Notes under the pieces: model-generated
What the model was told of the DNA's origin: nothing
What the model saw: the letters and a program-made list of their open reading frames with translations, nothing else
The model's database searches: none
Program-made: the position numbers and the translations under genes
From: Acaryochloris marina MBIC11017
GTDB lineage: Bacteria; Cyanobacteriota; Cyanobacteriia; Thermosynechococcales; Thermosynechococcaceae
Direction of reading: 5' to 3'
NCBI RefSeq assembly: GCF_000018105.1
Contig: NC_009925.1
Coordinates: 1 to 32,000, forward strand
Length of the DNA: 32,000 nt
In this document: positions 1-32,000 of the stretch, piece after piece
Position numbering within the stretch: the stretch's first letter is position 1
How the letters are laid out: every line of letters starts with the position of its first letter

Positions 1-699
1 AATAAATACTTACAGGTATTCCACCTGAAACTCTTTCTATGAATGACTTTCAAGTCTATATCCTATATTTATCCTCAATAAAATATGCACAATAGATCTC
101 TACTGAGAAAACTTTATATTTTAGAAGCAATTCATCTCCCTTTTAAAATACAAACTTGCATAGGATTGCCATAAATTAATGCACCTAAAATTAAGTCGTT
201 TCTATGAAATTTATTTTAGGTGTGAAATTATATATTAGGTGTACAATTAGCCATACCATTCCGACAATATCGACATAGGAATATTGAGTAGAACAAGATG
301 TACCATTATTAGCTTCTGGGTTGGCATAAGGGAATACAGGCAAAGACTTAAACCTATTCGGACTCTGTAGAGCTGGCTCAATATTCAAAAGAATAATGTC
401 CCTCGATACAAGCATCAGAATAGAGATCGCGCTCTTTACACCTATTAAATACATCATCTAAAACAACTGCATATTGTTCTATGCTCAAGCTGTAAGCATC
501 AATATCTAGGCAAGCTCATTGACTAAAACAGTCTCTATCGAAATGTTCCAGCTCAATTCAAGGTCGAGATAGTACACCTATTAAATTAATTTCATACCTA
601 TAAATTCGAGATTCCCAGTAGTCTATTGGTGACTACATCAATCGGGCAACACCACCATGGCAAATATGCCGAGGGCAAGAAGAACAAAGGGCACGGGAG

Positions 700-830
700 T
701 CATCGGGACGCGAGCACAATACGAAAACCGATGTTGTTGTTCGTGTTGTCGGGATTGTTGTGGTTGCGCGTGGCAGACCGACAGTTCCTCGGATTGTTGT
801 TCCAAGACCCGCCGTGTTTTGGATGTCTGT
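700..830 (-). repeat. DGR template-repeat (TR)-like segment, non-coding
   Basis: The minus-strand reading gives ...[38 protein letters not shown], the CLec/FGE-sulfatase-type C-terminal motif used as TR/VR in cyanobacterial DGRs. 11 of 23 codons in 733-801 are AAC/AAT. The frame is closed by a stop about 50 codons upstream (853-855), so it is not the end of a long ORF. It lies about 100 bp downstream of the RT remnant on the same strand. Confidence 0.6.
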
Positions 831-930
831 CCCGCTTTGACCATAAGGAGTTTTAGGGGTGGTTCGTGAATGTCAATGGCCTAAATTAACGATCGCAAGC
901 TGGATACGCAATCTCTGGATGTCGCTTAAA

Positions 931-1581
931 TCAGGTGTCATCAAAGATTCGTCGTCTCAGTTGGTAGGTATCACCATGTTTAAGGTGGGCTGCCCAACTC
1001 TGTAAGCACTGAATAAGATCTTGAGGGTCACATTGATAGGTTCCATAGGCTTGTTGCAGGTTTTTGATTCGTTGACGACCTCGGCGGAGGTTGTCGTTTC
1101 TGACTCGGATGCGGTCATGCAGCACTCAGAAGCCGACGAAGTTGGCTCCTTGTTGAGTTTCAAATTGCTGACTTTTTACGGGATGGATCTTGAGGCGTAA
1201 GGTCGCTAAGTAGTTTTCAATGGAGGTGCGGCAGTGTTGGAGATATTGCCATTCATCTGAGAATAAGGCGAGGTCATCTACGTAGCGTAAATACTTTGAA
1301 CAACGCAGGTTCTCTTTAACGTAATGATCAAAGCTATTGAGATAGACGTTGGCAAAGAATTGGCTGGTTAGGTTACCGATGAGCAACCCTCGTTTGCGAG
1401 TCAGTGGGGTTAGCAGGGTGCCTCCAGGAAAATATTCAATGGAAGGGTCTTGTTCATTGCTGTTGTCGATAATTTTATCGATCAACCAAAGGGTTGAGGG
1501 ACAACGAATCTTCTTGTGCAGGATATTTTTGAGGATGTCTAGATCGATGGAGGGGAAGTATTTGCGGATATCGCACTGCAA
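931..1581 (-). pseudogene. DGR-type reverse transcriptase remnant (5'-truncated, internal in-frame TGA)
   Basis: ORFs 1126-1581 and 931-1125 are in the same frame, separated only by TGA at 1126-1128 (...ANFVGF*VLHDRIRV...). The DGR hallmark IGNLTSQ is at 1360-1380 and YVDD at 1273-1284. The C-terminal QSWAAHLKHGDTYQLRR tail is present. The product starts at RT motif 3 ([13 protein letters not shown]). Fingers motifs 1-2 are absent, and the upstream frame closes at 1612-1614. Confidence 0.8.
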
Positions 1582-1626
1582 GATATATCGGCTGCTACAC
1601 AGCCCTACTTTTCAAAAGCTTTAATC

Positions 1627-2319
1627 TCAAACCTCGAAGTTAAATCCCTGTTGTTTCAATAGCTCGTATTTGCTTTGGTCGAACTGATAGAGTCTGGCAG
1701 CACGATGAGCAACTCCAGTTTGTTGCTCATCAAGGGGAATTAAGAGATCCATTTTTAGCAATTTCTTACGAAAGTTCCGTTTATCTAGAGGATGGCCAAG
1801 AACTGTTTCGTAAAGCTGCTGAATTTGGGTGAGTGTAAATTTTTGCGGCAGTAGTTCGAAGCCAATCGGTTCGTAGCGAACTTTGCCCTGCAATCGCCGG
1901 ATGGCCTGTTTCAAGATTTGAGCATGATCAAAAGCTAGAGATGGCAAATTCTCAATGGAGTACCAGGCTGCGTCTTCAGCATCAGTAGAGGCTTGTAAAG
2001 GATATTCGATGAGGTTGATTAGAGCGTAGTAGGCAACGGAGATGATGCGATCGCGCGGATCTCGACCCAAATCGCCAAAGGTATAGAGCTGCTCTAGGAA
2101 AATACCCTGAACCCCCGTTTCTTCTCGCAGCTCCCGGCGAGCCGCGTCTTCTAAAGATTCATCCATCTGCACAAAGCCTCCGGGTAATGCCCACTGATGC
2201 TGGAAAGGGGGAATCTGGCGCTGAATCAGTAGGACTTTGAGATCGATCTGTTCGTCTAGGCCAAACACCACGCAGTCAACGGTAAGACCAGGGCGCGGAT
2301 AATCATAGGTATAGGGCAT
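1627..2319 (-). CDS. nrtR: NrtR-family Nudix-related transcriptional regulator (Nudix + C-terminal winged helix)
   Basis: The Nudix box [24 protein letters not shown] is intact (GX5EX7REUXEEXGU). It is followed by a roughly 90-aa wHTH-like C-terminus ([28 protein letters not shown]). Two GT-N7-AC palindromes lie in its divergent upstream region. Confidence 0.8.
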
Positions 2320-2334
2320 AGGATAGGGGCAATC

Positions 2335-2363
2335 TTGACATCGTGTAAAAACGACACTATGAT
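2335..2363 (+). promoter_or_regulatory. Sigma70-like promoter for the rightward cluster
   Basis: -35 TTGACA (2335-2340), exactly 17 bp spacer, -10 TATGAT (2358-2363). The spacer is filled by operator 1. Confidence 0.55.
2340..2360. promoter_or_regulatory. NrtR-type operator 1 (21-bp palindrome, GT-N7-AC core)
   Basis: ATCGTGT-AAAAACG-ACACTAT. The arms are complementary at 6 of 7 positions. It sits between -35 and -10. Confidence 0.6.
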
Positions 2364-2376
2364 GGTTTTATTCAAG

Positions 2377-2397
2377 TTAGTGTCGTTTTTACACTAT
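2377..2397. promoter_or_regulatory. NrtR-type operator 2 (21-bp palindrome, GT-N7-AC core)
   Basis: TTAGTGT-CGTTTTT-ACACTAT. It is the near-exact reverse complement of operator 1 (a 17-bp perfect inverted repeat between 2343-2359 and 2379-2395). It lies just downstream of the predicted TSS and 7 nt before ATG 2404. Confidence 0.6.
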
Positions 2398-2403
2398 AGA
2401 GCA

Positions 2404-3255
2404 ATGCAACAGCATTTTGAAGTCGCGGCCGGGTCTATTTTGGGCCAGAACCATCGACGAGTGAGTCAGAATAATCAAGATGCTTGGGCAAGTCTGACGC
2501 TAGGTCAAGCAACCATTGCGGTGGTATGCGATGGGTGCGGAAGTCGACCTAAAAGTGAAGTTGGCGCGCAGCTTGGGGCTCAGTTAACGGTGCATGCTCT
2601 TGCCCAACTCGTAGCAGAGGAGCAACCGGAAGACGAGCTGTTTTGGCAGATGTTGAGGAAGCACCTATTAGGAGGGATGCAGACTTTACAGGAGCGGCTA
2701 GGAGCAGATTCGCAGAGGCTGGTGGATTACTGGTTATTCACTCTGATGGGGTGTTTAGTGACCCCAGAAACAACCTGGATTTTTGGCCTAGGGGATGGGG
2801 TATTTGCCATCAATGAGGAGTTCCATCAGATTGGCCCATTTACTAACAATGCCCCGCCCTATCTGGCCTACAGCTTGCTATGGAACACCGAGAAGGGCCT
2901 CGATCCGTTTCAACTCCAGATTTATGCTCAACACCCCACAGAACAGGTGCAGTCTGTGCTGATTGGGAGCGATGGAGTGGGGGATTTAGTTAATGTAGCA
3001 GAAGATTATCTCCCTGGGAAGTCAGAGCTGGTAGGACCACTGAATCAGTTTTGGTGTTGCGATCGCTATTTCCAGAACCCTGATCAGGTGCGACGACGGC
3101 TCGCTCAAATTAATCGAGAGGTAATACAGCCAGATTGGCATACCCGGCAGGTGCGGAAGATACCCGGGTTATTACCAGACGACACTACGTTAATCAGTAT
3201 TAGACGCAAAGGGACAAAAGAAGGAGGTAGCGATGCTAGGTGCAATTGCAGGTGA
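2404..3255 (+). CDS. PP2C-like Ser/Thr phosphatase (PP2C_2 / PphC-YegK type)
   Basis: AVVCDGCGS and LIGSDGVGD metal-binding Asp motifs. I moved the start from the tracked 2335 to ATG 2404, because 2335-2403 is occupied by the promoter and operators. Confidence 0.7.
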   Translation: MQQHFEVAAGSILGQNHRRVSQNNQDAWASLTLGQATIAVVCDGCGSRPKSEVGAQLGAQLTVHALAQLVAEEQPEDELFWQMLRKHLLGGMQTLQERLGADSQRLVDYWLFTLMGCLVTPETTWIFGLGDGVFAINEEFHQIGPFTNNAPPYLAYSLLWNTEKGLDPFQLQIYAQHPTEQVQSVLIGSDGVGDLVNVAEDYLPGKSELVGPLNQFWCCDRYFQNPDQVRRRLAQINREVIQPDWHTRQVRKIPGLLPDDTTLISIRRKGTKEGGSDARCNCR

Positions 3256-4009
3256 CATCATTGGGTCGGTATTTGAGCCCCATTGGCGACGAATTAAACG
3301 GAAAGAGTTTGACCTATTTAGTAAAAAATCAAAATTTACAGATGATACGGTGCTGACCATTGCAGTTGCTGATGCCATTCTCCATCAGAAAGCATATGCC
3401 CATACCATCAAGGACTATTATCGGCGTTATCCCAAAGCTGGCTATGGCAAGACTTTTCGGGAGTGGGGAGCATCAGACAGTATGGAGGCGTATCACAGTT
3501 GGGGAAATGGTTCGGCCATGCGGGTCAGTGCCGTTGGGTTCGCCTTTGATGATTTAGAAACGGTATTGCAGGAGGCGGAGCAGAGTGCAGCCGTTACTCA
3601 TAATCGTCCAGAAGGGATTAAAGGGGCCCAGGCAACGGCGGCAGCGATTTACCTAGGGCGGCAGGGACGATCTAAAGCGGAGATAAAAACCTATATCGAA
3701 ACCACCTTTGGCTATGACTTGCGTTTGAGCCTGGAAGAAATTCGGCCCCAGTATCAATTTGATAGTTCCTGCCAGGGGTCAGTGCCCCAGGCGATTACGG
3801 CGTTCCTAGAGTCGACAGATTTTGAGGATGCCATTCGCAATGCCGTATCTCTGGGAGGCGATAGCGATACCCAAGCCTGTATTGCGGGCGGTATTGCCCA
3901 AGGATTCTATGGTGGAGTGCCAAAACAGATTGCCCAGGAGACCTGGGCGCGATTAGATGCTGATTTGCAGCAGGTGGTAGAGGCATTTATGGCAACTTAC
4001 CAGATTTAA
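3233..4009 (+). CDS. ADP-ribosylglycohydrolase family protein (ARH/DraG-like)
   Basis: Motifs GDIIGS, FTDDT, WGNGSAMR and GGDSDTQA. GGAGG (3223-3227) lies 5 nt before the ATG. The start overlaps the phosphatase gene by 23 nt. Confidence 0.85.
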   Translation: MLGAIAGDIIGSVFEPHWRRIKRKEFDLFSKKSKFTDDTVLTIAVADAILHQKAYAHTIKDYYRRYPKAGYGKTFREWGASDSMEAYHSWGNGSAMRVSAVGFAFDDLETVLQEAEQSAAVTHNRPEGIKGAQATAAAIYLGRQGRSKAEIKTYIETTFGYDLRLSLEEIRPQYQFDSSCQGSVPQAITAFLESTDFEDAIRNAVSLGGDSDTQACIAGGIAQGFYGGVPKQIAQETWARLDADLQQVVEAFMATYQI

Positions 4010-4170
4010 TAGGTGCATTAAAGACGTATCGCGATACACCTTGCTTTTAGGTGTATTAGCTGAATGTACGCCAACCTCTTTCTCCAATAAGGATTAAAAG
4101 CAATACCATAAAACATCAATTCGTATCGTCAACTGGTATTGCGATACGGGAACCTACTTTCTCAATTTTT

Positions 4171-6042
4171 ATGGACGTTTATATCAATCAAAAACGAGTT
4201 CGTCTGCGGCCTCAGCAAGCCATTGGTAAGGGGGGAGAAGCGGATGTGTATCGTCTCAATCGAACAACGGCGGTGAAGCTGTTTAAACCGCCCAGTCATC
4301 CAGATTTTGAGGGCATGGTTGAGGCTCAGCAGGGTGCACGGGAACGGTTGGCACTGCATCAGCAAAAGCTACGGCAGTTCCCCCAGTCTTTGCCTGAGCG
4401 TGTCATTTCCCCCCAAGCGTTGGTGATGAATCAAAATGGACAGCGCATTTTGGGCTATACGATGCCACTGCTCACCCATGCAGAGGTGCTGTTACGGTAT
4501 TGCGATCGCCGCAGGCGGGTCAAGGACCATTGCAGAAGGCAGGTCGGAGACCATCGCAAATTCCAGCAGGCGGTTGATACTCAGGCGGTAGTTGACCTGT
4601 TTTTAGATCTACACGAGACCGTCTCCAAGCTGCATTTTGCAGATGTGGTAATTGGGGATTTTAACGACCTCAATATTTTGGTCCAGGGCACCCAGGCATT
4701 TGTGATTGATGCCGATTCATTCCAGTTTGGTTCGTTTCCCTGTTCGGTCTTTACAGCCCGGTTTGTCGATCCACTGCTGTGCGATCCGCAAGGGACACAA
4801 CCGATATTATGTCGCCCCTATTGCTGGGAATCGGATTGGTACGCCTTTACGGTGATGTTGATGCAGGCACTGCTGTTTGTTGATCCCTATGGAGGGGTTT
4901 ATAAACCCTCTGATCCGGCTCAGCGATTACCACAGGCGGCGCGACCACTACATCGGGTGACGGTGTTTCATCCGCAGGTGCGCTATCCCAAGCCAGCTTT
5001 ACCTTGCGATCACTTGCCGAAACCCTTGCTGGATCATTTTCGCCAGGTGTTTGAGCAGGATTGGCGGGGGGAGTTTCCGCGATCTCTATTGGAAAATTTG
5101 CGCTGGCATACCTGTCCGTCCTGTGGGGTGGAGCATGCTCGCTCTGCTTGTCCAAGCTGTGTGAAATCTGTGGGGATCCCGATGCCGCCAGGTGCGGTTC
5201 AGGTGACAACGGTGCTGCAAACGAATGGAGTGATTTTGGCGGCGACGTTAACGGCGGGGCAGCTACAGTGGCTGGTCTGGGAGGAAGGACAGTTTAAGCG
5301 AGAAGACGGAACGGTGGTGCTCACGGGTGATCTCAGTCCTGAGTTTGACTGGCATCTCCAGGGTCAAACCACCTGGATTGTCCAGCAGGGTCAAGTGGTG
5401 GAATTGCCAACCACGGAGCGCATTGCGGTGGATAGCTATCAAGGTCGCCCCCAGTTTGCGGTCAACGATCGGCATAGTTATTGGTTCAACCAGGGACAGT
5501 TGATGCGAGACCATGCCGTAATGGGGGAAGTATTGATCGGACAAACTCAATTTTGGGTGGGGCCTCGGTTTGGTCTGGGCTTTTATCGAGCTGGACAATT
5601 GAACGGAGCCTTTGTCTTCGATGCTGATCGTTCAGGCATCAACGATCGGCTGTCTTTGTCTATGGAAGCGGGGACAGTGGTGGCGGCCCACTGTACGTTT
5701 AGTCAGTCCTTCGGGTGGCTCTTTGTCACCCTGCAGGCCCAAGGGGTGCTGCAACAACGCTGTTGGGTGATTGCGCCGACGGGTCAGGTACTAGCGCAGG
5801 CGGAGGTAGGGGAATGGGCCGCAACGGCATCCGGCCCTTGTCCCCACTGGGCGGTGGAAGAGGCGCTGTTCGTGGCCACGGATGAGGGCATTATCCGGGC
5901 GCAGGTGGAGCAGGGGCAGGTGATCGTACAGCGACGATTCCCGGAAACGGAGCCCTTTGTACAGACGGGCTGTCAGTTGTTGGCGGCCCCCCAGGGACTC
6001 TATACGGTCGGGTCCCAAACGATTCAGTTATTGCAGTTATAG
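4171..6042 (+). CDS. Protein kinase-like protein (YegI / TerY-P-triad type) with Zn ribbon and beta-rich C-terminal domain
   Basis: G-loop [10 protein letters not shown], Lys in AVKLF, catalytic loop [12 protein letters not shown], and FVIDADSF as the DFG equivalent. CPSC-X8-CPSC is at 5113-5160, followed by about 290 aa rich in beta-strand-like repeats. Confidence 0.75.
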
Positions 6043-6053
6043 GAGTGTTTGAG

Positions 6054-7085
6054 ATGATGTTGACGCAATTACCGATTCCTGATTTTTTTGACCCTCAGCG
6101 GGTGGGAGAGGTGTGGCGGGTTCCTTACCAGGAACGAGCCCAACAGGCCCAGGACTGGGCTAACCAACAGGGGATACAGCCAGCAGCGAAGGATAAAACG
6201 CGCGTCTGCCTGATGGCCATTGATGTCCAAAATACGTTTTGTATTCCCGAGTTTGAGCTGTTTGTGGGGGGACCATCCGGGATGGGGGCGGTGGAGGATA
6301 ATCGCCGACTCTGCGAGTTTATCTACCGCAATTTAGGGACGATTACGGAAATTGCACCGACGATGGATACCCATACAGCGATGCAGATCTTCCATGCTGA
6401 TTTCTGGGTGAATGATCGCGGTGAGTCCCCCGCACCACTCACGATGATTCCTCTGGCGGAGGTGGAGCAGGGGGCCTGGAAGGTAAATCCGGCTATGGCC
6501 TATAGTCTGGGCAATTATATGGCGCTGCAGAATTTTGCCCGCCATTATGTTCAAAGTCTTTCCCAAGAGGGCAAATATCCCCTGACAATTTGGCCCTATC
6601 ACTCCATGTTGGGAGGCATTGGTCACGCCCTAGTGGCGGCGGTGGAGGAGGCCTGTTTTTTCCATAATCTGGCCCGCCATAGTCAGACCCATTTTGAAAT
6701 TAAGGGGGGTAATCCGCTGACGGAGAATTACTCGGTACTCCGACCGGAGGTTCTCGATGATCCCAAGGGGCGGCCCATTGCCCAAAAGAATACCCGATTT
6801 ATCCAAAAGCTGCTGGATTTTGATGCGGTGATTATTGCAGGGCAAGCCAAGAGTCACTGTGTGGCCTGGACCATTGACGACTTGCTGACGGAAATTCAAG
6901 CCCATGACCCGAGTCTGGCCCAGAAAATCTACTTACTAGAAGATTGTTCTTCGCCGGTGGTGGTGCCAGGGGTGGTCGATTTTACCGAGCAGGCGAATGA
7001 AGCGTTCCTCCGGTTCCAGCAAGCGGGGATGCATGTGGTGCAGTCTACGGAGGCGATCTCAACTTGGCCTGGAATCCATCTTTAG
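6054..7085 (+). CDS. pncA: Nicotinamidase-like isochorismatase-family amidohydrolase (long form)
   Basis: AIDVQNTFC (Asp), [11 protein letters not shown] (metal Asp/His), [14 protein letters not shown] (Lys, PncA-like KG...SYS) and AGQAKSHCV (nucleophile Cys). The AGGAG SD (6041-6045) overlaps the kinase stop codon. ATG 6054 is preferred over GTG 6045. Confidence 0.7.
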
Positions 7086-7271
7086 GCAGAAGGGTCAGGA
7101 TCAACTGTGTGCATAAGGTGTAAGGATGGGCTGCTAGCATTTCTCAATAATGCGTAAATAATCTTTTTTTAATCCACTTGGCCTCTTTTGAGGTTTGGGA
7201 GCGATTGTGATCGCTTCACAGGATACGTTTGTCTTTTTTTTCAATGTTTTGGTTTATTCAAGGAGGATGGG

Positions 7272-8051
7272 ATGTCTCAAGTTCCCAATTTAAATACGTT
7301 ATTCCAATCTGCCCAAGCGGATGGGGTACTCTCTAATGCATCGATGCAGGCTCTCAATGTTGTCGATATTGGGGCGCAAATCCAGGCGGGACTGGGAACA
7401 CCGGTGGATGATGTGATGGCCAGTGAGGTGGTGCTGGTGACGATTATGCCGGATGATTCGGGGTCGATTCGGTTTGCGGGCAATGGGGCGGTGGTCCGAG
7501 CGGGGCATAATATGGTGCTGGATACCTTGGCTATGTCCCCGCAACAAGATCAGATTCTGGTTCACAACCGCTATCTCAATGGGGCAGTGCTTTATCCCTA
7601 CTGTCCTGTTGACCAAGCGCTTCGGATGGATCAACACAATTATGATCCGAATCTAGGTACGCCGCTCTATGACCAAACCCTGGTGTTACTCGCTACGGTG
7701 CTGGCGAAGGCCCAAGCTTTTATCGATAATGGAGTGCCGGCACGGACGGTGTCGCTGATTATTACGGATGGGGCGGATGCCCATTCTCGGCGCTCGGTAC
7801 GCGAAGTCAAGGGGGTGGTCGAGGATATGCTAAGAACGGAAGACCATATTATTGCGGCGATGGGCATCAATGATGGACAGACGGACTTTAAACGAGTGTT
7901 TCGAGAGATGGGGGTGCGTGATCAATGGATCTTGACGCCCGGCAATTCTCAAAATGAGATTCGTAAGGCGTTTCAACTGTTCTCTCAGTCGGTATTGAGG
8001 GCCAGTCAGTCGGCGCACAACTTTAATTCCTGGGGCGGTTTTGGACCTTAA
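7272..8051 (+). CDS. von Willebrand factor A (vWA) domain protein, TerY/YegL-like
   Basis: MIDAS DDSGS at 7452-7466, then TPLYD and ITDGADA. AAGGAGGA lies just upstream of ATG 7272. The tracked N-terminal extension from 7188 was discarded. Confidence 0.75.
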   Translation: MSQVPNLNTLFQSAQADGVLSNASMQALNVVDIGAQIQAGLGTPVDDVMASEVVLVTIMPDDSGSIRFAGNGAVVRAGHNMVLDTLAMSPQQDQILVHNRYLNGAVLYPYCPVDQALRMDQHNYDPNLGTPLYDQTLVLLATVLAKAQAFIDNGVPARTVSLIITDGADAHSRRSVREVKGVVEDMLRTEDHIIAAMGINDGQTDFKRVFREMGVRDQWILTPGNSQNEIRKAFQLFSQSVLRASQSAHNFNSWGGFGP

Positions 8052-8125
8052 CAGGCGCGTCCCCTAGACAGGCACTATGATTGAAATCACTATTGAAGGC
8101 TGCGGTGGTTGATCAAAGGCCCATA

Positions 8126-8617
8126 TCAATCAGGAAGTGATTCATAGGTTACGGCAGGCTTTAATGCGCGCACTAAATCATGCCGTGTAATGATGCCTAT
8201 CAAATATTGGTCGTTATCAACCACTGGTAAACGGTTGATCTTTTTAGACAACATCAAGTTGGCTGCAGACGTTAAGGGGATATCTGGCTTAGTGGTAATC
8301 GGTTGGCTCGTCATAACGTCCTGAACCAACATACCCAACGCCTTTTGCATATGCTGATGGAATTGCTTCGGAGACTCAAAGTATATGACGCTCCCTAGCA
8401 ATGTCATATACAAAGGAGGTTGCATGGGGGATTCTCTAACGAGCAAATCGCCTTCTGAGATAATGCCAACAACATGATTCGAGGCATCCACCACCGGCAT
8501 TCCACTGATTCGATGATCCTCTATGAGCTTGATCACTCTCTCTATTGAGTCCGTGGGAGAGATAGTAATAGGATCAGGGGTCATAAAGTCTTTGACTACG
8601 GGATGAGATTCTGCCAT
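8126..8617 (-). CDS. CBS domain pair protein
   Basis: Two CBS repeats (VKDFMTPDPITISP...GMPVVD...GIISEGDLL and VQDVMTSQPITT...RLPVVD...GIITRHDLV). Confidence 0.85.
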   Translation of the reverse strand: MAESHPVVKDFMTPDPITISPTDSIERVIKLIEDHRISGMPVVDASNHVVGIISEGDLLVRESPMQPPLYMTLLGSVIYFESPKQFHQHMQKALGMLVQDVMTSQPITTKPDIPLTSAANLMLSKKINRLPVVDNDQYLIGIITRHDLVRALKPAVTYESLPD

Positions 8618-8663
8618 TAGCCCACCTATTTATATGTGAATTGTCCAAATGGACGCGCTAGGA

Positions 8664-9083
8664 TTACAACGATGAGGAAGTGGAAACTCTTGCTTTGATA
8701 AAGCCCCAATCTGGGCGTAAATGCCTGGCCCCTCTTTGATATATATGATGGATCGCCTGGTTCGGATCTGCAGTATTAAAATGGATCAAACAGCGGATAC
8801 AATATTCCAGATCACTTGATACATGCATCTGCTGCACATCTAGGAGAGGGACTGTATCCCAGTTGGGACGCTGGCGAGCGATTGCTGCAGGAAAAATGGC
8901 ATCTAAATCCCGAGTCACGGAAAACGTTACGCTAATAATTTCATTCACATCCAGAGAATTCTCTGACTCAATGGCCAACATGAGCTCATTCACGGCTTCC
9001 CGTATTGCGGCTACGGAATTCTCAGTTGCTGTCGTTGCCCCGCGGATTGCCCTCACTTTCCATGACACAGAATTATCCTCCAT
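8664..9083 (-). CDS. aroH: Chorismate mutase, AroH type
   Basis: The WKVRAIRGATT N-terminal signature and the AroH-like core. The start is placed at the internal Met (MEDNSVSWKV) rather than at 9185. Confidence 0.75.
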   Translation of the reverse strand: MEDNSVSWKVRAIRGATTATENSVAAIREAVNELMLAIESENSLDVNEIISVTFSVTRDLDAIFPAAIARQRPNWDTVPLLDVQQMHVSSDLEYCIRCLIHFNTADPNQAIHHIYQRGARHLRPDWGFIKARVSTSSSL

Positions 9084-9274
9084 AGCTAAATCATGCCTCA
9101 GGATTTGCGAAAACCTGCGCCATGTTAGCAAACTTGACATCTTAAGGGAATTGACCCACATCACAGAAAATCTGCGATTTTCCATACTAACTGTTTATTG
9201 AATCATGTAAGGCTCATTAAAGCTAAATTGGATGCAATGTCAATTTAGCTCTAAACCCTTGAGAAGCATGATAT

Positions 9275-10096
9275 TTAAGGTCGATAGAGCCACAAGGGTA
9301 AGCCATTCGTTGCTATCTCAAAATTCACCCAATCCGCAACTTGGGGAGGTACAGACCAGGAAGATTGGCGGCTACCGGGTAGCAGCTTACTCCAAAAGGA
9401 TTTATGTTCTTCTATTGTGTTGCATTTGGCCTTCTCAGGATCTAGGCCTGCTAGTTCAGCCGCCCAGCACCGGGCATCTTCTTCTGTTCCTAATCGATCC
9501 ACTAGGCCAAGTTCAAGCGCTTGTTGTCCCGTGAAGACACGCCCATCAGCAAATTGCTTAACGGCGTCTACTTCTAGGTTTCGACCTTCTGCCACAATCT
9601 CCACAAACTGAGAATAGCTGCTGTCAATCAGATCTTGGAGGATTTGACGCTCCGGTTCAGTTAACTCTCGATCAAAGGCGAGAATGTCTTTGTAGGGACC
9701 AGACTTGATGACCTTAAAGGAAACCCCCACCTTATCTAATAGACGTTCCAGATTATTCCCTCGAAGGATCACGCCAATACTGCCGGTGATGGTACCTGGG
9801 TTAGCCATGATATGTTCAGCCCCCATGCCAATATAGACCCCACCAGAAGCCGAAATATTGCCAAAGCTGGCAACAATCTTGATTTTTTCTCGCAATTTGA
9901 TCAGAGCACTGTAAATTTCATGGGAGTCAACGACCGTTCCTCCTGGACTATCGATACGGAGGAGAAGCACTGGATAGCCTTTCTCTTCAATCGTTTTGAG
10001 GGCTTCCAAGACATGCTTTCGGGTTGCGCCTGCGATCGCACCTTTGATCTCCAAACGGGCTATTTGTTTGCGGGCACCTTTAAACGGCCAAATCAT
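9275..10096 (-). CDS. sppA: Signal peptide peptidase SppA, 36K type
   Basis: LRIDSPGGTV, SGGVYIGMGAEHIMANPGTITGSIGV and LVDRLG motifs. ATG 10096 is preferred over TTG 10102. Confidence 0.85.
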   Translation of the reverse strand: MIWPFKGARKQIARLEIKGAIAGATRKHVLEALKTIEEKGYPVLLLRIDSPGGTVVDSHEIYSALIKLREKIKIVASFGNISASGGVYIGMGAEHIMANPGTITGSIGVILRGNNLERLLDKVGVSFKVIKSGPYKDILAFDRELTEPERQILQDLIDSSYSQFVEIVAEGRNLEVDAVKQFADGRVFTGQQALELGLVDRLGTEEDARCWAAELAGLDPEKAKCNTIEEHKSFWSKLLPGSRQSSWSVPPQVADWVNFEIATNGLPLWLYRP

Positions 10097-10467
10097 GGGC
10101 AATATTTATTACTGACTGTTTTCAACACTATCAATCTGGGAATGGATTAAAAAATGATCGACCCAAGCGTAACACTCCAGGACCAGCCCATTGTGAAAGC
10201 ACGCCGCCCATTCAATCACCCTTAAGGTTCCCAAAGCCTGTATTGTAGCTTGGTCATCTCTACAATGCTCACATCGGATAACCGCCCCACTAAATTGTGA
10301 ACACCGAAGCATCGGTCTTATAATCGAAACAAAGGTTACAGAAAGTTTAAATTTCTCAGACTAGATTTACTAAACCTGGGACGTTTGTGACTTTCTTTCA
10401 TCCGTTGTGCTTTGAGACCAGCTTAAATAAAGCCAATTTCTCTTTTCAATCCTTGCTACGGGTCATT

Positions 10468-11535
10468 ATGCAATTTAGTCTGCCTCACTCTCAACGCATT
10501 CCCAATCGTCTGACCTTGATCGCCCCCTTCTTCCTATGGGGAACCGCGATGGTTGCCATGAAGGGGGTTTTGGCTCACACCACTCCCCTCTTTATGGGGG
10601 GCTTGCGCATTGCCCCCGCTGGGCTTCTGGTTATCGGAGTCGCTCTACTCTTGGGTAAGTCTCAGCCCAAGGGATGGCGAGCCTGGCTATGGATATTGCT
10701 ATTTGCCCTAGTCGATGTCACCCTATTCCAAGGTTTTCTTGCATTAGGGCTCTCCCATACCTCTGCAGGGCTTGGTTCTGTGATGATCGATTCACAGCCC
10801 CTCGTGGTGGCCTTACTGGCGCTGGTCCTATATGGGGAGCGAATTGGGCTGTGGGGATGGTTGGGATTAGGCATTGGCGTGAGCGGGATTAGCTGTATTG
10901 GGTTGCCTGATGAATGGATTTTACAGTTGGGGTCTGGGGAATGGCTGCAACAAGATTGGCAGCAGGTTTTTAATTGGCAATACCTAAATCAGCTCACTCA
11001 AAGTGGGGAGTTTCTGATGCTGCTAGCGGCCCTGTCAATGGCAGTGGGGACCGTGATGATCCGCCAAGTGTGCCGTTACGCCGACCCCATCAGTGCCACC
11101 GGTTGGCATATGGTCATTGGGGGACTTCCCCTGTTTATAGGGTCTGGACTTTGGGAATCTGAGCAATGGGTCCATCTAACCCAAATTGATTGGCTCTCTA
11201 TTGGCTATGCTGCCGTTTTTGGCAGTGCAGTTGCCTATGGCCTCTTTTTCTATTTCGCGTCTAAGGGTAACTTAACCAGCCTCAGTTCCTTAACATTTTT
11301 AACGCCAGTCTTTGCCCTGATCTTTGGCAATCTGTTTTTGGCAGAAGTTCTCAGCCCGATCCAAACCCTGGGCGTCTGCCTCACCCTCGTCAGTATTTAT
11401 TTCGTTAACCAAAGAGAGCAGCTTCCCACCCTGGGACATCTATGGTCGTCTCTAGAGCTTCGGATGTTGGGTACCAAAGATTCTAAAACTGCGGAGATTC
11501 CGGTCCGAGTTGATCCCAAAACGACCGTTAAATAA
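10468..11535 (+). CDS. EamA/DMT-family membrane transporter
   Basis: About 10 hydrophobic helices with two EamA-like halves. The start is placed at MQFSLPH. Confidence 0.7.
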   Translation: MQFSLPHSQRIPNRLTLIAPFFLWGTAMVAMKGVLAHTTPLFMGGLRIAPAGLLVIGVALLLGKSQPKGWRAWLWILLFALVDVTLFQGFLALGLSHTSAGLGSVMIDSQPLVVALLALVLYGERIGLWGWLGLGIGVSGISCIGLPDEWILQLGSGEWLQQDWQQVFNWQYLNQLTQSGEFLMLLAALSMAVGTVMIRQVCRYADPISATGWHMVIGGLPLFIGSGLWESEQWVHLTQIDWLSIGYAAVFGSAVAYGLFFYFASKGNLTSLSSLTFLTPVFALIFGNLFLAEVLSPIQTLGVCLTLVSIYFVNQREQLPTLGHLWSSLELRMLGTKDSKTAEIPVRVDPKTTVK

Positions 11536-11541
11536 TAGCCC

Positions 11542-12798
11542 CTATTCCCCCGGACTAGGGTTCGGGAGAACGCTATTTAACAACACTCCCATTAGGCTGG
11601 ACAGCCCAATACCTTCCAAGGAGAACTGGCCTATGGTTAGGCTCATATTCCCCGCTCCTAACACTAGAATCACCCCCACAATAATCATGTTGCGGGACTG
11701 CAGCAGGTTACTCCCAGACTGAACCAAACTGTTAATTCCCACTACGACAATGGTGCCGAACAGCACCACCAACACCCCTCCCATAACGGGTGGGGGAATG
11801 GTCCTTAATAAAGCTCCTAATTTACCGGAGAAGGACAGCATAATGGCAATGAGGGCAGCCCAGGTCATAATGCCAGGATTAAATGCCCGGGTCAGGGCAA
11901 CTGCACCCGTAACTTCTGAGTAGGTGGTATTGGGAGGGCCTCCCAACAATGCTGCAATTGAAGTGGCCACACCATCGCCTAAGAGAGTGCGATGCAGTCC
12001 TGGATCACGCAATAAAGGGTTGCCAGTGATGGAACTGATCACGAGGATATCGCCGATATGCTCAATGGCCGGGGCAATAGCAACGGGCACAAAGAATGCG
12101 ATCGCAGGCCAATGCAGGGTCGGTAAAGTAAATTGAGGCCGCATTAGCCAAGGCGCTGCCACAACAGGGGAAAAATCCACAATCCCCAACAGTAAGGCAC
12201 CGACATATCCCACACTAATCCCCATCAAAATCGGGACTAATTGAAACGTTCCTCGGGCCAACAGGGCCGCCACAATCGTTGTGGTTAAGGCCAAAGCAGC
12301 TAGGAACTGTGCCGTCCCCACGCCATAACTAGAGCCTGCCTCAGACGCCATTTGAATCGCGATGGGGGCCAAAGATAGGCCAATCACCATGATCACAGGC
12401 CCCGTCACGATCGGTGGTAACACTTTCAAAATTGAGTCTGGCCCCCGCCACAGCACCAACATACTTAAAAGCATGTACAAGAATCCAGCCGCGACCAACC
12501 CGGACATCGTTGCAGCCAAACCAAATTGTTGGATACCAGCGGTAATCGGCGCAATAAAGGCAAAGGAAGAAGCCAAAAAAACAGGGACTTTGCCTTTAGT
12601 AATCAGTTGAAAGACCAGCGTTCCCACTCCCGCCGTGAATAAAGCCACATTCGGATCTAAGCCTGCCAGGATAGGAACTAAGACCAACGCCCCAAAGGCG
12701 ATAAACAGCATTTGCGCCCCCAGGATGATGTCCTTGAGGCGGAAGGAGTAGGAACTGGGAGATTCAACCGGATGAGGCGGGCTAAGGTTCATAAACAA
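11542..12798 (-). CDS. NCS2-family nucleobase (uracil/xanthine-type) permease
   Basis: Polytopic membrane protein with VPVFLASSFAFIAPI and PPNTTYSEVTGAVALTR signatures. Confidence 0.8.
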   Translation of the reverse strand: MFMNLSPPHPVESPSSYSFRLKDIILGAQMLFIAFGALVLVPILAGLDPNVALFTAGVGTLVFQLITKGKVPVFLASSFAFIAPITAGIQQFGLAATMSGLVAAGFLYMLLSMLVLWRGPDSILKVLPPIVTGPVIMVIGLSLAPIAIQMASEAGSSYGVGTAQFLAALALTTTIVAALLARGTFQLVPILMGISVGYVGALLLGIVDFSPVVAAPWLMRPQFTLPTLHWPAIAFFVPVAIAPAIEHIGDILVISSITGNPLLRDPGLHRTLLGDGVATSIAALLGGPPNTTYSEVTGAVALTRAFNPGIMTWAALIAIMLSFSGKLGALLRTIPPPVMGGVLVVLFGTIVVVGINSLVQSGSNLLQSRNMIIVGVILVLGAGNMSLTIGQFSLEGIGLSSLMGVLLNSVLPNPSPGE

Positions 12799-12894
12799 AC
12801 GGTACCGGTTTTGAAATTTCTGTTTTTCCAGTATCAGTCAGCCTTTTTGGGGATCAAGATAGCGCCAGGATTTTCTTCATACTTGGCTCAAACA

Positions 12895-14004
12895 TCAATC
12901 TCCATCAATTTGGGTGATCCACTGCATCTGTTGATGAATGGCTAATAATTGCCGCTGGATGTGCCGTAACTGGCGAGCTTGGTACACAAGCCCTTGCATA
13001 TCTACCTCAAGCAGCTCCAGGTCATTGACAAGGGACACATACTGAACTTGCAAGGGGGTTAGTGCCACCACGATTTGTTCTTCAATCTGAATCGGAGAAA
13101 GGGCCGTATCGGATGTTGACGACTTCACGCTATTGAGATCGGGATGCAACCTTGCCATCTCCTCCTGCAGCTGATGGAGAGAACGCTGCAGGTTCTGTTG
13201 ATCCGTATTGAAGGGGAGCAATTGTTCTGATAACACCTTTTGGATAGATACCAACCGATGATCTAAAGATGAACTTTGTTCATAAAGGCAACTTAAACTC
13301 TCTCCCTGCGAGGTTGCGAGATCAGACGAATTTTTCTGGTTCATAGAGGAAGTAAGAGTGTCTAGCTGAGCCTGTAAAGACTGCACCTCCCCACACCAAT
13401 CTCGAACCAGTTCTGCTACTTTTGGGTTTTGATCTATCGAGCGCGGAGTATTTTGGTAGCGTTGTAGGGTCGTTTTCAGAGCTGACATAGCTGCCAACCT
13501 AGCTGTAGGGGTGCTGATTTCCTGTAAGTCTTGCATTAGGGCCATTAGCGTCTGTCCGCAATTTTGGACTTGCTCTTTTAAGCCTTCAATCTGATCCAGG
13601 AAGATCGGTAATTTTTTCGCATCTACCCCACCCTTCTGTCGGGCTTCCAGACGCTTAATTTCATCTAACAAAGCATCAATAGACTGATGAAATTGAGCTA
13701 ACTCAGACTCGGTGTTATTTCGTTGATGTAGGGACACATAAGCCTGAATCACCTGTAGGTCCTGCCGTAAGGCGATTTGAATCGTATTCCGTCTTAATCC
13801 TGCATAGTATTCAGTCAGACGATCCATCTGACGCCGATTATGCAAATTGAGGGCAACGGCCACACTTAGAGGGGCTGCAGCCAACACCATGTTTTGGGTC
13901 ACACAGGTCGTGATCCCTCCAGCCACTACGATCAATGCCGATAAAAACTCTAGACCTTTAAGTCTGGAACCTTGCTCTCTTGTTCGCTGGGATAAGCCCG
14001 TCAT
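12895..14004 (-). CDS. Hypothetical membrane-anchored coiled-coil protein
   Basis: Two N-terminal hydrophobic segments, then about 300 aa of Q/L-rich heptad-like sequence. I recognise no family. Confidence 0.5.
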   Translation of the reverse strand: MTGLSQRTREQGSRLKGLEFLSALIVVAGGITTCVTQNMVLAAAPLSVAVALNLHNRRQMDRLTEYYAGLRRNTIQIALRQDLQVIQAYVSLHQRNNTESELAQFHQSIDALLDEIKRLEARQKGGVDAKKLPIFLDQIEGLKEQVQNCGQTLMALMQDLQEISTPTARLAAMSALKTTLQRYQNTPRSIDQNPKVAELVRDWCGEVQSLQAQLDTLTSSMNQKNSSDLATSQGESLSCLYEQSSSLDHRLVSIQKVLSEQLLPFNTDQQNLQRSLHQLQEEMARLHPDLNSVKSSTSDTALSPIQIEEQIVVALTPLQVQYVSLVNDLELLEVDMQGLVYQARQLRHIQRQLLAIHQQMQWITQIDGD

Positions 14005-14130
14005 GGCTGTTCGTCCTACATGCCTTGGCTATCAAAATGCGGGATTACCTCTATTCCTTGCCCATCTCTCGCTCTTAAATTCTTATTCTCTCTTTAGGTC
14101 CCCCAGAGTGGAGAAAGTCTTTACAGGAAT

Positions 14131-16395
14131 TTAATTCTGCACATCCACAATGGGCGACGTAGATGGTGCTAGAAAGGAAAAATTAGGGTTCATGGGCTGT
14201 TGTTGAACAAACCATTGAGGTCCAGCCTGAAGATGTTCTTCTAACTTCTCCTGACTCATGGGTGGAGAGAACCAATATCCTTGTCCCCGTTCGCAACCCA
14301 ATTTCTTTAAGTGTAAAACTTCTTCTTCTGTTTCAATTCCTTCGGCAATTACATCCATATTTAAGGTGCGGGCCAGAGAAATAATGGTATTCACAATCTC
14401 AGCATCTTTCGGTTCGGAGATCATCCGACTCACAAAAGATTGATCAATCTTGAGGGTATCTAAGGGAAATCGGTAAAGGTAGCTCAAAGACGAATACCCC
14501 GTCCCAAAGTCATCCAGGCTGATGGTTATGCTGCGATCGCGCAGTTGCTGCAGCGTCTTTATATGCTTCTCTTCATGGGACATCAGCATACTTTCAGTGA
14601 GTTCAAGCTTTAAATATCGTCCGTCTAACCCGGACTGAGATAAAACCCGATCCACAGTTTGGATAAAGTTAGGATCTTGCAGTTGTTCACTGGATAAATT
14701 GACGCTAAATTTCAACTCCGTTGCAGAGGCAAACTGTTGTTGATAATCTCGTAGAGTCTGGCAGGCTTCCTGAAGTACCCACTGACCAATTTCTACGATT
14801 AGCCCCGTCTCTTCTGCTAAGGGGATAAATTCCGATGGCATCACTAATCCCCGATCCGGATGTTGCCACCTAACCAAGACCTCAACATCCGTAAGGTCTC
14901 CTGACTGCAGGTCAATGATCGGCTGGTAATACAGCACAAATTCTTGTCGATCAACCGCAGACCGCAGATCTCGTTCAAGTTTGAGCAGGCTAAGGGTCTG
15001 GGCATGCATCTCTGGGCTGAATACTACAAAACAACCTTTCCCTAAGGATTTAGCACGATACATGGCAATATCTGCATCCCGCAATAATAAGGTTGGATCG
15101 TCATACTGCACCGAGTTGTAAGCGATTCCGATACTGGATCCCGTAAAGACACTATGTTCTCCCACCTGAAAGGGCGATTTTAAGGTTTCCAGGATGCGTT
15201 CTGCCACATGGATCGCATCCTCTATGCCTTGAATACCATCCAGGAGAATGGTAAATTCATCTCCCCCAAGACGGGCCACGGTATCAGAGGTGCGCACACA
15301 GTTTTCTAACAGATGTGCGATCGCAACTAGCAATTGGTCACCGACAATATGTCCCAAACTGTCGTTGATAATCTTAAATCGGTCCAGATCAATAAACAGC
15401 AGCGCAAATTGATAATCGGACGTGCGATGCTGGCGCTTCAAGGACTGAGAAATGCGCTCCATCATCAAATTACGGTTTGGTAGTCCCGTTAATTCATCAT
15501 GAAAGGCATCGTGGATTAATTGAGCTTGAGCCCGTTTTTGCTCCGTAATATCGTAAATAATTCCATCTAGGCGGTGGGGACGTCCTTGATCACCCGTGAT
15601 CACATGGCCTCGATTTTTCAGCCACCTAATTTCTCCATCGGGCCGCAATATTCGATATTCAATATTAAGGGAACCGGCAACGAGCAATTGATCAAAGAAA
15701 TGGATCATTTGATGACGATCCGCAGGATGAACCACCTCTAGCCATAAATCAGGATTACTGAGGAATGACGACACCGGATAGCCATGAACCGCTTCTGCTG
15801 CTGGGTTCAAATACAACAGTTGAAACTCTTCAACGGCTGCTGACCACACCACATCATCCAATGAATTGAGAATGCTTTCTAAACGGGTTTCACTCTCCTG
15901 CAGCTTCTGCTGTACGAGCTGACGTTCATCGATTTCCCCCTGTAATTGAGCATTCATCGCTCGCAGGGTTCTATTCTGGCCAATTAGCTGTTCATCTTGT
16001 AGGTGACTCCTTAAAGCCGCCTTTACCGTTAAACCTAAATCAGTTTCATCCCAAGGTTTAGCGATGTAACGATATAAATTGGCAGAATTAACCGCGTTAA
16101 TGACCGCATCTAAATTCGCCTCCCCAGTTAACAGAATTTTTCGGGTTTTGGGGTACTGAATCTGTAAATAACTGAGAAGAGAATCCCCCCCCATATCCGG
16201 TAAATTCTGATCACAAATAACCAAGGGGATCGGAATTTGATCCGCCTCTAATTCTGTAAATAGTTCGAGGGCCTCACCACCGCTTTCTGCCACCTCAATT
16301 TCATAACTATCGTCGATAATTCGCTGCAATTGATCTCTCAGAGTATTCAAAATCAATCGGTCATCATCAATGCAAATGATCGTGCCTTTGCTCAC
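14131..16395 (-). CDS. Response regulator receiver-PAS-GGDEF-EAL protein (c-di-GMP turnover)
   Basis: REC (IICIDDD...LVICDQNLPDMGG...KP), PAS, RLGGDEFTILL, and EAL-type EVLVRWQHP / ELTES / DDFGTGYSS. Confidence 0.9.
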   Translation of the reverse strand: MSKGTIICIDDDRLILNTLRDQLQRIIDDSYEIEVAESGGEALELFTELEADQIPIPLVICDQNLPDMGGDSLLSYLQIQYPKTRKILLTGEANLDAVINAVNSANLYRYIAKPWDETDLGLTVKAALRSHLQDEQLIGQNRTLRAMNAQLQGEIDERQLVQQKLQESETRLESILNSLDDVVWSAAVEEFQLLYLNPAAEAVHGYPVSSFLSNPDLWLEVVHPADRHQMIHFFDQLLVAGSLNIEYRILRPDGEIRWLKNRGHVITGDQGRPHRLDGIIYDITEQKRAQAQLIHDAFHDELTGLPNRNLMMERISQSLKRQHRTSDYQFALLFIDLDRFKIINDSLGHIVGDQLLVAIAHLLENCVRTSDTVARLGGDEFTILLDGIQGIEDAIHVAERILETLKSPFQVGEHSVFTGSSIGIAYNSVQYDDPTLLLRDADIAMYRAKSLGKGCFVVFSPEMHAQTLSLLKLERDLRSAVDRQEFVLYYQPIIDLQSGDLTDVEVLVRWQHPDRGLVMPSEFIPLAEETGLIVEIGQWVLQEACQTLRDYQQQFASATELKFSVNLSSEQLQDPNFIQTVDRVLSQSGLDGRYLKLELTESMLMSHEEKHIKTLQQLRDRSITISLDDFGTGYSSLSYLYRFPLDTLKIDQSFVSRMISEPKDAEIVNTIISLARTLNMDVIAEGIETEEEVLHLKKLGCERGQGYWFSPPMSQEKLEEHLQAGPQWFVQQQPMNPNFSFLAPSTSPIVDVQN

Positions 16396-16488
16396 CGTTG
16401 CTCCACCATTGTCGCTGTCGTCACTTTGGGCACATTCCGTTCAAATACAATGAGGATTAACCTGATATTCAAGCACATTTTCAACTGA

Positions 16489-18816
16489 TTAGCTCACCTC
16501 AAGGGGTAACCAGACCTCAAACCTAGTATGCCCTGGCTGACTCTGACATTCGACCTTCCCTTGGTGTTTATCGACAATTTTACGGACGATATCTAGTCCC
16601 AAACCACTCCCTTCGCCAGCAGGTTTTGTCGTGAAAAAGGGATCAAAGATCTTGGCTTGCACATCCTCAGGAATACCACTGCCTGAATCCGTAAAGCTGA
16701 CCAGAATCCCCTGCTGCTCCTGGCCAATGGTTAATTGAATGTGGCCTTTGTAATCCATAGCCTGCATGGCATTGTGCAGCAGATTCGTCCACACCTGAGC
16801 CAGTTCTTCTGGATAGCACAGAATATCTGGGACATCCTCAAAGTCTTTAGTCAAGTCGATACCGTGTTTAATCTGGTTATGGTACAAGGTCAGAACCGTC
16901 TCTACCGTGTCTGTAACTGACGCTTTGACTTTCTCGTTACTCAGATCTTGGCGAGCATAGCTCTTCAGAGCAAACACAATTTTGGCTGCCCGTCCTACAG
17001 CCAAGCGGATATTCTGAGTGTTGTTATGTATGACCGTCAAATCATAGGCAACATCCAGAACTTCGGTATTGTTCGGCAACTCCAGAATGGGTAGAAACGA
17101 CGAAAGATCAGCAGAGACCCCCATCTTACTAAGGGTACTAGCCATATCATTGGCAGGCTCTAAGCTTTTCTCTGCCAGGATTTTCTTCAAACTTCGTTTC
17201 AGCTTACGCTCCTCGCGGGAGGTTAACAGCTCCTGTTGCTGAGCCATCGCCAATAACTCAAAAAATGCGTCGGTTTGTTCTGGCTGTAATTGATCCAGGA
17301 TTTTGGGGAGCTGCTGCATGGACTTCTCTAGAGAAGATGCAATATTTTCTCCGGCAGCTTGAATCGCCCCCAAGGGCGTATTGATTTCATGGGCAACCCC
17401 TGCGGTGAGTTGGCCTAACGCCACCATTTTTTCAGATTGAACCAGTTCCTGGGTTCGCTGTTGAACCTCCTGTTCTAGAGACCGGTTATATTCTGCTAAC
17501 TGTTGTTCACTCTTTTTGAGTGCCTCTACCACCACATTTCGTTCTTCCAAGGAGATGCGCAGATCTTGAACCATTTGATTAAACGATCGTGCTAATTCTC
17601 CTAACTCATCCGAGCGGTTGAGAGCAACACTTCGCTGCAAATCTCCTGAAGAGATAGCCGTAGCAGCAGCGTTGATTTTCAAGATGGGATTCGTCACCCA
17701 CCGGGCGGTAGACACCCCAATGAGGATCGCAAATAGCAGCGCAGCAACCGATAGCCCAATGGTTGAGCGGGTATTGGCATAAATTTGTTCCATAAAGTCT
17801 GCTTCTGGAACAACAACCACACTGAGCCAATCTAAACCATGCTGATCTCGAAGGGGATTCACCTGGAGAAAATAACGCTTGCCCTCAATATCGATGGTGA
17901 GCTGTTGGCGAACCGAAATCTCCTGCAAAGTCCCAAACCGATCCAATAATGTTTGAGTGGTTGCCCGGACAACGGGATCTTTGCTTTCCAGGGCTGGTAA
18001 ACGCTGTGGACCTTTCTCGGAAGGCGTAAAGGGCTCCTCGGCCGTAGAAGTAGCAACCATTAATCCTGAGCGCTCCAGGATAAAACTCTTGCCTGTTTTA
18101 CCAATCTTGAGGGTTTGCAGAAAATCGCTAAACTGAGCAATCGATAGATCCGTTGCTAAGATACCTTGAAAGGTTCCGGACTGATCATAATAAGGTTGCC
18201 CTAAGGTAATGGCTAAAGTCGGAGGGTTAACCCAAGCATAAATATCGGTCCAAGTCGGCTTATCTTTTTTTTCGGGAATTAAATACCAAGGACGTTTTTG
18301 GGGTTCAAAATTAGGAGATGTTTCTAATTTTTTCCCCCGCTGTCCATTTTGTTTAATGGCATAGGTTTGTAAATCCCCAGAATACTCCGTTACCTGATAA
18401 GTAAAACTACCATCATCATTCGCTGCCAGCCCGACAAATTCTCCTTTGGGCGTCCCAAACTGAATATAGCTAATCCGATCAAATACCTGGATCTGTCGCC
18501 AAAAATGGCGTTCCATACTGTTGAGGTTATCGGCGCTCAGCTGCCCGAGTTCTAAAGCATTCTGATTAAGCTGGTTAACGGCATGGGGAGCAGCCAAATA
18601 GGTTTGGGTCCGCTCAGCAATATGGACTTCCACTTCATCTGTCAGCTGCTGAGCCAGGGATTCAATTGATCGTTGACCATTCTGAAATGATAAATAACCG
18701 ACCAGACCAACTGCACCGCAAACCTGCAATACAAAAGGTACAACCAGGACCGTTCTGAGCTTGTGGCGACGAGCGAGTTTTCCAGGGAAGGATCGCAGCG
18801 TTTGAATAAACATCAA
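16489..18816 (-). CDS. Sensor histidine kinase (TM-Cache-like-TM-HAMP-HisKA-HATPase)
   Basis: Two TM segments flank a roughly 300-aa periplasmic domain. HAMP (SDELGELARSFNQM), H-box GVAHEINTPL, and N/G boxes (NLLHNA, DSGSGI, GSGLGL). Confidence 0.9.
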   Translation of the reverse strand: MMFIQTLRSFPGKLARRHKLRTVLVVPFVLQVCGAVGLVGYLSFQNGQRSIESLAQQLTDEVEVHIAERTQTYLAAPHAVNQLNQNALELGQLSADNLNSMERHFWRQIQVFDRISYIQFGTPKGEFVGLAANDDGSFTYQVTEYSGDLQTYAIKQNGQRGKKLETSPNFEPQKRPWYLIPEKKDKPTWTDIYAWVNPPTLAITLGQPYYDQSGTFQGILATDLSIAQFSDFLQTLKIGKTGKSFILERSGLMVATSTAEEPFTPSEKGPQRLPALESKDPVVRATTQTLLDRFGTLQEISVRQQLTIDIEGKRYFLQVNPLRDQHGLDWLSVVVVPEADFMEQIYANTRSTIGLSVAALLFAILIGVSTARWVTNPILKINAAATAISSGDLQRSVALNRSDELGELARSFNQMVQDLRISLEERNVVVEALKKSEQQLAEYNRSLEQEVQQRTQELVQSEKMVALGQLTAGVAHEINTPLGAIQAAGENIASSLEKSMQQLPKILDQLQPEQTDAFFELLAMAQQQELLTSREERKLKRSLKKILAEKSLEPANDMASTLSKMGVSADLSSFLPILELPNNTEVLDVAYDLTVIHNNTQNIRLAVGRAAKIVFALKSYARQDLSNEKVKASVTDTVETVLTLYHNQIKHGIDLTKDFEDVPDILCYPEELAQVWTNLLHNAMQAMDYKGHIQLTIGQEQQGILVSFTDSGSGIPEDVQAKIFDPFFTTKPAGEGSGLGLDIVRKIVDKHQGKVECQSQPGHTRFEVWLPLEVS

Positions 18817-18825
18817 TCCCTTTCT

Positions 18826-19227
18826 CTATTCTTGAAATGTAGACAGTCCAGCTTGAATCACACCCATCAAATCTTCTTCATTCCATGGCTTCGAAATATA
18901 AGCATGAAGTTGCATGTTCTGATGAATCCGCTCGACAGCAGATTGATCTGCTTGCCCCGACAACAACACCGTCACAATTTCAGGAAATTTTTGATGTAAC
19001 TCAATGAGGAATTCGTCTCCTTTGGTTCCGGGCATTAACCAATCTGAAATAATGAGGAGAATTTCAACATCATCCTCTTTCAGTTCATCAATGACTTCCC
19101 AAGCTTCTTCAACACTCTCAGCAATTTCACAGGTGTGCTGATCACCAAAATATTTACTAATTTGGTCTCGTAGACTTCTGAGGACTACAGATTCATCATC
19201 AACACAAAGAATCGCTGAATTTGCCAT
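18826..19227 (-). CDS. Single-domain CheY-like response regulator
   Basis: ILCVDDE...IISDWLMPGTKG...SKPW receiver motifs. It ends 7 nt upstream of the kinase start codon. Confidence 0.85.
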   Translation of the reverse strand: MANSAILCVDDESVVLRSLRDQISKYFGDQHTCEIAESVEEAWEVIDELKEDDVEILLIISDWLMPGTKGDEFLIELHQKFPEIVTVLLSGQADQSAVERIHQNMQLHAYISKPWNEEDLMGVIQAGLSTFQE

Positions 19228-19436
19228 TTCTATTTTTATTTAGCCTCTAAACAATACCCTCAATAATCCTTATTCATGAACAGAACAATCGATTATTGTC
19301 TTTCGAAAATTATTTATTCTAAACAGTTCAAAATAGTCAGCATAGAAAGAAGATCAGGGTGATCCCGCAAACAACAGAACCATTCCCAGTTTGCCCAGTT
19401 ATTCCTCTGACTTGAAACTTTAGGACCAGGAGTTCA

Positions 19437-20334
19437 GAGGCTGTTTGAGAAGTGAGTAAAGCTCTCAAGGTACTAATCTGTCAATACACAAACACTGGAC
19501 AGGACCTAGAGAGCAATGCCTACAGCATATGATAGCGACCTCACCACCCTGCAATGGGAATTACTTGAGCCTTTGATTCCTGCCGCTAAACCTGGAGGTA
19601 GACCTCGCACCACTGATATGCTCAGTGTTCTCAATGCCATTTTTTATCTTGTGGTTACGGGTTGTCAGTGGAGACAACTACCCCATGATTTTCCCTGTTG
19701 GTCAACGGTCTATAGCTATTTTCGAAGGTGGCGCGATGATGGGACTTGGGTCCACATCAATGAACATCTGCGCATGCAAGAGCGGGTGAGTGAAGACCGT
19801 CATCCAAGTCCCAGTGCCGCCATCTGCGATGCTCAATCGGTTAAAGTCGGCAATCCTCGGTGTCACTCGATTGGGTTTGATGGTGGGAAAATGGTCAAAG
19901 GTCGTAAACGTCATGTGCTCGTTGATACTTTAGGGCTGGTTTTGATGGTGATGGTCACTGCTGCCAATATCTCTGACCAACGAGGGGCCAAAATACTGTT
20001 TTGGAAAGCTCGACGCCAAGGTGCGAGTTTGTCCCGTCTAGTTCGCATATGGGCCGATGCTGGCTATCAAGGACAAGCTTTGATGAAGTGGGTAATGGAC
20101 CGTTTTCAATATGTCTTGGAAGTAGTCAAACGCTCAGATAATCTTGCGGGGTTTCAGGTTGTTTCCAAACGATGGATTGTAGAACGGACGTTTGGATGGT
20201 TGTTGTGGTCTCGACGTCTTAATAAAGATTATGAGGTGCTGACCAGAACAGCTGAAGCGCTCGCATATGTGGCGATGATTCGACTCATGGTTCGAAGGCT
20301 AGCGCAGGAGCACTAAAACTTCTCAAACAGCCTC
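19437..20334 (+). mobile_element. IS5-family insertion sequence, intact
   Basis: Perfect 17-bp terminal inverted repeats GAGGCTGTTTGAGAAGT (19437-19453) and ACTTCTCAAACAGCCTC (20318-20334). A 3-bp direct duplication TCA flanks them (19434-19436 and 20335-20337). It contains a single transposase ORF. Confidence 0.85.
19516..20316 (+). CDS. IS5-family DDE transposase
   Basis: N-terminal LTTLQWELLEPLIP...GRPR...CQWRQLP and the DDE region (DAQSVK, WADAGYQG, WIVERTFGWL). Confidence 0.9.
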   Translation: MPTAYDSDLTTLQWELLEPLIPAAKPGGRPRTTDMLSVLNAIFYLVVTGCQWRQLPHDFPCWSTVYSYFRRWRDDGTWVHINEHLRMQERVSEDRHPSPSAAICDAQSVKVGNPRCHSIGFDGGKMVKGRKRHVLVDTLGLVLMVMVTAANISDQRGAKILFWKARRQGASLSRLVRIWADAGYQGQALMKWVMDRFQYVLEVVKRSDNLAGFQVVSKRWIVERTFGWLLWSRRLNKDYEVLTRTAEALAYVAMIRLMVRRLAQEH

Positions 20335-20342
20335 TCACTTTT

Positions 20343-21668
20343 CTACAGTAAAGCGGCTGCTCTTTCAGCTAAATCTGACCGTTCACCTTGGTATAGGGTG
20401 ATATGGCCGGCAATGGACTCAGATTTAAATCGCTCTACTACATAAGTCAACCCATTACTGGCCGCATCCACATAGGGGTTATCGATTTGCTCAGGGTCTC
20501 CAGTGAGCACCACTTTGGTATCTTCCCCAGCACGAGTCAGAATGGTCTTAACTTCATGGGGAGTAAGGTTTTGGGCTTCATCCACAATCAAAAATTGTTT
20601 GGGAATGGTCCGTCCGCGAATATAGGTGAGGGGTTCTATTTGGAGGAGCCCTTGGTCCATTAACTCTTCATGTCCCCGCCGCCAATGCTGAGGTTGCCCT
20701 GCCGCTTCTTGAGTCCCAAAAATCAGATCAAAATTGTCATAGAGGGGCTGCATCCAAGGGGTGAGTTTTTCGTCAATATCTCCCGGTAAATACCCCAAAT
20801 CTCGTCCCATGGGAACCACAGGACGGGCTATTAACAAACGACTGTAGTTCTTCTCATCCGCAACTTTATGTAATCCTGCTGCGATCGCAATCAACGTTTT
20901 GCCGGTTCCCGCTTTCCCGACCAAGGTGACTAAAGCAATATCGTCTCGCATGAGTAATTCAAAGGCGAATTTTTGTTCGCGATTCCGCGCCCGAATTCTA
21001 GAAATGCCGTTATGGGGAAATTTGGGCAACGGCATGACTTCGCCCGTATGATCTCCAGCTAAAGCTAAGGCTGTATGGGAAGGCTTGAGGCTATCCACTA
21101 AAGTAACCGCCTGATTGGGCCATGTTTTTTCGGCCAGGGTGGTCTGTCCCGATTGGAAGAGTTGACTAATCGTATCGCTCCCTACCATGACTGAAGTCAT
21201 GCCAGTATAGAGCCCTTCAAAATCAACTTTATCCGTGGAGTAATCCTCTGCAGCCAATCCCAATACATCCGCTTTAATGCGGAGATTGGTATCTTTGCTC
21301 ACTAAAGCCACGGGACATTGGCACTGATTTTTCAGTTCCAAGGCCACGGCCAGAATTGCGTTATCGGCTTGGTCCCCTTCTAGTTCTGGGGGAAGCTCGT
21401 TAAGGGTGATGCGATCGCACAAAGCAACCCGTATTGTTCCACCCTTTGGCAGTTCAATCCCTTTTGTCAGCTGCCCCTGCGCCCTCAGATCATCCAAGGT
21501 TCGCGACACCTGACGGGCATTCCGCCCGGTCTCTTGGGGCTGCTTTTTGAACCGATCGAGTTCTTCGATAATCGTAATCGGCAAGACTACGTCGTTATCC
21601 TCAAAGCGAAAGATGGCATTTGGATCATGCAGCAGTACATTCGTATCAAGGACAAACGCTTTTTTCAT
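20343..21668 (-). CDS. PIN-PhoH fusion ATPase (PhoH2/YlaK-like)
   Basis: N-terminal PIN domain (FVLDTNVLLHDP...IIEELD) and a PhoH P-loop (GKAGTGKT, LIVDEAQN). Confidence 0.85.
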   Translation of the reverse strand: MKKAFVLDTNVLLHDPNAIFRFEDNDVVLPITIIEELDRFKKQPQETGRNARQVSRTLDDLRAQGQLTKGIELPKGGTIRVALCDRITLNELPPELEGDQADNAILAVALELKNQCQCPVALVSKDTNLRIKADVLGLAAEDYSTDKVDFEGLYTGMTSVMVGSDTISQLFQSGQTTLAEKTWPNQAVTLVDSLKPSHTALALAGDHTGEVMPLPKFPHNGISRIRARNREQKFAFELLMRDDIALVTLVGKAGTGKTLIAIAAGLHKVADEKNYSRLLIARPVVPMGRDLGYLPGDIDEKLTPWMQPLYDNFDLIFGTQEAAGQPQHWRRGHEELMDQGLLQIEPLTYIRGRTIPKQFLIVDEAQNLTPHEVKTILTRAGEDTKVVLTGDPEQIDNPYVDAASNGLTYVVERFKSESIAGHITLYQGERSDLAERAAALL

Positions 21669-21811
21669 AGGGGAGATTAAAACCGAATAAGAGAATGGTT
21701 AGCCGAAAGTTGATACTTCATTACAGCACATTGGCCTTGATCCTAGCGTCCCAATTGAAGCCATACCGATTCAGATTTTATTGTGCCTTCAGCTTTGTAT
21801 GGAAAGACAGC

Positions 21812-21844
21812 AGAAAGCCCACCTTTTTAATGGGTGGGCTTTCT
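21812..21844. terminator. 12-bp perfect stem hairpin downstream of 21929-22396
   Basis: AGAAAGCCCACC (21812-21823), a 9-nt loop, then GGTGGGCTTTCT (21833-21844). There is no clear U tract on either strand. Confidence 0.4.
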
Positions 21845-21928
21845 AATAGCTAATTCTCTTAAATTAAGAGAATGGACTGATGCTAGTTGCTGCTACTGCA
21901 AGAGAAATTCCCCTCACAAAAGCAGCTA

Positions 21929-22396
21929 TTACTTGATTGACCTGAGTTTGCGAGATAGCACAGCCGCCGATCCCATCCCGCCAGAGAGAACTATTGCCAC
22001 AAGGGGAATTTGAGGAGACTGGTGCTGAGGGACTTCGCTAATCTCGTTTATATTGATTCCCTTCGGGGTCACTGGCACCGTCAAAATATCTTGATGACCC
22101 GATTCGCCAATGCTAACTTCCCATTCTCCCGGCATTTTTTCGCTGGTATCAAAGGTAAACTGGCCATTTTCATCCGTTTCGGTCTCCATCACTGGCTCAG
22201 TCAAATTGTCAGGGGAATAGATTTTGACTTTGGCCTTTTTATGGGGTTCACCTGTACTAAATACAGCCGTAAACTGAACCTTATTCACTTCTTCTAAGAC
22301 ATAGTTCGTCTCCAGGGCATGGGCCATCACACGAACAGGAACTCCCAGTACAGCCAACAACAGAAGCGGCATTAATACTTTAGATTTCATCTGCAT
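21929..22396 (-). CDS. Small secreted beta-rich protein with C-terminal membrane anchor (hypothetical)
   Basis: Signal peptide MKSKVLMPLLLLAVLGVPVRVMA/HALE, a beta-sandwich-like core (KVKIYSPD...ETDENGQFTF), and a C-terminal hydrophobic segment with a basic tail. Confidence 0.55.
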   Translation of the reverse strand: MQMKSKVLMPLLLLAVLGVPVRVMAHALETNYVLEEVNKVQFTAVFSTGEPHKKAKVKIYSPDNLTEPVMETETDENGQFTFDTSEKMPGEWEVSIGESGHQDILTVPVTPKGININEISEVPQHQSPQIPLVAIVLSGGMGSAAVLSRKLRSIK

Positions 22397-22536
22397 TCTT
22401 CCCCTAAGGTTTCGTTTTCAACAAAGGTTTCAGCACCAAACACTCGAAGATTGGCTCTATCCTACCGATTAATTCTCAATCTTTCACCCCATTCCAACCC
22501 AATTATGCCCCTTACCCCAAAAAATTCACTCACGGG

Positions 22537-25500
22537 CTAATCCCGACTCCAGACTTTAATGGCACTATTTTTACTGCTACTGACCAAAGACTGACCATCA
22601 GCGGCAAAAGCCAAGGAATAAATATCACCTTGGTAACCTGTAAGGGTATGACGCAAGGCCCCCGTAGAAAGATTCCAGAGTTTAACCGTCCGATCTAAAC
22701 TCCCTGTTGCCAATGTATTCCCATCGGGACTAAAGGTCACCGCGGTCACCGGCTTGGTATGTTCCTGAATGGTTCGATTTAATTTTCCAGATTTCAGATC
22801 CCAGAGCTTCACGGTCTTATCCTGACTGGCACTGGCTAACCGCTGGCTGGAAGGTCCAAAGGCAATGGAAATCACCCGACCCGTATGTCCCTTAAATGTC
22901 CGAAGGAGTTTGCCCGTCTTCAGCTCCCATAACTTCACCGTCTTATCGCTGCTGGCACTGGCAATCATTTGACCATTCGAACTAATAGCCACGGATCGCA
23001 CTTGTCCTGAATGGCCCTTGAGGGTGCGGACGAGCTTGCCCGTTTTGATATTCCACACTTTTAGGGTTCGATCTTCACTCCCACTGACCAGCAATGTACC
23101 GTCAGGGCTGATGGCTACAGACCATACAGTCATCGGATGGGCCGCAAAGGTTCTCAGCAGCTTCCCGGTTGGTACATCCCAGAGTTTAATCGTGCAATCC
23201 CCACTAGCACTGGCTAAGATTTTGCCTTTGGGGCCTAGGGCAATCGTCCAAACCTGATCTTTGTGATCTGACAGAGTACGGATGAGCTGGCCTTTCCCTA
23301 AGTTCCACAACTTAATATCGTTTTGGTCACCACTGCCAATCAAGGTCTTGCCATCTGGGCTGAGGGCAACGGACCAAATCGCCTGTTTCGGGGCATTCGA
23401 CAAGGTTTTTAATTGAGCATTCTTCCAGTTGATACCCGCTTGGCATTGGGAAAATAGTTTCTGAGCAGAGGGATAGAGTCGAGAATCTTTGGGAATATTT
23501 TGAGTCTGGGCAATACAGTTGTCATAGCGTTTCTGCTGGGCCAGGGATTGCCAAAACTCCATCTGCTGTGCCTCTTTCTGCCGCTGTTGCGCCTCTTGTT
23601 GTTGACGCAGAACAGACATTAGTAGCAGAAGTGCGATCGCACCCGCCCCCGCAAACCACCATACCCGCTTGGGCACCGACTGCACCTGACGCCAAGACAC
23701 GGAAGACAGGTTCACCCGATATCGAGCATTCCGTACAGACTGACTCACGGTCATAGACAGATTTTGCCCCAGAGAAGTCAGGCGCTGAGCTGAGGTCTTC
23801 AGGGTCTGTTGCCCAACCCCCAAAGCCTGATGGAGCGGCTGAATCACCGTTTGATTTGACCAGGTTGTACTAGGTACCGCTCGTCTCGGCGGTTCAGGGG
23901 CTTGACCAGGAAATTGGATCACCTGAACCTGACGAATAATCGCTGATTCAACCGGAATCGTATCTGCATCCGTTAACCCTAAGGTGGCTTGAAACTGCCG
24001 AAACTGATCCTGTAAATAATCACTGACCGGATATTCTTGGCGCACAGCCTCCACAAAGGCCATGGCATATTCTTGCAGTTTAGTCTGATAGGCTTTACCC
24101 GGTTTACTCACCTCCGCCTCAATTATCTTGGCCATCTCTATATCCAGATCAAGGCTGGACTGGAGATTATCCAAAATCACCCGATTGACCGGCGATACCT
24201 CACCACGACCCGCATAGAATTCGAACTGACGGCGATAGACAAATTGGGGTTCATCGATGGCAGCTTGAGCCAAAGCTAAATTCTGCACCGCCTTGACATT
24301 ATAAATTTGCGGTTCAATCGCTGGAATCTCTTGTTTGACCTTTCGCTTCCCATAGGCATACCATTCCTCCACCGAAATACTGCCGTCACAATTTTGATCT
24401 GCAGCCCCGGTTCTTAACCCTTCCACTAAGTAAAATGTGTAAAGGGATAGATCAGCCCCCTTATGCACAAATGCATGGCGAGCCTGAGTCGCTGAGGTCA
24501 TAATCGTCCGCCCCAACCCCCCTAAATATTGAGGGAGATTCACCCCCCCTAGATGGGGATTATTAGCAGAGGTGTCAGTTTGTCGATAGCAGCAATCTAG
24601 AACTACAACCTGTCGTTCTGCCTTACTATCATTCAAAATATCTTGGAGCAGATCGGCTGAAACAAGGGTTGACCGCACCACTTTACCTTTTGAGTTGGTG
24701 CGGCTCATACTAGTGGTTAACCCAAACCGGCCATGATCATCCAGCACCACCCCATGACCAGAAAAATAGACTACGAGCAAATCATCAATATCTCGATCTT
24801 GGCAAAAGCTTTCTAGGGATTCTGCCAAAATCTGGGGATTGGGGTTCAGTAGGGTTTGGACCTCATCAAAGGCAGCGATTTTGGGGTTCTCTAGGACTTG
24901 CTTCATAACCGCAATATCCTGCTGAACCCCTGGCAATGGTTCAAATCCATGCTCACAATGACTGACCCCAATCAACAGGGCATTCTTAGTCGTGGGTACC
25001 CGAGTCATCGAGTCTAAGGTAATTCTCGGAGACTCTAGCAAACGCTCTAGAGAAGACAAAAGGGGCTGATTATCCACGTCTGGTACGAGGGCATCAGCTG
25101 ATGTTTCTTGCGGCATTTGAGGATCATTCTCCTTGCCATTCGCCAACTCCGACTCGCCGGGAATAGCCACCGAGAAATTGAGTAGTTTACCTTTGTTGAG
25201 TAGCAAACGACATCGTGCCCGGGTACCAGACGGAATCATCACGCCGGGCAATGTCGGCTGCAAATCATCTATCTGGTCAATGACTACCCTATGGAGATCA
25301 GACGAAACCCTATGACGTTCAATAAACGTCACAGGACCTCTCTCCAAGCAGGCATAGATTGTATCCAAGAGGGGATTATCCAGGACCCCTGATAAACAAT
25401 AGGCAATAAAGTAGGGGATGTGACTTCGGCCTAAATCATCATCCCCTTGGTTATACATCCAGCCAAATAAGGTTAACTCAGGAGAGATTTGAGCAAGATA

Positions 25501-25671
25501 AGCCGCTCGATACCCTGGCTGAGGCGGCGCATAAGAATTCCAATATTTATAAACCACCTGGGTTAAAAAAACTTGCTTCACTTCCTCCGGGACATCAGCA
25601 CTACTGAGAGTCTGAAAGCCCTGATCAGGGAAGCTAGTGTAAACCAGTTGACCAAGATCTAGCGTTAGCAT
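22537..25671 (-). CDS. Multidomain protein: unknown N-terminal domain - caspase (peptidase C14) - EF-hand - helical linker - TM - 7x WD40
   Basis: Caspase His in VVYFSGHGV (H306) and Cys in VVVLDCCY (C360/361). EF-hand loop DQNCDGSISVEE (24364-24399). Hydrophobic VWWFAGAGAIALLLLMSVL (23608-23664). Seven WD40 units end in KLWN/KLWD/KVWN. Confidence 0.9.
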   Translation of the reverse strand: MLTLDLGQLVYTSFPDQGFQTLSSADVPEEVKQVFLTQVVYKYWNSYAPPQPGYRAAYLAQISPELTLFGWMYNQGDDDLGRSHIPYFIAYCLSGVLDNPLLDTIYACLERGPVTFIERHRVSSDLHRVVIDQIDDLQPTLPGVMIPSGTRARCRLLLNKGKLLNFSVAIPGESELANGKENDPQMPQETSADALVPDVDNQPLLSSLERLLESPRITLDSMTRVPTTKNALLIGVSHCEHGFEPLPGVQQDIAVMKQVLENPKIAAFDEVQTLLNPNPQILAESLESFCQDRDIDDLLVVYFSGHGVVLDDHGRFGLTTSMSRTNSKGKVVRSTLVSADLLQDILNDSKAERQVVVLDCCYRQTDTSANNPHLGGVNLPQYLGGLGRTIMTSATQARHAFVHKGADLSLYTFYLVEGLRTGAADQNCDGSISVEEWYAYGKRKVKQEIPAIEPQIYNVKAVQNLALAQAAIDEPQFVYRRQFEFYAGRGEVSPVNRVILDNLQSSLDLDIEMAKIIEAEVSKPGKAYQTKLQEYAMAFVEAVRQEYPVSDYLQDQFRQFQATLGLTDADTIPVESAIIRQVQVIQFPGQAPEPPRRAVPSTTWSNQTVIQPLHQALGVGQQTLKTSAQRLTSLGQNLSMTVSQSVRNARYRVNLSSVSWRQVQSVPKRVWWFAGAGAIALLLLMSVLRQQQEAQQRQKEAQQMEFWQSLAQQKRYDNCIAQTQNIPKDSRLYPSAQKLFSQCQAGINWKNAQLKTLSNAPKQAIWSVALSPDGKTLIGSGDQNDIKLWNLGKGQLIRTLSDHKDQVWTIALGPKGKILASASGDCTIKLWDVPTGKLLRTFAAHPMTVWSVAISPDGTLLVSGSEDRTLKVWNIKTGKLVRTLKGHSGQVRSVAISSNGQMIASASSDKTVKLWELKTGKLLRTFKGHTGRVISIAFGPSSQRLASASQDKTVKLWDLKSGKLNRTIQEHTKPVTAVTFSPDGNTLATGSLDRTVKLWNLSTGALRHTLTGYQGDIYSLAFAADGQSLVSSSKNSAIKVWSRD
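22540..23409 (-). repeat. Seven tandem WD40 coding repeats (about 126-bp period)
   Basis: aa 755-1044. The units are H..V.S[VI]A.SPDG..L.S.S.D.T[IV]K[LV]W. Confidence 0.85.
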
Positions 25672-25696
25672 CAGAAGGTCTTCCTAAAAAGTGAGA

Positions 25697-27079
25697 TTAA
25701 GGGCTAGGTTTAGACTGAGCCTTATCAGCCAACTTCCGAATTTCTTGCTTTAACTGATCCGTCGGCGCAGCAGCCTCAGCCTTACTATATAGGGCTTTTG
25801 CGGCCTTGTTATCCCCCTGTTCGCTTCGCAAGGTCGCTTTGCTGGTTAAAGCGAGTATGCTTTGTGGGTCTATTGTAAGGATTTTGTCATAGACCGTTTC
25901 TTCTTTCTGCTTGTTCCCGTTCAAGGCATATAGCCCAGCTAGTTCAAACAGAAAATCCGACTTCTCTGGCTGTTGCTCCACCAGCTTTTCCATCAGGGGT
26001 AGGGCTTTATCAAATTCTGTTAAATCTGAATAGAGCCGAGAGAGCTGTAGCAGAGCTTCAGGATCCGTCGGAGATTTTTCCAAAATCTCTTCGTATTGCT
26101 TAACCTTTTCACTCGGCGTTGAGTTTGCTTGTTCGGTAGACGAATTGCCTAACAGCCCCGTCCCAAATCCAATGGCCACCGCAACTCCGATGGCCAGCAG
26201 GCTGCCTATGGCTGCCACACCCCAGAGCTGCTTATTATTGGCAGTAGTTCCCCCTGCTCTAGCCCGAGAAGGGGATAAAGGTTGGGCACTATTATCTAAC
26301 AATCGGTTAAAACCACTAGCCAACGATTGGGGCTTACCTTTTCGATGAATTTTACTTAGCTCTGTCGCCAACCATAGCAACGGCGCAGAAGCCCCTTTTG
26401 CCTGCAGAACCGACATTTTTCCATTTTTAACGATGGGAATCGTAGAGTAAAATCTGCGGTATTGAATCTGATTCGCATCCAAACGGGCCATTAAAGGGCG
26501 GATATTTTCTTCTATTTTTAGTAATTTCTGGGGATTTTCCGCCAAAAGATCACATTTTGTCAGCACAATAGCAAAAATATAGGTCAAACCACTTTGTCGA
26601 GCCAGTGAGGCGATGGTTTCTACCTGTTTCACAATGCCTTGAAGCGTCTGGCTATAAGCAGAATTATTAAATAGCGTATAGGTATCAATAAAGACACAAC
26701 AACCATGGGAGTCCATCACCATTTTCTGGAAATTGGGATTGTCGTTGTTGCAGATTTCTCCTGGGATATCCCACCAGCGAAACTGACACAGATCCTTTTC
26801 ACCAAAAAGGTTTTGAGTTTTTGCGGCAAAATTAAAATTCGTTATTTTCATCGTTGCTGGCGGATATTGACCTGTTTGGGCAATATATTCCAGCAAGGTG
26901 TTCAGGTTATGTTGAACCTGGGTATCCTGACAGTCAAACCAGGTAGATGATTTTCGCGACCCACTATTCGCTTTTTGCTCAGCATAGCTACCCACTAAAA
27001 AGACAGTTTTACCCACACCCCGATGACCAATGCTGAGTAAGTTAAACGTCTGGGTTTTTGTTTTTGACGGAGCATTCAT
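25697..27079 (-). CDS. Small Ras/MglA-like GTPase domain - TM - TPR protein
   Basis: G1 GHRGVGKT (27005-27028), G3 WDIPGE and G4 TKCD. A hydrophobic segment LWGVAAIGSLLAIGVAVAIGFGTGLL (26150-26227) is preceded by RARAGG. C-terminal TPR-like repeats lie at about 25760-26107. The stop is 25 nt upstream of the caspase-WD40 start. Confidence 0.8.
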   Translation of the reverse strand: MNAPSKTKTQTFNLLSIGHRGVGKTVFLVGSYAEQKANSGSRKSSTWFDCQDTQVQHNLNTLLEYIAQTGQYPPATMKITNFNFAAKTQNLFGEKDLCQFRWWDIPGEICNNDNPNFQKMVMDSHGCCVFIDTYTLFNNSAYSQTLQGIVKQVETIASLARQSGLTYIFAIVLTKCDLLAENPQKLLKIEENIRPLMARLDANQIQYRRFYSTIPIVKNGKMSVLQAKGASAPLLWLATELSKIHRKGKPQSLASGFNRLLDNSAQPLSPSRARAGGTTANNKQLWGVAAIGSLLAIGVAVAIGFGTGLLGNSSTEQANSTPSEKVKQYEEILEKSPTDPEALLQLSRLYSDLTEFDKALPLMEKLVEQQPEKSDFLFELAGLYALNGNKQKEETVYDKILTIDPQSILALTSKATLRSEQGDNKAAKALYSKAEAAAPTDQLKQEIRKLADKAQSKPSP

Positions 27080-27420
27080 AAGTTAGTACTAACGAAAAAG
27101 TGGGAAAAAGTAAAAGTGCTAATGCCAAGGTTTTGGTTATTGTCTCTAATTTACATAGAGCAAGATCTCTTAGGGAAGCTTTGTTAATCATTGTTGCATA
27201 GGCTAGAACCACTACCGCTAGGTTATAGGTTTAGTGCTAGCCCATAACATATTGACCGTATCATCGTTTCCAGTAGCCTCCCTATTCATAGAGATAATGA
27301 GCAGACTACAGTTAGATATCTGGCCTATCTGACCATTTTGCGGGAGATATTGTTGCCAGGTTGGCAGAGAGAATCGTTTGCGATCGCACCCCAATCCCCT
27401 CAATACATCCAGGGCAACAT

Positions 27421-28374
27421 CTATTCAGAAGACCAACGAGCATTCTCATCCAGCCATGCCCCTAAAGGTTGAGCCATGGATGCTGTCCCTTGGGTATTGC
27501 GAAATAACATGGTGAAAGCACCTGCTCCCAAACCTGACTGGGGCCATATCCGATAACAAGGTAGGTCCGTTAGGTGAGATTGAAAAGCCAACAAGGCATC
27601 AACCGTTTGAGGTTCGAAGTTGGGGAAGCGGCGAGTAAACCAGCGACAGACCTGCTCATTCTCCGCTTCAGAGAACGCACAGGTCATATAGGCCAAATAT
27701 CCTCCCGGCACCACCAAACGGGAGGCATTAGCGAGGATGCGTCTTTGTCGCTTCACATTATGTTGGATAGACGCGGGATGAAAACAACCGGGCGCAGACT
27801 CCCCCTTTGCTAACAAAGATTGCCCCGTACAAGGGGCATCAACTAACACCACATCAGCACTGGCAGGAATCGCTTCAGCTAGTACTGATGGATCCGCGCT
27901 CAACACCCGCACAGGTGCAATTTGACATCGTTTCAAATTGCTAATGAGCATTCCCACCCGTTTACCAATCACTTCGTTACTCACCAGTAAGTGGGGCTGT
28001 AGGAATCGCCAAGCTAAAAGGCTTTTCCCTCCCGGAGCTGCACACAGATCGAGCACGACTTTAGGCTTTTTCCGAATAACCGTGAGAGGAGTTGCGGCAA
28101 ATACCGAGGAGAAATCTAGGCAATAATAGGCTCCCTGGTGATGCAAATCATGCTTTCCGGGACGCTCTCCCACTGCCAGTCGATCCACAAAGGGAAGCTG
28201 CCAAGGAAGAGCGTCAACCCGCTGAAAGGAGGCTTTTTCTGATCGCCCTTTGATCCAAGCAATACAAGGGCTATAGGGCTGTGGCTCCGTCAATGCCTGT
28301 ATAAATGCTTGTTGTTGCTGAGGGTCAGGCCATAACTTCAGACTAAATTTTGTCAACAACTTAGACACAGTCAA
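27421..28374 (-). CDS. SAM-dependent RNA cytosine-C5 methyltransferase, RsmB/RsmF (NOL1/NOP2/Sun) family
   Basis: DLCAAPGGKS (SAM binding), VLVDAPCTGQS and TCAFS catalytic Cys motifs. Confidence 0.8.
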   Translation of the reverse strand: MTVSKLLTKFSLKLWPDPQQQQAFIQALTEPQPYSPCIAWIKGRSEKASFQRVDALPWQLPFVDRLAVGERPGKHDLHHQGAYYCLDFSSVFAATPLTVIRKKPKVVLDLCAAPGGKSLLAWRFLQPHLLVSNEVIGKRVGMLISNLKRCQIAPVRVLSADPSVLAEAIPASADVVLVDAPCTGQSLLAKGESAPGCFHPASIQHNVKRQRRILANASRLVVPGGYLAYMTCAFSEAENEQVCRWFTRRFPNFEPQTVDALLAFQSHLTDLPCYRIWPQSGLGAGAFTMLFRNTQGTASMAQPLGAWLDENARWSSE

Positions 28375-28523
28375 TCACTTAGCATGGAGGCCAGGGCTGA
28401 GAAGATATCCCCAAACTGCCCCTTAGTATAAGGCGACAGTTTATGATTTGGGTGATTAAGGTTAACGCTTTTCCTTGTTCCGTCAACTGTTGGTTTGCAA
28501 CATTATCCCCAAGGCTGTTTGAA

Positions 28524-29159
28524 ATGTCTGTCATGCCAGAGAAACAACCCGATGTCCTAGATCAGGCGTTTGTGAAAGCAGCCCATGCTGCCTTAACGGG
28601 GTCTGCCCCCAAAACTCCGACCCAGTCCTTAATTGAATCTCTATTACAACGGGAAAAGGTAGCTCAATCTCAGTCGAATCTTAAGTTTGAGCAGTTTATA
28701 GGTGCCTGGCGACTTTGTTTTGTGACAGGAACGAAAAAACCCCATCAACATCAAAACAAAACCGTCGGTAACGGATTCTACATTCCCCGCTGGGTCAAGA
28801 TGCAAATCGTCTATTCCCCCGGCAACTCGACCGATTATGGCCCCAAAACCTCAGACACCGTTGGACAAATTGCCAACCAAGTCCATTGGGCAGGATTGAG
28901 CTTATCTTTGACTGGCCCAGCTCGTTGTTGGTCAAAAAAAAATATTATGGCCTTTGACTTTACAAGGATGGAGTTTAAGGCCTTTGGTCGGACCCTATAT
29001 CAGGGATTTATTCGAGGAGGCCAAGAGAGCGAACAAACCTTTTGGGATGGGCATGTCCGCACCCAAGCCTTTTTTGTTTATTTTCTGATTCAAGATCAGG
29101 TCCTTGCGGCTCGTGGTCGGGGAGGAGGGATTGCCCTATGGGCAAAAACCGAGACCTAG
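28524..29159 (+). CDS. Conserved hypothetical protein (possibly fibrillin/PAP-like)
   Basis: Open frame with a cyanobacterial-looking sequence ending ARGRGGGIALWAKTE. The start is placed at MSVMPEK. The family assignment is tentative. Confidence 0.45.
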   Translation: MSVMPEKQPDVLDQAFVKAAHAALTGSAPKTPTQSLIESLLQREKVAQSQSNLKFEQFIGAWRLCFVTGTKKPHQHQNKTVGNGFYIPRWVKMQIVYSPGNSTDYGPKTSDTVGQIANQVHWAGLSLSLTGPARCWSKKNIMAFDFTRMEFKAFGRTLYQGFIRGGQESEQTFWDGHVRTQAFFVYFLIQDQVLAARGRGGGIALWAKTET

Positions 29160-29247
29160 GAAATCTGTTTCACGGTCGTTTGTCCAAGAGTCGGCAAGTT
29201 AGCATCGACAAAGTTAGACAGTTAGCATAGTCTAGTTAGAGTCATTA

Positions 29248-29320
29248 GCGCTCGTAGCTCAGCGGATAGAGCAGTTGCCTTCTAAGCAATTGGTCGCAGG
29301 TTCGAGTCCTGCCGAGCGCG
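29248..29320 (+). tRNA. tRNA-Arg (anticodon UCU)
   Basis: Hand-folded cloverleaf: acceptor GCGCUCG/CGAGCGC, D arm GCUC/GAGC, anticodon stem GUUGC/GCAAU with loop CUUCUAA, T arm GCAGG-UUCGAGU-CCUGC. No encoded CCA. Confidence 0.9.
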
Positions 29321-29422
29321 TTTTACCCCTGAAAGGGTTGATTCACCTTTAATCGATGCAAATGCATTACAGTGTTCATGATCCGCTGAAGAATCAGCGA
29401 TTTGATGAGTACAGGATGACAG

Positions 29423-30424
29423 ATGGCAAAATACGACGTTTACGGTCTCGGCAACGCCCTCGTAGATATTGAATGCGAAGTTTCTGTAGAGGTCTTGCAG
29501 AACCTTGGGGTCGATAAGGGCGTGATGACCCTATTAGAAGAAGCTGATCAACAGCGAATCATTGACCATCTCAGTAGCTATTCTCTTAAGCGAGGGTGTG
29601 GTGGCTCAGCAGCTAACACCCTGATTGCCGTTAGCCAATTTGGTGGTAAATCTTGCTACTCTTGCAAAGTTGCCAATGACGAACCGGGTCAGTTTTACCT
29701 GGATGATTTGATCTGTTGTGGCGTCGATACCAATTTACAACAGCATCAGCCAGAAGCTGGCGTCACGGGCAAGTGCCTGGTTTTCGTTACCCCGGATGCG
29801 GACCGAACCATGAATACCTTTCTGGGTATCTCTGGACGCTTTTCTGAAGCTGAATTGTTGCCGGATGCGATCGCAAATTCCACCTACACCTATATCGAAG
29901 GCTACCTAGTCACCTCTCCCGATGCCAAAGCAGCTGCCATCAAAGCCAGAGACATGGCTAAAGCCGCAGGCCAAAAAGTCTCCCTGACTCTATCTGACTT
30001 CAACATGGTCAGCTTTTTCAAAGACGGTCTATTGGAGATGATTGGCTCTGGCTTAGATTTAATCTTTGCCAACGAAAGCGAAGCCCTCAAAATGGCAGAG
30101 ACCGAGGATATTTCCGCTGCCATTGACCATATGAAAACCCTGGCAACCTGTTTTGCCATCACTCGGGGTCCCCAAGGCTCATTAATTTACGATGGCCAGC
30201 AAGTCTTAGAAATTGCACCGACCCCAGTAAAGGCCATCGATACCGTTGGTGCTGGCGATATGTATGCCGGAGCTGTGCTCTATGGCATTACCAATGGCAT
30301 GAGCTATAGCGAAGCTGGACAGCTTGGATCGGTTGCCGCAGCTAAACTCGTCGCCAGTCTTGGTCCCCGCATGCCTACGGAAGTGACTCGGAGTCTTTTA
30401 ACTGAAGTAAAAACGGCTTCCTAA
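29423..30424 (+). CDS. PfkB-family sugar/nucleoside (adenosine-type) kinase
   Basis: N-terminal GLGNALVD, the GG dipeptide region, and C-terminal DTVGAGDMYAGAVLYG. Confidence 0.8.
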   Translation: MAKYDVYGLGNALVDIECEVSVEVLQNLGVDKGVMTLLEEADQQRIIDHLSSYSLKRGCGGSAANTLIAVSQFGGKSCYSCKVANDEPGQFYLDDLICCGVDTNLQQHQPEAGVTGKCLVFVTPDADRTMNTFLGISGRFSEAELLPDAIANSTYTYIEGYLVTSPDAKAAAIKARDMAKAAGQKVSLTLSDFNMVSFFKDGLLEMIGSGLDLIFANESEALKMAETEDISAAIDHMKTLATCFAITRGPQGSLIYDGQQVLEIAPTPVKAIDTVGAGDMYAGAVLYGITNGMSYSEAGQLGSVAAAKLVASLGPRMPTEVTRSLLTEVKTAS

Positions 30425-30874
30425 GACTAGGCAAGCGCTAGCACCTATCAAATACACCAACAGCGTCAAGAAGTAACCTATGGCTCTCCCTGGGGAGGGA
30501 CCATAGGTCTCCATCACGCCTACAGCATGGGCCATTCTGCCCACGCTATAGGCTATCCCCAATCCCCAAAGGAGAGGAGATGGGGCCTGCATAAGTTCTA
30601 AAACGACTAAAAACAGAATGACCAAAGGGGTGTATTCAACAAAGTTGCCAAACGCGCGTACCTTCCGTTGTAAACGGCCCTGATCAGGATTGGAAGTCAA
30701 GAACCATCCCTTCGTCAGTTTCTCAACCCAAACTGCCCATTGATTTGGCTTGTCCAGGTAGTCCCGCTGATGGGCAGTATCTTCTGGGCGCGCACCATGC
30801 CAAAGTCTAGCTTGGGCTCGCTCCAAGACAACTATGAGAGATAGGACAATTGCGAGCAAACTGTTGAGGCACAA
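30398..30874 (-). CDS. MAPEG-family membrane protein
   Basis: Four hydrophobic helices and the RAFGNFVEYTPL motif. It has a TTG start as tracked. The 3' end overlaps the convergent PfkB gene by 27 nt. Confidence 0.6.
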   Translation of the reverse strand: MCLNSLLAIVLSLIVVLERAQARLWHGARPEDTAHQRDYLDKPNQWAVWVEKLTKGWFLTSNPDQGRLQRKVRAFGNFVEYTPLVILFLVVLELMQAPSPLLWGLGIAYSVGRMAHAVGVMETYGPSPGRAIGYFLTLLVYLIGASACLVLGSRFYFS

Positions 30875-30964
30875 AAAATGCAGGATATTGGAAGAACCAT
30901 AGGATTGACATAGATTTGAACGGGTTCACCTTATCCAAATACATACTGATTTCCGAGTCCCCAA

Positions 30965-31660
30965 ATGGGTACAACTATGCGATTGACACCCTTAATCCAT
31001 GCCGTTGTCTCTGCCAAAACCGAATCTGAGTTGCGATCGCAGTTATTGAACAAGGCGGGTTATTGCACAGGATCTCAAGCTTGGGGGCTAGATCTTTTGG
31101 ACTATCAGCAAAAAATCATGGCCTCAGATCTGCAAGGACTTCCCGTATCCTTTTGCGATCGCTATCAAGCCATTGGTCGTGATCAAGACATTACCAGTCA
31201 GCAGATGCTTCGTCAGCACGTTCCTGTAAAGCTGTGCTCCCTTTCTACTCAAAAGCACCCATCCAATGGAATGGATGATCTGTTCAGGACTTACCATATC
31301 GAACATGGCGTGGTCGCTCCAATTTTAGGTTCAGGTCAATTACTGGGTGGCATCTACTTTCTGCGTCATCAAGGTTATCCTCCCTTCAAAACCAGGGATT
31401 TACTGCGTATCAGCACTTTATGCCAGCATTTAGCCGTTCAATTTACGACCCTTCGCTTCAATCACCAAGCTTCGGCGAACCACGCCGTCCTCACAGATCG
31501 AGAATTAGAGATCGTTGATCTTGTAGCCCAAGGGTTCACCAATCGAGAGATTAGTCATTACCTACACATCAGTGTAGATGGGGTGAAACAAAGATTGAAA
31601 CGTCTATATAGAAAAGTTGGTGTTGCCAATCAAGCTGCCCTAGTAGCCAAGGTGAAATAG
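30965..31660 (+). CDS. LuxR-family transcriptional regulator (N-terminal GAF-like sensor + C-terminal HTH)
   Basis: LTDRELEIVDLVAQGFTNREISHYLHISVDGVKQRLKRLYRKVGV. Confidence 0.8.
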   Translation: MGTTMRLTPLIHAVVSAKTESELRSQLLNKAGYCTGSQAWGLDLLDYQQKIMASDLQGLPVSFCDRYQAIGRDQDITSQQMLRQHVPVKLCSLSTQKHPSNGMDDLFRTYHIEHGVVAPILGSGQLLGGIYFLRHQGYPPFKTRDLLRISTLCQHLAVQFTTLRFNHQASANHAVLTDRELEIVDLVAQGFTNREISHYLHISVDGVKQRLKRLYRKVGVANQAALVAKVK

Positions 31661-31871
31661 ACCACTCAAACTTTAAATAACTTGAGCTCTAGTCTGATCT
31701 TAGGGTGGCAAATATTATGCGAAAAAGGAATATATCCTGAGAAAAAGTGAGTATTTTAACTATCAGACGCCATATAATTGATAAATTTAAATTTCAAAGT
31801 AATTTTTAGAATCAATTGGTCAATACTTCTAAATACTGCATTGGAATCATTTGTGACGGGGGGTCAACAGA

Positions 31872-32000
31872 ATGAAACGTTTGTTGGGATGGGGGAGTAT
31901 CCCCTGGCTAGCACTGGCTATCGGTAGCTTTCAAACACCAGCCCAAGCGCTAGACTCAGTACAATTTTTACTCAATGAGGGGTTTTGCCAAGCCTGTACC
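31872..32000 (+). CDS. 5' part of a secreted protein gene (runs off the window)
   Basis: ATG 31872, open for 43 codons to the window edge. Signal-peptide-like MKRLLGWGSIPWLALAIGSFQTPAQA/LD. Confidence 0.35.
   Translation, partial: MKRLLGWGSIPWLALAIGSFQTPAQALDSVQFLLNEGFCQACT

Follow-up and report, generated by a model that had tools for sequence, protein, structure and literature searches.

The first 32,000 nucleotides of the Acaryochloris marina MBIC11017 chromosome (the window analysed here) carry an nrtR gene on the minus strand and, divergent from it on the plus strand, genes for a PP2C phosphatase, an ADP-ribosylglycohydrolase (ARH), a YegI-like kinase, a PncA-like amidase and a vWA protein. 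An earlier note on this DNA had read the set as a TerY-P triad of kinase, phosphatase and vWA protein with two inserted enzymes, tied to ADP-ribose and NAD. Is the locus a signalling triad to which NAD-related enzymes were added, or do some of these enzymes belong to its core? No description of the operon was found in the searchable literature, and AM1_0004 is the only one of its genes listed in published A. marina RNA-seq data, where its log2 change from one light regime to another is 0.38.

Gene content of the locus

The six genes, probably AM1_0003 to AM1_0008, have the strands, order and identities previously claimed for them, as borne out by Pfam, profile and structure comparisons. Pfam searches recognized the expected NUDIX/NrtR_WHD, PP2C_2 and ADP_ribosyl_GH families, and gave no match for the window kinase by itself, for the vWA protein or for the amidase alone, which misses the Isochorismatase model and has no PDB sequence match either; these three were placed by family profiles or structure.

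The PP2C_2-type Ser/Thr phosphatase (2404..3255, plus strand; Pfam PP2C_2, 2.6e-23) is AM1_0004, or ABW25093.1, a tag taken from a published supplement. As claimed, it is a PP2C_2 protein, with weak similarity to E. coli PphC (BLASTP E 2e-4). Its start is most probably ATG 2404, homologues starting at the equivalent ATG; the TTG at 2335, taken as the start before, belongs to a -35 hexamer, TTGACA. The ARH gene (3233..4009, plus strand; ABW25094, probably AM1_0005) shares 23 nt with the end of the PP2C gene, and its product matches Pfam ADP_ribosyl_GH (2.2e-37), has ARH3 as best PDB match (1.5e-16) and contains the metal motifs TDDT and GGDSDT.

The kinase (AM1_0006; 4171..6042, plus strand) comprises a kinase domain (about aa 1-300), a four-Cys zinc ribbon (C315-C330, nt 5113-5160) and a beta-rich C-terminal domain of unassigned fold (about aa 340-623). 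Within its family, 28 of 30 members match Pkinase, and the likeness to E. coli YegI was borne out by hhalign of the family profile (probability 97.6%, E 3.5e-12). Residues G21-G22-E23-A24, K36, D163-x4-N168, D180/D182 and the four cysteines are invariant. Relatives form 530 clusters at 50% identity (E<=1e-30), and among the best 150 of these most are about 600-680 aa long and match end to end.

A putative nicotinamidase, the large PncA-like cysteine hydrolase encoded at 6045..7085 (plus strand; probably AM1_0007), probably starts at ATG 6054 and has its catalytic Cys272 codon at 6858-6860. Its family profile aligns with M. tuberculosis PncA (hhalign probability 91%, E 9e-7), in an alignment that sets K220 against K96 and C272 against C138, and D60, D108, H110, H186, K220 and C272 are invariant. 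PncA and the Leishmania nicotinamidase are the top matches of the profile in the PDB, both weak, and 9 of 25 relatives match Pfam Isochorismatase. The highest-probability Foldseek matches are nicotinamidases at non-significant scores, for an AF2 model that is mediocre in just the loops of the active site (pLDDT <50 at 109-113, 184-196 and 219-236). Assignment to the PncA-type family is shown by these comparisons; nicotinamide is the putative substrate.

The stand-alone vWA protein (probably AM1_0008; 7272..8051, plus strand) has ATG 7272 as its start codon, preceded by an AGGAGG site; this corrected start yields 259 aa, as in homologues. Its AlphaFold (AF2) model (pLDDT 77.6) had 52 Foldseek matches in the PDB at E<=1e-3, the best 50 of which are all vWA/integrin-I-type domains or proteins containing one. 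The MIDAS is complete, with D61-x-S63-x-S65, T130 and D166 invariant and DDSGS encoded at nt 7452-7466.

An NrtR-type regulator and its two-box promoter

The Nudix and winged-helix repressor (1627..2319, minus strand; ABW25092 by exact-sequence match, probably AM1_0003) belongs to the NrtR family, as had been proposed, with Pfam matches to NUDIX (8.6e-23) and NrtR_WHD (1.2e-28). Its score against the NCBIfam NtrR equivalog, 184 bits, is far under the 400-bit cut-off, and its closest PDB entries place it nearer to the arabinose-sensing BtAraR (5bs6, 4e-58) than to SoNrtR (3gz5, 8e-35). The recognition helix LDKRNFRKK, conserved in 41 of 48 orthologues, is identical to the BtAraR residues reading GTGT in the crystal structure (PMC4666351). 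By contrast, the Nudix box GX5EX7REUXEEXGU, degenerate in AraR, is intact here and in 38 of the 48 orthologues.

The operon promoter (2335..2363, plus strand) is of sigma-70 type, with -35 TTGACA at 2335-2340, a 17-nt spacer and -10 TATGAT at 2358-2363, and matches 11 of 12 consensus positions. A 20-nt inverted repeat (2340-2359 / 2378-2397, 95% complementary) consists of two GTGT-N7-ACAC boxes. Predicted NrtR box 1 (TCGTGTAAAAACGACACTA, 2341..2359) occupies the promoter spacer and overlaps the -10 element, and predicted box 2 (TAGTGTCGTTTTTACACTA, 2378..2396) lies between the -10 element and the PP2C start codon, immediately before which homologues keep it as well. The boxes share the GTGT-N7-ACAC core with validated BtAraR operators, which read AGTGT-N7-ACAC and are often tandem (PMC4666351), and the GT-N7-AC core with sites of NrtR, which ADP-ribose releases in vitro (PMC2330246). 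Box 2 is overlapped by a minus-strand promoter-like site (2421-2393), and because it also lies upstream of nrtR, we infer that nrtR is probably autoregulated.

This architecture is widely kept. TTGACA followed by box 1 persists in cyanobacterial loci, and about 70 of 80 genome loci, some in other phyla and some without an adjacent nrtR, have a TAGTGT-N7-ACACTA two-box promoter at 0-60 nt before PP2C; the element order -35, box 1, -10, box 2, ATG is common to about 70 loci. In genome JAGHZQ01 the module is split: the PP2C-kinase half (L031) has one box upstream of PP2C, and the amidase and vWA genes of the other half stand behind a separate TTGACA promoter with two boxes, a number of matches that none of 200 shuffles attained. 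Conservation across loci and the boxes at both halves thus uphold the operators earlier predicted on the operon promoter.

A conserved four-gene core in NAD-related neighbourhoods

The same order of genes is seen at 80 genome loci and on IMG/VR contigs, PP2C lying upstream in 72 of 73 loci and the amidase and vWA genes downstream in 49 of 52. Synteny is fixed and conservation high across cyanobacterial orders, and the core also occurs in MAG loci labelled Acidobacteriota, Chloroflexi, Gemmatimonadota, Planctomycetes, Desulfobacterota, Gammaproteobacteria and CPR. Median identities are 74% (amidase), 69% (vWA protein), 49% (kinase) and 45% (PP2C); the conservation of the first two would fit a housekeeping enzyme complex. 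The vWA gene always comes after the amidase gene, even in the split JAGHZQ01 locus.

Because the amidase is as universal as the kinase and the most conserved part, the core is a tetrad (PP2C-kinase plus amidase-vWA). The reading as a TerY-P triad with two inserted enzymes is not supported, and the vWA protein has no detectable likeness to TerY/YegL (hhalign probability 16%). Recurrence of both inserts, which the earlier note proposed to check, held for the pncA-like gene and in part for ARH, which is present in 28 of 60 loci (0, 1, 2 and 3 copies in 32, 17, 10 and 1 loci, respectively), tandem copies being 55-78% identical to one another. ARH is an optional, lineage-specific cyanobacterial accessory, and the only optional one of the claimed inserts. 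On some virus-classified contigs the core has a macrodomain gene next to it, in an accessory position comparable to that of ARH in other loci.

The proposed tie to ADP-ribose and NAD was strengthened by the neighbours in related loci, the macrodomain gene included. On non-cyanobacterial and IMG/VR contigs, pncB (NAPRTase, 5e-53) is found near the core in 8 loci and nadE (5e-38) in 5, and an NMNAT-NAD kinase fusion, Nudix and a Prs-like gene share operons with it; SLOG and canonical ARH genes also occur in the same operons as the core.

Proposed function and alternative explanations

We give about an even chance to the reading of the locus as an NrtR-repressed NAD-salvage and ADP-ribose-response operon, in which a nicotinamidase is coupled to a reversible phospho-switch. 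Judging from sequence and conservation, NrtR dimers on both boxes would cover the spacer, -10 element and start region of the strong TTGACA/TATGAT promoter, together with the nrtR upstream region. During NAD cleavage or NAD-consuming ADP-ribosylation, the Nudix domain would bind ADP-ribose or one of its close derivatives, and the repressor would come off; since the Nudix catalytic box is intact, the cyanobacterial regulator may also destroy its own inducer. Nicotinamide, the other product of NAD cleavage, inhibits NAD-consuming enzymes, and the large PncA-type amidase would convert it to nicotinate for the PncB-NadD-NadE route. Kinase and PP2C may reversibly phosphorylate the vWA-amidase pair, turning nicotinamidase activity or assembly on and off, with the beta-rich C-terminal domain of the kinase as putative sensor; this switch would act as a fast post-translational gate on top of the transcriptional one. 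ARH would strip ADP-ribose from modified targets, both repairing them and supplying inducer, a job that the macrodomain protein may do on virus-classified contigs.

That the six genes stand side by side by chance, functionally unlinked, is scarcely credible and was ruled out by the neighbourhood survey, their order being kept in nearly all loci that could be tested, in several phyla as well as on IMG/VR contigs, and the split halves carrying the same promoter type with NrtR boxes; as the neighbourhood is conserved, the main refutation foreseen by the earlier note, an unconserved one, fails. We consider it rather unlikely that the main output is signalling by a TerY-P-type kinase/PP2C/vWA triad serving as a stress or anti-phage sensor, with auxiliary NAD enzymes processing what the ADP-ribosyltransferase or NADase of an invader generates; the locus would then be a defence system in the sense of the TerY-P systems of Gao 2020 or the ARG-centric systems of Iyer 2022. 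The zinc ribbon of the YegI-like kinase, the phage protection that TerY-P-like modules can confer (PMC11090510), the conflict-like traits of ARH (tandem duplication, divergence and positions comparable to those of the macrodomain gene) and the lack of any ADP-ribose writer among the six genes speak for such a role. Moreover, Iyer et al. 2022 (PMC9503650) predicted that Nudix-HTH, ARG and vWA contexts counter viral ADP-ribosylation, with essentially the logic of the earlier note: ARH frees ADP-ribose, which induces via NrtR, and the writer comes from the invader. However, an effector (nuclease, pore or NADase) is absent, PADLOC defence models gave no convincing match for the window, and the neighbours are NAD biosynthesis genes rather than defence genes. 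Unlike patchy, fast-evolving defence islands, the core has the fixed synteny described above; the amidase belongs to it whereas ARH is optional, and the vWA protein is not TerY/YegL-like.

The IMG/VR contigs suggest instead a counter-defence cassette of mobile elements or giant phages, which we hold to be unlikely. It would rebuild NAD by a Preiss-Handler route (PncA-like amidase, PncB, host NadD, NadE) after an attack by host immunity that relies on TIR, SIR2 or another NADase, with the triad timing or localising it and bacterial copies being domesticated versions under NrtR. The core is present, in most cases with no nrtR, on at least 14 such contigs (40-545 kb, GC 0.32-0.69), and about 19 of the 27 with an amidase relative also have kinase and/or vWA. 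The core is adjoined by pncB, nadE and a macrodomain gene (one contig reads pncB-nadE-PP2C-kinase-amidase-vWA-macrodomain) and flanked by PIF1 helicase, RNase H, a CCA-adding-type enzyme and HNH endonuclease; the known phage routes of NAD reconstitution, NARP1-3, do not use PncA. Yet these contigs are viral by IMG/VR label, with sparse PHROGs matches and no structural genes seen in the flanks, GenBank phages yielded no kinase and only distant amidase relatives, and most occurrences are chromosomal, with NrtR boxes, and strongly conserved. Quite unlikely, in our view, is a large amidase that is not a nicotinamidase, under a regulator that does not sense ADP-ribose and that was retuned to a different ligand as in AraR. 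The operon would then serve some other amide or metabolite: NMN or nicotinamide riboside might be deamidated, for example, or an unrelated substrate of the isochorismatase family processed. The missed Pfam model and the resemblance of the regulator to BtAraR are in keeping with it, as are the varied effectors of the NrtR family (NAD for NdnR, arabinose for AraR). Because two non-cyanobacterial loci (L050 and L077) also carry a short canonical isochorismatase/PncA-like gene, the large amidase may act on another pyridine amide. Nevertheless, no variation is seen in the triad and metal ligands specific to nicotinamidases, the best profile and structural matches are nicotinamidases, pncB and nadE are repeatedly linked, and the Nudix box is intact here, unlike in AraR.

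Read as an NrtR-repressed salvage operon with a phospho-switch, the module hints that NAD salvage is subject to a further, so far undescribed level of control, common to cyanobacteria, other bacteria and giant-phage-like contigs.

Gene content of the locus

Exact-sequence look-ups placed the window at the beginning of the Acaryochloris marina MBIC11017 chromosome and matched three of the proteins studied here to their accessions, namely the NrtR-type regulator (ABW25092), the ADP-ribosylglycohydrolase (ARH; ABW25094) and the kinase (ABW25095, AM1_0006). The earlier note had described six genes, with nrtR divergent from genes for a PP2C phosphatase, an ARH, a YegI-like kinase, a PncA-like amidase and a vWA protein, and this observation was confirmed by ORF listing, Pfam, profile comparisons and AF2 models searched with Foldseek. 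The nrtR gene (1627-2319, minus strand) encodes NUDIX (8.6e-23) and NrtR_WHD (1.2e-28) domains. The plus strand carries the PP2C_2 phosphatase (2.6e-23, starting at ATG 2404), the ARH (ADP_ribosyl_GH, 2.2e-37), the kinase (4171-6042), the amidase (6045-7085) and the vWA gene (7188/7272-8051). The window versions of the last three have no Pfam match themselves, and single-sequence PDB searches returned nothing useful for them, so that family profiles and structure models were needed. The best PDB match of the ARH is ARH3 (1.5e-16), and the window protein has the metal-binding Asp/Thr motifs FTDDT and GGDSDT, which 36 and 40 of 43 orthologues, respectively, retain.

Reverse-transcriptase remnants lie directly upstream of nrtR (931-1581, minus strand). 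The ORF at 1126-1581 (minus strand) matches RVT_1 (3e-14) over profile positions 72-203 only, and that at 931-1125, in another frame, resembles its C-terminal continuation, so the region is probably a frameshifted reverse-transcriptase pseudogene of group II intron, retron or DGR type. The 161-nt spacer between ARH and kinase (4010-4170) holds the short palindromes gtatcgcgatac and ACACCT-N8-AGGTGT, and neither an NrtR box nor a terminator-like site was found within it. A tRNA-Arg (TCT; 29248-29320, plus strand) was the sole Rfam or ARAGORN match within the 32-kb window.

Kinase, vWA protein and PncA-like amidase

The kinase (623 aa) has 1,873 relatives at E<=1e-3 in a 90%-identity cluster collection and 530 clusters at E<=1e-30 in a 50%-identity representative library, the best 150 of these 530 being mostly ~600-680 aa long and matching end to end. 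Aligning 30 members revealed an invariant GGEA loop (G21-A24), K36, D163-x4-N168 and D180/D182, together with four invariant cysteines (C315, C318, C327 and C330) of a zinc ribbon; the C-terminal 280 residues make up a beta-rich domain. Pfam Pkinase was matched by 28 of these 30 proteins and RIO1 by 21, and the family profile aligned with E. coli YegI across both the kinase and the cysteine region (hhalign 97.6%, E 3.5e-12). The vWA protein (259 aa; AF2 model pLDDT 77.6) gave 52 Foldseek matches in the PDB at E<=1e-3, of which the best 50 are of vWA/integrin-I type, and its MIDAS residues D61, S63, S65, T130 and D166 are invariant. It matched neither the Pfam vWA nor the TerY model, and its hhalign probability against E. 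coli YegL was only 16%. The assignments of the earlier note thus held for Pkinase/YegI, PP2C_2 and the vWA fold.

Relatives of the 346-aa amidase are labelled 'isochorismatase' by NCBI and 'nicotinamidase-related amidase' by JGI. Pfam Isochorismatase was matched, weakly, by nine of 25 relatives (best 1.2e-3) and not by the window protein. Among 25 sequences, down to 42% identity, D60, D108, H110, H186, K220 and C272 are invariant. D60, K220 and C272 correspond to D8, K96 and C138 of the Asp-Lys-Cys triad of M. tuberculosis (Mtb) PncA, and D108, H110 and WPyH186 reproduce the nicotinamidase metal site (D-x-H ... WPxH), the latter aligning with WPPH71 of Mtb PncA. Searching the PDB with the amidase profile ranked Mtb PncA and the Leishmania nicotinamidase best; these matches are weak (E 0.04-0.09) and run through three collinear active-site motifs, and direct comparison with Mtb PncA gave an hhalign probability of 91% (E 9e-7). 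With a pLDDT of 73.5 and low values around the active-site loops, the AF2 model is mediocre, and its Foldseek matches are non-significant (E>=0.07), with nicotinamidases ranking highest in probability (0.7-0.9), which makes for weak evidence on the predicted fold. Judged from its sequence, the protein is a putative PncA-like cysteine hydrolase in which both the nicotinamidase triad and the metal site are complete. Its predicted substrate is nicotinamide, hydrolysed to nicotinate, in a context where pncB and nadE adjoin the module in other loci.

Regulator and operon promoter

The regulator combines an N-terminal Nudix-fold domain and a C-terminal winged-helix domain, as supported by Pfam and the PDB. 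Its closest solved homologue is Bacteroides AraR (BtAraR, E 4e-58), followed by SoNrtR (8e-35), and it scores below the cut-off of the NCBIfam NtrR equivalog NF050029 (184 vs 400 bits). It is therefore an NrtR family member and not the curated ADPR-responsive NtrR equivalog. NrtR sites have been described as palindromes of 21 bp that overlap promoters and share a GT-N7-AC core, and ADP-ribose releases NrtR from them in vitro (Rodionov et al. 2008, PMC2330246). The nrtR-PP2C spacer reads TTGACA-t-cGTGTaaaaacgACACTATGAT...TAGTGTcgtttttACACTAT...ATG, and its promoter scores 11/12 as sigma-70 in a promoter scan. The 20-nt inverted repeat in this spacer resolves into two 19-bp boxes, TAGTGT-N7-ACACTA, at 2341-2359 and 2378-2396, with no third match at <=2 mismatches in the 32-kb window. 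These GT-N7-AC core palindromes, at or overlapping the target promoter, are predicted NrtR operators. A longer PP2C ORF starting at TTG 2335 was rejected in favour of a start at ATG 2404, as this TTG belongs to the -35 hexamer.

The layout of -35, box 1, -10, box 2 and ATG is identical in ~35 aligned cyanobacterial spacers, and boxes occur 0-60 nt upstream of PP2C in ~70 of the 80 genome loci fetched around kinase relatives, including loci from other phyla and loci without an adjacent nrtR; in CPR-type loci, one box precedes nrtR and one precedes PP2C. This bears out the proposal of an NrtR-type regulator with predicted operators on the operon promoter, and such a clean promoter, with two conserved operators, lends itself to work on NrtR. 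The recognition helix LDKRNFRKK is identical in the window protein and BtAraR and is found in 41 of 48 module-linked orthologues. In BtAraR, D178, R180, R183 and K184 read GTGT, and the validated operators are AGTGT-N7-ACAC, often in tandem (PMC4666351). The Nudix box GX5EX7REUXEEXGU, degenerate in AraR and most NrtRs, is intact in the window NrtR and in 38 of the 48 orthologues, and degenerate in ~9, apparently non-cyanobacterial. NrtR-family effectors differ, and include ADP-ribose, NAD and arabinose.

Upstream of the conserved promoter, several Pseudanabaena loci carry inverted arrays of the heptamer GAATTAC/CGTAATT, arranged as (AATTACG)n ... (CGTAATT)n (spacers of L038, L045, L047 and L053). 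Other loci show different short tandem repeats at the same position of the nrtR-PP2C spacer.

Conservation of the module

The kinase profile, run against a single genome of each GTDB species, yielded at least 490 relatives, around which 80 loci were fetched and queried by tblastn with the six window proteins. The gene order recurs, as a neighbourhood survey had been expected to reveal if the association was not fortuitous: PP2C directly precedes the kinase in 72 of the 73 loci that allowed the test, and amidase and vWA lie downstream of it in 49 of 52. The regulator gene was found <=5.5 kb upstream in 40 of 60 loci. All-against-all ORF clustering revealed the six module genes as the only ones widely shared across loci. 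Median identities to the window proteins are 74% for the amidase, 69% for vWA, 69% for NrtR, 61% for ARH, 49% for the kinase and 45% for PP2C. PP2C, kinase, amidase and vWA thus form a conserved four-gene core, or tetrad. By contrast, the five-gene combination including ARH did not hold as a unit: ARH is optional, with zero, one, two and three copies in 32, 17, 10 and 1 of 60 loci, respectively. Tandem ARH paralogues are 55-78% identical to one another and keep their catalytic motifs.

The three loci without downstream amidase and vWA belong to Spirulina-like genomes. In JAGHZQ01, amidase and vWA are found on a separate contig, where a TTGACA promoter of their own bears two boxes (a number of matches reached by 0 of 200 shuffles), and the PP2C-kinase contig bears one box upstream of PP2C. 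The module therefore consists of two pairs, PP2C-kinase and amidase-vWA, that belong to a single predicted regulon.

Twelve Pseudanabaena-type loci (L038, L045, L047, L049, L051, L052, L058-L061, L063 and L074) contain a 198-aa ORF between kinase and amidase (e.g. L059:11886-12482), without a match in Pfam searches, and with a motif resembling PD-(D/E)xK nucleases (...VVVVVEAKKE...). Another locus (L124) has a Uma2-family gene between amidase and vWA. Both look like selfish insertions tolerated by the operon.

Distribution beyond cyanobacteria

The four-gene core is also kept in MAG loci labelled Acidobacteriota, Chloroflexaceae, Gemmatimonadota, Planctomycetia, Desulfococcaceae, Gammaproteobacteria and several CPR groups, where nrtR is often co-directional with the core. 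These non-cyanobacterial operons continue with a Nudix protein, a SLOG protein, a Prs-like enzyme and a canonical ARH, with a canonical short isochorismatase in two loci, PncB (NAPRTase 5e-53) in eight and NadE (5e-38) in five, which links the tetrad to Preiss-Handler and ADP-ribose genes. Directly after vWA, CPR-type loci encode a 460-aa fusion of an NMNAT-like cytidylyltransferase and an NAD-kinase N-terminal domain (L054:14214-15596; L078:13928-15334; L050:16652-18034). To our knowledge, a single polypeptide leading from mononucleotide to NADP would, if so, be unusual. In one of these loci, tandem prokaryotic SLOG genes (LSDAT_prok; L054:15939-16862 and 16923-17702) separate the module from pncB; SLOG domains have been predicted to sense nucleotides derived from NAD or ADP-ribose. 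Downstream of vWA, one Saccharibacteria-labelled contig bears a second, divergent large amidase with 40% identity to the window protein (L079:14051-15001).

In IMG/VR, at least 14 contigs (40-545 kb, GC 0.32-0.69) carry the core, mostly without nrtR, and one of them reads pncB-nadE-PP2C-kinase-amidase-vWA-macrodomain, its macrodomain matching 2fg1 (E 7e-40) and 5e3b (1.4e-38). The reverse search with the amidase profile recovered 27 IMG/VR contigs, ~19 of them with kinase and/or vWA nearby, and two amidase-bearing contigs encode an ARH 52% identical to that of the window. Flanking genes include a PIF1 helicase, an RNase H, a CCA-adding-type enzyme and an HNH endonuclease, with few PHROG matches, and a viral origin of these contigs is plausible. 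Among GenBank phages, no kinase homologue was found, and amidase relatives are distant (30-38% identity), three of the four matches being huge phages.

Comparison with known systems

The transcriptional half of the module appears, from its sequence features, to be a typical NrtR regulon. Like the NrtR NAD-salvage regulons (nrtR<>pncA-pncB in Pseudomonas/Clostridium; PMC2330246), it combines a Nudix-wHTH repressor, promoter-overlapping GT-N7-AC palindromes, often in tandem, and a nicotinamidase-type target, with pncB and nadE within the extended operons found elsewhere. In contrast to these regulons, the operon obligatorily adds a Ser/Thr kinase, a PP2C and a vWA protein, its nicotinamidase-like enzyme belongs to a distinct ~345-aa family, and the cyanobacterial regulator has an intact Nudix catalytic box; no cyanobacterial regulon with these genes appears in the parts of Rodionov et al. 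(2008, PMC2330246) covered here. BtAraR (PDB 5bs6; PMC4666351) shares the DKRNFRK helix and the often tandem AGTGT-N7-ACAC operators, but its Nudix box is degenerate, its ligand is L-arabinose and its targets are ara genes, whereas the module regulator has an intact box and NAD/ADP-ribose-linked targets.

The TerY-P triad comprises a vWA protein, a PP2C and a zinc-ribbon kinase (Anantharaman et al. 2012, as summarized in part in PMC11090510). Compared with TerY-P and E. coli yegI-pphC-yegL, as far as described in the portions considered of PMC11090510 and of bioRxiv 10.1101/819920 and 10.1101/303594, the module likewise groups a YegI-type kinase with a zinc ribbon, a PP2C_2 and a stand-alone vWA in one operon. 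The window kinase pairs a Ser/Thr kinase domain with a C-terminal zinc ribbon, and a PP2C-like phosphatase shares its operon, so that the signalling half fits the TerY-P definition at the level of predicted domains, with the kinase as a putative YegI homologue. Unlike TerY-P, the module has a PncA-like amidase as an invariant fourth member, between kinase and vWA, its vWA is not detectably YegL/TerY-like, its operon is under predicted NrtR control, and ter genes, restriction systems and CoCoNuTs are not linked to it. The interpretation given in the earlier note held in part: of the proposed TerY-P triad with two inserted enzymes, the kinase and PP2C were retained, while the amidase turned out to be a core member rather than an insertion and the vWA showed no detectable likeness to YegL. 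In PADLOC-DB, where TerY-P models are expected, kinase and PP2C matched unrelated models marginally (E 2e-3 to 4e-3) and the vWA matched none.

The suggested logic, in which an ARH releases ADP-ribose as the inducer of NrtR, mirrors that of ARG-centric systems (Iyer et al. 2022, PMC9503650, section 3.8). These systems likewise combine an ARG that lacks its transferase counterpart with a vWA 'chaperone', a negative regulator of Nudix-HTH type predicted to respond to freed ADP-ribose and, in some cases, macrodomains. They have been reported from Actinobacteria, Planctomycetes and Proteobacteria, are fast-evolving and are built on an ARG core with rhodanese, calcineurin, HD or HAD phosphatases. 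In the module, by contrast, an ARG is an optional addition, a PP2C is paired with a kinase, and the slow-evolving core includes a nicotinamidase-like enzyme. The phage pathways NARP1 (Adps+Namat), NARP2 (NadV+NMNAT), NARP3 (PnuC+NadR) and NadV/NadM resemble the module in placing NAD-rebuilding genes on phage or phage-like genomes and in taking NAD cleavage products as inputs, but unlike it they have no nicotinamidase with PncB and NadE and no kinase/PP2C/vWA set; Pfam and NCBIfam scans found none of the NARP1-3 enzyme families among the six window genes.

Literature searches on the gene combination and on locus tags returned no paper on these genes. Within the papers covered on NrtR, TerY-P, ARG-centric systems and phage NAD metabolism, we found neither a nicotinamidase-like enzyme as obligatory fourth partner of a TerY-P-like triad nor NrtR control of such a triad. 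The module joins a TerY-P-like triad to an NrtR regulon, and it is widespread and uncharacterised.

Proposed function and significance

Outside the window, AM1_0314-AM1_0326, which include an O-acetyl-ADP-ribose deacetylase, an ADP-ribosylglycohydrolase and hypothetical proteins, are among the genes most strongly induced in high white vs low far-red light (log2 2.4-5.1; PMC11633204), suggesting that ADP-ribose metabolism is light-stress-responsive in A. marina. The high-light-induced 'ADP-ribosylglycohydrolase AM1_0325/0326' of this RNA-seq dataset was considered as the window ARH and rejected, since the window kinase is AM1_0006; of the module genes, only AM1_0004 is listed in the supplement, with a trivial change (PMC11633204).

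Bacterial NAD salvage is thought to be controlled mainly at the transcriptional level, by NadR, NiaR and NrtR. Control of nicotinamide clearance by phosphorylation is suggested here because the amidase is locked to a eukaryote-like kinase, the phosphatase of this kinase and a vWA adaptor in hundreds of genomes from several phyla. In the mechanism that we propose, NrtR would repress the operon until ADP-ribose or a relative accumulates, the amidase would then clear nicotinamide and feed PncB, and kinase and PP2C would reversibly phosphorylate the vWA-amidase pair, gating amidase activity; ARH, or a macrodomain, may free ADP-ribose from modified targets. Sirtuins, ADP-ribosyltransferases and NADases are all inhibited by nicotinamide, and depleting NAD is a major means of defence against phages, which makes a regulated nicotinamidase a plausible point of control over stress responses and phage-host conflict. 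Such a role would also provide YegI-type kinases and TerY-P-like triads with a concrete output open to testing.

A homeostatic enzyme module fits better than a fast-evolving defence system, given that amidase and vWA are strongly conserved, that the synteny is fixed and that the neighbours serve NAD biosynthesis. The module may also play a part in conflict, because ARH is both optional and duplicating and some carriers are phage-like. PP2C, YegI-type kinase and vWA may act as a dedicated post-translational sensor-switch of NAD turnover on a specialised nicotinamidase, in cyanobacteria, other phyla and giant phages, and the phage version with pncB, nadE and a macrodomain may represent a fourth, Preiss-Handler-type route of NAD reconstitution against NAD-depleting immunity; taken as a whole, we regard this proposal as speculative and rather doubtful. 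If true, the tetrad would constitute an undescribed regulatory layer of NAD homeostasis, present in the majority of filamentous cyanobacteria, in many unicellular ones, in several further phyla and in giant phages.

Follow-up and report, generated by a model that had tools for sequence, protein, structure and literature searches.

In the cyanobacterium Acaryochloris marina MBIC11017, two adjacent genes appear to encode the local form of a conserved two-component, membrane-embedded GTPase-longin switch that occurs across cyanobacteria and here has a caspase-like output, a reading in which we place moderate confidence. The pair looks more like a conserved membrane signaling switch than a phage-defense or suicide system, and the GTPase-longin pair family to which it belongs is undescribed. 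Positions follow the numbering of the window, i.e., the whole 32,000-nt stretch (NC_009925.1) that was analyzed, and every feature below lies on the minus strand.

The first gene (25697..27079) encodes a 460-aa membrane-anchored GTPase with a GTPase domain, a transmembrane (TM) segment, and a TPR domain. The second (22537..25671) encodes a 1044-aa partner with a longin-like domain, a caspase-like domain, a helical module, a TM segment, and a WD40 propeller. Both open reading frames lie where the first-pass annotation had placed them, 25 nt apart. The spacer (25672..25696) carries a Shine-Dalgarno-like (ribosome-binding-site-like) AGGAAG motif and has no terminator-like site within it; the two genes are probably co-transcribed. 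The neighbors of the pair in Acaryochloris are housekeeping genes (RsmB/F, PfkB, PhoH) that are syntenic among Acaryochloris contigs, and defense genes were not found around the pair.

The membrane-anchored GTPase

The GTPase domain (aa 10-247; 26339..27052) contains the G-domain motifs in canonical order (P-loop GxxxxGK[ST], switch-I Thr, DxxG, and [NT]KxD): G1 is G18-HRGVGKT25 (27005..27028), G3 is DIPGE (D104-IPG-E108; 26756..26770), and G4 is TKCD (T174-K-C-D177; 26549..26560). In an alignment of 20 diverse homologs (alignment A1), G1, the G2 residue T76, and G3 are invariant, as are the T, C, and D of G4, the K of which is sometimes Q. A search for the family recovered 438 homologs, and every named one is cyanobacterial.

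A Ras/MglA-like small GTPase had been proposed, and only part of this description stood. In profile searches all matches fell below their cut-offs: the best Pfam match, DO-GTPase2 (PF19993), reached 17.8 bits against a gathering threshold (GA) of 27, Pfam GTP_EFTU 17.6 against 26.5, and NCBIfam small_GTP 16.5 against 42.5, while Pfam Ras, Roc, and Arf gave no match and MglA models did not recognize the domain. DO-GTPase2 scores higher in several homologs than in the Acaryochloris protein. The AlphaFold2 model of the domain (pLDDT 81.6), on the other hand, resembles the G domains of Ran, Rab, Ras, RagD, and EF-Tu (Foldseek E ~1e-7, probability 1.0). Given these structural matches and the sub-cut-off profile scores, a small GTPase fold of the TRAFAC class is confirmed at the level of the model, with GTP binding and hydrolysis predicted, whereas the Ras/MglA-like affiliation is not.

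The remainder of the protein is as originally described. A hydrophobic TM segment (aa 285-310; 26150..26227; Kyte-Doolittle peak 2.29) is followed by a TPR domain (aa ~321-456; 25712..26119), predicted to be extracytoplasmic, in which Pfam TPR_17 (E 6.6e-14), TPR_16, and TPR_19 score above their cut-offs. A single such segment is present after the GTPase domain in 80 of 83 members of the family; the flank richer in Lys and Arg is the N-terminal one in 64 and the C-terminal one in 6.

The partner and its domains

The partner family is defined by its N-terminal longin-like domain (aa 1-170; 25162..25671), for which Pfam and NCBIfam hold no matching model. It was traced by profile search to 320 proteins (191 clusters at 50% identity). 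The first-pass annotation had overlooked this conserved domain, the feature that links both genes. In its AlphaFold2 model (pLDDT 89.4), DSSP assigns strands at residues 4-14, 18-24, 55-63, 66-74, and 86-94 and helices at 29-43 and 99-111, and the resulting beta-beta-alpha-beta-beta-beta-alpha order is the longin topology. The best structural match is TagF (PDB 9t0n; Foldseek E 6.7e-3 and probability 0.99 over 126 aligned columns at 16% identity), followed by FNIP2 (E 0.035, probability 0.95) and by the GATOR1 subunit Nprl2 (E 0.2, probability 0.90), the yeast SEA-complex counterpart of which was also matched; these E-values range from 0.007 to 0.2 and none is significant at 1e-3. As modeled, residues 1-170 have a longin-like fold with a weak resemblance to these three proteins. 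In eukaryotes, the longin fold serves as a GEF or GAP platform for small GTPases; TagF is not known to have an associated GTPase or to act on one. Of 29 non-WD40 partners, 8 are fusions of the same N-terminal domain with a Roadblock/LC7 (MglB-type) domain, and at one locus (L088) a soluble Roadblock/LC7 partner (assigned by JGI to the Roadblock/LC7/MglB family, with no Pfam match in its own record) accompanies a soluble 260-aa GTPase. Such fusions would link the domain to GTPase regulation independently.

The caspase-like domain (aa 229-447; 24331..24987) matches Pfam Peptidase_C14 (PF00656) with an E-value of 3.9e-14 (53.3 bits against a GA of 21.4), NCBIfam caspase_w_EACC1 (NF047832) with 130.5 bits (E 5.8e-38), narrowly short of the required 140, and the PADLOC caspase model with E 1.5e-9; the PADLOC matches at the pair are generic domain matches only. 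The catalytic dyad, reported as intact, is indeed present as His306 (in FSGHG; 24754..24756) and Cys360/Cys361 (in LDCC; 24589..24594). The His is kept in the MBIC11017 protein and in four of the five other Acaryochloris orthologs compared, and both Cys residues in all six; SGYG replaces SGHG in the remaining ortholog (L009) and in a 77%-identical protein (P0297). All 19 members of the caspase subfamily carry a Cys at position 360 or 361; at position 306, 11 have H and the other 8 have Y, Q, or F. Because the catalytic His is replaced so often, proteolysis is not what the family conserves, and together with L009 these substitutions raise the possibility that the caspase-like domain is no protease at all. 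Proteolytic activity of the partner is putative.

An EF-hand had also been described. The loop DQNCDGSISVEE (aa 425-436; 24364..24399) spans 12 residues from D425 to E436 and fits the canonical Ca-binding pattern DxNxDGxIxxxE, with D425, D429, G430, and E436 invariant in the 19 caspase-subfamily members. Since Pfam EF-hand_5 matches it only at E 0.04 (cut-off 25.9 bits) and since it lies inside the span of the caspase family model, it is an EF-hand-like loop and not a demonstrated EF-hand domain.

A helical module (aa ~507-578; 23938..24153), detected with phmmer, is common to the caspase-less partners at L068, L080, L084, and L091 (E 1e-6 to 6e-8). Beyond it, the partner's TM segment (aa ~670-688; 23608..23664; Kyte-Doolittle peak 2.13) and seven-repeat WD40 propeller (aa 751-1044; 22540..23421; seven Pfam WD40 stretches, E 2.2e-79) agree with the earlier description, the propeller being predicted extracytoplasmic. 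One hydrophobic segment is present in 45 of 63 partners, always C-terminal to the longin-like domain and ahead of the WD40 or periplasmic-binding domain; the flank richer in Lys and Arg is the N-terminal one in 27 and the C-terminal one in 7. Solute-binding domains of periplasmic type follow the partner TM segment in a few cases (PBP_like_2 in five, Phosphonate-bd in one). The GTPase, longin-like, and caspase-like domains are predicted to be cytoplasmic, and the TPR and WD40 domains to lie outside (in the periplasm or thylakoid lumen). For the WD40 propeller, a type of domain mostly found in the cytoplasm, this placement is drawn only from the charge bias and by analogy to partners with solute-binding domains.

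Family spread, linkage, and alternative readings

The pair family extends from Gloeobacterales to Nostocales at 45-60% identity, with several paralogous pairs per genome. Among Acaryochloris orthologs all domains are 59-90% conserved and none is hypervariable. Across the family it is the C-terminus of the partner that varies (TM-WD40, TM-periplasmic binding domain, Roadblock/LC7, or caspase-TM-WD40); most partners have no enzyme domain and are limited to longin, TM, and WD40, and some match the SepF model. The caspase variant, found in 20 of 150 representative clusters in the order N-domain, caspase, helical module, TM, and in some then WD40, is an old subfamily. Literature searches found no characterized GTPase-caspase pair, consistent with what had been stated.

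A longin-like-domain gene lies within 7 kb of the GTPase gene in 56 of the 80 cyanobacterial genome loci retrieved with the GTPase, and no partner gene lies within that distance in the other 24; by reverse sampling, the GTPase is next door to three of four partner genes. Paired genes share a strand in 54 of 59 cases, usually with a spacing below 250 nt, and their adjacency occurs in either gene order, across the phylum, and through paralog duplications. Given the 24 partnerless loci and the two partner genes (L091, L175) that have no adjacent GTPase, linkage is strong and not obligatory. The two families also co-diverge: distance matrices of the GTPase and the N-domain are correlated (Mantel r = 0.77, reached in 0 of 2000 permutations), and this holds across deep within-genome paralog splits, with the two pairs per Acaryochloris genome separated by equally deep splits in both genes (49 and 45% identity). 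For the caspase form itself, three of four informative contigs from distant relatives (partner identity 42-46%) have a GTPase-TPR gene immediately upstream: L173, L177, and L172 (there cut off by the contig end). The functional pairing proposed in the first-pass annotation is supported by this adjacency, strand agreement, and co-divergence.

In the mechanism that we propose, component 1 would be a small TRAFAC-type GTPase anchored by a single TM helix and bearing an extracytoplasmic TPR domain. The longin-like domain of component 2 would bind the neighboring GTPase and set or read its nucleotide state, a physical contact suggested only by gene linkage and co-divergence, and the region C-terminal to it would serve as a sensor or output module that varies across the family. 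By binding a ligand or associating with each other, the external WD40 and TPR domains could then alter the cytoplasmic longin-GTPase contact, and the GTP/GDP state, possibly with Ca2+, could control the dimerization or activity of the caspase-like domain, which might cleave or scaffold a cytoplasmic target. Both this direction of signaling and a caspase substrate are presumptive.

A constant core with a variable module, here the GTPase and N-domain with a changing C-terminal part, is also the look of conflict systems. The pair could accordingly be imagined as a programmed-death system in which the GTPase is a threshold switch, the WD40 propeller an invader sensor, and an active caspase the trigger of abortive infection or altruistic death, with an NTPase-caspase-WD40 logic like that seen in apoptosomes, in Avs proteins, and in the systems described by Kaur et al. 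(2020). We consider this unlikely. The caspase-like domain is nearest to the EACC1-associated type, one member of which activates a pore-forming toxin in phage defense (2025 preprint, PMC12642450), yet no GAP1, GASH, FNIII, or EACC1 gene was found here, the neighbors are syntenic housekeeping genes, and Kaur et al. report that cyanobacteria almost entirely lack their GTPase-centric systems (PMC7159879). The PADLOC caspase match speaks for such a role but is generic, and an intact dyad in the MBIC11017 protein has to be set against a subfamily in which 8 of 19 members have lost the catalytic His and a wider family that mostly lacks an enzymatic effector. Several paralogous pairs per genome would likewise fit a conflict system, but not so the phylum-wide conservation, Gloeobacterales included, or the absence of a hypervariable domain among orthologs.

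It is also possible, though doubtful, that the GTPase-longin module is genuine and the caspase-like domain a non-catalytic scaffold (for Ca2+ binding or dimerization), with the module as a whole serving envelope or thylakoid membrane organization and not regulated proteolysis. The invariance of the EF-hand-like loop residues beside a His306 kept in only 11 of 19 members agrees with this, as do the SGYG variants, the many wider-family partners that have no enzyme domain, and the SepF matches of some partners; the retention of His in most Acaryochloris orthologs and of both Cys in all six argues otherwise, and a Cys at 360 or 361 in all 19 members would not be expected of a purely structural domain. 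Incidental adjacency of two uncoupled genes would accommodate the partnerless GTPase loci and the two unaccompanied partners, but it is very improbable in view of the adjacency at 56 loci in either order and through paralog duplications, the correlated distance matrices, and the tight 25-nt spacing of the Acaryochloris pair.

Comparison with known systems

The first-pass annotation had related the pair to the NTPase-coupled systems that Kaur et al. interpret as conflict systems, an assignment that is not supported. DO-GTPase/GAP1 systems are like the pair in that DO-GTPase2 is the best Pfam match of the GTPase, in placing after the GTPase gene a constant partner with variable C-terminal modules, and in their membrane association. 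However, Kaur, Burroughs, Iyer and Aravind (eLife 2020; PMC7159879) describe these systems as "nearly completely absent in cyanobacteria", the GTPase stays at 17.8 bits where 27 are required, the family is vertically conserved outside mobile neighborhoods, and GAP1 (GAP1-N1/N2, M, C), GASH, and FNIII have no Pfam match in the partner or neighboring genes. EACC1-caspase systems (Kaur et al., 2020), which have been tested experimentally (bioRxiv preprint 10.1101/2025.11.14.688446), share with the pair the two-gene layout and a caspase protein with a TM segment and variable C-terminal domains, and the caspase-like domain is nearest to their type. Unlike in those systems, the upstream gene encodes a GTPase and not a small EACC1 pore-former, the Acaryochloris caspase is internal, after the longin-like domain, instead of N-terminal, and its profile score falls slightly short of the family cut-off (130.5 versus 140 bits). 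EACC1 itself had no match among the Pfam and NCBIfam models, libraries that may hold none for it, in the pair and the flanking ORFs on both sides. What speaks against membership in the conflict systems of Kaur et al. is the absence of GAP1 and EACC1 in these scans, the sub-cut-off DO-GTPase2 score, and the non-defense neighbors.

A survey of cyanobacterial orthocaspases/metacaspases lists an A. marina MBIC11017 protein as 'cbMC-beta, WD40(7)' (Jiang et al., BMC Genomics 2010, PMC2853523), which may be the ortholog of the 1044-aa partner. The surveyed WD40 orthocaspases share a Peptidase_C14 p20-type domain and WD40 repeats with the partner, and His-to-Tyr variants occur in the survey as well; neither the GTPase neighbor nor the partner's N-terminal domain and TM segment are mentioned there. 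TagF, a type VI secretion regulator, comes closest to the N-domain model in structure, but identity is only 16% and the genomic context of TagF is that of T6SS clusters.

The conserved GTPase-longin switch that we favor would have its closest counterparts in MglA-MglB and in the eukaryotic Rag-Ragulator, FLCN-FNIP, and GATOR1. Unlike in these systems, the Acaryochloris GTPase is unmatched by Ras, MglA, or Arf models, each of the two proteins is predicted to cross the membrane once and to carry its repeat domain outside, and the partner in the window is without a Roadblock domain; its GAP or GEF role is putative. What the pair would share with all four is a small G protein combined with a GTPase-facing partner domain of longin or Roadblock fold; some paralogous partners carry Roadblock/LC7, and the N-domain model has FNIP2 and Nprl2 among its PDB matches.

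The GTPase, its longin-like partner and the locus

The GTPase gene (25697..27079 (-), a 460 aa ORF) and the gene of its caspase-WD40 partner (22537..25671 (-), a 1044 aa ORF) lie on the minus strand, exactly where the first-pass annotation had located them. The two ORFs are separated by a spacer of 25 nt, which contains an AGGAAG motif and in which no terminator-like site was found; promoter and terminator scans returned site counts not above those of shuffled sequence. The neighbourhood, which includes genes for an RsmB/F methyltransferase, a PfkB kinase, a PIN-PhoH protein, a two-component system, and a GGDEF-EAL protein, is syntenic across Acaryochloris contigs, IS insertions excepted. An IS4/IS5-family DDE transposase gene (DUF4096 and DDE_Tnp_1; 19516..20316 (+)) lies between the PIN-PhoH and response-regulator genes; this element is absent at the same position in the related Acaryochloris contigs L001 and L003, and a different IS is found upstream of the GTPase gene in contig L002. 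Downstream of the element, a c-di-GMP signaling cluster (14131..18816 (-)) encodes a dCache-HAMP histidine kinase, a stand-alone receiver protein, and a receiver-PAS-GGDEF-EAL protein. Directly downstream of the caspase-WD40 gene, Acaryochloris contigs keep a 155-aa ORF (21929..22396 (-)) with a signal-peptide-like N-terminus, a hydrophobic C-terminal tail, and a weak match, below cut-off (E-value 1.3e-12), to the NikL family of nickel/cobalt ECF transporter subunits.

Residues 10-247 of the GTPase contain the motifs G1 (GHRGVGKT), G3 (DIPGE), and G4 (TKCD), as well as a switch-I threonine (Thr76). These motifs are invariant or nearly so among 20 homologues at 50-85% identity, Thr76 being invariant. 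The domain shares 98-100% identity with its counterparts on Acaryochloris metagenome-assembled contigs and 80-85% with those of other Acaryochloris species. Curated profiles match it weakly: Pfam DO-GTPase2 scores 17.8 bits (GA 27), GTP_EFTU 17.6 bits (cut-off 26.5), and NCBIfam small_GTP 16.5 bits (cut-off 42.5). A PDB sequence search with a profile of the full protein was swamped by TPR matches. The AlphaFold2 model of the domain (pLDDT 81.6) is clearly that of a G domain, which Foldseek matches to Ran, Rab, Ras, RagD, and EF-Tu (E-value about 1e-7). Given the weak profile scores and the clear model, the earlier designation "Ras/MglA-like small GTPase" is right as to "small GTPase", while "Ras/MglA-like" is not established. 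After the GTPase domain, the protein has a hydrophobic stretch at aa 285-310 and then a TPR domain.

The key to the locus, overlooked in the first-pass annotation, is the N-domain of the partner (residues 1-170), which nothing in Pfam or NCBIfam matches. The same domain begins the proteins encoded after orthologous GTPase genes in Acaryochloris thomasi (270 aa) and Desmonostoc (586 aa, TM-WD40), both of which carry the motif GQLVYTSF...LFGWLYNDG.DD.GR..PYF. A single-sequence search retrieved only 3 proteins, and the family was recovered only with a profile built from locus-derived sequences, which found 320 proteins. Against a library of 1.84 billion representatives, this profile matched no more than 191 clusters, of which 168 fell below 1e-30; it is a compact family with sharp bounds. 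The AlphaFold2 model of the domain (pLDDT 89.4) has the beta-beta-alpha-beta-beta-beta-alpha order of longin topology. Its top PDB match is TagF, with a weak E-value (6.7e-3, probability 0.99), followed by similarly weak matches to FNIP2 of the FLCN-FNIP2-Rag-Ragulator complex (E-value 0.035) and to Nprl2 of GATOR1 and its yeast SEA complex counterpart (E-value about 0.2, probability 0.8-0.9). Because these E-values are weak, the domain is called longin-like, as its predicted fold suggests, rather than a proven longin.

Of 83 GTPase family members, 80 have one hydrophobic segment after the GTPase domain. Of 63 partners, 45 have such a segment after the N-domain, and it always precedes the WD40 or solute-binding domain. 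Lys and Arg are richer on the N-terminal flank (64 vs. 6 in GTPases, 27 vs. 7 in partners). An N-in, C-out orientation fits both these charges and the periplasmic-type binding domains that come after the TM segment; it would therefore place the GTPase, longin-like, and caspase domains in the cytoplasm, and the TPR and WD40 domains on the far side, in the periplasm or thylakoid lumen.

Pairing and partner architectures

A scan with the GTPase alignment, using one genome per species, confirmed 132 loci, of which the best 80 were kept. All named loci belong to cyanobacteria; they extend from Gloeobacterales and Thermosynechococcus to Nostocales, often with at least two per genome. An N-domain gene lies less than 7 kb away in 56 of these best 80 loci. 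Among 59 pairs, the partner is downstream on the same strand in 40, upstream on the same strand in 14, and on the opposite strand in 5, with a spacing below 250 nt in most. Sampling in reverse, from partner proteins, found an adjoining GTPase gene in 3 of 4 loci. The distance matrices of the GTPase and N-domain are correlated (Mantel r 0.77; 0 of 2000 permutations). Each Acaryochloris genome has two pairs, which are split equally deeply in both genes (49 and 45% identity), indicating that the pair was duplicated as a unit. The remaining 24 of the 80 loci have no partner nearby; no other conserved neighbour was found in them, only local synteny among close relatives.

The commonest partner form, typical of Nostocales, consists of the N-domain, a TM segment, and WD40 repeats. 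In a second form, the TM segment is followed by a periplasmic-type solute-binding domain (PBP_like_2 or Phosphonate-bd). A third joins the N-domain to a Roadblock/LC7 (MglB-type) domain and has no TM segment; these fusions connect the N-domain with the regulation of GTPases without recourse to the predicted fold. Further forms carry a short tail or the caspase domain. At the homologous locus L088, a soluble 260-aa GTPase is paired with a partner that is likewise soluble; JGI assigns this partner to the Roadblock/LC7/MglB family, but its own Pfam record holds no match. Genes for Trypsin_2 plus TPR proteins are found near the GTPase/partner pair at two unrelated cyanobacterial loci (L005, 13099..15138 (-); L089, 6090..7772 (-)), which may represent a recurrent association with a second protease. 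On Merismopedia and Gloeocapsa contigs, a gene for a GAF-domain protein lies divergently upstream of the partner (L090, 3067..4656 (-); L091, 3251..4885 (-)).

The caspase form of the partner

In the window protein, Peptidase_C14 scores above the Pfam cut-off (E-value 3.9e-14). The closest model is the NCBIfam EACC1-associated caspase type (130.5 bits vs. a cut-off of 140), and no close solved relative was found by sequence in the PDB. The catalytic positions are His306 (FSGHG) and Cys360/361 (LDCC), and an EF-hand-type loop with a perfect 12-residue pattern (aa 425-436) lies within the caspase family model. Beyond the caspase domain come a helical module, then a single hydrophobic segment at aa 670-688, and finally seven WD40 repeats. 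The helical module (23938..24153 (-), aa about 507-578; K.YQ.KLQ.Y..AFV.A ... L..LQ..L.L...D) has no library model and is common to caspase-less longin-like partners at loci L068, L080, L084, and L091.

Among the 80 genome loci, only the five Acaryochloris orthologues have the caspase domain. The view drawn from these loci, that the caspase insertion is specific to Acaryochloris, was overturned by the representative library, in which a homologous caspase domain is present in 20 of the 150 best N-domain clusters. These 20 clusters, one of them named as Lyngbya confervoides, are 35-46% identical to the window protein and share its order of N-domain, caspase, helical module, and TM segment, with WD40 repeats in about half. 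Four distant members with usable flanks (L172, L173, L175, and L177) were looked up individually: L173 and L177 each have a GTPase-TPR gene immediately upstream, only the TPR tail of the upstream gene is visible at the contig end in L172, and L175 has no upstream GTPase. The proposed GTPase/caspase-WD40 pairing is therefore kept well beyond close relatives. A metagenome scan with the N-domain and caspase alignment gave one locus in 80 with an N-domain, on a contig too short to show its neighbours. The other 79 of these 80 closest caspase-domain relatives (loci L092-L171, 33-44% identity) have neither a longin-like domain nor a nearby GTPase, so this caspase type is reused in many other architectures.

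Competing readings and known systems

The best-supported reading, in which we place somewhat better than even confidence, is a conserved two-protein membrane switch. In such a switch, the nucleotide state of the tethered GTPase would be set or read by the longin-like domain of the partner, the external TPR and WD40 or solute-binding domains would form the sensing side, and the caspase-like domain with its Ca-loop would provide the cytoplasmic output in the caspase subfamily.

Among the window protein and its five Acaryochloris orthologues, His306 is kept in five of six sequences and both cysteines in all six. The orthologue of Acaryochloris sp. CRU_2_0 (L009, 8398..11541) and the 77%-identical relative P0297 have SGYG for SGHG, replacing the catalytic His by Tyr, and keep the Cys-Cys pair. 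This change recurs across the subfamily, in which His306 is Y, Q, or F in 8 of 19 members, while a Cys at position 360 or 361 is present in all 19. Asp425, Asp429, Gly430, and Glu436 of the EF-hand-like loop are invariant. What the subfamily keeps best is the loop together with the fold rather than the dyad. Judged from its residues, the window protein could be an active protease; a non-catalytic caspase-like domain is a serious variant, if an improbable one.

Two further explanations concern the pair itself. Incidental adjacency is very unlikely: neighbouring genes in 56 of 80 loci, correlated distances, and duplication as a unit strongly support the functional pairing that had been proposed. 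The first-pass annotation also considered the pair a candidate conflict or programmed-death system. This proposal agrees with the architecture, whose core is constant and whose attached module varies, and with the defence-associated type of the caspase, but the distribution, genomic context, and conservation pattern all speak against it, and we consider it unlikely; identity among orthologues is similar in all domains (59-90%).

The two-protein membrane switch may be extended, tentatively, to an ancient phylum-wide transmembrane device, in which the longin partner would act as dedicated GEF, GAP, or effector of the anchored small GTPase and which, in one old subfamily, would directly gate a Ca2+-sensitive caspase-like protease on an external ligand sensed by WD40/TPR. 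If true, bacteria would have a GTPase-longin pair, which would bear on how eukaryotic longin-type GTPase regulators arose, and the caspase would be the first in a prokaryote under GTPase control. In eukaryotes, small GTPases that act together with a longin or Roadblock platform have a central place in membrane traffic and nutrient signaling, and MglA-MglB is the established bacterial example. A membrane-anchored GTPase-longin pair conserved among cyanobacteria would represent a new prokaryotic switch, with readable partner modules (WD40, periplasmic binding domain, Roadblock, caspase), that is missing from curated domain libraries. The caspase subfamily offers a concrete, testable case of how bacterial caspase homologues are regulated, a question dating from the cataloguing of cyanobacterial orthocaspases. 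The result also cautions that not all NTPase-caspase-WD40 neighbourhoods should be filed under defence or suicide.

The evidence does not support assigning the pair to the published conflict systems. DO-GTPase systems are defined by a DO-GTPase with GAP1 and GASH or FNIII and are nearly completely absent from cyanobacteria; neither longin nor Roadblock is mentioned there (Kaur et al.; PMC7159879). The Acaryochloris pair has no GAP1, GASH, or FNIII. In EACC1-caspase systems, a small EACC1 gene must lie upstream, and in the one case tested the caspase cleaves EACC1, releasing a pore-former (PMC12642450). The Acaryochloris gene has the GTPase upstream and the NikL-like ORF downstream, and no EACC1 gene was found at the locus with Pfam or NCBIfam; PADLOC returned generic domain matches only. 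A 2010 survey of cyanobacterial metacaspases lists an A. marina "WD40(7)" metacaspase, which may be an orthologue of the window protein, and does not mention the N-domain, TM segment, or GTPase (PMC2853523). The prokaryotic Ras-superfamily survey of Wuichet and Sogaard-Andersen covers MglA and Rup families only, with no WD40 or TPR (PMC4316618). Searches for a characterised member of the pair gave nothing directly relevant, and no paper linking an orthocaspase to a GTPase was found in the literature searched. Undescribed as far as these searches reach, the pair represents a new variation on the theme of a small GTPase with a longin/Roadblock partner, here fused to an orthocaspase-WD40 protein.
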